Shown here: one piece after another, positions 1 to 64,000 of the stretch
Position numbering within the stretch: the first letter of the stretch is position 1
Layout: every line of letters starts with the position of its first letter
Source: Adineta vaga
Taxonomy: Eukaryota; Animalia; Rotifera
Reading direction: 5' to 3'
Assembly (NCBI GenBank): GCA_021613535.1
Contig: CP075496.1
Span: 4,340,001-4,404,000 of the forward strand
Length of the DNA: 64,000 nt
Position numbers and translations under genes: made by a program
Notes under the pieces: model-generated
What the model was told of the DNA's origin: nothing
What the model saw: only the letters and a program-made list of their open reading frames with translations
Database searches by the model: none

Positions 1-3000
1 GTCGAAGAGAAGAATTCGATTGAACTTCTTCATCCTCTGTTATAGCAGTCATTTTTTCGTCATCAAAACCAGTAGTACTATTTCCTTCCAATCCTGTTGG
101 ACTATTTGGTGCAGTCAAAATTACAAAGTCATTTTCGTCACTGAACAATGTGAGGCCAGTCAATAGTGCCGATGGAGATGCCAATGCATTGCCTCCCCCA
201 ACTAAAGGAAATAAACGTGCGAATATTTTCAATAAATAAACAAAGAACAGTAGATATATGTATAGAAAACAAAGACATGCGCATAAATTCTTGTCATATT
301 CTCACCAAGTTCATTTATTTTTTGATTTGTTTGCTCAAGAAAATGAAAAACTAGAAAAGAAATCTCGTTTGAACTTATCCATTATTAAATCTCGCAATTT
401 TTTATTGTAGAAATTTCGTTATGAGAATATCAAATCAGCGAAATGAAGTTTTTACCTGGTTCACATTGGTTGACTATGTCAAGTAGGCGATTTTCATCTT
501 CAATAATTTCAGCATTATTCAAATAGGTTTTCACTTTTTTAACCATTAATGCCTAAATAAAACAAAAACAATGACGATAAGAGAAGATTTATCGAAAAAT
601 CTTTACTTCATCATAAACTCGTTTAGCATTAGCCATGACAGATAATCGAGTAGCTGTTTGATGACGACGTATTGTACCAGTTGAATCAACCGATGATTGA
701 TGTACAAAACCAGCAAAAACTTGTGGATGAGATGTTGGCGAATCGAACATATTAGAAATATCCTACAAAGTAATTTAATAATTAGAATGTATAAAGAAAT
801 ATTCTTTTGTTTACATAAGGACAAGACGCCATGTTTGTTATATGACGAATTTCTTTTGCAATCATACGAAGTTTTTCAAAATTGATCTAAAGAAAAGATA
901 TAAAACAATCAGTATACTTTAAATATTATTTTCTCTAAGTTTTATTACAAGGCCTTCCTCTTGAGTTGCATTTCCCAAATGAATAAAAGTTAAATCTTTC
1001 ATACACACCGGAAACATGGGAATCTAGAAAGTAGAGAAAATCATTGAATTCATTGACTTGACAATTACTTTTGATAACTTACAATCGGTGGAGTAACTAA
1101 TTCATTTTTTAGTAAATTTCGATATACGGACATATTTCGAGATAGATCAAGCAAAGATTTCAGTTCCTAAAAGAAATATAAAACACATATTGTACTTTTT
1201 CTTTTATACGTTTTCAATAGAAACGATAACATATATCAATTCATTTCTAAGTCAACGGAAAACTAAGACTATACAATTTTTAATAGACTCAATCAATGAA
1301 TAGGGAAGACTGATTAGAGATGATTTACTTCAAACAATTTTTTATATTTGTCTGGTACACGTTCCCATGTGGCTTGTAAACGTTGTACTGCTTTATGATC
1401 TAATCCACTAACAATTGCAAACATTGAATTGAAATTTTTCATATCTTTACAACATTCTAAAATACAAGAAATCGATTCGTTCTTCTCTCTTTTGTAATTC
1501 GATCTTCGTTACTTACTAGCAATTTTAATAAAATGTTTAATAACTTTTGATCGTTGCATCAGATTACTTTCACGTATAATATCAGTTATTGTCCAATACA
1601 TTTCCTTATTTGGTAGCTTAAGAAATTTTTCTAGATGTGGAATACCATATGTAGATTTTAATTTAAATATATGATCAATATATTCCGTTGTTTGAATAGC
1701 TTTAAACATGGAAAAATCTCGTAGAGTTAATTGTGCACAAATTTCCAATGCATCTAATTGAAGAAAAGTAATACGTGCTTCACGTATTAATTCATTCGAT
1801 AAATGATCAGGTACAAGTGTTTCAGTTGAATGATTATTTTTCAAATAATAACGAGCATTGACTGGAAGACGTTCAGGTAGATTATCAATATGATCTGGGA
1901 GACGTTTTTGTTTGATAACACCATTTTCAACAGATACTTCACATAATGAATAACATCTAAACAGACGAAAACAAGTGATTTATTCAATGTTGAGCTATAC
2001 TTTCAAGCGATATGTTTGGATGAAAAAAGTGAATTATTTATTAAGCATTTAGTAAGAGAACATTTCTTATGTTAGCACAATTATTAAAGCATGAGGGTGT
2101 GTTATATCGATATTGATGAAATCTGGCATAGTTCGTTAACTTTATAATTTTCTTCTCAAATTACAATAATCCTTTTCGATACATGACGAATGTTTTTTTC
2201 GGAAATGTCAAATACTTATTGAATTCATATCAATGTTTAAATGTACCTGAATCGATGTTTGCCCTTAAGAATATAATCCGAATTTTTCGTAGACTGAGAA
2301 CATTTTTGAACTTCATTAAGTCAATCGACTAATATTAGTTTTACATATCTTTTCGATTAGCTAATACTTCGTGTATTATTATGGATTAAGAATGATAAAT
2401 TATAAAGAAGAAAGAGGTAAAGCATTAACTTACACATCGTCGTAGAAGACGCTCTCTCTGAATAAGGACACAAACAATAAAAAAGAAAAGAAAAACAGAG
2501 CATAAGCTTTGTAATCCCTCTTATTATCCCCAAAGCATGCATTTTAAAAAATAGTTCTTTGATTAGTTACAAAACACCAAGAAGAAAAATAAAATATGTG
2601 AAAGCTTCTCCCATGTTGTAAGAATAACTTCTTACCGCATTAAATCAAACTCTGATCGAGAAGATGTCTGACTATAAAAGATGATAATATTCGATATACA
2701 AAACTACTCTCGCATTCAGAATTATAAGATTAATCATCATAGATCTATTTACCTGCTTTGATCAACAATACCAAATTCAGTGATCGCTAACATGACAAGT
2801 TGTTTTGCTGTTGTATCCTAAAAATAAATATATATATATTTTGTTTAAATCAATGAAAAAAAAAATAATCAATCGTTTTATTGAGTTTATTTACTTTATG
2901 TACAGGAAAGTATTTGAATGATTGATCACTTCGATAAACTTTGACAACAAATGCCGAATGATCTTCATCATTTCCAGATAAATTCGTTGATGAAGACATT

Positions 3001-6000
3001 GATTTATTTGAAGTTCCAGCTGGTGATAAATCTGGATTACTTGAACTTCGATTAAAACTTTTGCTATTCGTATTAATCGTTGATGATGAGAGCATACTTG
3101 TATTTCCATCATTATCATAACCAGCTGTATCAAGTTCACTAGACGAAAAATAACAAAAACAAAATAAGATCCCTGAATTGATTAATTTATTGTCGAATTT
3201 TAACAAAAGGTCATTATTTGTCGATAGTAAATCCTCTTTGCCATTTATTTTTGACATGCTCGTGTATCAACAAATAACTATAGAAGTTACATTCATTGAA
3301 TCAAAATGATGACACAAGTAAGAAGCACTAATCAGATGGGGTTTTTTTTCGAAGGAGAAGAAAAGGAACGATGAACATTTAGAGAGATTGCAAATAGTCA
3401 TGGAAGATAATGATAAGCATATGTATAAATAATAAAACAATTTTAGTGCAAAGGCTAGTTTTTTTTTTGAATGTGACAGCCACAAACATTGAAAAGAAAT
3501 AGAGTTACGCTTACCTTGTTGATCTGAAATGAAGAAAAAGAGTTAGTTTCATTGTGAAGAGAAATAAAAGAATGACTAGTCGAAGAAGAAAATCAATATA
3601 ATGTAACATATGTATAGGTTGATGTTGAGCAACATCCACAACGATCACTATCGACTGTATTACCATCGATAGCAATCATTCCAATCAATAACACATCATT
3701 AGAACTAATCGAGAATACGAATCGATCTGAAAATCTATCAACAGTAACAATTTCCACTCTTGCTGATAATAATCTTTCATCAAAAACTGATAAATCTTGT
3801 TTTACCAACTTAAGTATATTCTGTCGACGTTATCTAACATTTTTAAAACTCGTCCTTAAATCTGTTATACCTGATCTGAAATCCTTCAAATGGTGGCAAA
3901 TTTTGATTCTCGTACTATTCGCAACATTCAATGTAACCTTTTCTATTCTGGTAAATCTTTTTTATGAATTTCTTTCGACCGAGAAACAAGAATCTATCTT
4001 TTAAAAGGATTTCAATTCATTTTTTTCTCGAGGACAAAAACGTGCACTGTTAAAATGGACAAATGATTTAAACGATGGTATTTCACTATGGCGTCGTATT
4101 CTTCTATGTTTATCTGGTGTTGCTGCATTTACAAATGTTCTTAATGTTGTCTTAGTCATACGTGGTAAACTTTCATCCTTTTTCTGGGGTATTATCGGAG
4201 CAATTTTATATGGAATCTATGCATTTGCATATGGTTATGTAGGTGATGCTCAACTATATGTTTTATTCTTTTTACCAATGCAATTTGTTGGAATCTATGT
4301 ATGGACTAAGCAATTAGATAATGAAGCAACAACGCGTGTAAAATCACTGCGATTAATTGGCTGGTTATTTGTCATTATACTCTGTATAGGTTTAGGATTT
4401 TTATTCTATTATGAGATACCAGCATTTGCAAAACTATTAACATCACAGTATTTTTTCGAAACAAACTTTGTAGCACATCTATTCGATGCATTAACAAATG
4501 CATTTAGTGTAGTTGGTCAATTTCTACTTATATTATGTTATTGGGAACAATATATTTTATGGTTAGCGGTGAATATTATTGCAATTATTATGTACAGTGG
4601 TAAATAATCTCTTTTCTTTTAAGAAAAGAAAATAATATTAGTTGTGAACTTGTTTTTATTTCTAAGGTCTTCTTCATACACAACTCGATATTAATGTATT
4701 GATAGTATGGATTATGTTTGCAATTAATACCCTCGTTGGTCTATGTTTATGGTTTCGTCGATGGAAATATTCGGATACCATCGTGAAAAATTAACTATTC
4801 AAACTCATTTTCAATTACTATTGTATTTTACCTGTTATGTTTTGACATTTTGAGCTTTTGCATAACGGTGCGCTTAAAACCCATACGTTTATTTAATGGG
4901 CGAGGTTTTGTTTTTTCTGAATATGCTGTCGAATGATTATTTTTTATTGGAGTTATTGTTGATAATGGTGGTCGTAATTGATTTGATGATGATGATGAAT
5001 GATCAGGAGTAAAGGAATCAGATGGACTATTCATGATTACAGATGATGTATGACTGGTTGTTGGAGTCATTGATATAGAACGAACAGGAGATGATGCATA
5101 AAGTTTATTTCGTATTTCTTGTTCATAGAAAAATAAATCATGACGTTTTTTACGATTGGGTGATTTTTCAGGATTAATAATATCATTTAAACCTAGAAAT
5201 GTAATAGATGAGACGATGTGATATATATATATATATATACATAGAAATAGAGTACTTACCCATCAGATTATTTTTAACAGTTAATGATAAATGAGTTGTA
5301 CTACGAAGAATTTCAAGGGCACGGACATGAGTTAAATAATCAAAACATTGACCATTTACATTGAGAATCTATTTCGAAAGTAAAAAGAACTGATGAAATA
5401 ACATCAAAGATTTACATAACAATCAACAACTATTAAGGACAAGATTATTAATTTCAGACCTATCCTACTCAACACTTCAATATTCTAGGAGACAAGAACA
5501 CGTCTTTTTAATCTGATGATATATATATATTATAGACAAATCTGAAGAAATATATCGATCATCACAGTGAGATAACGAAATGAACTCTGGTAAACGTACT
5601 TGATCGCCTCTTCTTAAACCAGCTTCATATGGTTTAGAATTTTTTTCGACTTTCGACACAAATATTCCATTATTTGCTAATGTATCACTTCCACCAAGTA
5701 TATTAAAATTTAAAACATCATCTCGTGTTGATCGTGTTATTGTTACATTTCGTCGACTAGCTTTTGTAAAACATGCGAGATCAATTAAATATCTCCACGA
5801 TTGAATTTGCTAAAAAGATTCAAATATTATCTCTTTTGTGAGAAGAAAACCTTCTATTTTTTCTGCTTACTTCGTTTTCATGATGTTGTAATCGATCATC
5901 GAATACTTCGAGAAATTCATACAATTTTGTATTACTTTCAAAATCATTATAATGATTATTCACCCATGATAAAACCACTCGAGCAACATGTTCACATGAA

Positions 6001-9000
6001 GATAAACCTCCATTTACATCGAAATGATTGAGAAGTTTATCAGCAATTATCATTGGATCATCGATAAATGTACGGTAGGTTAAAAGAAAGTCTTGAACAA
6101 AATAAGGATCATCAATTAATTGATGTTCATTCATCAGTAAATCGAGTAATTTAGCCGTTGTAGCCTATTAGGAAAAAAGCAGATGGAAATCAATTCCTCT
6201 GTTATGAAATCTTTCGATTTGTTCATAGAGAAAATGAATAGCAAAGAAAAAGTCTCTTTTGATAGTATGTCAGAGGGTGATTACTCGACATTTCTCATTT
6301 GATTTTCCAATTAACATACATATATATCCCAAAAGATTAGAACTATAATGAAATCACCATTTCTAAGTACGTACATACTACTGATTGACTCGATTTTACA
6401 GAAAAAAACCCGAACAATTATGTATGATAAGAAAAATGACCTTGTTTATCCTTGAAACTTACTTTGATAACTATTTCACGTGGTGCATGATATTCGTCAT
6501 CATTAATACGTATTTCTTTCACCATAACAATTTTTTCATCTTCTTCGATTTTTCGAATATTTTTCTCTCCCTAAAAATCATCAAGAAAAATCATCAACGA
6601 AAAAATTCAATCAAGAGAAAATTTACTTGATTTAATATTGCATAATAATCATTTTGAGCAACAACAACAAATTGACAATCATCTACACGAGTTTTCATTA
6701 TTCCTGCATGACAATATTGATCAAGTGTGGGTCCACAACCAAAACTTTGTCCAACAGTTAACGTTCGAATTGGTTCACCATCAGTTGTTTCATCATCAAC
6801 AATTCCATTGATGATAACTGACCAAGAATCATACCGTTCACCATCATTCATCACAACAGTTTGAGCTTTTTCAACTTGAGCATAAACAAGAACTTTACAT
6901 AATTCACGTCGAACATGTAATGTTAAATTAGTAAACGCCTAGAATTACATTGATAATTATATATTTACAAGAGAGGAAAAATAAGATTCTTACAGGAAAA
7001 TGTAGGAGAAAGTCTAAAATATATTCAATATCATCATCAGTACGATCATTTGCATCTTTCATTAAAGCTTCTCGAACATGATCATGTATAGGAAATAAAT
7101 GCTAAAGAAAATTATTCAAATTCTATTATCAAAAATGGCTAATCATCGATTTAATTACTTCAGATGATGTTTCAGATTCATCATCACTTTCATGAACACT
7201 AATACAACGACTCAATCCGCCATCTTCATTTTGTCCTAAACAGTTTTCTCCATTATTTATTATTAAACAATCTTCTCCATTTGTTGATGATTGCATCATA
7301 TCTGATCCAGAATAAGCACTTGATGTATCACTTGCACGTGAATGTGAACTACGTATCATTGATGAATGAATCTCATTGATATTTGCTACTGTAACCGATC
7401 GCTAAAGAAGAAGAAAAACAAGACGAACAATTACATGTTGTTTAAAAAGATTTTTATTTTTAATATTTACTTGTCGATTTTGGGCACTTTTCTTTCGATG
7501 AAGTGCTAATACTGTACTAGAATCCATCGAAGACGTTTGTTGTTCTTCTGTTGGAGTTATAACTTGCTCTTTTTGACGATTATGTTTACTACCGATACGC
7601 TTCAGTGATTCGTTATTTTGTACAGCATGATCGAGCTCGGGATAATCAATCTACATGAAGTAAAACGAAATAAAAGTATAGAAGAGAAAAAAAAAGAGAA
7701 ATGAGAAACAGAACAGAATATACATCAAGGTGTGATTAGAAGTAATTTTTTTTTCTTCGTCTTTCTATTTTCAATGATGAAAGAAATTATATATATGATG
7801 TCTACTTACAACAAGCATTTCCGATGGTTCGAGTACAACACATTCATTGATCCGATATTGATTACTAGGAGTTCGTTTACCAAAACTGTTAAAATAGAAG
7901 AAAAAAAAAGGCGAACGATTATGTCATGAACATACACATAAATGTCGCTCGATCTATTCAAGGACAACGCTAGATGTGTAATGATGAGAGGGAGAAAGTG
8001 AGGGACTGAGTAAGATGGTGTTAGTGTAGTAGAAGTAATAGTGGTATGTGCATAGTAAAAAAAAAGAACGAACAAGGTTAACAAATAAACATGAAAAGAC
8101 GAAGAGGGAAAAATTGATCTGGTCTCTCTCTCTCTCTCTTTCCCTCCTTCTGTATCCCAAAGGATACATAAAAATGTCGAAGATCATGATTAAGTATAGC
8201 AAAAAGAAAAAAAAAGAAAAACGAATTCTTCCGTTTTTCTTTACACGTACCTAGCTCGTGGTAAATACATTGTAGATTCGATAAAAATTGAACCGGATAG
8301 AAGAATGTACCAACAAGTATTCAATTCACCACGGCTAGAAAAATAAAAAAATATAAATGATAACAATGTGTACTATACGTGTGAGTTCTATCGTTATTCT
8401 CTTCATGATATACATATATGTATAAATGTTTACATACACCTCTGTGTCCTTTGCGTCGTTTTTCTCTCTGGTGAACATTTGTGCACACGCGTTTGTATGC
8501 CTGCTTACACTCTAACAAACAATCACACTTCATTTTCGTCTCCTTCTCCTTCTTTTTTTTATTGTATACTAGCATAACAATGAGAGTAGAAGACCAAATG
8601 TCAAAGTGTATCAACGATGAAAAAAACAATCGAATACTACTTATATTCAGATTGAAAAGTTTTTAACAATGATCTTAGTCAAGGTTCTAATCTAATTTCT
8701 TCATATAATCATATATTTTATCTTCGATACATGATGCAACATCTCACTTTAGACATGAAGTATATGATGGCACATCTATCATCAGAGATAGATAGATAAT
8801 TGACCGTGACCGTATTCTAACAATGAGTTGTAGCTATCTAAGTGCATAATCATGATGATGAATGTATATCTCAATGTACTATCATCAAGAAATAGTAGAC
8901 ATAACAATTTGAGGAGAAGAAGAAGAAGAAGAAGAAGTATAGTGTCATCTCGTATGTAAAAGGATGAATAGAAAACAAACAAACAAAAAAGAAACCCAAA

Positions 9001-10815
9001 CAGATTGAGTGATTGACAAGGTTAAGAACAAACCTGAATAAAACATGATGAGCATCATGAATTTCGTAACGAATTGTTTTACACAAATTACGAATATGTG
9101 ATTCACGAAGAGATGATAATGCTTCCAAATGTTTCAAATAAGCATTGATTATTGTTAAATCCTAAATCAAAGAAATGCATAGAAATGACCATTGTTCCAA
9201 TTCATTATTTCTTTTTCCTGTGTAACATGTTTTAGTTTGAAAGATAGGTGAAAATGACTTTCTCGTTTTTTTCCTTCTTCTTCCTCGAGACTATATTTTT
9301 AAAATTGAACTTTTAGAGCCAGACAATAAATGTCTGACCTCAAAGAAGGAGAGAAAAAGGAAAAAGCAAAGTAAAAAAAACGGAGAAATCTGTACCTTAT
9401 ATAAACGTAGTTGTATGGACAACGGATGAAAGAGTATGTATGTACATATACTCGTATATGTATGCTTATAGCAAGTCGATTTCACCCCCGCTTCTCGTCC
9501 CTTTTCTTTCTTTCTTTTCTCTGCCCTTAATATGTACGTGTCCTAACTTCGATGATTAACCATATAGTTCTCTATACTCAATAAAAGTTGGCAATCATCT
9601 CGGATGGTTGTAGTGGCCATGTCAGCAGACAGAACGGAAGAATAGACAGAGAGAGAGAGAGACAGGGAACAGTCAGCCAGCGGTCTGTATACTTTCTTTC
9701 TTATCTTCCGTAGACAACGTTTCTTTTTCTCTCTATTTCTTCTTTCTACAAATCATGAATGAACAACAGTTGTTGCATTCGTTTCTATATTCATGTTCAA
9801 TGATGTGTTGCTTTTCTTTTTTCGTCGAGAAACAAGAAAAGCACATTCAGCATTAGTTCTCTTCTATCTTTTCCATTTATATAATGAAGAAATAATCTAG
9901 ACAATAATAGTTATAATACTTGAGATCATGATCGACAATGATGATATATTACGTCATATTCCTATACACATGTCGGACAAAGTTGAAAAGGGTGAACATG
10001 TCTGTTTAATCAGATCTAACAGCTTCCAGCTGAGAATAATAACATGTATATATGTATATAAAAGAGAGACCTAACGTATGAATTAATCATTAGTATGAAA
10101 AGAAAGATACTATGACTAACGGCAAATCATTTATGATTGTCTAGTTATCAATACAAAGAAAAAGATTTGAGTAGAAATCATACTAATTATTTTATGAATG
10201 AATCAATTGAATATATACCGTGAGAATTGAAAGAACAAAACATATTTTAAATCGCATATTATTAATCATTGAACAGAGGAAAGAAAAGCTTATATCCTGT
10301 CATTAACTCAAGAGGTTAAATAGAAGAAACGAAATAAATATATTTATACATTCAAGACATTTTACTCTTTTTAGGTATATCTACAAGATTAAGAAAACAT
10401 CTGGAAAGCGTGTATTTTCATCTTTGTCAAAGATATAGATTAATCAACATAGAGAACTGTAGACTGTTGTTATAAGAAATTCTAATCGATTCCTTATTAG
10501 CATAGACAAATAAGTTCATATTAGTATTTTCGGTTGATTAGATATTTTGGAAATCATTCCAGTTAGAAAAAAAATCAAAATTAATTTATATCGACTACAT
10601 ATGGTTATAACCTTAGGGAACGCAATCAATTTAATAAATATTCGAATATTCTATCCGACAAAAAAGAACTTTTACTGTAATCGAAATCTCTCTTGAGACA
10701 ATTTCAAATGTCCTTCAAAATAAATTAATAAACTAACCTGAGTTGTTCGTTCGGATGGACTTTTCGATACACTCTGTCGAAATGGTAATTCAGTTGCATA
10801 AGTTGACAATGCCAT
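1..10815 (-). CDS. RAPGEF2/6: Rap guanine nucleotide exchange factor 2/6 (PDZ-GEF), multi-exon, 3' end runs off the window
   Basis: Exons reconstructed by eye: [26 protein letters not shown] (10815-10738), [41 protein letters not shown] (8334-8252), SFGKR, second cNMP-binding domain ([10 protein letters not shown]...GQSFG...VDDCQFV), REM ([15 protein letters not shown]...[14 protein letters not shown]), PDZ (AGLRRGDQ), RA ([13 protein letters not shown]) and RasGEF ([11 protein letters not shown]...[12 protein letters not shown]). Confidence 0.93.
3306..4794 (+). CDS. pnuC: PnuC-family nicotinamide riboside/vitamin transporter, nested antisense in RAPGEF introns
   Basis: Exons 3618-3950, 4008-4599 and 4667-4794 splice in frame into a multi-TM protein with [23 protein letters not shown]...GYVGDAQL...[11 protein letters not shown]...[15 protein letters not shown]...[12 protein letters not shown], typical of PnuC. 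The first exon 3306-3317 (MMTQ|GTAAGA) is inferred. Confidence 0.82.
3515..3523 (-). other. 9-nt candidate microexon of RAPGEF
   Basis: Minus strand reads gaaaCTAACtctttttcttcatttCAG|atcaacaag|GTAAGC: branch point, pyrimidine tract, acceptor and donor. It preserves frame between the flanking phase-2 splice sites. Confidence 0.6.
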
Positions 10816-11852
10816 CGTATTTGAATACATTATTTGAAAAAAAGAATTTACAAGAATATCTAATGTTCACCGGAATGTCATTCTATTCGTTTCGTCTACC
10901 CATCGAATAAGCAAACAAAACTTTTAAATCTAAAAGAAGTAAAAAGAAAGAGAAAATGACATACACACATACACATATATATATATATATATGTATATGA
11001 AAACTTTTAAGGATTCTCATATCCACAATGAAGAATAACAATAAATGTTGGATTTTTAAAACATGAAGGACATTTAAAAAGAGAAATGATTTTGATATAG
11101 ACATATGTAGTATAAAAAGAATTTGAAAAACTTCGAATTCACCTTTACGAGTACTGACAAAGTGCAACAAGAAATTGATCTGATCAAATTCAAAAGAAAA
11201 GAACAGATAAATAATGACGAAAATCTATCTTACGAACGTAATTCGATCTTAAATATGCAATAAAGTGTCAATGAGATCATCGATTCATCTAGGGTATGTT
11301 TTTTTTTCTTTCAAAAAACTGCCAGTTTACGTTAAATTAAATAACTAAAATACATGAAGATAAAGAACAATTAAAGTTTTTCTTTTCAAATAGAATATAA
11401 CAATTCGTTGATGAAAATGTTGTACATGTAGTCTCACTTTTTTTGAAAATCGAAATAAATTATGTGTCAGATGTGCATTAGCATCTCCATAAACAAAACA
11501 ATAAAATGTATTTGTACGTTCTTTTTTATATTTTCTTTCAAACTAACATTTGTTCGTTTGGGTTTCTCTCGTTCTTCTTCTTTTTCTCTTTGTCCATCTC
11601 GAAAGAAAAAAAAAAGAAGAAAAAGCGCAACAGAAAAAGATTAAACTTCTTTTGTCTTACATGTTCCATACCCCTCGAGATCGAAGAAGGAGAGAGAGAG
11701 AAAGAAAGAATGTCTTACAAGTAACTTCACTTTATTGTGGCCAATAACAATCACGTTTTTTCTTTCTCTATGTATGCATGTCTGTATATGAATATCTTGG
11801 ATATATACAATGTATAAAAAAAAGAATTGATCGAAAGAACCGGATATACTTG

Positions 11853-12829
11853 TTAAGTTGGTTGATATGGAAAATTACCAAGTGTTAAAATAAGTGGTAA
11901 ATTGGACGGAGTTGATGATTCGGATGTAGTGGATGTTGACGGAGTGAAAATAGTATTCATACCAGTTGTTTTTAAAGTATTTAAATTAATTGAATAGGAT
12001 GAGGAAACGGAAGAAGATGTTACTTGCTGAGGATCTGAATGTATGAAACATGGAAGTGGAAGTGTTAATGTTGTTGGTTTTGTTTGAGGAATCGATGGAA
12101 TACTATGTGCAATTGTAGTCTCGGATAGTTTCGATTTAGTCGATGAAGATGATACATCATCAACAGATTTTAGTTTAGCACATTTAATAGGACGATGAAT
12201 AGTTGATAAATTTGTAGTTTGTACTATTTTATCAAACAACGAATAATTCGTAAATGCAGGGATTGAATAAAATAATTTCAACTTACAATCTATCGCAGCA
12301 TTTGTTCGTTTTTTTCTTTGATTTTCATCAATAAATATCACATCGTTATTATTTAATGTCGTTGTCGTTGTTGTTGGTATATCAACGATTGGTTCAACAA
12401 TCGGTTCATCTTTTGCTAAACATGTTTGAATCAATGCTTTACCTGTTTCACTTGTAATCATCGGTTGCAATTTTGCCGTTGCATATGTATAAACATGACC
12501 TAAATCATCGACGTATTTTTCTTGATTAATAATATTAAAAATAAAACAATCTTACCAGTTTCCGAAGCAACTAATAGCATAACTTCAGTGCCAGTTAATG
12601 TTGCTAATTCATAAGCTTTTTTCATAATGCCTGTTTTTCGTTTAGAAAATGTTGTATATCGTCGAATTTTATTATCAATATATGCCATTTTGATTTTGAC
12701 ACGACCTAACGTTTTTTTCTTTTTATTTCGTGCGACAGTTGATTTTTCTGTTGCTCCATGTGCTCGATCATTAGAATCATCATCATCTATGAATTCTTCT
12801 TCTTCTTCATCAGATGTTGTCGAACTCAT
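11853..12829 (-). CDS. SRF: Serum response factor (MADS-box transcription factor), 2 exons
   Basis: GRVKIKMAYIDNKIRRYTTFSKRKTGIMKKAYELATLTGTEVMLLVASETG|HVYTYATAKLQPMITSETGKALIQTCL is the SRF MADS plus SAM region; intron ~12501-12555. Confidence 0.97.
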
Positions 12830-12989
12830 CGATTGATTTTAGTGAAATATGTGTAAAAATCTTGCACTGGTTCTAAATGAAATAATTTAACATGTGATTA
12901 CACTATCACTGAAGTTAATTTTGTTTTTTTGGCATAATGAATCATATATGTACATGAGAACACAAAGGAAAAGGGGCGATCATTCGCTG

Positions 12990-12994
12990 ATTGG
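12990..12994 (-). promoter_or_regulatory. CCAAT box upstream of SRF
   Basis: gaCCAATcagc (NF-Y-like context) ~160 nt upstream of the SRF ATG. Confidence 0.4.
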
Positions 12995-13874
12995 TCAAAA
13001 TAGAGTTTTTAATAGACGATAATGATCTTTAGTATAACAACGACATCTTTACAATACAATCGCTTGATATATATGTTTTCTATTCATTCATCGATAGATA
13101 GAGAAGAATTCGAGTTATAGAAGTCAAAATATATCTACCTCTATAAATTGTTCACGATTTTTGGCTTTCTATTGAATGAAATATGAAAAATTTTGTTTGT
13201 TCATGTTGTAATTAATAAGTGCAGAGCATTGTATGACTTTCAGTTCAATCAAAAATATGATTATAAAGAATAAAGAGCAAGAAATCAAGAAGTTTAATAA
13301 CGAAAAAATTGTTTTTTGATGAGTAAATGAAGTTAATCAATTGAACGAGAAAGAGAACTGAATCACGCATGTTAATCATCGACACTCAATTTTCTTAAGG
13401 TCTAGACATTCCATTTGTTTCCGTTACATTTACTTTAAACACTAAATATTTGACACACGACTTATGTGGATATTATCCATTAGTTGTTTTCATTTCAAAG
13501 AAACCTATCTATACAACACAATCTATCTATTTAGTCTAAAAGAAGTTTTACGTTATAGATTTTCAGCATTTCATATAAATTCTTTAATCACAATGATCAA
13601 AATCGAGTGGGTGAATGGTGATTAATTTTTGTTAATTTCATTTAAATAAAACGAAAAATTAGACGAATTTATCATTGCAGAGGGCGGAAGATTATTGTTA
13701 AATATTCAAGGTATTATACATAAACAATTTGATTGATATTTTCTTTGACCAATAATTTTGTTTCTTTTTTTTAATATTCTAATTCACGGTAATAAATATA
13801 TATAAACACATTTCATCACCATTCGTTCATTATAAATTTACTCTAAATTTTTTCGATAATCGGATTTTATAGAT

Positions 13875-16800
13875 ATGTTGAGTCCAACTCGTTCATCAGC
13901 ACAAGCAATACTTAAAACAGTTGTTACTACTGCATCAACAATACTTCAAGAAAGTGCAAGTACAAGCGTAGAACAAAAAGAAGACTCGAATGATGCAGAT
14001 GATAATGAACCATTGAAGAAAAAATTTAAAGATGATTCTGATATCGAAGTAAACTTTTCTAATAAAATTTTCTCGTTTAGTTATTTCAGTCTTTTGGTTT
14101 TTTTCTTCAGGTAGACAGTTCCATAGATACAACCAGTACTCATGTTCGACAACGACTACCAAAGAAACGAAAAGCTTGTGTTTCATTTGGTTATTGCGGT
14201 ATGTTTATAATTTACACATAGTAATTCAAATTTTATTTGTATTTCAATTTAGGTGCTGGCTATTTTGGTCTTCAACGGTAAGAAAAATGATAATTGAATA
14301 TCTTTTAAAAATTCTCTTTATCATTAGAAATGCAAAAGATAAAATACATCGAACTATTGAAGATGAATTAGTTGAAGCTTTCGTTAAAGTTGGTGCTATA
14401 CCACAAGCACATTGCGATGATATGTCCAAAGTACGTGTTTTTCTTCTTTTGAAACGACTTGTTAAGATTCTATAGATTATTATAAAAATTTTATATTTGA
14501 TTTAGATGGCATTTCAACGAGCAGCTCGAACGGATAAAGGTGTATCTGCTGTTGCCAATCTCGTTTCATTAAAAATAGTTCCATTAGAAAATCTAACACA
14601 ACTTGTGAATGAACAATTACCAAAACAAATTCGAATGTTTGGTAACTGAAAAAAAAAGTATTATTTCGGATAGAAGAAAAAAGTCAATTCTCTTCTTCTA
14701 GGTTTTAAACGTGTTGCTGCTAGTTTTAATAGCAAAAATAATTGTGATGCACGAACTTATATTTATATTCTACCAACATATGCTTTTTGTCCAATTGAAG
14801 AGGTTTGATATTGTAAAAAAAGACTGTTCTATTTCAATACTATATTATTTAGATTACCAGTGAATCATATCGAGTTACATGTATGTATTAATTTTATCAA
14901 CTGAATTAAATTTGAGATATTCTTTGTCATTCTCATTTATTGAAATCTTTCGATTGAATGATAGTATGAGAAGTTTTTACACTGAATATTAAAATGAAAC
15001 AAACAAGAGGATAATGAAGAACTAGTATAAGAATTTGGATAATAATATAAATAATAACTATATAATAGTAATAAGAATGACAGTATGATTGTGAAGTCAT
15101 ATATTTAATTCGACGAAATGTAGAGATCATTGTAATAATCAATGAAATGAAATAAACGTTATTAATGTGATAATTATTAAGATTAATGACCAAAGACAAT
15201 GGATTAAAAATATTGTATCAATTGATTGACATGTTTTAAAGATGAACATGTTTTTGTTTATTGATTAGTTTTGGCGCTATGAAATGACTTTCTTTGTCTC
15301 TTTTAGCTGAAATATTACAATTAGTTAAAGATGTAGCAAATGAATATGTTGGTTCTCATAATTTTCATAATTTTACATCGGGTAAAAAATTTACTGATCC
15401 ATCAGCACGACGACATATTTTAAACATTAATGTAAATCAAATCAAATTAGATTTCAAATGACACAACGATCTATTTCTTTTGTCTTTAGATTGCTGATCC
15501 ATATATAAAAGAAAATGTCGAATTTACAACAATTACTATCAAAGGCCAAAGTTTTATGTTGCATCAAATTCGAAAAATGATCAGTTAGTGGATATGACTT
15601 TTTTTGATAGAATAGATGAATTTTACTGAAAGATATTTTTTTAGGTCTTATTATTGCCATTGTTCGTGGTGTTGCTAGTCGAGATACAATTCAACAAGCC
15701 TACAACGCTGATAAGGTATGTATCTATCAAGATCATAGTAAAGATTGTTATGGAGATTATTGATATAACGAACGGGAACTTTTTTTTATAGATTGATATT
15801 CCAAAAGCACCACCACTTGGTCTTGTATTACAAAAAGTAAGTTTCTCTATAATAGTTTTCGTATTTAAAGTGATTGATATTCTGTTTTAGCTTCATTATG
15901 ATCGATATGATAAAAAATTTGGTAGTGATGGTCAACATGAAACATTAACTTGGGAAGAAGTTGAAGTATATTGATTTCTTTTGAAAACTGGAGATATAAA
16001 ATTATTTCTCATCATTTCTGTTTAGAATGAAGTAACAAAATTCAAGGAAGAGATCATCATTCCACACATCGTCAAAAAAGAAATTGCCGATAAATCGTAT
16101 CCTTTTTTATATAAAATGATTGAAAACAGAGAGAAAGAGAGAGAAAAGAGTGTTCTAATGCTTCTTCTTCTTCTTGTAGTTCAGTTTGTATATTTCCTTG
16201 ACTTTTATCTTTATTCCCATTGCTCAGTATGTTGGCTTATTTGGAGCGATTAATTGTTCATTCATTTTCTCCAATGGGTAGCGAGATTGATTGGCGTCTT
16301 TCACTTCCCTATCAGATTGCTTTTCAAAAAGTGAGAACAAAACTAAATCCGATGGTAAGAATCGTTTATTTTATTATTTCAAACTTATTCATTAGACTGA
16401 GAATTTACCCCACTCATCCTTCATCAATCTCTCTAGTTCGTCTTTGTTCTCCTTAACTTTCATTTTTTCATCAGTATGTTTTCATGGCTTTTTTTCGGTC
16501 CGATGCTTTCACGTTATGAACATAGCAGTCCATATTTCTCCATCGTTACATATATTATTCCCACATTACTCGGACGTCTACGTCATTTACCTTTTGTACA
16601 AAAGATGCTTGAAAATGCTTTAATATATGAGGTATGTATTTTCTCATTCTCTCTTCTTCCTCATGAGTCTGTGTGTGTGTATATGAGAATCAGTTTCATT
16701 CGTCAATATGTTTTTCCTTGACTTTCGAAATCTCAGTTTGTTCAAATGGCTTGCATTTTTACCATGCCATCATTTTGATCAACTATTACCGTTTTATCCT

Positions 16801-17028
16801 CCCGGAGCATATACTGGTGTTGGTCGAGGATTGTATCTCTTACAGCAGCAACAGGGAAGTTCTGCCAAGGTATATGTTTGCCATGATACTTTTGTTTTTA
16901 TAAAAACGAAAACCCAATGATTCAATTTAATATATAATTTTGTTTTTGATAACTTTCTCTTTCTTTCTTTCTTTCTTTCTTTCTTTTAGTTGGATGATGA
17001 CGACGATGATAATGGTGCTGATGAATAA
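13875..17028 (+). CDS. PUS1: tRNA pseudouridine synthase 1 (TruA family) with alternative penultimate exons
   Basis: Motifs [25 protein letters not shown] (catalytic Asp), [65 protein letters not shown]. Common last exon 16990-17028 ([12 protein letters not shown]). Possible extra 5' exons near 13593/13681. Confidence 0.95.
16097..16736 (+). other. U12-type (minor) intron: one GTATCCTTT donor with three alternative U12 branch point/acceptor sets
   Basis: Donor GTATCCTTT at 16097. Branch points TTTCCTTGAC (16193-16202), TTCTCCTTAAC (16447-16457) and TTTTTCCTTGAC (16711-16722). Acceptor AGs end at 16227, 16474 and 16736. Confidence 0.88.
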
Positions 17029-17240
17029 ACTTAGTTTAGTTTTTGTTATATTGTTTCTGTTTTTTTTTGTAATCATTGTGTTGAATGATAAAAGAAGAAG
17101 AAGAAGAACAAGAACAAGACGTGGTGTGACCGATATTTGACTTTCAAATTTCACAAAAAAAGAATATTCAACACACCTTGTTGCTGTTTTTTGTTAGATA
17201 AACAACTGTTTGCATTCTTCGGTATCCATACAAGTTTAGT

Positions 17241-18173
17241 ATGGATATTGTATTGAATATTTACGACCGATGGTTATTAACTCCATATGTATATCCGAAA
17301 GAAGGTTGGCCTGAAGATAATCTTCTTCGACAAATCATTTCCTTAACTGTCTTGATCAATATTCATGCAGTTCTTCTATATTTTTTCTTGGGCACTTTTA
17401 GTTATTTGTTTTTATTTGATAAAAAACAAATGAAACATCCACTGTTCTTAAAAGTATGTATCATCAATGGTGAATAAAACTGTTTTTCTTTAACGAAATA
17501 GAGGATTATTTCTAGAATCAAATTCGGCAAGAAATCAAAGTTTCACTACAAAATATTCCATTTATGAGTATTCCAACAATTATTATTTTCTTATTCGAAA
17601 TACGAGGATATTCAAAACTCTACGACAGTTCACAACATTCATATGGTAAGAAAATGAAATAAATTGTTTGATTTTTCTTTTTATAAATTCTTTCATATTT
17701 GGTTAGGTCTAATTTCCTTTTTAAAAGAATTTGGGAGTTTTTTATTTTTCACTGATATGTTGATTTATTTCATTCATCGTGGTTTACATCATCGTCTTGT
17801 TTATAAACATTGTCATAAACTTCATCATAAATGGATTGTTCCAACACCATTTGCCAGTCATGCATTTCAATGGCTTGACGGTTTTCTTCAAAGTTTACCA
17901 TATCATATTTATGTCTTCTTATTTCCATTACATAAAATATCTTATTTACTCTTCTTTCTCTTCGTCAATTTTTGGACAGTAAGCATTCATGATGGAAACT
18001 ATTCTGTTCCAAAATTGTTTCAACCCTTTGTCAATGGCGCAGCACATCATAACGATCATCATCAATATTATGATTGTAATTATGGACAGTTCTTCACATT
18101 TTGGGATAAACTCATGAGTTCGTTTCGTCAACCAATAGTTTACAACGAAAACAAGAAGAAGAATATTGATTAA
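17241..18173 (+). CDS. SC5D: Sterol C5-desaturase / lathosterol oxidase, 3 exons
   Basis: [31 protein letters not shown] resembles the animal SC5D N-terminus; His boxes HRGLHH, HKLHH, HHNDHH and PTPFASHAF. Confidence 0.93.
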
Positions 18174-18616
18174 TATTTGTAAGCAATTTCTGAACTATTT
18201 ATAATTCTTTGTATTTCAATTATTTTTTTAAATAATAAAAACGATTTAAGAAATTAATCAATCCAAAAGAGAAAGAAAGCAATAGAAGTAACGTTATTAG
18301 GAAAAATGAATAAACATGATTTGACAAACTCACATGTTTTTCTTTTGGTGAAGGAAAATGACATTCAATTGATGTGGTCGCGTATATTACCTATCTATTT
18401 CAATGTATCCGTTCATTGCCTTAATTGATTTTTTAACATCGAAGGTTCTTGTCTGATGATATGTGAGGTAGAAAAAAGAACGGCATTGACCTTGTCATAT
18501 GTATGTGTGCTTAGGTGAAATGGTGCGTAGCATTTATCACTGTAGACAAGAAAAAATATTTAGTTAAATGACTGACATCAAACGCAAGTCTACATTATTA
18601 TAAAGAATACAAAAAA

Positions 18617-20251
18617 ATGTTGTCGTCAAGAATCCCCTCTGATAGTGATGACAATGAAGAAGAACCAACAATGCCTGGTGATTATGAACCAATGCGAAGC
18701 GCTGCAGCACGTATTGCACCGCCAACAACTAGTTCACCAACTCGACCTACGGCTCCACCAATGTCAAAACGACGGCCAAGGCCTACATCAGTCTCACCAA
18801 CTAGACGAACAGCAAGACGACGACAGCCTACTAAACAAACGAGTTCCCTCTCAAGATCTCATCGATCAAGGCGACGATCATTAACTCCGAATATTGTTAT
18901 TGATCGACGACATCGTCGTCATGAATCATCTAGAAGAGGTCGTGTGATACGAATTCCACTTGATAATCGTCCAACACTTGGTCTACGTGGACCTCCCAAA
19001 CGAATATTAGAACTTGAGCGTGTGCGATGTCGTCGTCCACGCTATTGTCATCGAAGAAAACATTGTTCGTTAGGCTACGAAGATGAACAAAATAATATTT
19101 CTCAACAACTACCATCAAATGTCATAATAGCTAATCCAATACCAAACCCATGTGCACCGTCAAATAATAATCAAAATGCTTTATTAAAATTTCTTTCAAA
19201 CTTAAACCCACAGATGATGGAAAATTTACCAAAACACACAGTTCGCTTACCACCTATCCATCTACCAGGTAGTCAAGCAGATAATAATACAGAACTTCAT
19301 ACAGTTGTATTTCCTGCTGAACTAATTAATCCTATCGATGGAACTCTATCTATTATTCAAGCGACTCCAGGAGTAAATGGTGTCAATCCTGGTATGATAA
19401 ATAATTCATTATCAATTTTAGGTCCCACACAACCTCAAAGAATTGGTATTCCAACAAATGGCACAGCAACAATACCAAATTATGTAGCAACGGCATCAGA
19501 TCCATTTCTACAACAATTACAAGATCTCGTACAACGAGTTACTCTTTCTCAAGCACAATCAACATTACCAGCTTCGAACCCTACTATGTTTCAACCACCT
19601 TTATCTAATATACCACAATCTAACACATCACTGATTTCGCGAATGAATTCAGCAAATATCCGTCCAACAAATATACCTAATAGCACACCTACTTATCCAC
19701 CCATTTCAACAACTAATACAGAAAGTACTAGACCTTATCGTCCAGCGAACATCACACCCTATCGTTTACCAAATAACAGATCGTTTCAATCACCATCTCA
19801 TATACAGAACAGACCATCAGGCGTGACACCTTATCGTCCACCAAATCAGACAACTTTTCAACCAAGACGTGCTCCACCGTCTCCTACATCAGACGTCGGT
19901 CCATATCGACCAGCAAACATAACACCTGTTAATGCTACACCTAATCGTTCTATTGCAAGTTCAATGTTATCATCAGCGACTCCATCAAGAATGACTCCGT
20001 CTATTTCATCACCATACTCTGGTTCCTCAAATACTTTTAATCCCTATTCATATAGTCTCGGTGATAGTTCTTTGAATGTATCAACTCCATCTCAATCACA
20101 AACTCCTTATCGATCAGATAATCCAATGCCGAGATCAATTCTTCGTAATGGAATGTCTAATGCTCAGATGAACACTACTTATAGTCGTTTAAATCCATCA
20201 AGTGTTTCGTCTACTCATGGTAATGCACGTAAAAGAACCACATTTGCTTGA
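18617..20251 (+). CDS. Uncharacterised 544-aa Arg-rich then Pro/Ser/Thr/Asn-rich, largely disordered protein
   Basis: Uninterrupted 1.6-kb ORF in AT-rich DNA, good start context (aaaaATG), internal PYRP repeats. Confidence 0.8.
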   Translation: MLSSRIPSDSDDNEEEPTMPGDYEPMRSAAARIAPPTTSSPTRPTAPPMSKRRPRPTSVSPTRRTARRRQPTKQTSSLSRSHRSRRRSLTPNIVIDRRHRRHESSRRGRVIRIPLDNRPTLGLRGPPKRILELERVRCRRPRYCHRRKHCSLGYEDEQNNISQQLPSNVIIANPIPNPCAPSNNNQNALLKFLSNLNPQMMENLPKHTVRLPPIHLPGSQADNNTELHTVVFPAELINPIDGTLSIIQATPGVNGVNPGMINNSLSILGPTQPQRIGIPTNGTATIPNYVATASDPFLQQLQDLVQRVTLSQAQSTLPASNPTMFQPPLSNIPQSNTSLISRMNSANIRPTNIPNSTPTYPPISTTNTESTRPYRPANITPYRLPNNRSFQSPSHIQNRPSGVTPYRPPNQTTFQPRRAPPSPTSDVGPYRPANITPVNATPNRSIASSMLSSATPSRMTPSISSPYSGSSNTFNPYSYSLGDSSLNVSTPSQSQTPYRSDNPMPRSILRNGMSNAQMNTTYSRLNPSSVSSTHGNARKRTTFA

Positions 20252-20685
20252 ATTATTTTATTATTCTCTTAAAAATCTGATCAGCATTGACGTCAACATA
20301 CAATGTTTTGACATAAATCAGAAGCAATTGACGATGCCACCTTCTTTTTTTCTTTTCTCTTCTTCATACAACAACCTCTCGTTCGTCTTTGTATTTTTCA
20401 ACGTGTAACCATTACATTTTTCTACATTTACAGTTCTAAATATCGGAAAGAAAGAGATTTTGTGAATGACTTCAGCTGCTTTGTTGTTGTCGCTACTATT
20501 TATTTTACTTGCGGTACGAGCGTGGGAATAATAAAAAGGGAGAAGAAAGAAATGCGTATTATGAAGGAGTAGATGAAGAGAACGAAAAACATTTCAATCA
20601 CGATAAAGAATTCTGAAGGTTTTTTGTTATGATATTTTGAATAAAGTATACAAATATTTCTACTTCATAAATAGTATTAATTTAA

Positions 20686-21288
20686 ATGGCGGAAAACACC
20701 CAGCTCTCATCGACTCCTACAATTCGAACAAGACGTCCATATGAAAAATCTCCGAAAAATACCAAATATAGTTTTCGTATACAAAGTGCACCACCGCTTT
20801 CCATTCAACAATTTCTACGTTCTTCCAGTGGTTTACCTACGGGTGATAAACGATGGCGACCATCTGGTAAATACCATGAACCGATATTTAATAAATATCT
20901 AACGCGTGAAGTTCGACCAAGAGAAAAGATTGCAGAGCCGGTTTGGCGGCCACCAAGTCCCTACAAAGATGAACGACCAACATCATTAAGTCCAGAAAAG
21001 AGAAAAGTTGAACGTATTAAAGAACCAACGTGGCAACCACCAGGACCTTACAGAGATAAACCCCCATCATCATTTAGTCCAGAAAAGAGACCTCAACAAT
21101 CCATTACTGAACCTGTTTGGCGACCCGCAGGCAAAGCTGAACATAAACCGGTACCTTATTTTGAGCCTAATTTAAGATGGTCACTTCAAGAACTTCTACG
21201 ATCAATGCCTGAAATGAGACCACAAACATTTCGTTCATCCAGTAGTATGTCAAAAACAAGAAAAAGTGTAGTAATCGAAGATACATGA
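20686..21288 (+). CDS. Uncharacterised 200-aa protein with EP(V/T)W(R/Q)PP repeats
   Basis: Single-exon ORF with higher GC than the flanks and ~29-aa internal repeats. Confidence 0.8.
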   Translation: MAENTQLSSTPTIRTRRPYEKSPKNTKYSFRIQSAPPLSIQQFLRSSSGLPTGDKRWRPSGKYHEPIFNKYLTREVRPREKIAEPVWRPPSPYKDERPTSLSPEKRKVERIKEPTWQPPGPYRDKPPSSFSPEKRPQQSITEPVWRPAGKAEHKPVPYFEPNLRWSLQELLRSMPEMRPQTFRSSSSMSKTRKSVVIEDT

Positions 21289-24200
21289 AAACCAAACTCA
21301 TCGTGTTGATTTCATTATTCTAATGTGGTGCTAAAGATATTGTAGTGATTTTTTGAAATAATATTTATTTTTTTAATAACCTATTATAGTTTTAAAAGAA
21401 TCATTTCTGTTTCTTCTTAGCATTTTAGAAAGAATAAACATGACCGTGTGTATTGAATTAATGTTCAATATGAATATTTGATAGATCGTATTTTGTTCTA
21501 CATTATCTTTAAATATTGAATGGATGTTTATTTCAAAGTAAGTTACTCTCCTTAGAGACGATTAGAACGAATGATGTAACCATATTCTATGTTCATTGGA
21601 AATTATAAATTTCTTCTCTTGGGAAATATTTGTTTAATTTGAAGAGTAACAAAACATAGTCAGTAGTAAATCGTTCTGAATACTTGAAAAAAAGAAGAAG
21701 AAATTCACTTTAATATTGATTTATTTGATACAAGAGAAAGTAAACCTAAGATTTCTTTTTCTATAATGAAGCCCTGTCTTTTATCTATCCGAATAAAGAA
21801 AATAAGTTCTACAACAGCTGTAGTAGTTTTATTTGTTCGAAAGAAATTCTCAAGTATTAAATTAATCATAAAAAAACAACATCAATATTCTCTTTCCACT
21901 TCTATTTCATTTTCAAATCAGATTAATTCATCTATTTCTATAAAAACACTTGATGAATATCTGTCAAGATATTTCCAATTTGAATAGACACTCGATTTTA
22001 CACGTTCATATATTGAAATCAAATTGAAAGGCAAAACAGGTGTTAATTGTACACTGCTGCTACTATTACTTGTTAGAGAACGAATATTAAACTAACAAGA
22101 AGATCAATACAACACCTTTGTATTACACATATGATCAATTCGACATCGTATGGCAATACTTTTTTTATCTTGTGTGACAAAATATATCTGATTGATATGT
22201 AATATTTCATCATCTTTAGATTATAGATATACTTGAAAGATTATAAATCGTACAAATTTCTTTTCTTTTTGCTTCGATAAGTTCTTTTTTTATCTCTTCA
22301 CATGATTTACAATCATCCTACGGCATTGTAGAATTGTGACAATATTTTTTTTCTCTTTATAAGTGTCTATACGCGTGCGCGTGTCTGTATGTTATTATAT
22401 AGAATCAATCTAATCTCTAAATCGATTCAATTTTCCATAATGTCTTTTTGTCTATAATCATTTGTTAACTTTAGAAAAAAACTCTTTTCATGTTTATATA
22501 CATATAAAAACAAACTTCTGAGAATGCCGAAAGAATCTAACTGCTATGATTATTTTCACACAGTAAATTAACGCCATAATGAAAATATTGTTCATTTCAT
22601 TTTCTTCTTTTTCGCCCGCCTCCCGACTCATTCCCTTTAGATATATAAAAGACATACGTTTGTTGATAACACCGCAGGACAAAATGAGTGAAAGAGCAAA
22701 CGATATCTTTGTTCAATTGATATTGATTGTTATTTTGTATTCTCACATAAACAATTTGCGGTTGAATTCTCGACACTGTCTATATACGTGGACTATCGAT
22801 GTCATCTGGTGTCGGCAAAATCAGCATAAATATAAAGGGGAAAAAAGAAATCTATATAATCATCTTTTCACAAGAGAATTTAAAAAAACGTACTCATCAT
22901 TTCGATCGTCTTTTTCTTTTCTAATCAACGATCCGCTCTTTTCATATGTCCTAAATCATCTGTCCATTGAAAAAAATAATTTCACTGAAGACGACCCATA
23001 TGTTTGACCTTTTTGTTAATGATAAAGAAATGAACAAGAAATATCAACGTACTTGATTTTTTTTCGATGCAATCATCAGTACTTATATACATCTATATCA
23101 ATGTCTATCATTTCTAAGTATGTATGTCAGTTGATATATACTAGTTAGAAAAAAGACAACAATGACCGCTAGGAACAATAGTATGCAGTAAACTAAATGT
23201 GTTATTGTTATCTTTTCATCGAGTTGTCATCGTTAATACTTGAAGAGTCTTGTTTCGGAACGAGCCAGGGCCGATGTATGTCTGTCTTTCTTTGTCTTTG
23301 TTTTTATTTGATTAATACAATCTTTAACACGCGTATATCGACGAAATAAGAGAGACACATAAAATGAGATCGTATTATAATCAGAGCGCATGGTTTCATG
23401 TCTGCATGCCTTCTTATAAAGAAAGAAATATATATATATATGTATATGAAAAGAAGAGAGCTCTTCAGCTTCTATGAAGTCACGCATCATGTTTTGGATC
23501 AATAATAAAGAACAAGAGTGAAATATCTAAAGTGATATTCTCAATTTACACTAATGTTTTCACATATACTTATTTAATTAATAGATTTTTTTCATTTAAG
23601 TTAGATCGATCGATATTTCCGATCTGATAATCATCATTTTGACTTTTTCGATCGAAAAGTGTTAATTAGTTTTTCTATTCAAGTGTGAATCCCAATATGA
23701 CACGATAGCTCATGGCAAGTGTGCCTATACAGTTCAATTCCTATTTCGTTATTAATCGACAATGACTTTGTATATTATATATGTATACATGTTCAGATGA
23801 GATGTTCCACCTGCTTCACTTCAGTTACTGTTTCGAGTTGATAAACGACAGAAAATATTTAATGACCGAAAAAAAAAGAAAAAGAAAGCTAAACAGTAGG
23901 TCTCTCTTGTCATATATCACAAATGATATGACCTTTGAAAAAAAAAATATGTACATCCATAGACATATACATATAGACAAGCACGATTCTGTCTCTTTTT
24001 CTTTTTTTTTGTTGCTTTCTGCGTTCGTATTCAGAAGCTTAGATGAAGAGAAAGACAAACTGAGAGAAGTTATATACAGACGACTGCTGTATCATATCAG
24101 GTTCTCCTTCATTTTTGAAGAAACATATGGCATCTGGTTGCACCTTTAACAAGAAATAAATAGCTAATACAGGTATGCATTCAAGGCAACGTTCGTTTTT

Positions 24201-27200
24201 GATTGATGTATATGCAATAACAGTCGTTTTTTTCTTCGTCTTTTTATCTATTTGTACATATACGTCTATGTATTCTAATACAAGCGTGCCTGATATGTCG
24301 TAAGGTGTTGTTTTATCGTTTTATTGCGTGCAAATTTCAAGGATTTTTCCTTCACATTATTGTGTGATAGATCGATTTAATCGATGAATTCATTTTGAAA
24401 GTATAGATTAAATGACTTATCATTAATAATTCCAACTTTTAAAAGACATTAAATCAATAAATGAATAGGAGGAAAAAAAAGATGCATTGAACAGGATCAA
24501 AGAGATATTCAAAGTAGACCAAACGAAATAAATATGGTAATTTTGACACATAAAGTGTGCACGTCTAATGATCATGTTTGTTACTTTATGCGTGTGTGTG
24601 TGTGCGGATAGATTGATTTGAAAAGGTGCATCCGCATTGAGAAGAAGATAATGTATATGTATAAACAAATACAAAAGAAAGATGTTCAACTCACATCTCT
24701 TCTCTTCTCTTTTCTTTTCTTTTATTCTCGTGCTCTCTTCATCTTTTTTTATTATCTCTGTTCAGCATCAAATTTGTAGATATAAGAAGAAGAAGAAGAA
24801 AAAAATAAAAGAATCGAAGAGACAAAGCAAACTCAATAGTACGAGTTGCTTCAATTGACATCCGGCTTGTTCATTCTATATGCATGAGCACTTCATTTCC
24901 ACATCGTCGCATTGAGGACAAATGCATTTGATCTATTAGAAACAAAAATCGGTAAGAAATAGAGGAAGTGCACTAGATTATTTCGACTGAAATTAGACTT
25001 AATTCCTCGAAGAGAAAAGGAACATTTAAGAATCCATAGAAATTTAATGACCTTGATGAGAATTTCTGCTTGAGTTTTTTTCCTCTCTCTTTCTCTTACT
25101 CGATATCTTAATTATTTAGATTTGTAATTAGAAATTCTTATTTTTTGTTTCGTTCAAATCGAGATATTCAATGTTTGTTCATCATCTAAGCCTGCACTTG
25201 GTCGAGTCTGTTATTGTTGTTTGACCTTGTATACATAAAACGAAATGAACATACACATAATGTAGCTATTTCGTTTGTATGTATATCCAACGTGATTCGA
25301 ACAATCGTACCGCTATATCTAGCAAACATTTGCATCTCCTCCTGTATTTGTCTAATATGCAAGAAAGACATTGGGCTTCCTTCCATTTTCGCACTCTATT
25401 CATAAGAAGAACAAAGATACTTATATGTTTAATCAATCGAATATACATTCACATGATAGTAATTTCTTTTCCTCTTTTCAAAGGTATCGAGAGTGTTATT
25501 TTCGAAAATAAGTAGTCTCTAGTGAGAAATAAGAAATGTTCATCATTGTATTCTTGTCTATATTATTATCACTATAGATGTCGGAAGTTCAATCATTTTA
25601 ATAGGAGTTGCGGTGAGAATTATACACAGCAGTAAGACTAATCAATGTAGACGCTGTTGTCAACATACATACACGCTGTGTGAATGAGCCAGATGGCTGC
25701 CGACACCCAACATGAAATGAATGAATTAGAAACTTTTATTTGACTTGCTATTGGCATCATAACAAGGTGATTAGACATCGACTGATAGACTTTCTTTTTT
25801 AGAATTTGTAGGCATGTATATATATATATATACATACATGTATGCGAATGAACAAGTGTGCAGTTTGAATTATTGACAGAGAAGAAGTTAAAGTCAAGAT
25901 ATTTCTTTCTCTTCGTTTCTTCTTTATCGATTCGAACGAAGTTCATCAACAAACGAGAGAACAGATGCACTTGTGTTATCGCATCCTATGGATAAGTAAA
26001 GAGAAAGTTATGTAAGCATCAGTGATCGACGACGACAACGACAACAATTAAAAAATCCGTACATTACAATTGTTTGTTCACTCACATCCTAACGAAGGTA
26101 ATTGTTATATACATAACTAGAAAAGTAATTGACCGTATTGTTGCTATTCTTTTTGCTGCTATTGAACATATATACATACAAACATACATCATATTAGAGA
26201 AGTTATTAGAAAGGACTCTATTGAAAACTATACTCTTCATTGATCGCGTCTCTTTTTTTTCTCCTACTCTCTTTTCTATTGTTCGCTCGTCTTCTCATAT
26301 ATGTATATCGAAAATTGATTCTCTCTTGAGGATGCTCATGCCGTAATCGTTTGCATCGTCATCGCTGTTGTTGTTGATAACAAAAGACTAAGATCTGTCT
26401 TCACCTCCGTATATCACTATGTGGATAAGTTAGATCATTTTTCGTTCTCATTGACATATAAAAATTTCTTCATCTTTCTTTCTCTAAAAGACAAAAATAA
26501 CAACAAAATCTATCAACACAATTACACACCAATAGAGAATGACCATTACTAATTATGTAATAGTCATATATCCGAGTATTGATTGCCAGAAAATGTCCAA
26601 AGCCTAAAGCTTAATTGATAAGTGTATAGAGAAAATCACCAAAAGAATAGAGAGAAAACGTACATATTACAGTCAAAAAGCTTCGATGTGTCGTACGTTC
26701 TATCGACATCACACTAATAAATGCGATCGTGTGTGAAATAGAATTATGGCAAAGCGTCACCATTATTTTTATTGAAATTGTGTAATAATGTTCAAATGTA
26801 TTGTCTTAGAGAAAAATCGATTGAGGCAAATAATGTGATAATAACAATGTTCGATGTTATTTTATTTTATTACTACCGGTGAATTACATCAATAGATTTC
26901 TTTCTTTCTTCCTTTCTTTTTTTTTAAGTTAACTGTTACAATCATTATCTTAGAATGAAGTAAAAAGGTTAATTTCTCGAATATATTCTAGAACATCTCT
27001 TATTTCTTGTCAAATAAGAGACATTTGAGTTATAATGTTTATACATAGAGAAATATTCTGTTATTGTATGAATATCGAGGTACATTATCTGAAATATGAC
27101 AGTCGTCATCTCTTTCTTGCGCGCACACACGCACATATATTCGTATATATACATATATGTGTATATGTGCGTGCGCATTCGGGCGTCGGTCAGCTTCTGT

Positions 27201-27512
27201 CTGTCTGTCTTTTCTTTTTCTTCTTCTTCTTCTCTCTATAGCTGCTATTGCTCAGAGCGAAGGGAGGGAGAGAAAGAGAAAGGGAATTCGATGATGATGT
27301 CTATTCTATGGCATCGCACACATCTAGAGAAAGAGAGAGAAAAAAAAGAAAGCTAAAAAATCAGTATACAAGAGAGAAGAACGCACATTACCAGTTTTTT
27401 CTTCTCTTCTGTTTTATAGTCTCTCTTCTCCCATCTGCCAACTGTGTATGTCTCGGCAATAGTTAATGCTTATTGTAATATTACGACAATTGACAAGTTC
27501 TTTTCTTCGACA

Positions 27513-30500
27513 ATGTTTATGAAATTAGTTTTTATTTTCAATTGTTTTATTTATTCAATTATACAAGCCACTAAAGAAGGTAAAATAAATTGAATAATAT
27601 TTAATCTTGTTCTTAATCTTCATCTCTCTCTCTATTTCGTTCTCGTTTTTTCTAGTGGTTTTATTAGATACACGAGAAGCTCGTGATTATTTAAATTGGG
27701 ATAAAACATCAACAAATGGAAATTTAAATGATGGTTGGGGAGAATTAAGTTTTGAAGCTAAACTATTTCCAACACTTCTGTTATCATCATCGACATCAAC
27801 ATTATGGCGTACACAATATGTATGTGATATAACATCCGAACGTCACGTCGATAATTGGTTGCGTTCACCATATTTTAAACGTCAACAAGCACAACGTATT
27901 GAAATTGAATTAGGATTTTCTGTTCGTGACTGTTCAACATTTCAAACCCCTAATGAAATACGTTCATGTCGAGAAACATTCGAACTCTATATTCATGAGA
28001 GTGATTATGAAGATAATGATTTTCTTTGGTCATCGTATCAACTCGTTGATATCATTGCGGGAAATCGTTTTACATCAAATAGTTATGGAAGTCAATCATC
28101 ATCGGCAGCAGCAGCAGCATCATCATCATCATCCAGTGGAAATAATTTAACAGTGAATGTTAAAACACGTGGGATTTCTATAAATAAAAATGGTTTTTAT
28201 ATTGCATTTCGTGATCAAGGTGCATGTGTATCATTATTATATGTGAAAATTTTCTATCGGCTATGTGAAGATACAACTGTTGGTCTTGTACATTTTCCTG
28301 AAACACCAGCAGGTGCACATTTGACTGATATTGTTGAACGTCATGGAATTTGTACGACAAATTCAAAAATGCTGAATAAACCATTAGGTTTTTGTAAAGG
28401 AAATGGTATTTGATTAACAATTATTAATAATTTGTTTTTGTTAATTCTATTCATTATTTTTTTAGGAGAATGGGCTTTTCAAGAAACATCATTACGTGAT
28501 AGTTGTCATTGTCAAGACGGTTACGAACTTCTTATTGATAATAATAATGCTATGAATAATGGTCTTCTATCTCGTGCCATTTGCAAGGGTAAGTACATAA
28601 AGTTGTTCGAGATTAGATCAAATTAGCTTCATTCAAAATCATGTCATTGATGGAGTTGTTCGATATAATAGGTAGTTGAAACTTGTCAAAATAACATGTC
28701 TCATTCACCCTTGAGGATAGCATATATATATATGCATATGTATACTCATTCAGGTGACCTTCTTTTTAATTCTATATGCGTGTATGAACATTCATTGTCG
28801 TTGGATTGTCTATCTGTATAATTAACTTTGACTACTGTCCCTTATTTCTTTTTTTTTTCTCATTTTACAGAAGAATGGAAACGGTCGACATTCATTCACC
28901 TGTCGCACACCTTTTTTTCATCCGCCCTCATTCATTGATATACATATACATGGTCTAACGAGCTTGTCAACTCATACATACACCATCTGTGAGAAACAGA
29001 CAAAAAAAAAGTATCCATTTTGACCGTAATCATTGCAACATTAGACACGATAGAAGAGAGAAAGAAGGGAAAGAATAAGAATAGAAGTGTATTTATGAGT
29101 ATACATCCACTTCAACGAAAGAAATCAAAAGAAACAACAGATGGTATCCATTTATCTAAAAAACAAATTTTACTTTGTTTTTTTAAGCGTGTTCAATTGG
29201 AACTTTTAAATCGACTATTAGCAATAATCAACGATGTGAACCATGTCCATTGAATAGTCATACGAAAGATAGAGGTGCATCATCTTGTATATGTAATGAT
29301 GGATTTTTTCGTCTCAATACTTCGTTATTGAAATCTCCTTGTATTGGTAAATTATTGTCTTATATTATCATTTCTTTTTGGAAAGGGAAAAAAATGCCAT
29401 TTTAGGTAGTCCAACTGAACCACAAAATGTCACTGTAGATGATATCGATCAAGCATCCGTGAAAATATCTTGGAAACAACCAATTGAATATTCTAATGAT
29501 ATTGTTTATCGTATTGAATGTAATCATTTAATTGAAGGTCGATCAATACCTTGTGAATCTTATATATCATATTATCCAAATCAAACATTCATAAATAATA
29601 CCAGGTATTTGAATAGAATAATACAATTTTCAAACAAAGAAATAATGAACTTATTTTGTTTTTCTAGTGTACAAATCTTAGGTCTTGATGCTGATACAAA
29701 TTATAATGTTGAAGTCTATGCTGAACAACTTTCTACACATTTATTGAGTAAATCTGTTGATTTATCATTTACAACCAAACGACCAAGTAAGAAACTGACA
29801 AGTAAACATAACTATTTTTAATTCACTTTCTTTAGTACCAAAATTAATTCGTGATATTAACGTTCGACGTATTTCATTGAATACAATTTTAATTACTTGG
29901 TCATCGAATGATTTTGATCTCTTTCAAATCCGTTATTGGCCATTAATTAATGAACATCATAAATCTCTTGTGACATTATTACATAATAATTTTACATTAA
30001 TAACAGCATCTGATAATTACAAATTTCAACTACGTGGACGAACACGTTTTGGTTGGAGTTTATATACTCATGAGAAAGTTCTTTCATTAAGTTCTATCTT
30101 AATTGATGAACAATTTCTAACCAATGCAAAACTAACTAATATGTCAACAAAAATGAGTGAAAATAAAAATATTCTTCTCATTGGTCCATTGATTATTCTG
30201 GCTTTACTCGTTACCGTTATTATCTTAGCAATTATATATTCGAAAAAGTAAAGGATAATAATGATATAAGTATTCTTTAAATAAATCAGTTTTTCTCTTC
30301 GATTATATAGAAAACGTTCATGTCGTTTAAAAACTGCCAGTGATTGTGAATCATTAGATTATCAAAAACGGCAAGGTCAGTATTGAATTTTCTCGCCTTT
30401 TGTTTTCATTTCTTGTGTGTAATTGATGGGTAAGTGGGATCATAGTAATTACAGGTGGCTATCGGCCAATGATGTTACGCTATACAAATAATCCAGCAAA

Positions 30501-32695
30501 CAAATCTGTAACTCCATGTAAAAAATTGTTGGCCTTTGTAGTTTGCATCTCTCATTGCTATGCTTATATATATATATATATACAAACACACACATAACTA
30601 CATATGTATCTTGCTTTGTAGACATTACATTTCCTTTTAAATACGCTGCTTATCTTCTTCTTCTTCTTCTTTTTTAGTGAGTGGTCATTATGGGCCTGAT
30701 GTATTCTTCAATTCTGGCTGTAAGTGTATGCTTGTATTCTTAAATTATTCGATTAATCACCGGAACTCTGTCTTGCTTATTGTCCTTGACATTTTAACTT
30801 GAAGGCGAATACAAAAAAAATGCGAATGATTTTTTTTTCTTCATTTCCTCTCTTATAAAGATAATCAAGATAAATATTTTAGCTTCATATAATGATTATA
30901 CATCTTTTCAGGGTCAGCACCATTATGGCCTCCAATTCCAACCACAGCAAAGACATATATTGACCCACATACAGTTTGTTTTATTATAATTATTTAAGAA
31001 AATGACTATTTTGTTTTGTTTATCTATATAGTATGAAGATCCAACGAAAGCAGTGAAAGATTTTTCAAGAGAATTAGATCCAAATTTAATCGTCATTGAA
31101 TCAGTTATTGGTGGAGGTATGTCTATTTTTGAATTGGAATTCAATTATCTATGCGTGTTAGTTAGTAATCTTCAAGTTATGATTGCGTCATCGTATGAGC
31201 GTGTGTATGTCGTTTCTTCGTTGATTCAATTTTCATTATTCGCATGTGAGAATAAGGCATGACCCGGAACAGAATAAGAAAGAAAAGGAAGCTTCCACTT
31301 ATTGATGTGCATTCGATCAATCAAGAAGAAATGCTTCTATCATTATTACTACATAGATGTATGCCTTACGTAAATTCATTTAACTGATGAGAAAAAACGT
31401 CTGTCGAGAGACTATCATCACGTCATAGATCATTGGGGAGAACGAGAAGAAGAAGAGATTGAGAAGATAATTGAACATTACTTTCCCTGGAAGATAATAT
31501 GTGTCACTTGTACTATCATTAACTTTGTTTTGTTTTGTTTCTATTACAGGCGAATTTGGTGATGTCTGTCGTGGTAGACTACGTAAACCAAATTTAATGA
31601 AAGATGTACCCGTTGCTATAAAAACATTGAAACAAGGTGCAACTGAAAAGACACGCTTAGATTTCTTATCTGAAGCGAGTATAATGGGACAATTCGATGA
31701 TGAAAACGTCATCTATTTGGAAGGTGTTGTTACCAAACATCATCCAATTATGATTGTAACAGAATATATGGAAAATGGTTCATTAGATGCATACCTTCGA
31801 GTAAGTAAAGAATGTTTCAAAGAAAAATTACCGATCAACTTGATATTTAGGCAAATGAAGGAAATCGTTTACTTGATGCATTACAATTAACTCGTATGTT
31901 ACGTGGCATTGCTTCTGGAATGACATATTTATCTGAGATGAAATATGTTCATCGAGTAAGTTAGAAAGCAAATAATAATGAAGAAATGCAATTGATAATT
32001 GAAATATTTTATAGGATTTAGCCGCACGAAATATTCTTGTAAATAAAGATCTTGTATGTAAAGTAGCTGATTTTGGTTTAAGTCGAGAAATTGATGAAGG
32101 TGATAGTTATACGACTAAAGGTGGTAAAATTCCAATACGATGGACAGCTATTGAAGCAATTGATTATCGAAAATTTACATCAGCATCTGATGTTTGGAGT
32201 TTTGGTGTACTTTCTTGGGAAGTACTTTCATTTGGTGAAAGACCATTTTGGAATTGGTCAAATCAAGATGTAATTAAAGCAATTAAAAATTATTATCGTC
32301 TACCACCTCCTATGGTTTGTATTATACAAAAAAAGAATTGTAATCATTACTTAATATCAATATTTCTAGGGTTGTCCCGATGTATTATATCGTTTAATGC
32401 TCACTTGTTGGAATGAAGATTATTTACAAAGACCGAAATTTGCAGAAATTGTTCAACAACTCACACAATTTATTCAGATACCTAGTCGACTTGTTCCATT
32501 AGCAAAACAAAGGTATTTATACTCATATAAAGTACAATTATTAAATTATCCTTAATATTTCGCTTTATTTGATGTTTTTCAAAATTAATAATTATACATA
32601 ATGAATATCTTCCTCATAGATTCTTTGTCGATCATCCTGATCATCCCGATTTTACTCAGGTGATGTCCATTAACAACAGTGTGACTATTGTTTAA
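27513..32695 (+). CDS. Eph: Eph receptor tyrosine kinase (SAM domain not found)
   Basis: Signal peptide exon ([22 protein letters not shown]|V), ligand-binding domain ([10 protein letters not shown]...FSVRDC...SCRETFELY...[15 protein letters not shown]), Cys-rich region, two FN3, TM helix, juxtamembrane YIDPHTYEDP and kinase (GGGEFGDV, VAIKTLK, HRDLAARN, DFG, IPIRWTA). Confidence 0.95.
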
Positions 32696-34165
32696 CGGAA
32701 TCCTACCGTTTCAAGGAAACAAAAATGCCATTGATCGTAGAAGTACAAAATTATGCAGTCGAAAATCTTTTCTTGGCGGAAGAAATCAGAACACATACTA
32801 TTGTATTAAATTATTTTTTAAATAATGTCAAAAGGTGATAAAGAAAAATAAATTAAAAAAGAATTATCTAAAAACCTTACATGTATACGTCGCCGACGAT
32901 AATGGTACACGATATTGAAAAGATTATATCATCCTCTTATGTGTTCATATGGAGAATAATCTCCTAACAGTGATTTGCGGTGACTGTTGGATAATGTACT
33001 TTTCTATGATCTTTTGTATCAGCTTGATTCTAACTGGTTATTGATGGTATCTATTCGTGTGTATTCTAGTGATATTGTCTATAAAAATTGTTTTTCTTCA
33101 TGTTCACATTTTTTCTACGCTTGCTTTTCTCGACATCGTTTTGAAGAAAAAGTCATTTCAATGTTGAATAAATCGTACTCAAAGAATCATCGAAAAAACT
33201 ACAGTTATCTCTGTTCGATCGATAGACGTTTTGTTTTTGCCGGTCATTTGTTGATAAGACATTGTGAAAAGAATAATGTACCATTGGAATACTTGAAACT
33301 TAAAAGCAATGTATATATTCGAAGGATCAGACGATAAGTAGAAGCTTAGTCTTGATTTTCGAGGGATTATATACGATAATGATTATTTTAATCTTCATTC
33401 GTATATGTGTGGAATTGAAAGAAACTGACATTCTTATATAATAAACATGTCTGATATTCTTCTATTTGACTAAATATCATTGTATCTATTCTTATGAATT
33501 GAGAAGAATTAGGATTAAAATTTAATCAGAACTGAAAGTAATGAATAATATCGAGCAAGAAATGTCATGCATTATCTTAACATACGTGAAAATATGTACA
33601 ATGAAATTAATGAGAACGTGAATGAAATGAATGATCGTTAGCTTTTTTTTTCATATGAAATGTTTTATATGAGATCCATGAGAACAAGGTCATCATATCA
33701 CTATCGAGATTAATTCTTGATTCACTCATTCATAGCGGTGTGATATATCGATGAATTTTAGAAAAACGTTCTTGAACTACCGACACGTTTTCTACCTTAG
33801 TGGTAGAGCAAGAATCATTCTTACACATCAAACAACTTTGAATTGAAAATATTGATTAGTATTCTGAATGAAGAATAGTATTATTCATATCATACTGAAC
33901 ATTTCTTTTATGAGTTATTTCATCTGAATCTAATTACAAATTCCAAAGGATATATGCGCAAAATAAATCTCTTCCTCAGTCCCAAAGGCATATGTTCATC
34001 AGCATCATCTAATATTTTGACGAAAAATCTTGATTATCAAAGAATCACGTACGCAATCATTGTTTGCAAGATTAATCTTTTGAAAAAGAGCAAAAAAAAG
34101 TATTTCTAATGATACAGAAAAAAAAGGAAATTTAGAATATGCATAAAGTAATACGGGATTTTTCT

Positions 34166-34798
34166 TTAACAACTCTTCCTCATACTTGGAGTATTTCTTT
34201 CCGTAAAATCTGAACCAGCTTGTAGAACAGTCACACTTGGAATATCATGCGTATAAGAAGCATGTTGTGTTAAATTACAATACCATGTATAAGGACCATG
34301 TTCTCTAACTAAACATCCTTTTAACCAATGTGATTCACATGATATACTTGTTCTTTGTTCCAACTCACTACATGTTGACCAAACTAATTGGTTTTCTTTT
34401 GTATACAAAAGAATATTCCTTTCATTTAAACCGGAAGGTACTGTTAGTTGTTTTAATTTACTAGCAGGTCCACTTATTTCCAATAGACGTTGACGACGAC
34501 CATAAAATAACATTTCAGTTTTCCAAGAACTTTTTATCGATGGAAAGATAAAACAACAATGATTGATAAAACGAATCTTTTTAAATGATGGTAATGGTAC
34601 TGTTGATGACATGTATGAACGAAAATCAGCACGTAAATCACTTTTAGTTGGTTCAAGATTAACAAGAAGAAGTTTATTTGTTGCTTCATGACCAAAATAT
34701 TCTCGACAAGTGCTACTTCGACGTGCACCACCTGTAAACCAACTGTTTGATAAATTCGAAAAGATCAATAAATTCAATAGAAATAGGAACAATCTCAT
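34166..34798 (-). CDS. Uncharacterised secreted Cys-containing protein (210 aa)
   Basis: Single ORF with signal peptide MRLFLFLLNLLIFSNLSNS; several Cys and Trp. Confidence 0.75.
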   Translation of the reverse strand: MRLFLFLLNLLIFSNLSNSWFTGGARRSSTCREYFGHEATNKLLLVNLEPTKSDLRADFRSYMSSTVPLPSFKKIRFINHCCFIFPSIKSSWKTEMLFYGRRQRLLEISGPASKLKQLTVPSGLNERNILLYTKENQLVWSTCSELEQRTSISCESHWLKGCLVREHGPYTWYCNLTQHASYTHDIPSVTVLQAGSDFTERNTPSMRKSC

Positions 34799-35042
34799 GA
34801 TGAATTTTCGTTTGGCTTTTTTTTTCTTCGTAAAATGAATTTATGCGAATACAAACACAAAACAGACGATATAATAAAAGGGGGAAAAGTTAATAAAAAA
34901 AAGAAGAGAGAGAGAGTGAGATAGAAAAATGATTCAAACAGTTGCTATTCATTAACATTGTAATCGAGTATAGAAAATTTATATATATATATAAGCAAAT
35001 AACAGCAGTATAAATGATTTGTCTTTCTTCTCAATTTCAATT

Positions 35043-35590
35043 TTAGACGATACGACTCTTGCGATTACGAGCGACTGCTTCACCAATATAAACTACTGCA
35101 CCAATGAATGCAATAACAGCAGCAACAACTGCATCTAAAAGACGAATTTATTTGTTAATAAAACTTTCCACAAAAAAAACAAAAGATAATTCTTACTATG
35201 ATAATTAGAATCGCGATAGTAATGACTCCAACGATTGGCAGTAACTGCTGCTCCAATACCAAAAATGATCAATGCAATAGCAGCACCAAATGCAAAAACA
35301 ATACGAAGTCGATTGAGAGGTGCCAAAGTTCCATCGGTAATTAATAATTGTTCAATGAGAAGAAAACTAGTAATACTCAATACTAAACGCATCAAACATG
35401 AAAAGAAAATGAATGAAATAGTTTATACCTCAAAAAACTTACATATAGGGAAAATAATCGAATAACTCGTATGATAACCGTACCACGTAGTAAAGGCCCA
35501 GCCATTAATTTGGCAATGAATAACACCTACAAGGGTAATGACACAAGCTAATGCCATTAAAATGATGATTATACGTCTAAGATCAGTCAT
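35043..35590 (-). CDS. Small four-TM membrane protein (MARVEL/claudin-like topology)
   Basis: MTDLRRIIIILMALACVITLVGVIHC... / ...RIVFAFGAAIALIIFGIGAAVTA... / ...AVVAAVIAFIGAVVYIGEAVARNRKSRIV*, joined by short introns. Confidence 0.65.
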
Positions 35591-36817
35591 TCTTAATTAA
35601 TTATAATTCTTATTGAATGAAACGTGTATCTGTTTGAGTATGGCTGTGAATATCTGTTCGACAAATGCTTCTATTTTTGTTCTACGTCGATATGTATATA
35701 TATCTACCAAACTATATATTATTCACCATATACGACTCTACACTGACAGAACAATATTAATAGAAAAAGATAGAACCAACTATTTTTCTCCCCAAGAGAG
35801 ATACTAGTAGGAGAGGAAAAAGAACGTTCGTCGACTAATGCAATTCTCTTTTTTTTCTTGAATGCATTTCATGGCTACTATTTTTTTTCTTCCGTTGTCA
35901 AGAATAGCTGTTTATTTGGCCATGGATTATCTAAACATACTGAAAGATGATGGTAGACTCCTTTGCAAAAGTTTATAGAGATAACTAGGCGGTTATTCTG
36001 GAATGAATATAACCAATATATAGACTAAAATAGAACGAGAAATATCAAAGTAGAATGATTGTTTACGGTTATTCTTCTTACGGCTCATTATAGAAACTTT
36101 GATAGACAGCTTCGTTAACTAGATAAACAATCATTGATACAATTCTTCTATCGACACAAAAAAATGTGACTTGAATAAAGAAATAGTAATAGACATACTC
36201 AAGTTAATTATATTGTTCATCGACTATATTTATTGCTTTCGAATTAATAGTTATTAAAATTGATTGATTTCATTTATGTAAACATAGTGAAGACTAAAAG
36301 AACAGATTGTTATTCAGACGATAATTCTACAATTGTCAATTAGCAAAATTAGAAATAGTTATATGCTTTCTTACCCAATTATCTTCAATTATATATATTT
36401 CATAACATATACAAATATAAAAGCATATTATAAGCTATTCATACATATTGTAAATGTACTATCGGCATAATATCATTTTTTTACGACTAGGAAAGGTTTA
36501 TTAATTAGTTTGTTTTATTCTTCTGAGAAAATAGTTAAATTTCTTCTTGAGATACAGTTGACCTTGTTTGTTGAAAGTAAAAATTATTATCTATGCTGTT
36601 TTCCATCAATAAAACCAAATCGAAATAAACTATCTATTATCTCGAAAATAATATCAGACGGAAATAGTCTGGTTGTATTATCTCATGCTGTCATATGGTT
36701 GACATATTATATCTATATATGCCCTTGAAAGATGTTAACGATCGTATGTTTCATGGTCACTAGTACAATTGTTTTGACATTGGATTGTTCGGTATATTCT
36801 AGATTAGTTAGAAAACA

Positions 36818-37706
36818 ATGAAAAGTTTTCTTTTATTAATCTTGATTTTATTTGTTATTTCAATTGAAGCAAAAAATCTCTGTCGCTTTCCCAAAACTTG
36901 GAAAACGTATGATTAAACATTCAAATTTTCTAGGTTTTCTTCTAGTTTTTTTGTTTATCTAGTCGGTATGATTTTGATTATAAGAAACGTCAAAATGAAT
37001 GGGCAACAACCAATACTAAAACAGATTATTATAAATTAGTTCTTTCATGGACACCATCATTTTGTAAAGAATTACCATCATTACAACGAAATCGTAGTTT
37101 TCAATGTCAATATAATGACTTTGGTTTAATTGTGTAAGAAAAATATGTTTATTAAAAAACAAAACAAAAAAATGAAAGAAAATTTAGACATGGTTTTTGG
37201 GCACAATCACGAACTGCAAAAACTCTTAAAAATCATCCACGAAATTGCCGAAATGATAAACAATTACCTCTTTTAACAGTAGATTGTTCTTCAATTATAA
37301 TTTATTATGTTTATTGTTGTCACATCTTCTAGATCAAACAACATTTTTGTATGATGCCAGATGAATCACTTATTCAAGCTGAATGGGAAAAACATGGTAA
37401 ATATCTATCATTCAAAAAATCTTTATTATATTTAATTGTTCGTCTCTAGGTACATGTTCTTTTCGTACGGCTGAAGAATATTTTAATACAATTGATCGAA
37501 TATATTCTCAATTAACAGTTCCAGATATGAATCAAGTCTTAAGGGATCCACGTGTTGATCAATATAAAATAAAAAAAGTTTTCTTAGAAAAAAATCCCAA
37601 ATTACGTGCTAATCAAATTCAAGTTTATATGAAAGGAAAAGAACTCATCGATATAAAAATATGTTATGATCTCAAATTTAACTTTACAAATTGTTATCGA
37701 TCATAA
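36818..37706 (+). CDS. Secreted ribonuclease T2, bacterial-type, 5 exons
   Basis: Absent from the ORF track. Signal peptide MKSFLLLILILFVISIEA; DYYKLVLSWTPSFC; CAS I-like FGLIV|HGFWAQ; CAS II-like FCMMPDESLIQAEWEKHG|TC; C-terminal DIKICYD. Confidence 0.88.
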
Positions 37707-37853
37707 TAATAAAGACAAGGATCTCATTATTCAAACGTTTTTCGTGCTTTTGTTTTTCTCTATTATTAGTTTAGGAAAGACTTCAATTTTTAGTCATCTA
37801 GTTTAGAAAATAAACAAAAAAAAATGAAAACAAACTGTTCAAATTGTTTTATC

Positions 37854-38841
37854 TCAATTACTGTCATCATCGTCATCACCGTCGTCAATAATATAATCTG
37901 TTGAATCAATCTGTTGTTGAATTGTTTGATCATAATTTTGTAGAATATCTATCAAATAAGAGGGTGTAGGAAGATTTCTTGATGATAATTGAGATTGTTG
38001 TTGTGCTGATTGAGTTTGCATATTAAGAAAAGTAAATTTTATTAAATAATTATTACTATGATTAGGATCACGAACTAAACCAAAGGCTTGATCAAATATT
38101 CCAACAAATGTTCCATGTTGATGTATAGTACCATGAATTTGAATAAGTACAAGACCATGTTTCGATTCTTCTGCTTTATTTGATTGAATATTCGGACAAA
38201 AACGTAAATCTTGACTAGCAACATATGAACGAAGAGCATCACAGACATAATAAGAACCTGAAATTTGACGACGATTTTCATGTACAAGTGTTAATCCACA
38301 ATCGGGAAAGAAATGATCAGGTGTAAATGTATTCAATGTATTCCAAGACGTATAAAACCATTCAGTAAATTGATGTGATAATTGATGAATACTTGGTAAA
38401 ATCATAGGTGCTGATGGATTTGAAGGTGTCGATGATGATCCACTATTCCAATAATCAATTATTCGTTTAATTAATCGAACCTAGAAAATGTTTCTATTGA
38501 AAATTGTTCTTCGTTTTCTATATCACATACTTACCTTATCAGAACCTGCAATAACCGGTATGGATTTTCTTGCTAGATATTGCATAAGAATATCTCTACG
38601 AATCTTTTTCCGTCGTAGTAACTGCATTGCTGATTGAGAACATTTCAGACAAGCATCAATTGCTTCAGCTTGCTAGAAAAATTGAAATCCAAGAAGTTTT
38701 CTATCATAAAAAAGTTCTTGTCGACATTACCGTATTGGTTTGAATCATGGATTTTGTTACTGTATCTTTAACTGACATTAATTCTTCATCAGTTAACATA
38801 GAAAGAAGTTCTTGTGCGCCTAATTGTTCGAACTTATTCAT
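37854..38841 (-). CDS. C3orf38: C3orf38-like protein (NTF2-like C-terminal domain), 3 exons
   Basis: MNKFEQLGAQELLSMLTDEELMSVKDTVT...LLRRKKIRRDILMQYL...QFTEWFY...HGLVLIQIHGTIHQHGTFVGIFDQAFGLVRDP matches the remembered C3orf38 pattern. Confidence 0.82.
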
Positions 38842-39307
38842 ATCTAAAGAAAAAAAATATTACCTAATTAAAAACAAACGCATAAACATATAAATCCGGA
38901 GAATGTCTTGAAGATTTCTGTCTTATTCGAAAACTAAAATATCGAAAATAATAGAAAAAAAACTGAAAAGAATACGAGATTCTTTTATTTAATTCTTTCA
39001 AATAAATATCGATATATTTGTGTGTTTGTTTAACTTCTTCTTCGTCTTTTTACCAGAAAACAAATAAATTAATACGAGATAACCATGATCCAGAAGGAAA
39101 AATCGATTTGTTTTCTTCGTCTCTCTGTAATATAACAAAAATTCTATGAACGTAATGTTTAAAAAGAAAAATTTTTAGAAATCAAACATAAAATCACAAT
39201 TTAAGACGAACATAAAACATCAAATGAATAGAAATAAAAGCAAAGAAAAAACGAATACAAAGAAAACTGAACGAAATAAGAAGAATTCATTTGAAGTTTA
39301 TTTGGTT

Positions 39308-42300
39308 TTATCTTGAATAATAAACACGATAATAGAGGGTCTTTGAACGCCATAATGAATAACTGTTATCAAATTTAAGTAAATAAACTCCATGACCAGG
39401 ATATTGATGACTACCAGCATAGATATCTTCATGAGATTCACGTCGAAATATCGGAACGATTTCATCTTGATATGGTTTGGGCTGTTTATTACTACTACTC
39501 GATGAACCTTTTTCAATATCTTTCTTTTCAGCTAAAATGAAATTAGTTTTCAAATTTCATTAGTTCGTTCTTTTTTATCATTTAATGAATACATACGATT
39601 CGCTCCATCTTCACCTTCTTCATCTTCTTCTTCACTTGAATCACTTACATGAACAGTAACGGTATTCGATTGAACTTTACTCCATTCGAAATAAAGGCCA
39701 AAACCTACATCATAATAATCCGTTGCAAATTCCCAGAATATACAACGACCATCTTCATGAGTTGGTACTCGAACCTAAATGATCATTATCAGTACTTCCT
39801 TAAACAACAATCATCTCTTACTGTCACTGTTTCACCACTACCAATTTTTATAACAGCATCTTTCTCTTTACGAACAGCATCTTTAAATTCTTTCATATCT
39901 TTACGTGTCCACATGTTTGCTGGTAAGATCGCTGGATATTCTGTTTAATAGAAATAGAAATTGAAATAAAATCAACTGATATGAATTCAAATTTGTTTTT
40001 ACATACCACGCGCACCATCATCATTGATCATAGCTAATTCACCTGCTGGATTCGATTCTGTATCATTATCATCGATAGATTCTTGCTTTCCACTTAAATC
40101 ATTATTAGTAGGTGGCTGTAATGGTGTATTGAGAGAGAGAGATTCAAATTGATTTTGAAATGGTACAGATCTATCATGTTTAGTTTCATCCATTTTATTC
40201 GTACCATTGGTTACTGGTGAAGGAGGTGGATGAGCAACAGATGGAAGTTGAGATGTAGATTGTTGTTCCATAGATGATTTCTATATGGAAAAATAGAATT
40301 GATCGTTTCGTTCTATTTCGAAATCTTACTGTTTGATGTTGTTGCTGAACTATTTGCTGATTATAAACTTGTTGCATATACTGTTGAAAATGTTGTTCCT
40401 GTAACTGACGAATTAATTCGTCTTGCTGAATAGATCAAAAGAAAAAAGATATACTGAATAATTATCTAGAATTAAAATATATAGAGAGCTTCTGTTATAC
40501 CGCTTGTCGATTATCTTTATATTGCTGTTCAGCGTAAGCTTTAAATTGTGGATAAGTTTGTTGGTTGAGAGCGTCTTGAATTTGTTTCCTAAATGCAAAA
40601 ACATGAAATTATGAAATTTCCTTATTTCTTCTTACTGTTGAAATTCGTCTCGTTTTTTTCTCTGTTCTTCTAACTGTGAAGCTTGTTCAAGTTCACGTTG
40701 TCTAGTTTGCTGAGCTTCTTGTTCTAGTGTACGGCGAAGTTCATCTTCTTTTCTAGAGATAATAAAAGAAAACAAATAGACGTTTATTTATATGCAAACA
40801 TTCAGACATTTACAAGTACCAGAAAAGAATTCTTCTTCTCTGCTTATACTACTAAATAGAATAGTCCGACTCTCGATTCACTCTTTCCAAAAGAAGAAGG
40901 AAAAATGAGAAATAACATGTTAGCATATGGTACATTTAATTCATTCTTGTGCCTTTCGTCATTAATATTATTAACGTAAACGATCAAAAAAAAATGAGAA
41001 CTTTTTTAAACCTATATGATTATTCAAGAAATGATCAGTTGTTTTTCTTTTGGAGAAAAAAATGAACTTGATAGCTGTGAAAAAAAGTCAGGCACTAGAT
41101 TTCTTTCTGTCGAGTAAAAAACGATTTAGTCAGACTTAGGGTTATTTTATTGGCGAAAAAACAATTGACAGTGGAAGAAAGATAGAAACAAGGCGGGAAA
41201 AAAACCGAGAAGAAATACAACGGACCTTCATTCTTCTTCGTGTCTCGTGCCTATTTCTCCTATAGATCAAATCTGAGTATGCATACAATATTGGATTCCT
41301 TCTTCATCGTTCTCTCTTTCTCTCCCTCTCCCTCTCCCTCTCTATATTTTTCTTTTTCTCTATTTCTTTCTTTCTCTTTCTCGTATGTGTTCACTACTAA
41401 GGAAAAAAAATGCAACCGAACAGCGGCAACTACGAGAAACAACAGCCATCAATAGTAATATAACGTCATTTATTAGTTGATAGAAGGAAAGGAAAGAGAA
41501 TAGAATGGAACATAGTTGAGTAGAAATTCAGTGTGGTGTACGATCATATTGAAGAGAAATAATGAAAGACGAACAGCAACAGAATATATAAAACAATGTT
41601 ACAGTTGCGAGAAGTAGGTGTGAGAATGGTAGACTAGGATCAAAATTAAGTCAGATAGGAAACAAAACTCATCAGATATTCTTTTTTTCTCTCGTCTGAG
41701 AAAACAATTGTTATTCAAGTTGTATTGGAGTGAACAACAATATTCTTACTTATTCAATCATGTTTCTCTTTGGTTAAAAAAAAACAAAGCTAGTCGGTAA
41801 TATGCATGATTTTGTGAATAGTTTCAAACTACACGTAGGAGTAGTGCAATTAACTAGTTCTATTTTTAAATCTCATATTTCTTGAATGAATATTAGGTCA
41901 CTTATTCAGAATAGATATTATTTTACATCAATGACGTGACAGCTTATCAATGAAATACGGAATTGTTGATATAAATTTGAGATGTTCATAAATGCAATGA
42001 TTAAGTTCATTTATAGTAAATAAAAAGATTTTATTATTTTTACTTTAATCGTTCTTTTTCTTCACTTTCAACATGATGTGCTTCTAAATGAAGTCGAAAA
42101 GTTGGACAACGTTCAAATAATAATTTAATAAATTCTTCTTTTGCTTGTTCTTTCGACATGTCTCCTAATGTACTCCATGCTTGTCTAAAACAAACACAAC
42201 TATCTTTGTGGAAATTTTTGTTTTGAGATGTTCGTTTACTTTCGATCATTTCCAACGACATCCAAAAGACCAACACTGGGTATAAGATGAATCCCATTTA

Positions 42301-42579
42301 CCGATAGTTGCTTGTTTTGTCAAAGCAGCAAATCGAATATTATCAGCATATTTTAATTGAATTGCTTTACTTCCTTGTTTTTCTTTGAAGAATAGAAAAA
42401 AAAATTGACGAGAAATCCGTAAAGTGAATTGAAAGATTCATTGAATAGAATTTACCTTTGAGAAAATGTCGTGCCATATTGAATAAATCGTCCATTGGAA
42501 ATCCAAATTCTTCTGTTAGAGTTGGCGAACGATTTTCATCTGTGATTATATCACCGTTATTTGTTGTGTGAGAAGACAT
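39308..42579 (-). CDS. ACBD3: Golgi resident protein GCP60 / acyl-CoA binding domain containing 3
   Basis: ACBP domain ([12 protein letters not shown]...[18 protein letters not shown]), charged and Gln-rich regions, GOLD domain ending [45 protein letters not shown]. Confidence 0.95.
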
Positions 42580-42979
42580 AGTTTTATTTGGATTCGATGC
42601 TGCAACGATTATTTGACCAAAATAATTATCAGCAAGGATTTCATCGTAACGCAATGTCATGAACAAAATATATCTTTGTCGATTTATTGTTTTTTTCTTG
42701 ACGTTCAAGAAATCAAAATGATTGAGAATGTTAGGTTTTTATATTCAAGGTATTTGACCGACAAAACTTTGCTTACGACAGCATCTGTGAGATACTCAAA
42801 TGGACAACAACATAGGCCAATGAGAAGATCGAACGACAGAGGTGAAATGTTGATTGTCATGTCAATATATCCATCTTGATTGGTGGGTTATTTGTTTCGA
42901 AAACGAATCGTAATATCTGTGTAAAATGGAATGACTGACCTTTCTTTTTATTAAATTGTATTAAAAAAACGTGTAAATA
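42580..42979. promoter_or_regulatory. Putative bidirectional promoter for ACBD3/TVP23
   Basis: 400 nt between divergent ATGs; CCAAT at 42817 (+) and ATTGG at 42879 (- strand CCAAT). Confidence 0.5.
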
Positions 42980-44078
42980 ATGGCACAATTATTAACAAAT
43001 GAAGAAGAAGTTTTAGAAGCTTTTGATCCATCAATTGCAGCTTCAAGACGATTTAAGTATGATGAATTTGTAAATAAACTTATGAATTTCTATCGTTGAC
43101 TGAAATCTTTCACATAATATATCGTTGATCTGTACTTTATAAAATTTCTGGTATTCTATCCAACATAAGTTTCATATCGATAGGAATTTATGAGAATTAC
43201 AAAAATAAAACAGTCTGTTTTTCGAAAGATATAATATTGACGAATATGATTGTCTTATCAAATCCATAACATAATTAGATGATTAAAGATTTTTATAAAC
43301 TAATCAATAAACATGTATCGTATTTAGACATCCAATCGCCGTTTTCTTCCATATGGCATTTCGTTCATTAGCAATTGTTGCTTATTTCGTCTGTTCATGG
43401 GCTAAAGCAAGTTTTGTAACATCATTTGTAATTATCATTGTTTTACTTTCAATGGATTTTTGGACCGTGAAAAATATTACTGGTCGTCTACTAGCTGGTC
43501 TTCGTTATTGGAATTATGTTGATGATGCAGGAAATAATCATTGGATATTTGAATCGAAAAAAGTGAGAAAATCATATCAATCTATTGTTGATCAAAACTA
43601 TTTCTATTTTAGGGAACGGATAAGAATACTGTTTCATCGATTGAATCGAACATTTTTTGGCTTTCGTTAGTTTTTACAATACTTCTATGGGTGATTTTAA
43701 CAATTACAACATTATTTTCTCCAACATATATTGTAAAGAATTTGTTTGATTTTTATCAATCATTATCATTCTTTGTTGTGAATTATTTAGATTATTACAG
43801 GTGTTGCTTTAGCATTGAATATTACAAATCTATACGGTTTTGTTCGTTGTAAAGTAAGACGATTATACTCGATTTATGACAAACAAAAAATACAATCGTT
43901 TATTGTTTTGTCTTTTTAGTTTGGTTCCAACGGAAAGATATCTGATGAAATGAAGAAAACTGTTTTTAAATCATTCCTATCACGTGTGACTACGGGTGGT
44001 GGTGATGGTGGTGGTCTTATTCCGACTTCTGGTGATAATCAACAAGCAGCAAACGCCCGAACAATGTTTGGGCCATGA
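42980..44078 (+). CDS. TVP23: Golgi membrane protein TVP23 homolog
   Basis: [16 protein letters not shown]...[38 protein letters not shown]...NLYGFVRC. Confidence 0.95.
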
Positions 44079-44563
44079 AAACAATTATTTTACCCAAACG
44101 TCTTCGTTTTCTTTTCTTCCTCGTTTTATTTATTTATATGTAATATATATTGTTATCATGGATATGTATACATGTGACAAGAAAACAAAGGAGGTGTTCA
44201 AGGTTTATTATTTAGAAAAATATTATTTATATTGCTTTTCACCTTGATCTTCGAAAGAAAGCATACAGGAACATAACTTGTATTGACAGAATGATCTAAT
44301 GAAGAATTGTAGTTTCTATCCTTGTCTTGATATCAGAATTTCGATCAGAATGAAATTTAACATCTCAATTAATAAATATCACGAATAGAAATCTTGTTTT
44401 CATGGATTTATACTTTCTTATACATAAAAGTCCATTAATACGATTAAGCATAACCTTGGATCTACGCTTGGCATGTGATGTTTTTGTGTGTACAGTTATA
44501 TGAAAAGATATAAACTTCGCTCCGTTCTCCATCGATCAGTACATTTTGAGAATCACATCGATA

Positions 44564-45559
44564 ATGTTGTTTATTACTTTTCTTTTCGTTTTTATTCAAT
44601 ATTTTGCCATTTTTGAACTATGTTCCGGTCATGGTTATTTAGCGGATCCACCAGCACGAAGTTCAGCTTGGTTATTTGATCATGACTTTACATCATGTTG
44701 TCAATATTACAATCACGCAGAAATGTTTTGTGGAGGACTAGTTCATCAATGGACAAGTCAAAGTAAAGAAATATTTGCTTGATTGAAAAAAGAATATTTT
44801 CAAAAATAAAAACTCGTTTTCAGAAGGAAAATGTTCAATATGTGGTGAAGCTTACGATGCGAAACCAACACTATTTGGTAAAGGTGATGCAATGTATTTA
44901 GGAAAAATTGTTCGTCGATATACTCAAGGTTCATTCATTCCTGTAACTGTTGTTGTATGTTTATATTCAATTTCTTCTTTTTCTATTAGTTTACTTTCAT
45001 ATCTTAGTTAACAGCTAACCATCGAGGTTCATTTGAATTTCGTCTCTGTAATATCGATAATAATAATAATCAAGATGCAACGCAAAGTTGTCTAGATTTA
45101 AATTTATTGTACATTGTCAATGGATCAACAAAATACTATGTTGAATCTAAATTTACTACAATACATGTCAATGTATCTTTACCAGCGAATGTTACATGTA
45201 AACATTGTGTTTTTCAATGGAAATATGTTACTGGAAATAGTTGGGGACAACATAATGGACGATCTTGTCTTGGATGTGGAAATCAAAATGAAGAATTTTA
45301 TGGTTGTTCAGATATCGCAATTCATGATGAACTTGAAAATATTATTGAACCTACCATTAATACTACAAAAGCAATAGATACTCCTCGAAAATGTGCTACA
45401 GCTATGTCCTTTAGTCGATCATTTGATCTGACTGGTCTAATGGGACAATATTGCGAACGAATTTGTTCGAATGATTGTGCGATTGAAAAAGAAAAGAATA
45501 ACACTGAACTACACAGTCGTTGTGTACAATCCTGTAATAAACTTTGTATTTGTCAATAG
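44564..45559 (+). CDS. Lytic polysaccharide monooxygenase, AA15-like, with Cys-rich C-terminal module, 3 exons
   Basis: Signal peptide followed by His1 HGYLADPPARSSAW, FCGG, KCSICGE, LTANHRGSFEFRLC, CKHCVFQWKYVTGNSWG, GCGNQNEEFYGCSDI. Confidence 0.9.
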
Positions 45560-45641
45560 AATTTTTTTATTTGTTTGTTTTATTTTTTATTCAAATTAAT
45601 TTTGTATCAATATCAATTGCTTTTATCGATAGATTTGTAGA

Positions 45642-45732
45642 TTATTTTTATGACAAATATATTCATGCTGAACTCTTGATTAAAATCATTTCAAGTTAAG
45701 CAATCAATTCGATAACTTTATCATAAGAATAA
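45642..45732 (-). promoter_or_regulatory. SECIS element (type II) in the SelN 3' UTR
   Basis: Helix I UUAUGAUAAA/UUUGUCAUAA; core UUGAU.../UGAA; helix II UGCU-U-AACU / AGUU-C-AGCA; unpaired AAA; apical mini-stem UGAUU/AAUCA. Begins ~35 nt after the TAG stop. Confidence 0.85.
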
Positions 45733-45767
45733 GTCTAACAAATGATATCGAACAAATCAATTGATGA

Positions 45768-47845
45768 CTAATTTTGTCGATCTAATGCTCGTTCAAGAAA
45801 ATGAATGTATCGTTTTGTTGGAAGATTTGTACCATCGGAAATTCTAGAAAGATATAAATAAAATTTTTTAAATTAATTGATTATCTTTATATTTTACATA
45901 TTTAGAAATTGTTCTGATGTTGATTCAAAATTTAATAAATCATTAGCATTCATTTTAGCAATAACAGTACCATCATGTTGTTGAATCATTGATTGAACAG
46001 GAAACGAATAATTATCAAGTGCTTGTTTTGCACGTTGAGAATCTTTGATTGCATCATTTGATTGATTAGAAATAATAGCCTAAATGAGAGAGAAAAAATG
46101 TTTTGAAAATCAAAAATTTCATTTACTTTTAAATCGACCACTAATGCCCATGTTGATACAAAATATTCACGCAATAAATGTTGAACGGCCGAACTTTCGA
46201 GAACTAAATAAGAGCGTGTGTTATTTTCTCTCGTAGAAATATTCTATCCTACCTGTTTCTCGTAAAGTCCGGCCAGAACCTCAGCATGATTGATCATCCA
46301 ATGCACCCCAAAGAATAATTGTGTGAATTAATTTATTCGTTTCTTCAGCTTTTTGAAATGCTTGACGATATTCGTAATATGGAATCTGTAATATATAGAA
46401 CTATTTGAATATCTTGACAATTGTTTTGTTTTACTTCTTTAAATGGATAAAAGAATCGTTCAAGTAAATCATATGTTGCTTGTTCATTTAGAAAAGTTCC
46501 ATTCATCCAATTGAATGATTTCAAAAGATTCTCATATAATCTATCATTCAATGATGAAACGAAATGTTCCGATGACGTTCCAGTTTCATTCATATTAATT
46601 GAGGGTGCTGCTGAACGTAATTCCATACGAGGCATATATCCTATATCAACTTCCATGGAAGTTGACGGACCACCACGATTAGTTAACCATTCCATATCTA
46701 TTTTAAACAAAAGTCTAATTTATTAACTTCAGAAAGAAGATTTGATGAACTAAATATTCATTACCAATATTCAATCGTTTTTCGTTCGGTACATACATAT
46801 GAAAGTAAGTTAATTCAGAAGTATTTTCATGAATTATTAGACGACCTTGAAATTGAGCAGGTGTGTACCAGAATGGATGATAAGGTGGAGTATTTAATTG
46901 AAACTCTGCATGTATTCTATGAGAATGAATCAAATATTTTTCTTTGTATGCGAAAAAAGAGAAGAAATTTCAATACAAACCGAAAATAGATATCAAGAAA
47001 TGGTCCATGTCGAGCGCGAATGACTGCAGCAGTACCTTGTGGAGGAAATCTTGAAAGAATAAATGGACGTACATGAAACATGCTCAATAGACGATGAAAA
47101 ATCACATGATTATTGGCAACATCGGATGGATAATATCTATATGATGGATTGTGTTTTTAATCTATGTAAAGTTCATTATTTCTTACCGATTTGATGATAG
47201 ATGTTCAGTCCGTTGTTGTTGATTTCCTTCTATAATCCAATAGGGTTTACCAATTTGAATTTCTTTCGGGAGAAATGATTTAAAATGTCGTACAGCAAAG
47301 TTTAATCGAGGAATAAATGGATGTGTCCATAATTTCAATGAATGAAGTTCATCTAGCTCTATAATAATCTTTGGAAAATAGAGAATCAAAATTCAAATGT
47401 TAGATTAACAAACGAGATATGCATGGCGTATATTTTGAGACATTGTTGAAAAATTCATTGGTTCAAAAAAGGCATTTATAGTTACTAATTGATCCGAATT
47501 GAATATAGGTTGAATATAATCAGTGGAATGTTTTTTATTATTGAATTGAAAGGCAACCGATTCGAATTCATCTATAGATAGATAATTATCATCATTTCGA
47601 TCATATTTTCGAAATAGATGAAGAATTTCTGATGGATAATATTGATTGTCCAGTGGATTCTCATGGATTAAATAATGTTTTAATTTATTTATGATTATAA
47701 ATAATAGAGTAAATAAAATAATTGTCAGACTAAATAGGAATATACATCGTCCAGGGATTTTATAACGTGAAAGCTTTGGTTGTTTAGTTTGATTTCCATT
47801 TGATTTCGATCGTGGATCTTCTTTTCGTTGTCGAAGATCGTTCAT
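45768..47845 (-). CDS. SELENON: Selenoprotein N (Sec encoded by TGA at 46283-46281)
   Basis: TM helix, EF-hand DRNDDNYLSIDEF, RFPPQGTAAVIRA, RIHAEFQLN...WYTPAQFQGRL, DMEWL...EVDIGYMPRMEL and the signature [24 protein letters not shown]. Confidence 0.95.
46187..46274 (-). promoter_or_regulatory. Selenocysteine redefinition element (SRE)-like hairpin split by an intron
   Basis: After removing intron 46252-46204 the mRNA reads UGA GGUUCU GGCCGGACUUU-A-CGAGAA ACAG UUCUCG-AAAGUUCGGCC, a 17-bp stem starting 6 nt after UGA. Confidence 0.8.
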
Positions 47846-49143
47846 TTTTATTCAAACATAGAAAAGATTTGTATTCTATTGATTGATTGATTGTCTACAT
47901 GTCTTTCACATGCAAATAGAAATTAAATGAATAAAGTTAGTTCGAGAAAAAAAACCCGATATAGATGAACTTAGTTCTTGAGAATATTTACATCTGTTCG
48001 ATTTTGTTATCACAATGAGAACAGTTTTATCTTTTGGACTTTCTTAAGATCTAAGAAATGAATGGAAAAGTACTGTAGGAGGGAAAAATGTTTTTTATCT
48101 GTCTTCTCAATTAATTCGATCAATGAAGAAATTGATTTTTTATAAGGTAATAAGAAAATATCTATTTTTTCTTCGTATATAATAGATTGGCTTGTTGATA
48201 GGATCATTCATCACTGCCATCTGTCGGTACCTCTCGAATTACTTTGATGATCGTCGCTAATCACAGCTGTTTCGAATGCAAATAAATAAATAAACAACTG
48301 GTAATGTCCACATAAAGACGTGTAAATGTTTATTACTTTACTTGTCGGACATGGATAGAGGTTGTTTTTCGTTATGGCTTCGTAAGATATGTATTTATGC
48401 ATGCACATAGTTTACTTCGAAATCAATTCGAAAATTCTATAAGATTTCGTTAATATCGATTGAATTCTTCATATCTCTTATTACATCGCATGTATAATAA
48501 AAAAATGAAAAGATGAATTTCTCGTATTTAGCTAAAGGTTTGAATATTTATTTGTTTTTATTATTGAAAACGAGTCTTTTCTTTTTAGAAATTCAAAGAA
48601 ATCTCATTGTATAACCAATCATTTGTTGTTAATATAAAAACTAGGTCAAGAAGAATTAGTACATATTTTTCATAGAAAAGACTTAGTCTATATAATTGGA
48701 TAGTAATGTTTGGATAAACTTAATAGAGGATTATTTCTTGATTTGAGATTCGAAAAAAAAGTCATCTATTTCGTATATGTGAATATGCGTACCTCTTTTG
48801 ATTGGGTCCTAAATGCAATTATTTTTTTTAATAGAAAATAATACTGAAAAAAATGTAGCTAGAAAACGATTCTATGCATATAAACATTTTCTTTGTACAA
48901 TTTTCCAGATAGAATTTTGTTCGATGACGTATTTGTTCTTATCAATACATAAATAGAATAGCCTGAAGTTATTTTCTTTTTTGTTCTATTTATTTTTTAG
49001 ATTTTTCTTTTTAGTAGGAAGTGTGGAGGAGTTAGTTATATATTTTAGTTAGATCATTTGGGTAAGTGAATTTCATCTCGAAAAAAGCAAACTCGGAATC
49101 AATTATTAATTATGTTTTCGATTGTAATTTTTAGAGTATAAGA

Positions 49144-51651
49144 ATGGCTTCATCATCCGTTGATAATGTAGAGTCTCCCCTATCAATAGCAAATCCTTCT
49201 GGTGAAGATGAAAAATCCGTAACAAATTATCCTGATGAACAACATCGAAAATTATTTATTGGTGGATTATGTTATACAACTGCAGATGATAAATTAAAGT
49301 AAAAGGAAATATTTTTGCCAATGAATCATATCTATTTAATTGATCTTCTAGAGAATATTGCTCACAATACGGTGAAATAACTGAATGTATAGTTATGCGA
49401 GATCGTGAAGGTCGATCACGTGGTTTTGCATTTGTTAGTTTTAAAGGTTTGTTGATGATTGAAATTTTATTAGAAAATAAAATTTATTGCCTATATATAA
49501 AAGATCGAGCAATGGTTGATGGTTTTATGGCACATCGACCACATACAATTGATGGACGACAAACTGAACCGAAACGTGCCATGCCACGTGATGAAGCATC
49601 GAGAGCAGAAGGCCAACTTACAGTTAAGAAACTTTTCATTGGAGGTGTTAAAGAAGAAGTAACTGAAGATGATCTGAAGTAAGAAAGAGAATTCACTAGA
49701 GAATGGAATATTATATTTTCTTTGTTTTTAGAACTTATTTTCAAAATTTTGGTTCTATAGTTGAATGTAAAATTATGAAAGATAAAGAAGGTTTGCGAAT
49801 GTTTTTCTTAGAATTAATTTATAAAACTAATTTATTGGACTTTTTTGTTAGATAAACCTCGTGGTTTTGCATTTATTACATATGACGATTATGATTCAGT
49901 TGATCGTTGTATACTTGAAAAACCTCATATAATTAATGGTAGAGAATTAGACGTACGTAAAGCAATACCTCGCGATCAAACTTCACGTCCGAATGCTTTT
50001 CTATTCAATACAAATCCTTTAAACATTGATTTTTATTATCCACAAAATCGTTATCACCCACATTTAATGTTTAATCATCCAACATTAGCTTCTCCACCAT
50101 TTCCACCCTATGCATTTTTTCCTCCATCAAATTACCTATCAAAACCTATGCCATTAATGAGCACATCAAATTCTTGTTCACAACCAGGTTCTATTCCGCC
50201 AACTGTGCCACCAACGTTTATTCTACCACCAGAAATAGCAAATACTGCTATGTTTCGTAATCAAACATTTCCTTCGCCACCACCTTCAACTTCATCTATA
50301 GTAAGAACAAATAATAATAATAATAATAATAATACGAATTCAAATGCACAATATCAAAATGGCAATAAAAACAAAGTAAATAATGATGTTCAATTAGCAA
50401 CAAATGATATATCGAAAAATTCTCAAGTTACTTTAATCAATCCGGGAATGGTCAATTGTTCTACACCGATGAAATCAAAACCAAAGTAATATTTTCATCC
50501 ATTATTTATTTGATATTTAATATTGTTTTTCTAGATCACAGCGTTATTATACGGGTTCAACATATGATGGTCAGTCCGAACAACATCGAAAATTGTTTAT
50601 TGGTGGATTATCTTTTAAGTAAGTATTCTCGAGCGATAGTTGACTTTGAATTACATGAGAATTATTTTTAAGAACTACCGATGAAACATTAAAAGAATAT
50701 GTAACAAAATTTGGTGAAGTGAGCGATTCATTAGTAATGAAAGATCAAAATGGTCAATCACGATGTTTTGGTTTTGTAACATTTATTGATCCACAAGTAA
50801 TTGATGAATTTATGAAACAACGACCACATATTCTTGATGGCCGTCAAATTGATCCAAAACGAGCAAGTATGAAAAAATTTGTCACATTAACGATTTTTTC
50901 ATATAATTTGTTTTATTCTTGTCTTCCATCATAGTGCCACGTGAAGAAGCGAATAATGATGAAGTTCATTTGACAGTTAAGAAAATTTTTATTGGTGGTA
51001 TACGTGATGGACTTGATGAAGATGCATTAAGAAAATACTTTGAAAAATATGGTCATATCAATGATTGTTTTCTCATGCATGATAAAGATGGTAAAACACG
51101 TGGTTTTGCATTTCTAGAATTTGATGGTAAGTTATACAGAGTCTGTTTGAAATTTACAAAATTTCAAATGACAATTTGACGAGATAGACAATATATTTCG
51201 TTCAGTTTGTACATATAATTAAATTGATATTATTGTAGACTTCGATTCCGTTGACAAAGTTATCCTAAGTCGACCTCATATAATTGGTGAATATCGTGTT
51301 GATGTTAAAAAAGCTGTACCAAAAGATCAACGTCAATTACAAACTCAACAACAACAACTTCAATTTCAACAGCAACAACAACAACAACAATATGCTCTTC
51401 AAATGCAAGCTACCGCAGCGTATCAATACTATTATAATAATTCACCATACAATCTTTTAACTAATGCTAGTGGTACTCTTCCAATATCATCTCCTCCGTC
51501 ATTGATGACTCATAATGGTAATACTGGTGCTGGTTTAGATGATCTTTTCTCTCATCTTCGAACATCGAACAATACAACTAATATTTCGAATTCTTTTCGT
51601 TATATTCCTACACGCAATAATCGTCGACAATCATCACGTGGTAGTCAATAA
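49144..51651 (+). CDS. hnRNP A/B (Musashi/Hrp-like) RNA-binding protein with four RRMs
   Basis: Two RRM pairs, each starting EQHRKLFIGGL, with RNP1 RGFAFV / RGFAFI / RCFGFV / RGFAFL; joined in frame across a Pro/Asn-rich linker (intron 50486-50534). Confidence 0.85.
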
Positions 51652-52487
51652 TACAATTGATTATTATTTTTTTACTTTGTTTATCCTTTTTTTCTTACAA
51701 TTTATTCATCTATATCTATATCTATATATATACATATATATGTTTATATTTATACACATATCAACATATGTGTATGTGTGTCTAAAAGCAAAACTCAATC
51801 ACTCACTCAATATGGGAAGTGAAAATGGTGAACTAAGAAAAAAAAGACAAACAAATAGAAAAAAAACCGAAGTGCGTTTGTTTTGTTTGATGTTACTTTT
51901 CTTTTTTTCTAGTATTAGTGCTATTTATATTCTTCTTGTTATTCTTTATTTCTCTATTTCTTTTTTTTATTTTAATCATTCACAAAGCGAGCTTTCCCAT
52001 ACTTATGCATCTACATTTCTATATACATACATATCTAAACTGTCTTCTACAGTTTAAAAACAAAAATTATAGCTATGAATAATTGGGGAAGAAAAGATCC
52101 GATTGTTATTTTCACTTTTTTTAAAAAGAAAACCAAATGCTCATTTTTAAGAATAAAACTATTGATAATAGGTTTTTCTTTCAGATTTGTTTTGTAATGT
52201 AAAGTTACTACTATTGACAGCAACCGGTAAGTCGAATATATCTTGATAGCTATCTAAATATCGAACATAAGCGATATGAAGTATACTAATAAAGCATATA
52301 GATAAATGACGTGTTTCCTTTAACATTCGAAATCGATGTACAACTAGTATACATAGTGAAGAAATCATATCGAATTGCTTTTTGATAATAAATTGCCAGC
52401 CATATCACTAATATTTCTGATCATTTGAGGAAAAGAATCGAATATAATGAAGATGATTGGTTTTTTTTCATCTATGCATAGAACAAG

Positions 52488-55400
52488 ATGGTATCTGTGG
52501 TACGTGCCCAACAAGTCTTGTTCAAAACTCAACGTTTCAATAATGTTTCATGGTTAATTCGTCGTACGACTTCTTCCGCTCCTACACCAACAACAACTGA
52601 ATTAGCACAAAAAGTCGGTCATCAAGTCACAGCTGATATTGTTGATCCAGCTAAGAAAGTCATTGCAGGCGCACCATATAAATCACTTTCAATTGGTGTA
52701 CCAAAAGAAACTTTCACAAATGAAAAACGTGTCGCATTAACACCAGCTGTTGTTTCAGCACTCGTAAAGAAAGGTCTGAAAAGTTAATATTGGTTTGAAA
52801 TACTCGAAAAACGATTTCATATTAGGATTTACTTTAAATGTGGAAGAAAATGCAGGTAATGGTGCCTCGTTTCACAATGATGATTATCATAATGCTGGAG
52901 CTAAAATTGTTTCAAGAAATGCTGCATATGCATCGAATATAATTCTTAAAGTTCGACAACCAAGTTCTGAAGTATGTTCCATCAAAAAAATCATAATTTG
53001 TCTTTGATCTTTTTCTCTTGTTCTTTCATTGTAGGATATTAGTATCTTTCAAGAAAAATCAACATTGATTTCATTCATATATCCAATACAAAACAAAGCA
53101 TTAGTCGATGAACTTGCAAAAAGACAAGCAAACGTTTTTGCTATGGGTAAACCTTGAATGTATATTTCGAATTTATATTAAGTTGATTGTTCTTTTATCA
53201 TTTAGATTGTATTCCTCGAATATCTCGAGCTCAAGTATTCGATGCACTGAGTTCAATGGCAAACATTGCTGGATATAAAGCTGTTATTGAAGCAGCAAAT
53301 CATTTTGGTCGATTTTTTACTGGTATTTCGACAACTATCTTCTCTTTCGAATAATCAATCTCGGACCTTTTTTGTTTTGTTTGATCAGGTCAAATTACGG
53401 CTGCTGGAAAATCTCCACCGGCAAAGATCTTAGTTATTGGTGGTGGAGTTGCTGGTTTAAGTGCTATTGGAACAGCTCGAAATATGGTAGGAATAACCAT
53501 GATCACTCGTCTTTTTTATACTATCAAGCAATCAGCTATTCTATTTATGAAAGAAAATGATTATTCTGTATTGTAAGATTTGTTTGCTTAAAATTTTGCC
53601 ATAGCTAAACATTCATTTTACAGTTAACAATATTTTATGCATAATAGAAAAAACAATGATCGAAGAAATTCAATTTCAAATAGTTTCTTTTTGTATATTT
53701 TAGGGTGCAGTAGTTCGAGCTTTTGATACGCGTCCAACGGTGAAAGAACAAGTTCAATCGATGGGTGCAGAATTTCTCGAACTTCATTTTAAAGTAATAT
53801 CGATAGAATTCTGATGAATAGAGTTCACTCATGTGTTTTTTTTTCTCTTATATTTAGGGAAGCGAAAGTGGTGAAGGTACTGGTGGTTATGCAAAAGTAT
53901 ATCATCTTGCTGTTGCTTAACTGAGAAAAATCATATTCGGATTTTCAGGAAATGTCACCAGAATTTATTGAAGCTGAAATGGCTTTATTTGCTAAACAAG
54001 CGAAAGAAGTTGATATCATCATTACAACAGCTTTGATTCCAGGTAAGAAAATAAAATTAATGTTGAATAGATACATTCAATTGTTTCATTCAATAGGCAA
54101 ACCGGCTCCGAAATTGATTACAAAAGTTTGTACTTAATAGACCCACTACTTTTCAAAAAGAAAGAGGTGACGATTGATTGTAAAACTAATTTTAGGAAAT
54201 GATTGAAAGTATGAAACCAGGTTCAGTTGTCGTTGATTTAGCTGCCGAAGCTGGTGGAAATATTGAAACAACACGTCCAGGAGAAACATACATCTACAAA
54301 GATGTAGTTCATATTGGTTATACAGATCTTCCATCACGTTTAGCTGCACAATCATCGAGTTTATATGCAAATAATATTTCGAAATTTCTCTTGTCGATTG
54401 GCAGTCAAGATCATTTCTATATTGACTTAAACGACGAAGTTGTACGTGGTTCATTAATTTTACGTGAAGGTGAATGGATGTGGCCACCACCAAAACCAGC
54501 CGCTATTGAAAATCCTCTTTCGAAAGCAGCCAAAAAAGAAGTTAAAACAGCATCGAAAGCTGCTGCCGAAGTTTTACCACCAAACTATTTTACTAAATAT
54601 TTGAAAGATTCATTATTATATACAACTGGTCTTGGTTCACTTCTTGGTTTGGGTATTATTTCACCAAATCCACTATTTGCAAATATGATTACAACATTTG
54701 CTCTATCGGGTGTTGTTGGTTATCATACAGTATGGGGTGTTCAACCAGCTTTACACAGTCCTTTAATGAGTGTTACCAATGCTATCAGTGGTATTACTGC
54801 TGTTGGTGGTTTATTATTAATGGGTGGTGGATATTACCCGCAAACAATTCCGCAAGGTATTTGCAAAATTTTACAAAATTCTTTATTCATTTATTTCGCT
54901 TAGGTTTGGCAACTGCTGCTGCATTCATATCAAGTATTAACATCGGTGGTGGATTTATTATTACTCAAAGAATGTTAAATATGTTCAAACGACCAAGTAT
55001 GTATTATGATTATATCTCACAATAGTATTTGTACATTCGTTTTCTTTGTTTTTCTAATTTTATAATAGCTGATCCACCTGAATATAATTATTTATATTTA
55101 ATACCTGGTGCAACATCAATTGGCCTTTACGGATGGGCTAGTCATCAAGGATATCATGATATTAATCATTTGGCATATTTAGCAGCATCACTCTGTTGTG
55201 TCGGTGCTCTTGGTGGTTTAAGTAATCAAACAACGGCTCGTCTTGGTAATTCACTTGGCATGATCGGTGTTTCATTAGGTAAGTTCAATATAAATTCGAG
55301 TTCCTCGTCAATTACATTCATCAATCTATCATCATAAGGTTTGGCTGCAACACTCGGCGCAATTCATCTTGATATGCCATTAATCACACAAATTGGTGCA

Positions 55401-56987
55401 ACAATGGGTACTGGTGGTTTAATTGGTGCAATTGTTGCTCGTCGTATTGCAATTACAGATTTACCACAATTAGTCGCCGCTTTTCATTCACTAGTTGGTA
55501 TGGCTGCTGTTCTCACATGTATTTCGCATTATATTGCTGAATGTGATCATTTGGCACTCGATCCAGCAGCATCTGTTATTAAAACAGCTCTATTTTTGGG
55601 CACATATATTGGTGGTATAACATTTTCTGGTTCATTAATTGCCTATGCCAAATTGCAAGGTCTTATGAGTGGTGCACCAATTATGTTACCAGGTCGTCAT
55701 GCAATCAATACAGGCTTAGCATTAGCAAATGTTGGTGCATTGACTTATTATATGATGAGTGCTGATCCACTTGTTGGCATGTCAATGTTAGGTTTAACAT
55801 CAGCTTTATCAATGACAATGGGTTTAACATTAACTGTTGCCATTGGAGGTGCAGATATGCCAGTCGTTATTACAGTACTCAATTCGTATTCAGGATGGGC
55901 ATTATGTGCTGAGTAAGAGAAGAGATTATTGATTTCTTTGAATGTATCGCTATTATCTCATTTATTTTTCTATTATAGAGGTTTTATGCTTAATAATTCA
56001 TTGATGACTATTGTTGGTGCTCTTATTGGAAGTAGTGGTGCTATTCTTTCATATATTATGTGCAAAGCTATGAATCGTTCATTACCTAATGTTATTCTTG
56101 GTGGATATGGGTATATTGTCAATATTCTATTATAGTATGCTATAATCTTTTTACTTTATCTCTATTTAGTACGGATTCAACTGGTACTGGTAAAGCTATG
56201 CAAATTACTGGTACACATACTGAAGTCAATGTTGATCAAACAGTTGATCTTATTAGAGAATCATCATCAATTATTATCACACCAGGTTATGGTTTATGTG
56301 TTGCTAAAGTAATTTTTTCAATGTAAAAAAAAGATGTGAAAATATTCTTTCTCTTGTTTCTTTTTTGTAGGCACAATATCCAATTTCTGAAATGGTTGAT
56401 ATCTTACGTAAACATGGTAAAACAGTACGTTTCGCTATTCATCCAGTTGCTGGTCGTATGCCTGGTCAATTGAACGTTTTATTAGCTGAAGCAGGTGTTA
56501 GTTATGATATTGTTCATGAAATGGAAGAAATTAATCATGAATTCGCAAATACTGATCTTGTTCTTGTCATTGGTGCTAATGATACTGTCAATTCAGCTGC
56601 TGAAGAAGATCCAAATAGTATTATCGCTGGAATGCCTGTTCTCAAAGTTTGGCTCTCAAAACAAGTAAAACTACACAAAACTTTCTTAATAATTACATAT
56701 TCTCTATTTATTCGTAGGTTGTTGTTATGAAACGATCACTTGGTGTTGGTTATGCCGGTAAATTACATACACGATCAATGAATTCATTTCTTATTTTTAA
56801 ATTTTCGTTTTTCTCTCTTCTAGCCGTCGACAATCCAATCTTCTTTAAACCTAATACTTCAATGTTATTAGGTGATGCTAAGAAGACATGTGACAAATTA
56901 TTAGCTAAACTCAAAGTTGATTATGATGAAGGAGGAGCTAGTGGTTCTGCATCTGAACCTTCAACACCGTCCAGCAAAAATCATTAG
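52488..56987 (+). CDS. NNT: Mitochondrial NAD(P) transhydrogenase, multi-exon
   Basis: IGVPKE...[90 protein letters not shown]; N-terminal transit-like peptide. Confidence 0.98.
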
Positions 56988-57194
56988 ACTAGAAAAGACT
57001 TTACACGATTTACTGTTTGTTTAGTTTACTGTAGTGTTTGCACAATCGACACCTTGTCTTCTTTTTTTCACTCTACTCCTTCTCTTGTCCCCACATTCCA
57101 TACAAGTTTCATGCTGTCGAAAAAAACTGTAGTCTTTATTTTAAGAAATAAAATTTCCTCCTGATTACAAAAGAAAACGAGTCAATATTTTTAT

Positions 57195-57554
57195 TTAATA
57201 TTTTAAACCAGTTTTCCAACGTGTTTGAGGATCAATCGTATAACTCATCGGCTTAATTGAATGTATTAATTCACAAGTATATTTATCAAAATCATAATTA
57301 TAAGCATGACATTCTTCGAAAACGTATCGATCATATCTTCTTGAAAAATCAACACATTCACGAATACAATCATCGAGAGTTAATGCAGCTGCTACATGAA
57401 TACGATTGTCAGGCATGTTCGAAATTCGACCGTATTCAACAGTCAGTGTTCCTTCAGGTATCGATGAAATTTGACAAATAAAATTTGAAGGAAGAATTAA
57501 TAAGATAAATAGTTGTCTAAAAATTGAAATTAATTTTTTTGTTTTTGTGATCAT
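57195..57554 (-). CDS. Small secreted PAN/apple-like domain protein
   Basis: Hydrophobic leader; TLDDCIREC...CHAYNYDFDKYTCEL Cys spacing is typical of PAN/apple. Confidence 0.7.
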   Translation of the reverse strand: MITKTKKLISIFRQLFILLILPSNFICQISSIPEGTLTVEYGRISNMPDNRIHVAAALTLDDCIRECVDFSRRYDRYVFEECHAYNYDFDKYTCELIHSIKPMSYTIDPQTRWKTGLKY

Positions 57555-58010
57555 TCTTCTTACTTGATTGATAACATGGTTAGTCGACTTTGAAAGAACT
57601 TATTGTTAATATAAATTTTTATTTTATATTTAAATATTACTAAACTTTGTCTTCGAGTAGAACATTAGGAAAAAAGTGTAGAAAAAGCTTTTCTTCTTGA
57701 AATGAAACTCTTGAGTATACTTAGAAAACAAATAGAAGAAAATCTTCAATACTTTATGTCGTTAAGAGAAAACATCGACGTCATTGAAAATAAAAGAGAA
57801 AAAAAGAAGAACATCAATCAAGACTGGATCTAAATGTAAAAAATATTTTCGTTGTGATGAAACGCGCTTTGAATAATCTGAATTTTGACAAAAGAAAACT
57901 TGTTTACATGATTTGATTTCATCTTTTTTTTTCAATATTACTTCTCTCTTTCTAAATGTTGAATTCTTTCAAATCAATACTATGAACAAGTTTTCTAAAG
58001 ATTATTTAAT

Positions 58011-59022
58011 ATGTTTAATCATTTTGTTAAAAATTATTTTCCATCATCAGATAATTCATCGAATAAACAAATCCAAACAGCAGATACAGAAATTGAAATT
58101 GAATGTAAAGAATTTCTACCTGAAGTTTATGATACATGGATATATTTACAGAAACTATCGACTGATTCTACACATTTTCGTGAAATTTATGATCTGTATA
58201 AATATGAACGTTCAAAAAGTGAACGACAATCCTATTTTAATCAATTAAAACTACTTGATGATTCGATTTATAAATTATCATTAACTATTCATCAACGTAT
58301 TCAAACATTAGAGAAAATTGTTCAACCAACTATCGATGAATTTCGTCAAAGTGCATTAATTGATCAACAAACAAATCAATATAAACCAGCTTATATACGT
58401 ATTGCACAAAATCAATTGAATAGTTTGAAAGTATCATATAAACGTTTGATATCTCAACATAATTCCGATTCAATTGAATATCAAAATGAATTAAAACAAT
58501 CTCTTCAAAATTCGAAAACATTCACCGATTCTTATCAACAAGTTTCACGAGTTACAATCGATAAAATCAAATCTTTATTCAATTCTGATGAAGAAAACCT
58601 ACAATTAATACCAAAAGTATCAACTGAACAACAAGAACATTTTGGTGAAGAAGAAATGCAAATCTGGATTTAGAAGCACGTTTAGAAAGTGTACGAATTT
58701 TGAAAGAACGTGTTCGACAAATGAAGTAATATTCATTCGAGTATCTCAGATTGAGAAATCTTTCAACTCTTGTTCTTTTAGTGAAATGACAATGGCTTTG
58801 TACTTTTCTATTCAAGAACAAAATGAACTGGCGGATAATATTTGGCTAAATACCAGTGCTGGATCGGATTATATTGCACAAAGTATTGATGAAGTTCGTT
58901 TAGTTAAAAATTTAAAACAATCAAAACTGAATTTATGGATTAAATTAGTTTCTATAACATTTTGTTTTCTTCTTACTCTTATTCTTATTCTTATATTAAC
59001 ATTGATTTTGAATCAAAAATAA
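58011..59022 (+). CDS. Divergent syntaxin-like Qa-SNARE with an apparent frameshift near 58650-58670
   Basis: Helical Habc-like N-region; SNARE motif DLEARLESVRILKERVRQMN|EMTMALYFSIQEQNELADNIWLNTSAGSDYI; C-terminal TM anchor. The two halves are out of frame. Confidence 0.6.
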
Positions 59023-59167
59023 GTTCTACAAAATTTGTTCATTACTTATATGTATTAAAAGCTTCCCCGTTATATGTGAAGCATAACCCAATAAAATTGA
59101 AGAATATTTTATGTTTACAAAGAATAGAAGACAAAGAAAAACATACATAATAAGAAGAAAATTCTTT

Positions 59168-59772
59168 CTATACAGATGAATAGGAATTATAAAATGATGG
59201 TATTTGAATTAAATTTGCAACTAATCGATCAATACATGAATCTGATTCATAATCAATCATTGATATGGATGGATAATAGAATGAAAGTTGAGGAAGTAAC
59301 ATTCGAAGTAATGTCCAAACATTTGTACGTAATGCAATCAGATGATTTTGATGTGTACAGGGATTGCAATTGGATTCTTCTGTTGAATAACTACTGTTCG
59401 ATTGTAATGAACGTAAATTATGTATTTCACTAGGAATAATAAAGAGAAAAGGAAAATTTTGAAGAGAAAAAGAAAATCTTTATTGAAAACTTACTCGGAT
59501 TTATTAATTTGAGATAGAAGAGATCTTTTGTTATCAGGCATTAATAATTTATCAGTGAGAAAACATGACGAAAATCCTGTTTGTTGTTCATCATTTGTTT
59601 TTATTGATTCATCTTTTATTTGAGTATTGATATATAATGTTGTTGACCAATTAGTATGTGGTGATGGATTTGAACTTTCATATCGTGCTCGTTTTACTTC
59701 ACGACTTGAATGATCATTTGTTGTTATCGTTGTTGAATTTGATACACTATGTTGACGTTCATGTTTAGACAT
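59168..59772 (-). CDS. ~180-aa protein with a MORC-type C-terminal helical motif
   Basis: Two coding exons (59772-59496, 59430-59168) splice in frame; C-terminus LIALRTNVWTLLRMLLPQL...IDYESDSCIDRLVANLIQ. Confidence 0.65.
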
Positions 59773-60728
59773 ATGTCTAAAAATAAAATTATTCAATACA
59801 TTAGAATGACATCAAGAAAGAAGAGAATAATATCTGTTCTATTTTAAATACGTGAACTTTTGTTTTTATGTTACTCATTAAAATAAGTTTTAATTAATCG
59901 AATTGAAATTCTATTTCAGTATTCATTATAACGATTCATTTGATAATAAAACAAAAATTCAAACCTAATATTAATCGTTGAATAACTGCATTTTTGACAT
60001 CGAAGAACACGATTATTTAAATGACATCTCTATAAATAGAAACATTAGAATATTCTATTTAACAAAATGTTTTTACGTCTTTTACAATATGACAGTCATA
60101 TTTAGATTTTAATAGAGTTGCATATGAACAAAGATGACACTGTCGTACATTAACACCCAATTCTCCATGTTCTTGAAAGAGATGTTCACGGAAATTGTTT
60201 ATATCTTTAAATGTTCGTGTACATTGACTACATATATGTAGTAATTTATTTGATTCAATTGAATTTGTCCTAAATTAAATCAAAAGAAAGAATACAAATT
60301 AATTCAAATGAAATCGTTCTTAACATACGGAAGTTGTTTGTCGATGATAAAAGAATTCATGAATGAAATAGATATGTCGATTGAAGGATCAAATGTCGCT
60401 TAGAAATAACTACATCCTTCAATCTGCTTGCATGTACTAGCAAAGTAAAGGAAAAGGAAGAGTGTATATACATTGCATCATAACGAACCTGATTTCTGGC
60501 ATTTTGTGGACAAACATCCGCCTCTCTCTCTCTCTCTTCTCGCTCTATTTTCTCTTCTTTTTTCGTTAGTTTGATTAGCTTCGACGAACGTGGCCAGACT
60601 AACCAATGTACTTATGCGTCCGAAGACAACGACCGACAACGACAGAGACGACCATTTTTACATAATTTCTTGCGCATTGTTTTATGTCAATAGACATGAG
60701 GACGACAGGTAGTGCAAGTGTATCTATA

Positions 60729-60750
60729 TGTGTGTGTGTGTGTGTGTGTG
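60729..60750. repeat. (TG)11 microsatellite
   Basis: Directly visible in the sequence. Confidence 0.9.
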
Positions 60751-62251
60751 CGTCAGCGTTTACGTAACCTATTAAGGAAGAACGATCGATTGTGGCAATA
60801 TTGAAAGTAGATAGATGTGTGTGTATATATGTGTGTCATCGTTGTCTTTCGATTCTTCTTTGCTCTCGCCTATAATTGTGTATAATTTGACCAACACATA
60901 TAACAATGATTAAAAAAGAACAATTTCTAAAACGAATAGACATAGATATATCTAAAAAGTAGTTTGAGTTCATTTTTGATGACGTCAGTTTTCTAATTAA
61001 AACTTAAAATGAAATTGAAGTCTATCATGTAAAGCTGATTATCTTCTTCCAATGTCGTAAATAATTATAACTTTGATAATTTGAATGTAAATAATTGTTT
61101 TTATAAACATTATTGAAAGATTATATCTCGTACATTTTAACAAAATATAATATTTAGTTAACTACACAACAAATGTTTCGATATGTGGCAAAAACAAATC
61201 TGTTTGAATTAATTAAATTTCTTTCTAGATTATCTGATAATGACATTCAGTGTAAGATGTTTCTGCTTTTAGTTAATGAACTGAATTTTTTCCCTGTATT
61301 TAGAAAATAATGAGATGAGAAAATAGATCTTCATCTTTTTCTTCTCTATGCTCATTATGATATGTCAGTCGCGTATTTCACAATAGAAGAAAGAAAATCT
61401 CTCGATCTGTATTCGAATTATCTAAGACTATGCTTACTCGATCTGTCTTGTCTTGTAATAACACTTCCTGTGTATAGTGAGAACAAAATAACTTGTTTTT
61501 TTTTAAAAACTTTTCTAACAATATGATGTTAATATTGAAGGTAAATATTTTCATTGAAATCTTAGTTAATTTGATATAAAATTTTTGTTTTCGTTTCTAT
61601 GATGGAATATTCATCGTGTCTTTTAGTTTGCTTATCTTTGTTGACATAATGACGAATCTGGAGAAGTTTTCTTCTTCTTCTTCTTCTTGTTACATCGATT
61701 TAGTTTTTCTATTATTTACGCATTAATAAACAACTAACATCAAAAGAAAACTATAAATAGAGATATGCTTTCCCTCACGCATTTTGTTAACTTTTCTCAG
61801 TAGAAAATTTTGCGTAGGCATTTGTAATTCTATTCTAGTGATTGAAACATTAAATTGATTCGTTTGTTTTTATTCAAGTACAAATAAGAAAAGAAGAAGA
61901 ATCAATATTAAATTGTAGAATTTCTATTTATATTTGATTAGATCTACAATCGTTCAGCACCCACGTAGAAACAAGAAGATTTATATATAGAGAGAGAAAG
62001 ACAGAAAAAAGATTGAATATTTCCTCATTATCGTCTGGTAGGCGGATGTTAGTATATGAAGAAAAAAAAAGAAAAACTGCATCTACATTTCCCGTTATCT
62101 CGTGCAATTCTTATTTATATTCCTTTTCTAGTGCTCAATTACTATCATTGAAAAATTCTTTCTTTCCGTTCATTCTTGCTAATCCTTATGACTATCATTA
62201 CTTATCGTTTAAATTCCTAATCTATATCCATTCAATTCTTCTTAGTCTATC

Positions 62252-62988
62252 ATGTGGCTTCTTATCATCTCTTGTATAATAATTTTTGTTTCAAAATATT
62301 CCTTGGCAACAATTGATATTCAACCATACAATAGTTTTCAGACTGAAGATCAATGTCAAACTTTAGGTGATATATGTCAACAAACGACTGATTGTTGTTC
62401 AGATTTAACTTGTTATTCTATTGAAAGTATGAAGAAAACAAAATCTTTTTGATTTTTTACAATAGAAAAACTAAACAAATATGTTTGCTTTTTATTTAGA
62501 TCAAAATCTCTGTTTACCATTTAATAAACGAATGAAACGTTATGTAGAAGACTTTTTTATTCCACCCTATTATAATCCAAAAAATCATCTCTATCCATAT
62601 GGAATCAATATGCCACCATTCCCATTCTATAATGCATATGGAACGAAACCAACGAAAACCTATCAAAGAAATAAAATGGGTAATTTCAAAAGGAATATTT
62701 TCCTCTTTGTTACATAAGTTGAGTTCTTTTCTTTTAGAATGGGATCATTGTCAATTTCATGAAGATTGTGGTGAAAGTAATTGCTGTTATGTTCATTTTC
62801 GATTTCGTAGTTTACCGAAATCTTTTTGTCGACCAAATCGAAATCCTAAGAGTCAACTTTGTGAACCTCTTACTAAATATCGTTCACTAAAGGATGTTCC
62901 AGCTTGGAAACAACAACAACAACAGCAATTTGAAAATAATCAACAACAATCAACGTTTCCATCACGTACTTCGTACTTTCGGCAATAA
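62252..62988 (+). CDS. Secreted Cys-rich prohormone/toxin-like precursor (knottin plus second Cys module), 3 exons
   Basis: Signal peptide; CQTLGDICQQTTDCCSDLTC...C; dibasic KRMKR; second module CQFHEDCGESNCC...C...C. Confidence 0.75.
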
Positions 62989-63759
62989 ATGTTATTGAAT
63001 ATCTAATGAGATCATTACATTGAACAAAGGAGAGAGAAAAACCTCCTCGAATAAAAAGAAAGAAAGAAAGAAAAAGTAAAACGATCAATTTCAAACAATC
63101 ATTTATATTTTGTATCATCATTTTACTCTCACATATAGAATGTTTATTGATATGTGTAGATTCGTTTCTTCGTCGTCTTATTTATATAAACATCATTGCT
63201 TTTAAGCATATTTTTTCTTTGCTTAAATCTCAATCTATTTCGATTACAATGGATTTCTATTTCGAATGAAGTATATATTTAAATGAGAGATGAGAAAAAA
63301 TGAGAAGATACTTTCGATCTATCATCTGCTGTTTATGTCATCATCAATAATCAAATAAGTTATGTGTGTGGGCGATTAGCGCCTAAAAGTGATTGATTGA
63401 GGGATGGTAAACTAAGCGTATTCATGGAGAAGTTCATGTGCACACGTTCACTCGCTTGCTTCATTGTAAAAATAGGTCAAGCACGACGAACGTGAAAGAG
63501 ATAGTAGAAGAATAAAAGAAAATATCTATGTAGTAATCGTGACCGATGACGCTCGAGTTGCGCATCAGTAGTCACATCAAATGTACTGAATAGAGAAGCA
63601 TTCTCTCTTCTCCTTTCCTTTTCCTCTTATGATGGCCATTCTTTTATCTTACTTTTTATTGAACGAGTGATACAAAGAATATCTGTACGTACAAATATTC
63701 GTATTAATTTGATCAAGAAATTAGTTACAGAAAGAATCTACTAAATTTTCAAACGAACT

Positions 63760-64000
63760 ATGGCTGATACCATACCTCAACCCTATCCAACATCAACATC
63801 ACCAGGAAATGTCGAACAACAATATGCTCAACATCAATATGCATATCAAGCACGAGTCAATAGTCCAGGCGGTCAATATTATAATGGAGCTAATGGTGGT
63901 GAACAACAAGTTCAAGAAAATGCTGAACAACAAGTACCTTTAAATCAGGGCCAAGATAGTAACTATGGTCAATCAGGATTTAATGAACAGAATAATGCTG
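63760..64000 (+). CDS. 5' part of a Gln/Asn/Tyr/Gly-rich protein, truncated by the window end
   Basis: Open frame MADTIPQPYPTSTSPGNVEQQYAQHQYAYQ... runs to the window end. Confidence 0.65.
   Translation, partial: MADTIPQPYPTSTSPGNVEQQYAQHQYAYQARVNSPGGQYYNGANGGEQQVQENAEQQVPLNQGQDSNYGQSGFNEQNNA

Follow-up and report, generated by a model that had tools for sequence, protein, structure and literature searches.

A cluster of three alternative tail exons with U12-type acceptors at the 3' end of the PUS1 gene in a bdelloid rotifer

The locus described here is the 3' end of the sole PUS1 gene in the genome of a bdelloid rotifer that resembles Adineta. Downstream of its constant part the gene carries one U12-type donor, three tandem exons (A, B and C), each preceded by a U12-type branch site and followed by a U2-type donor, and a single U2-type acceptor that opens a shared last exon. 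We think it probable that the minor spliceosome chooses one of the three tail exons, that the major spliceosome then joins this exon to the last one, and that the incompatibility of the two machineries keeps the three exons mutually exclusive. All positions refer to the window, i.e. the whole 64-kb stretch of DNA that was analysed.

In the proposed mechanism the U11/U12 di-snRNP would pair the single donor of exon 13 with the branch site of A, B or C, and this pairing alone would fix the exon that follows exon 13. The major spliceosome would then join the U2 donor of the chosen exon to the only U2 acceptor available. Neither spliceosome alone could remove the spacers, which by their sequence are of U2 type at the 5' end and of U12 type at the 3' end, and the U12 donor would be unable to use the U2 acceptor; skipping and multiple inclusion would therefore be blocked at the splicing step itself. 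Any transcript leaking through this block would be frameshifted, because the lengths of the three exons are all 1 mod 3. The expected outcome would be several forms of PUS1, distinguished by their last helix and tail.

Gene identity and layout of the 3' end

On the basis of similarity the gene is assigned to PUS1, a member of the TruA family. The searches were run exon by exon only. Exon 8 gave yeast Pus1 (7R9G) and human PUS1 (4IQM) as the top matches in the PDB, and the Pfam matches of individual exons to PF01416 were weak; both bear out the identity proposed in the first-pass annotation. The catalytic Asp motif of PUS1 sits in exon 5, and RNA contigs from up to three studies back the GT..AG joints of all the constant introns (12/12). 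A search of the same genome found no second copy of PUS1 and no second exon B.

Human and yeast PUS1 share with the rotifer protein the catalytic core as well as the motif of the C-terminal helix. The motif of this helix, S-M-x-x-W-L-x-x-L-P-x-H-x-F, is fitted by exons A and C, which align with it in register, and the human version given in the first-pass annotation, SMAQWLSTLPIHNF, agrees with human chain 4IQM, which reads ...ERSMAQWLSTLPIHNFSA. Of exon B, only about the first five residues align. The paralogy of the three exon starts, stated in the first-pass annotation, has only modest statistical support. Searched alone, exons A, B and C gave no match in the PDB or Pfam, and a search of the ESM Atlas returned no credible relative of exon B. 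Exon B has a hydrophobic segment of 52 residues without detectable relatives in these searches.

The features of the 3' end are collected in Table 1. The first-pass positions and motifs of the donor, the three exons and the branch sites proved correct base for base.

Table 1. Features of the PUS1 gene, with emphasis on its 3' end (positions in the window)
Feature	Position	Strand	Remarks
PUS1 gene, start to stop codon	13875..17028	+	15-exon model: 13 constant exons, one of A/B/C, shared last exon
Constant exon 13 (71 nt)	16026..16096	+	phase 2 end, ...ADK + TC; joints 15965>16026, 16096>16228/16737
Single U12-type 5' splice site GTATCCTTT (TC/GTATCCTTTT)	16097..16105	+	abuts exon 13; RNA shows donor use
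U12-type branch site of exon A, TTCCTTGAC	16194..16202	+	branch A 26 nt before G of AG (16226-16227)
Alternative exon A, 127 nt, ...KLNPM	16228..16354	+	followed by U2 donor GTAAGA; joint 16096>16228
A-B spacer, 120 nt, hybrid	16355..16474	+	5' end U2 donor; 3' end U12 branch site + AG
U12-type branch site of exon B, CTCCTTAAC / TCCTTAAC	16449..16457 / 16450-16457	+	18 nt before AG 16473-16474
Alternative exon B, 157 nt, ...ALIYE	16475..16631	+	followed by U2 donor GTATGT
B-C spacer, 105 nt, hybrid	16632..16736	+	polymorphic (TG)n run
U12-type branch site of exon C, TTCCTTGAC	16714..16722	+	15 nt before AG 16735-16736
Alternative exon C, 133 nt, ...GAYTGVGRG…SSAK	16737..16869	+	followed by U2 donor GTATAT; joint 16096>16737
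Last intron, U2 type	16870..16989	+	(TTTC)n polypyrimidine tract + AG
Shared acidic last coding exon + TAA	16990..17028	+	loose-end consensus TTGGATGATGACGACGATGATAATGGTGC after both 16354 and 16869

The only U12-type donor of the gene closes exon 13, where GTATCCTTT at 16097 agrees with the consensus /RTATCCTT. The branch-site rule, TCCTTRAC near the 3' splice site, holds for all three exons (26, 18 and 15 nt). The spacers open with GTAAGA (A-B) and GTATGT (B-C) and close with TCCTTRAC…AG; judged from the sequence, their two ends belong to different types of spliceosome. A scripted computation of the reading frame showed that the three exons have a common start phase and lengths of 1 mod 3, and that the frame is intact only with exactly one of them, whereas skipping, double or triple inclusion shifts it; the earlier claim that only single inclusion preserves the frame thus stands. 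Steric hindrance was considered as a cause of exclusivity and rejected, since the spacers are 105-120 nt long as against 50-76 nt in the ordinary introns of the gene.

The number of U12-like motifs was compared with chance. TCCTTRAC occurs 5 times in the window, both strands counted (shuffle mean 2.98), and three of these matches fall within 530 nt of the coding strand, where each is closely followed by an AG at the start of an in-phase open reading frame. The Poisson expectation for a stretch of this length is ~0.012, which gives P ~3e-7 for three occurrences. For GTATCCTT taken by itself the window shows no enrichment (2 copies, 1.4 expected). The significance of the cluster lies in its arrangement, its conservation and the RNA joints. 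A strict U12 pattern searched genome-wide gave 12 matches against 10 in the reversed control, figures that yield no statistic of enrichment.

All four minor snRNAs whose presence the first-pass annotation had made a point to be checked were found by a genome search, with scores above the Rfam gathering cut-offs (U12 78, U6atac 83, U11 82 and U4atac 93 bits). All four have intact recognition elements, e.g. GAGUAAGGAAAA in U12, AAAAAGGGC in U11 and AAGGAGAGA in U6atac.

A few properties of the acceptor regions speak against the proposed mechanism. In vertebrate U12 introns the distance from branch site to AG is typically shorter than the 25-36 nt seen before exon A in the loci compared, which is unusually long for a U12 intron; before exon B the distance is 14-23 nt. 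TCCTTAAC, at exon B, also fits the U2 branch consensus. The acceptor regions are rich in pyrimidine, and the sequence by itself permits their use by the U2 machinery.

Conservation and coding constraint

The cluster was compared among 17 related loci and in 13 distinct orthologous sequences. As far as the region is covered in the 17 loci, each has the donor, all three branch sites and exons of 127, 157 and 133 nt, with the exception of one low-coverage contig (L011). In the introns of the 13 sequences nothing of 7 nt or longer is invariant apart from the U12 donor and the branch sites of the three exons, i.e. AAATC/GTATCCTTTT at the donor and TTTCCTTGAC, TTCTCCTTAACT and TTCCTTGACT at the branch sites of exons A, B and C, respectively. 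RNA structure of the docking/selector kind was also considered as a candidate and rejected, as no conserved intronic element was found beyond these four.

The exons and the spacers behave differently in these comparisons. Relative to L007 the exons are 88-94% identical without gaps, whereas the spacers are 56-64% identical with gaps; the A-B spacer (62%, with gaps) resembles ordinary introns in this respect, and the B-C spacer reaches 56%. The dN/dS values are 0.30-0.41 for exon A, 0.07 for exon B and 0.06-0.14 for exon C, with a bias of the variation towards third positions and no stops in any of the three; exons A and B are also free of indels in the 13 sequences. All three exons are under purifying selection. 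The alignment of orthologues and the per-exon dN/dS proposed in the first-pass annotation thus gave an invariant architecture and three constrained exons.

The cluster is documented in close relatives only. A more distant lineage, L028, has a C-type end only and no intron at the position of the cluster, and exon C is, as far as the sequences tell, the ancestral type. In L009, L010 and L015, which come from more distant rotifers, the sequence ends short of the PUS1 C-terminus. A metagenome scan with exon B, using very strict peptide patterns, returned close relatives only and is uninformative on older lineages. The idea that A and B are decaying tandem duplicates of C (pseudo-exons), or that the motifs are arranged by chance, could appeal to the weak similarity of A, B and C and to the C-only end of L028, but it is extremely improbable given that exon A is spliced in the RNA of three studies, that purifying selection acts on both A and B, neither of which has a stop or an indel in the 13 sequences, and that the probability of such an arrangement by chance is as low as calculated above.

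Splice junctions, spacer retention and alternative explanations

The RNA evidence consists of contigs from three studies (X1, X12 and X5), which can neither prove absence nor measure levels. The region 16948-17125 is masked as a repeat in read mapping, so that joints into 16990 are visible only as loose ends. The joints 16096>16228 and 16096>16737 are present in all three studies, and exons A (from 16354) and C (from 16869) each run into the last exon, TTGGATGATGAC…, in X1 and X12. None of the 15 listed joints is A>B, B>C or A>C. The first-pass annotation had predicted a junction from exon 13 to each of the three exons, a junction from each of them to the last exon, and none between them; this was found to hold for A and C and, among the listed joints, for the lack of links between the three exons, whereas no joint entering or leaving exon B is among those listed.

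In three studies there are contigs that begin exactly at 16475 and contigs that end at 16504. These boundaries point to a junction that enters exon B at 16475. At the other end of exon B the picture is one of retention: a contig spanning 16475-16766 crosses the donor at 16631 unbroken in X1, X12 and X5 and so retains the B-C spacer. The A-B spacer is likewise retained in the contigs 16325-16504 and 16228-16504. An insertion of TGTGTGTG at 16669, in the B-C spacer, was seen in three of the four runs mapped. In the same data a 426-nt U2 intron has zero depth while the two spacers are retained. In run X5 the joint from exon 13 to A is spliced, but the spacers and the last intron, further downstream, are still present. 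The U2 step at the cluster thus looks inefficient, which counts against the proposed mechanism.

These observations bear on the alternative that the switch is only two-way, between A and C, with exon B not joined to the last exon and read-through giving either a spacer-encoded tail or a non-productive RNA. The unbroken contig at 16631 speaks for it, as the depth in the bin 16552-16675 is that of this contig alone and no contig from B to the last exon was seen in the three RNA runs; the lack of an exon B joint among those listed points the same way. We nevertheless regard this alternative as unlikely. A missing contig is weak evidence, since X5 also lacks contigs joining A and C to the last exon, though both joins exist in X1 and X12. 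Moreover, exon B is the most conserved part of the cluster (88-96% amino-acid identity) and with its dN/dS of 0.07 and variable sites distributed as 6/2/24 over the codon positions it is also the most constrained, and its invariant length of 157 nt preserves the frame into the last exon, which is itself kept in L012 and L014. The donor of exon B varies within the splice consensus only (GTATGT, GTACGT and GTAAGT) while the residues that it would encode change, and the tails that read-through would add share neither sequence nor length from one species to another. We infer that exon B is used as a third alternative; the isoforms may also differ in function.

A further alternative concerns the cause of the exclusivity. 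It might come mainly from frameshift followed by nonsense-mediated decay, or from competition among the acceptors, with no role for incompatibility and with a U2 machinery able to use the acceptors. Exon lengths of 1 mod 3 mean that joint inclusion would lead to early stops, the acceptor regions are pyrimidine-rich with a TTAAC that fits the U2 branch consensus, and frame incompatibility is by far the commoner feature in human clusters of mutually exclusive exons (PMC5740500). On the other hand, although the spacers are longer than normal introns and their GT donors are good, they stay in the RNA, in which no trace of ordinary introns is left. The full U12 branch motifs of 9-12 nt are invariant in 13 sequences, which is far beyond what a U2 branch site needs, and the donor GTATCCTTTT is a poor U1 site. 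We consider an explanation by decay or competition quite improbable. Selection of the exon by the minor spliceosome, with spliceosome incompatibility as the cause of exclusivity, is the reading which these sequence features favour.

Comparison with known switches and biological meaning

The closest known system is that of the JNK genes (MAPK8/9/10), in which exons 6a and 6b are mutually exclusive by way of a hybrid intron whose 5' splice site is of U12 type and whose 3' end is of U2 type (PMC1874599). The first-pass annotation had described the JNK intron as having a U2 donor and a U12 acceptor, which is the reverse of what the cited work reports, and the PUS1 cluster is therefore the mirror image of JNK. 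In both cases the intron between the tandem exons has ends of different spliceosomes, and the flanking partners are one pure U12 and one pure U2 site. The JNK exons have a U2 acceptor and a U12 donor, whereas exons A, B and C have a U12 acceptor and a U2 donor, with spacers of the U2 5' / U12 3' kind. JNK has two such exons and PUS1 three, and the PUS1 case is from an invertebrate, lies in an RNA-modifying enzyme and alters the C-terminus. By its splice-site types the cluster would thus be a three-exon, mirror-image variant of the JNK-type U2/U12 incompatibility switch.

In human, U2/U12 incompatibility accounts for 5 of 629 clusters of mutually exclusive exons (0.79%; Hatje et al. 2017, PMC5740500), and the principle proposed for PUS1 is the same. 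A paper of 2018 describes the mechanism as confined to clusters with exactly two members (PMC6071210), against which the PUS1 cluster would be a three-exon example. Clusters of the Dscam exon 6 type resemble it in that one exon is picked from a tandem array of more than two. They use RNA structure for this purpose, whereas the PUS1 introns conserve only the U12 donor and the branch sites, and a mechanism of competing structures is not indicated because other conserved intronic elements are lacking.

Very few clusters, chiefly those of the vertebrate JNK genes, are known in which U2/U12 incompatibility makes the exons exclusive, and the PUS1 locus would extend the mechanism. In this design several exons, all entered by a U12 acceptor and left by a U2 donor, lie between a single U12 donor and a single U2 acceptor, and it would scale to three exons and in principle to more.

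The known isoforms of human PUS1, mitochondrial and nuclear, differ at the N-terminus, whereas the variation in the rotifer gene swaps the last helix and the tail. The C-terminal helices of the human enzyme pack on its back and block both dimerisation and tRNA orientation of the TruA type (PMC3983220); this work does not describe them simply as part of the RNA-binding surface, as had been claimed earlier. By analogy, the alternative tails would replace the helix that in human PUS1 controls the monomer state and the orientation of the tRNA.

Bdelloid rotifers are reported to have undergone an "extreme but incomplete loss" of minor introns (PMC10639083), and the PUS1 case therefore bears on the question of why the minor spliceosome has been retained. 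A more far-reaching and tentative proposal is that this minor intron was kept amid near-total loss, and its acceptor triplicated, because the minor spliceosome serves as a one-shot selector of three PUS1 tails. Exon B might then yield an isoform peculiar to the lineage, which differs in localisation, partner or range of RNA substrates, the cluster might be the first case of U2/U12 incompatibility with more than two exons, and it might provide a functional reason for the persistence of the minor spliceosome in bdelloid rotifers. To furnish a multi-substrate pseudouridine synthase with alternative tails would be a new route to diversify an RNA-modifying enzyme.

PUS1 and its cluster of tandem 3' exons

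The first-pass annotation had named the gene PUS1, and this identification stands: the top PDB matches of exon 8 are yeast Pus1 (7R9G) and human PUS1 (4IQM), the catalytic motif (11 residues) is located in exon 5, and two exons gave weak matches to PF01416 (Pfam), as expected with queries of 30-40 residues. PUS1 is single-copy according to a search of the 100.8-Mb, 6-contig genome. The exon structure was established by reading 13500-17700 and working out the phases by hand; all introns between the constant exons 1-13 are seen as GT..AG joints in the RNA contigs. In run X12 the exon 8/exon 9 joint is 15430>15490 with one extra C. An alternative splice site was rejected here, as the joint agrees with an allele: DNA run X10 has T>C at 15431, where exon 8 ends. 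From 17241 onward the downstream neighbour belongs to the fatty-acid hydroxylase family (PF04116 in its syntenic counterpart, L007:6288-6920); upstream, the syntenic loci have an SRF-type MADS-box gene on the opposite strand.

Exons of PUS1 (window positions)
Feature	Position	Strand	Details
Exon 1	13875-14048	+	
Exon 2	14111-14198	+	
Exon 3	14253-14277	+	
Exon 4	14328-14430	+	
Exon 5	14506-14641	+	
Exon 6	14702-14802	+	
Exon 7	14853-14880	+	
Exon 8	15307-15431	+	
Exon 9	15490-15583	+	
Exon 10	15645-15715	+	
Exon 11	15792-15836	+	
Exon 12	15891-15965	+	
Exon 13	16026-16096	+	end in phase 2
Exon A	16228-16354	+	127 nt; branch site TTCCTTGAC, branch A to AG 26 nt; donor GTAAGA
Exon B	16475-16631	+	157 nt; branch site TCCTTAAC, branch A to AG 18 nt; donor GTATGT
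Exon C	16737-16869	+	133 nt; branch site TTCCTTGAC, branch A to AG 15 nt; donor GTATAT
Last exon	16990-17028	+	12 residues

The sequence GTATCCTTT stands at 16097, immediately 3' of exon 13. The U12 donor, the three exons, their branch sites and U2 donors, and the rule that the reading frame is kept by single inclusion only had all been claimed beforehand and were confirmed in the sequence, the frame rule with a script over the inclusion combinations. Of the five TCCTTRAC matches on both strands of the window, three fall within the 530-nt cluster stretch, for which the chance estimated from a shuffled background is about 3e-7. A further TCCTTAAC at 17340, inside the first exon of the hydroxylase gene, looks like a chance match. 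The second GTATCCTT of the window (8160-8167, minus strand) is probably also due to chance, because TCCTTRAC is absent from the minus strand of the whole window.

The genome has the minor spliceosomal RNAs that such a donor presupposed in the first reading: U12, U6atac, U11 and U4atac were found in one copy each, scoring above the Rfam gathering cut-offs. Intact recognition elements are present: U12 carries GAGUAAGGAAAA, which base-pairs with UUCCUURAC, U11 has AAAAAGGGC at its 5' end, and U6atac contains AAGGAGAGA. A strict donor-plus-branch pattern matched 12 sites in the genome including the PUS1 intron, a count without statistical weight because the reversed control gave 10. Short candidates among these start with ATATCCTTT and contain TTCCTTAAC (G000, the genome, at C1:4269917, C2:3283019, C2:5540316, C4:6745263, C4:12161330 and others). 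They look like AT-AC minor introns and could serve as starting points for listing the few that this genome contains.

Transcript evidence

Four sequencing runs from four studies were compared with 13700-17400. X10 covers exons and introns evenly, shows no joints and behaves as DNA. X1, X12 and X5 contain every constant joint, have no coverage of intron 7 (426 nt) and are therefore transcript-derived. In these three runs, respectively, the joint 16096>16228 (exon 13 to A) is present at contig depths of 6.5, 7.2 and 10.7, and 16096>16737 (exon 13 to C) at 13.4, 18.8 and 5.5. Contigs of X1 and X12 that end at 16354 and at 16869 run on into TTGGATGATGACGACGATGATAATGGTGC, with which the last exon begins. 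Because 16948-17125 was masked as a repeat in the read comparison, such joins show as loose ends only. No joint of A, B or C to each other is found among the 15 of 16 joints listed. The junctions predicted for A and C were recovered. The joints listed include none into or out of B, and no contig joining B to the last exon was seen in X1, X12 or X5. This absence is weak evidence, since X5 also has no A>last or C>last contigs.

In each of X1, X12 and X5 the start of one contig coincides with 16475, and another contig stops at 16504 (16475 + 29); this is the signature of a second path joining the assembly graph at the predicted acceptor of B. Bin 16428-16551 is deeper than the two listed contigs together would make it, by about one 30-nt contig in each run. 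The variants at 16434 and 16460 were rejected as the cause of these boundaries, as their contig breaks would fall elsewhere. Contig 16475-16766 is unbroken across the donor of B and by itself accounts for the depth of bin 16552-16675.

The stretch 16067-16947 is also present unspliced throughout, at depths near those of the spliced forms. Contigs of X5 lack the U12 intron (13>A) but keep both spacers, A-B and B-C, as well as the last intron, so the U2-dependent second step seems slow or inefficient. X1 and X12 retain the U12 intron too. Both steps of splicing near the cluster seem slow or inefficient; the other PUS1 introns show no trace of retention. Relative to the assembly, X12, X5 and X10 carry a TGTGTGTG insertion at 16669, where the B-C spacer has a (TG)n run, and X12 and X10 a 6-nt deletion at 16161 in the U12 intron. 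X5 and X10 have several SNPs in common, an indication of a second allele or strain.

Conservation and origin of the exons

Exon 5, searched against 1.84 billion representatives, gave exon-sized ORFs of related genomes; together with an exon-B search this yielded 17 loci covering the cluster wholly or partly. Wherever covered, these keep the donor TC/GTATCCTTTT, the branch sites TTCCTTGAC, CTCCTTAAC and TTCCTTGAC, and the exon lengths 127/157/133, each followed by a GT donor; deviations occur only in L011, a long-read contig of 3x coverage. Between the window and L007 the exons are 88 (A), 94 (B) and 90% (C) identical and ungapped, while the spacers are gapped and 56-64% identical (ordinary introns 51-70%). 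The corresponding dN/dS values are 0.30, 0.10 and 0.06, with 0.15 for the pooled constant exons. In a panel of 13 distinct orthologous sequences, none of which has stops or indels in A, B or C, the variable sites by codon position number 17/8/18 (A), 6/2/24 (B) and 16/7/24 (C), and dN/dS is 0.41, 0.07 and 0.14. The only invariant intronic blocks of at least 7 nt in the panel are AAATC/GTATCCTTTT, TTTCCTTGAC, TTCTCCTTAACT and TTCCTTGACT, together with the acceptor of C. The donor of B reads GTATGT, GTACGT or GTAAGT, all splice consensus, although the residues it would encode change between loci, and ORFs reading through it have tails unrelated between species; this points to B being a constrained coding exon whose donor is maintained.

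The three exon starts had been taken as paralogous. Profile comparison gave in-register matches for A with C (P = 0.0017) and B with C (P = 0.006); A with B was not significant. Exons A and C match the helix motif K-S-M-L-x-W-L-x-x-L-P-x-H-x-Y/F found here in PUS1 proteins of other animals, and B has only MFSWL in common. The human motif given initially is correct: the human chain reads ERSMAQWLSTLPIHNFSA.

L028-L030 represent a more distant lineage (60% identity in exon 5, different neighbour genes). There, exons 8-13 and a C-type end are fused in one ORF (L028:6395-7015, also L029 and L030) that retains the GAYTGVGR motif; the intron at the cluster position, the U12 donor, A and B are all absent from these PUS1 genes. 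The locus has 25% GC, with a laminin gene upstream and an EF-Tu-like gene downstream, and its PUS1 ends without the acidic last exon. The fused ORF fits 3'-biased intron loss, and a second, L028-type PUS1 gene was not found in the present genome. As only a C-type end occurs in the distant lineage, C is the ancestral type; the most likely origin of A and B is tandem duplication of this exon along with its U12 acceptor and U2 donor. In the L028 lineage the cluster was either lost, for instance by way of a C-isoform cDNA, or absent from the start.

A putative U2/U12 exon switch

The U11/U12 di-snRNP recognizes donor and branch site jointly, mixed U2/U12 introns are not spliced by either spliceosome, and a U1-bound downstream donor can promote an upstream U12 intron via exon definition. 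In PUS1, one U12 pairing would pick one of A, B and C, and the U2 donor of the picked exon would then be joined to the sole U2 acceptor. The hybrid spacers would block joining of the three exons to each other, with the reading frame as a second safeguard against multiple inclusion or skipping. Exclusion can be explained without steric hindrance, because the spacers (105-120 nt) are longer than the normal introns of PUS1 (50-76 nt). After 13>A, three U2 donors would compete for one acceptor and only the donor of A would give a productive mRNA, a weakness of which the intron retention in X5 may be a sign. The branch-to-AG distance of exon A is long, and TCCTTAAC could in principle serve U2.

The JNK hybrid intron, initially cited as having a U2 donor and a U12 acceptor, has the reverse, a U12 5' splice site and a U2 3' end (PMC1874599). 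The PUS1 locus is its mirror image. U2/U12 incompatibility was found in 5 of 629 human clusters by Hatje et al. (PMC5740500), and Ivanov and Pervouchine limit the mechanism to clusters of exactly two exons (PMC6071210), whereas the PUS1 cluster has three. The C-terminal extension of human PUS1 forms helices on the back of the enzyme, covering the TruA dimer surface, and these have been proposed as the reason for atypical substrate binding (PMC3983220; Czudnochowski et al. 2013).

The switch reading of the first-pass annotation is mechanistically plausible and largely right for A and C; exon B as its third member is strongly suggested, though unproven. The PUS1 cluster differs from known ones in having three exons and reversed polarity, and in occurring in an RNA-modifying enzyme of an invertebrate lineage with few minor introns.
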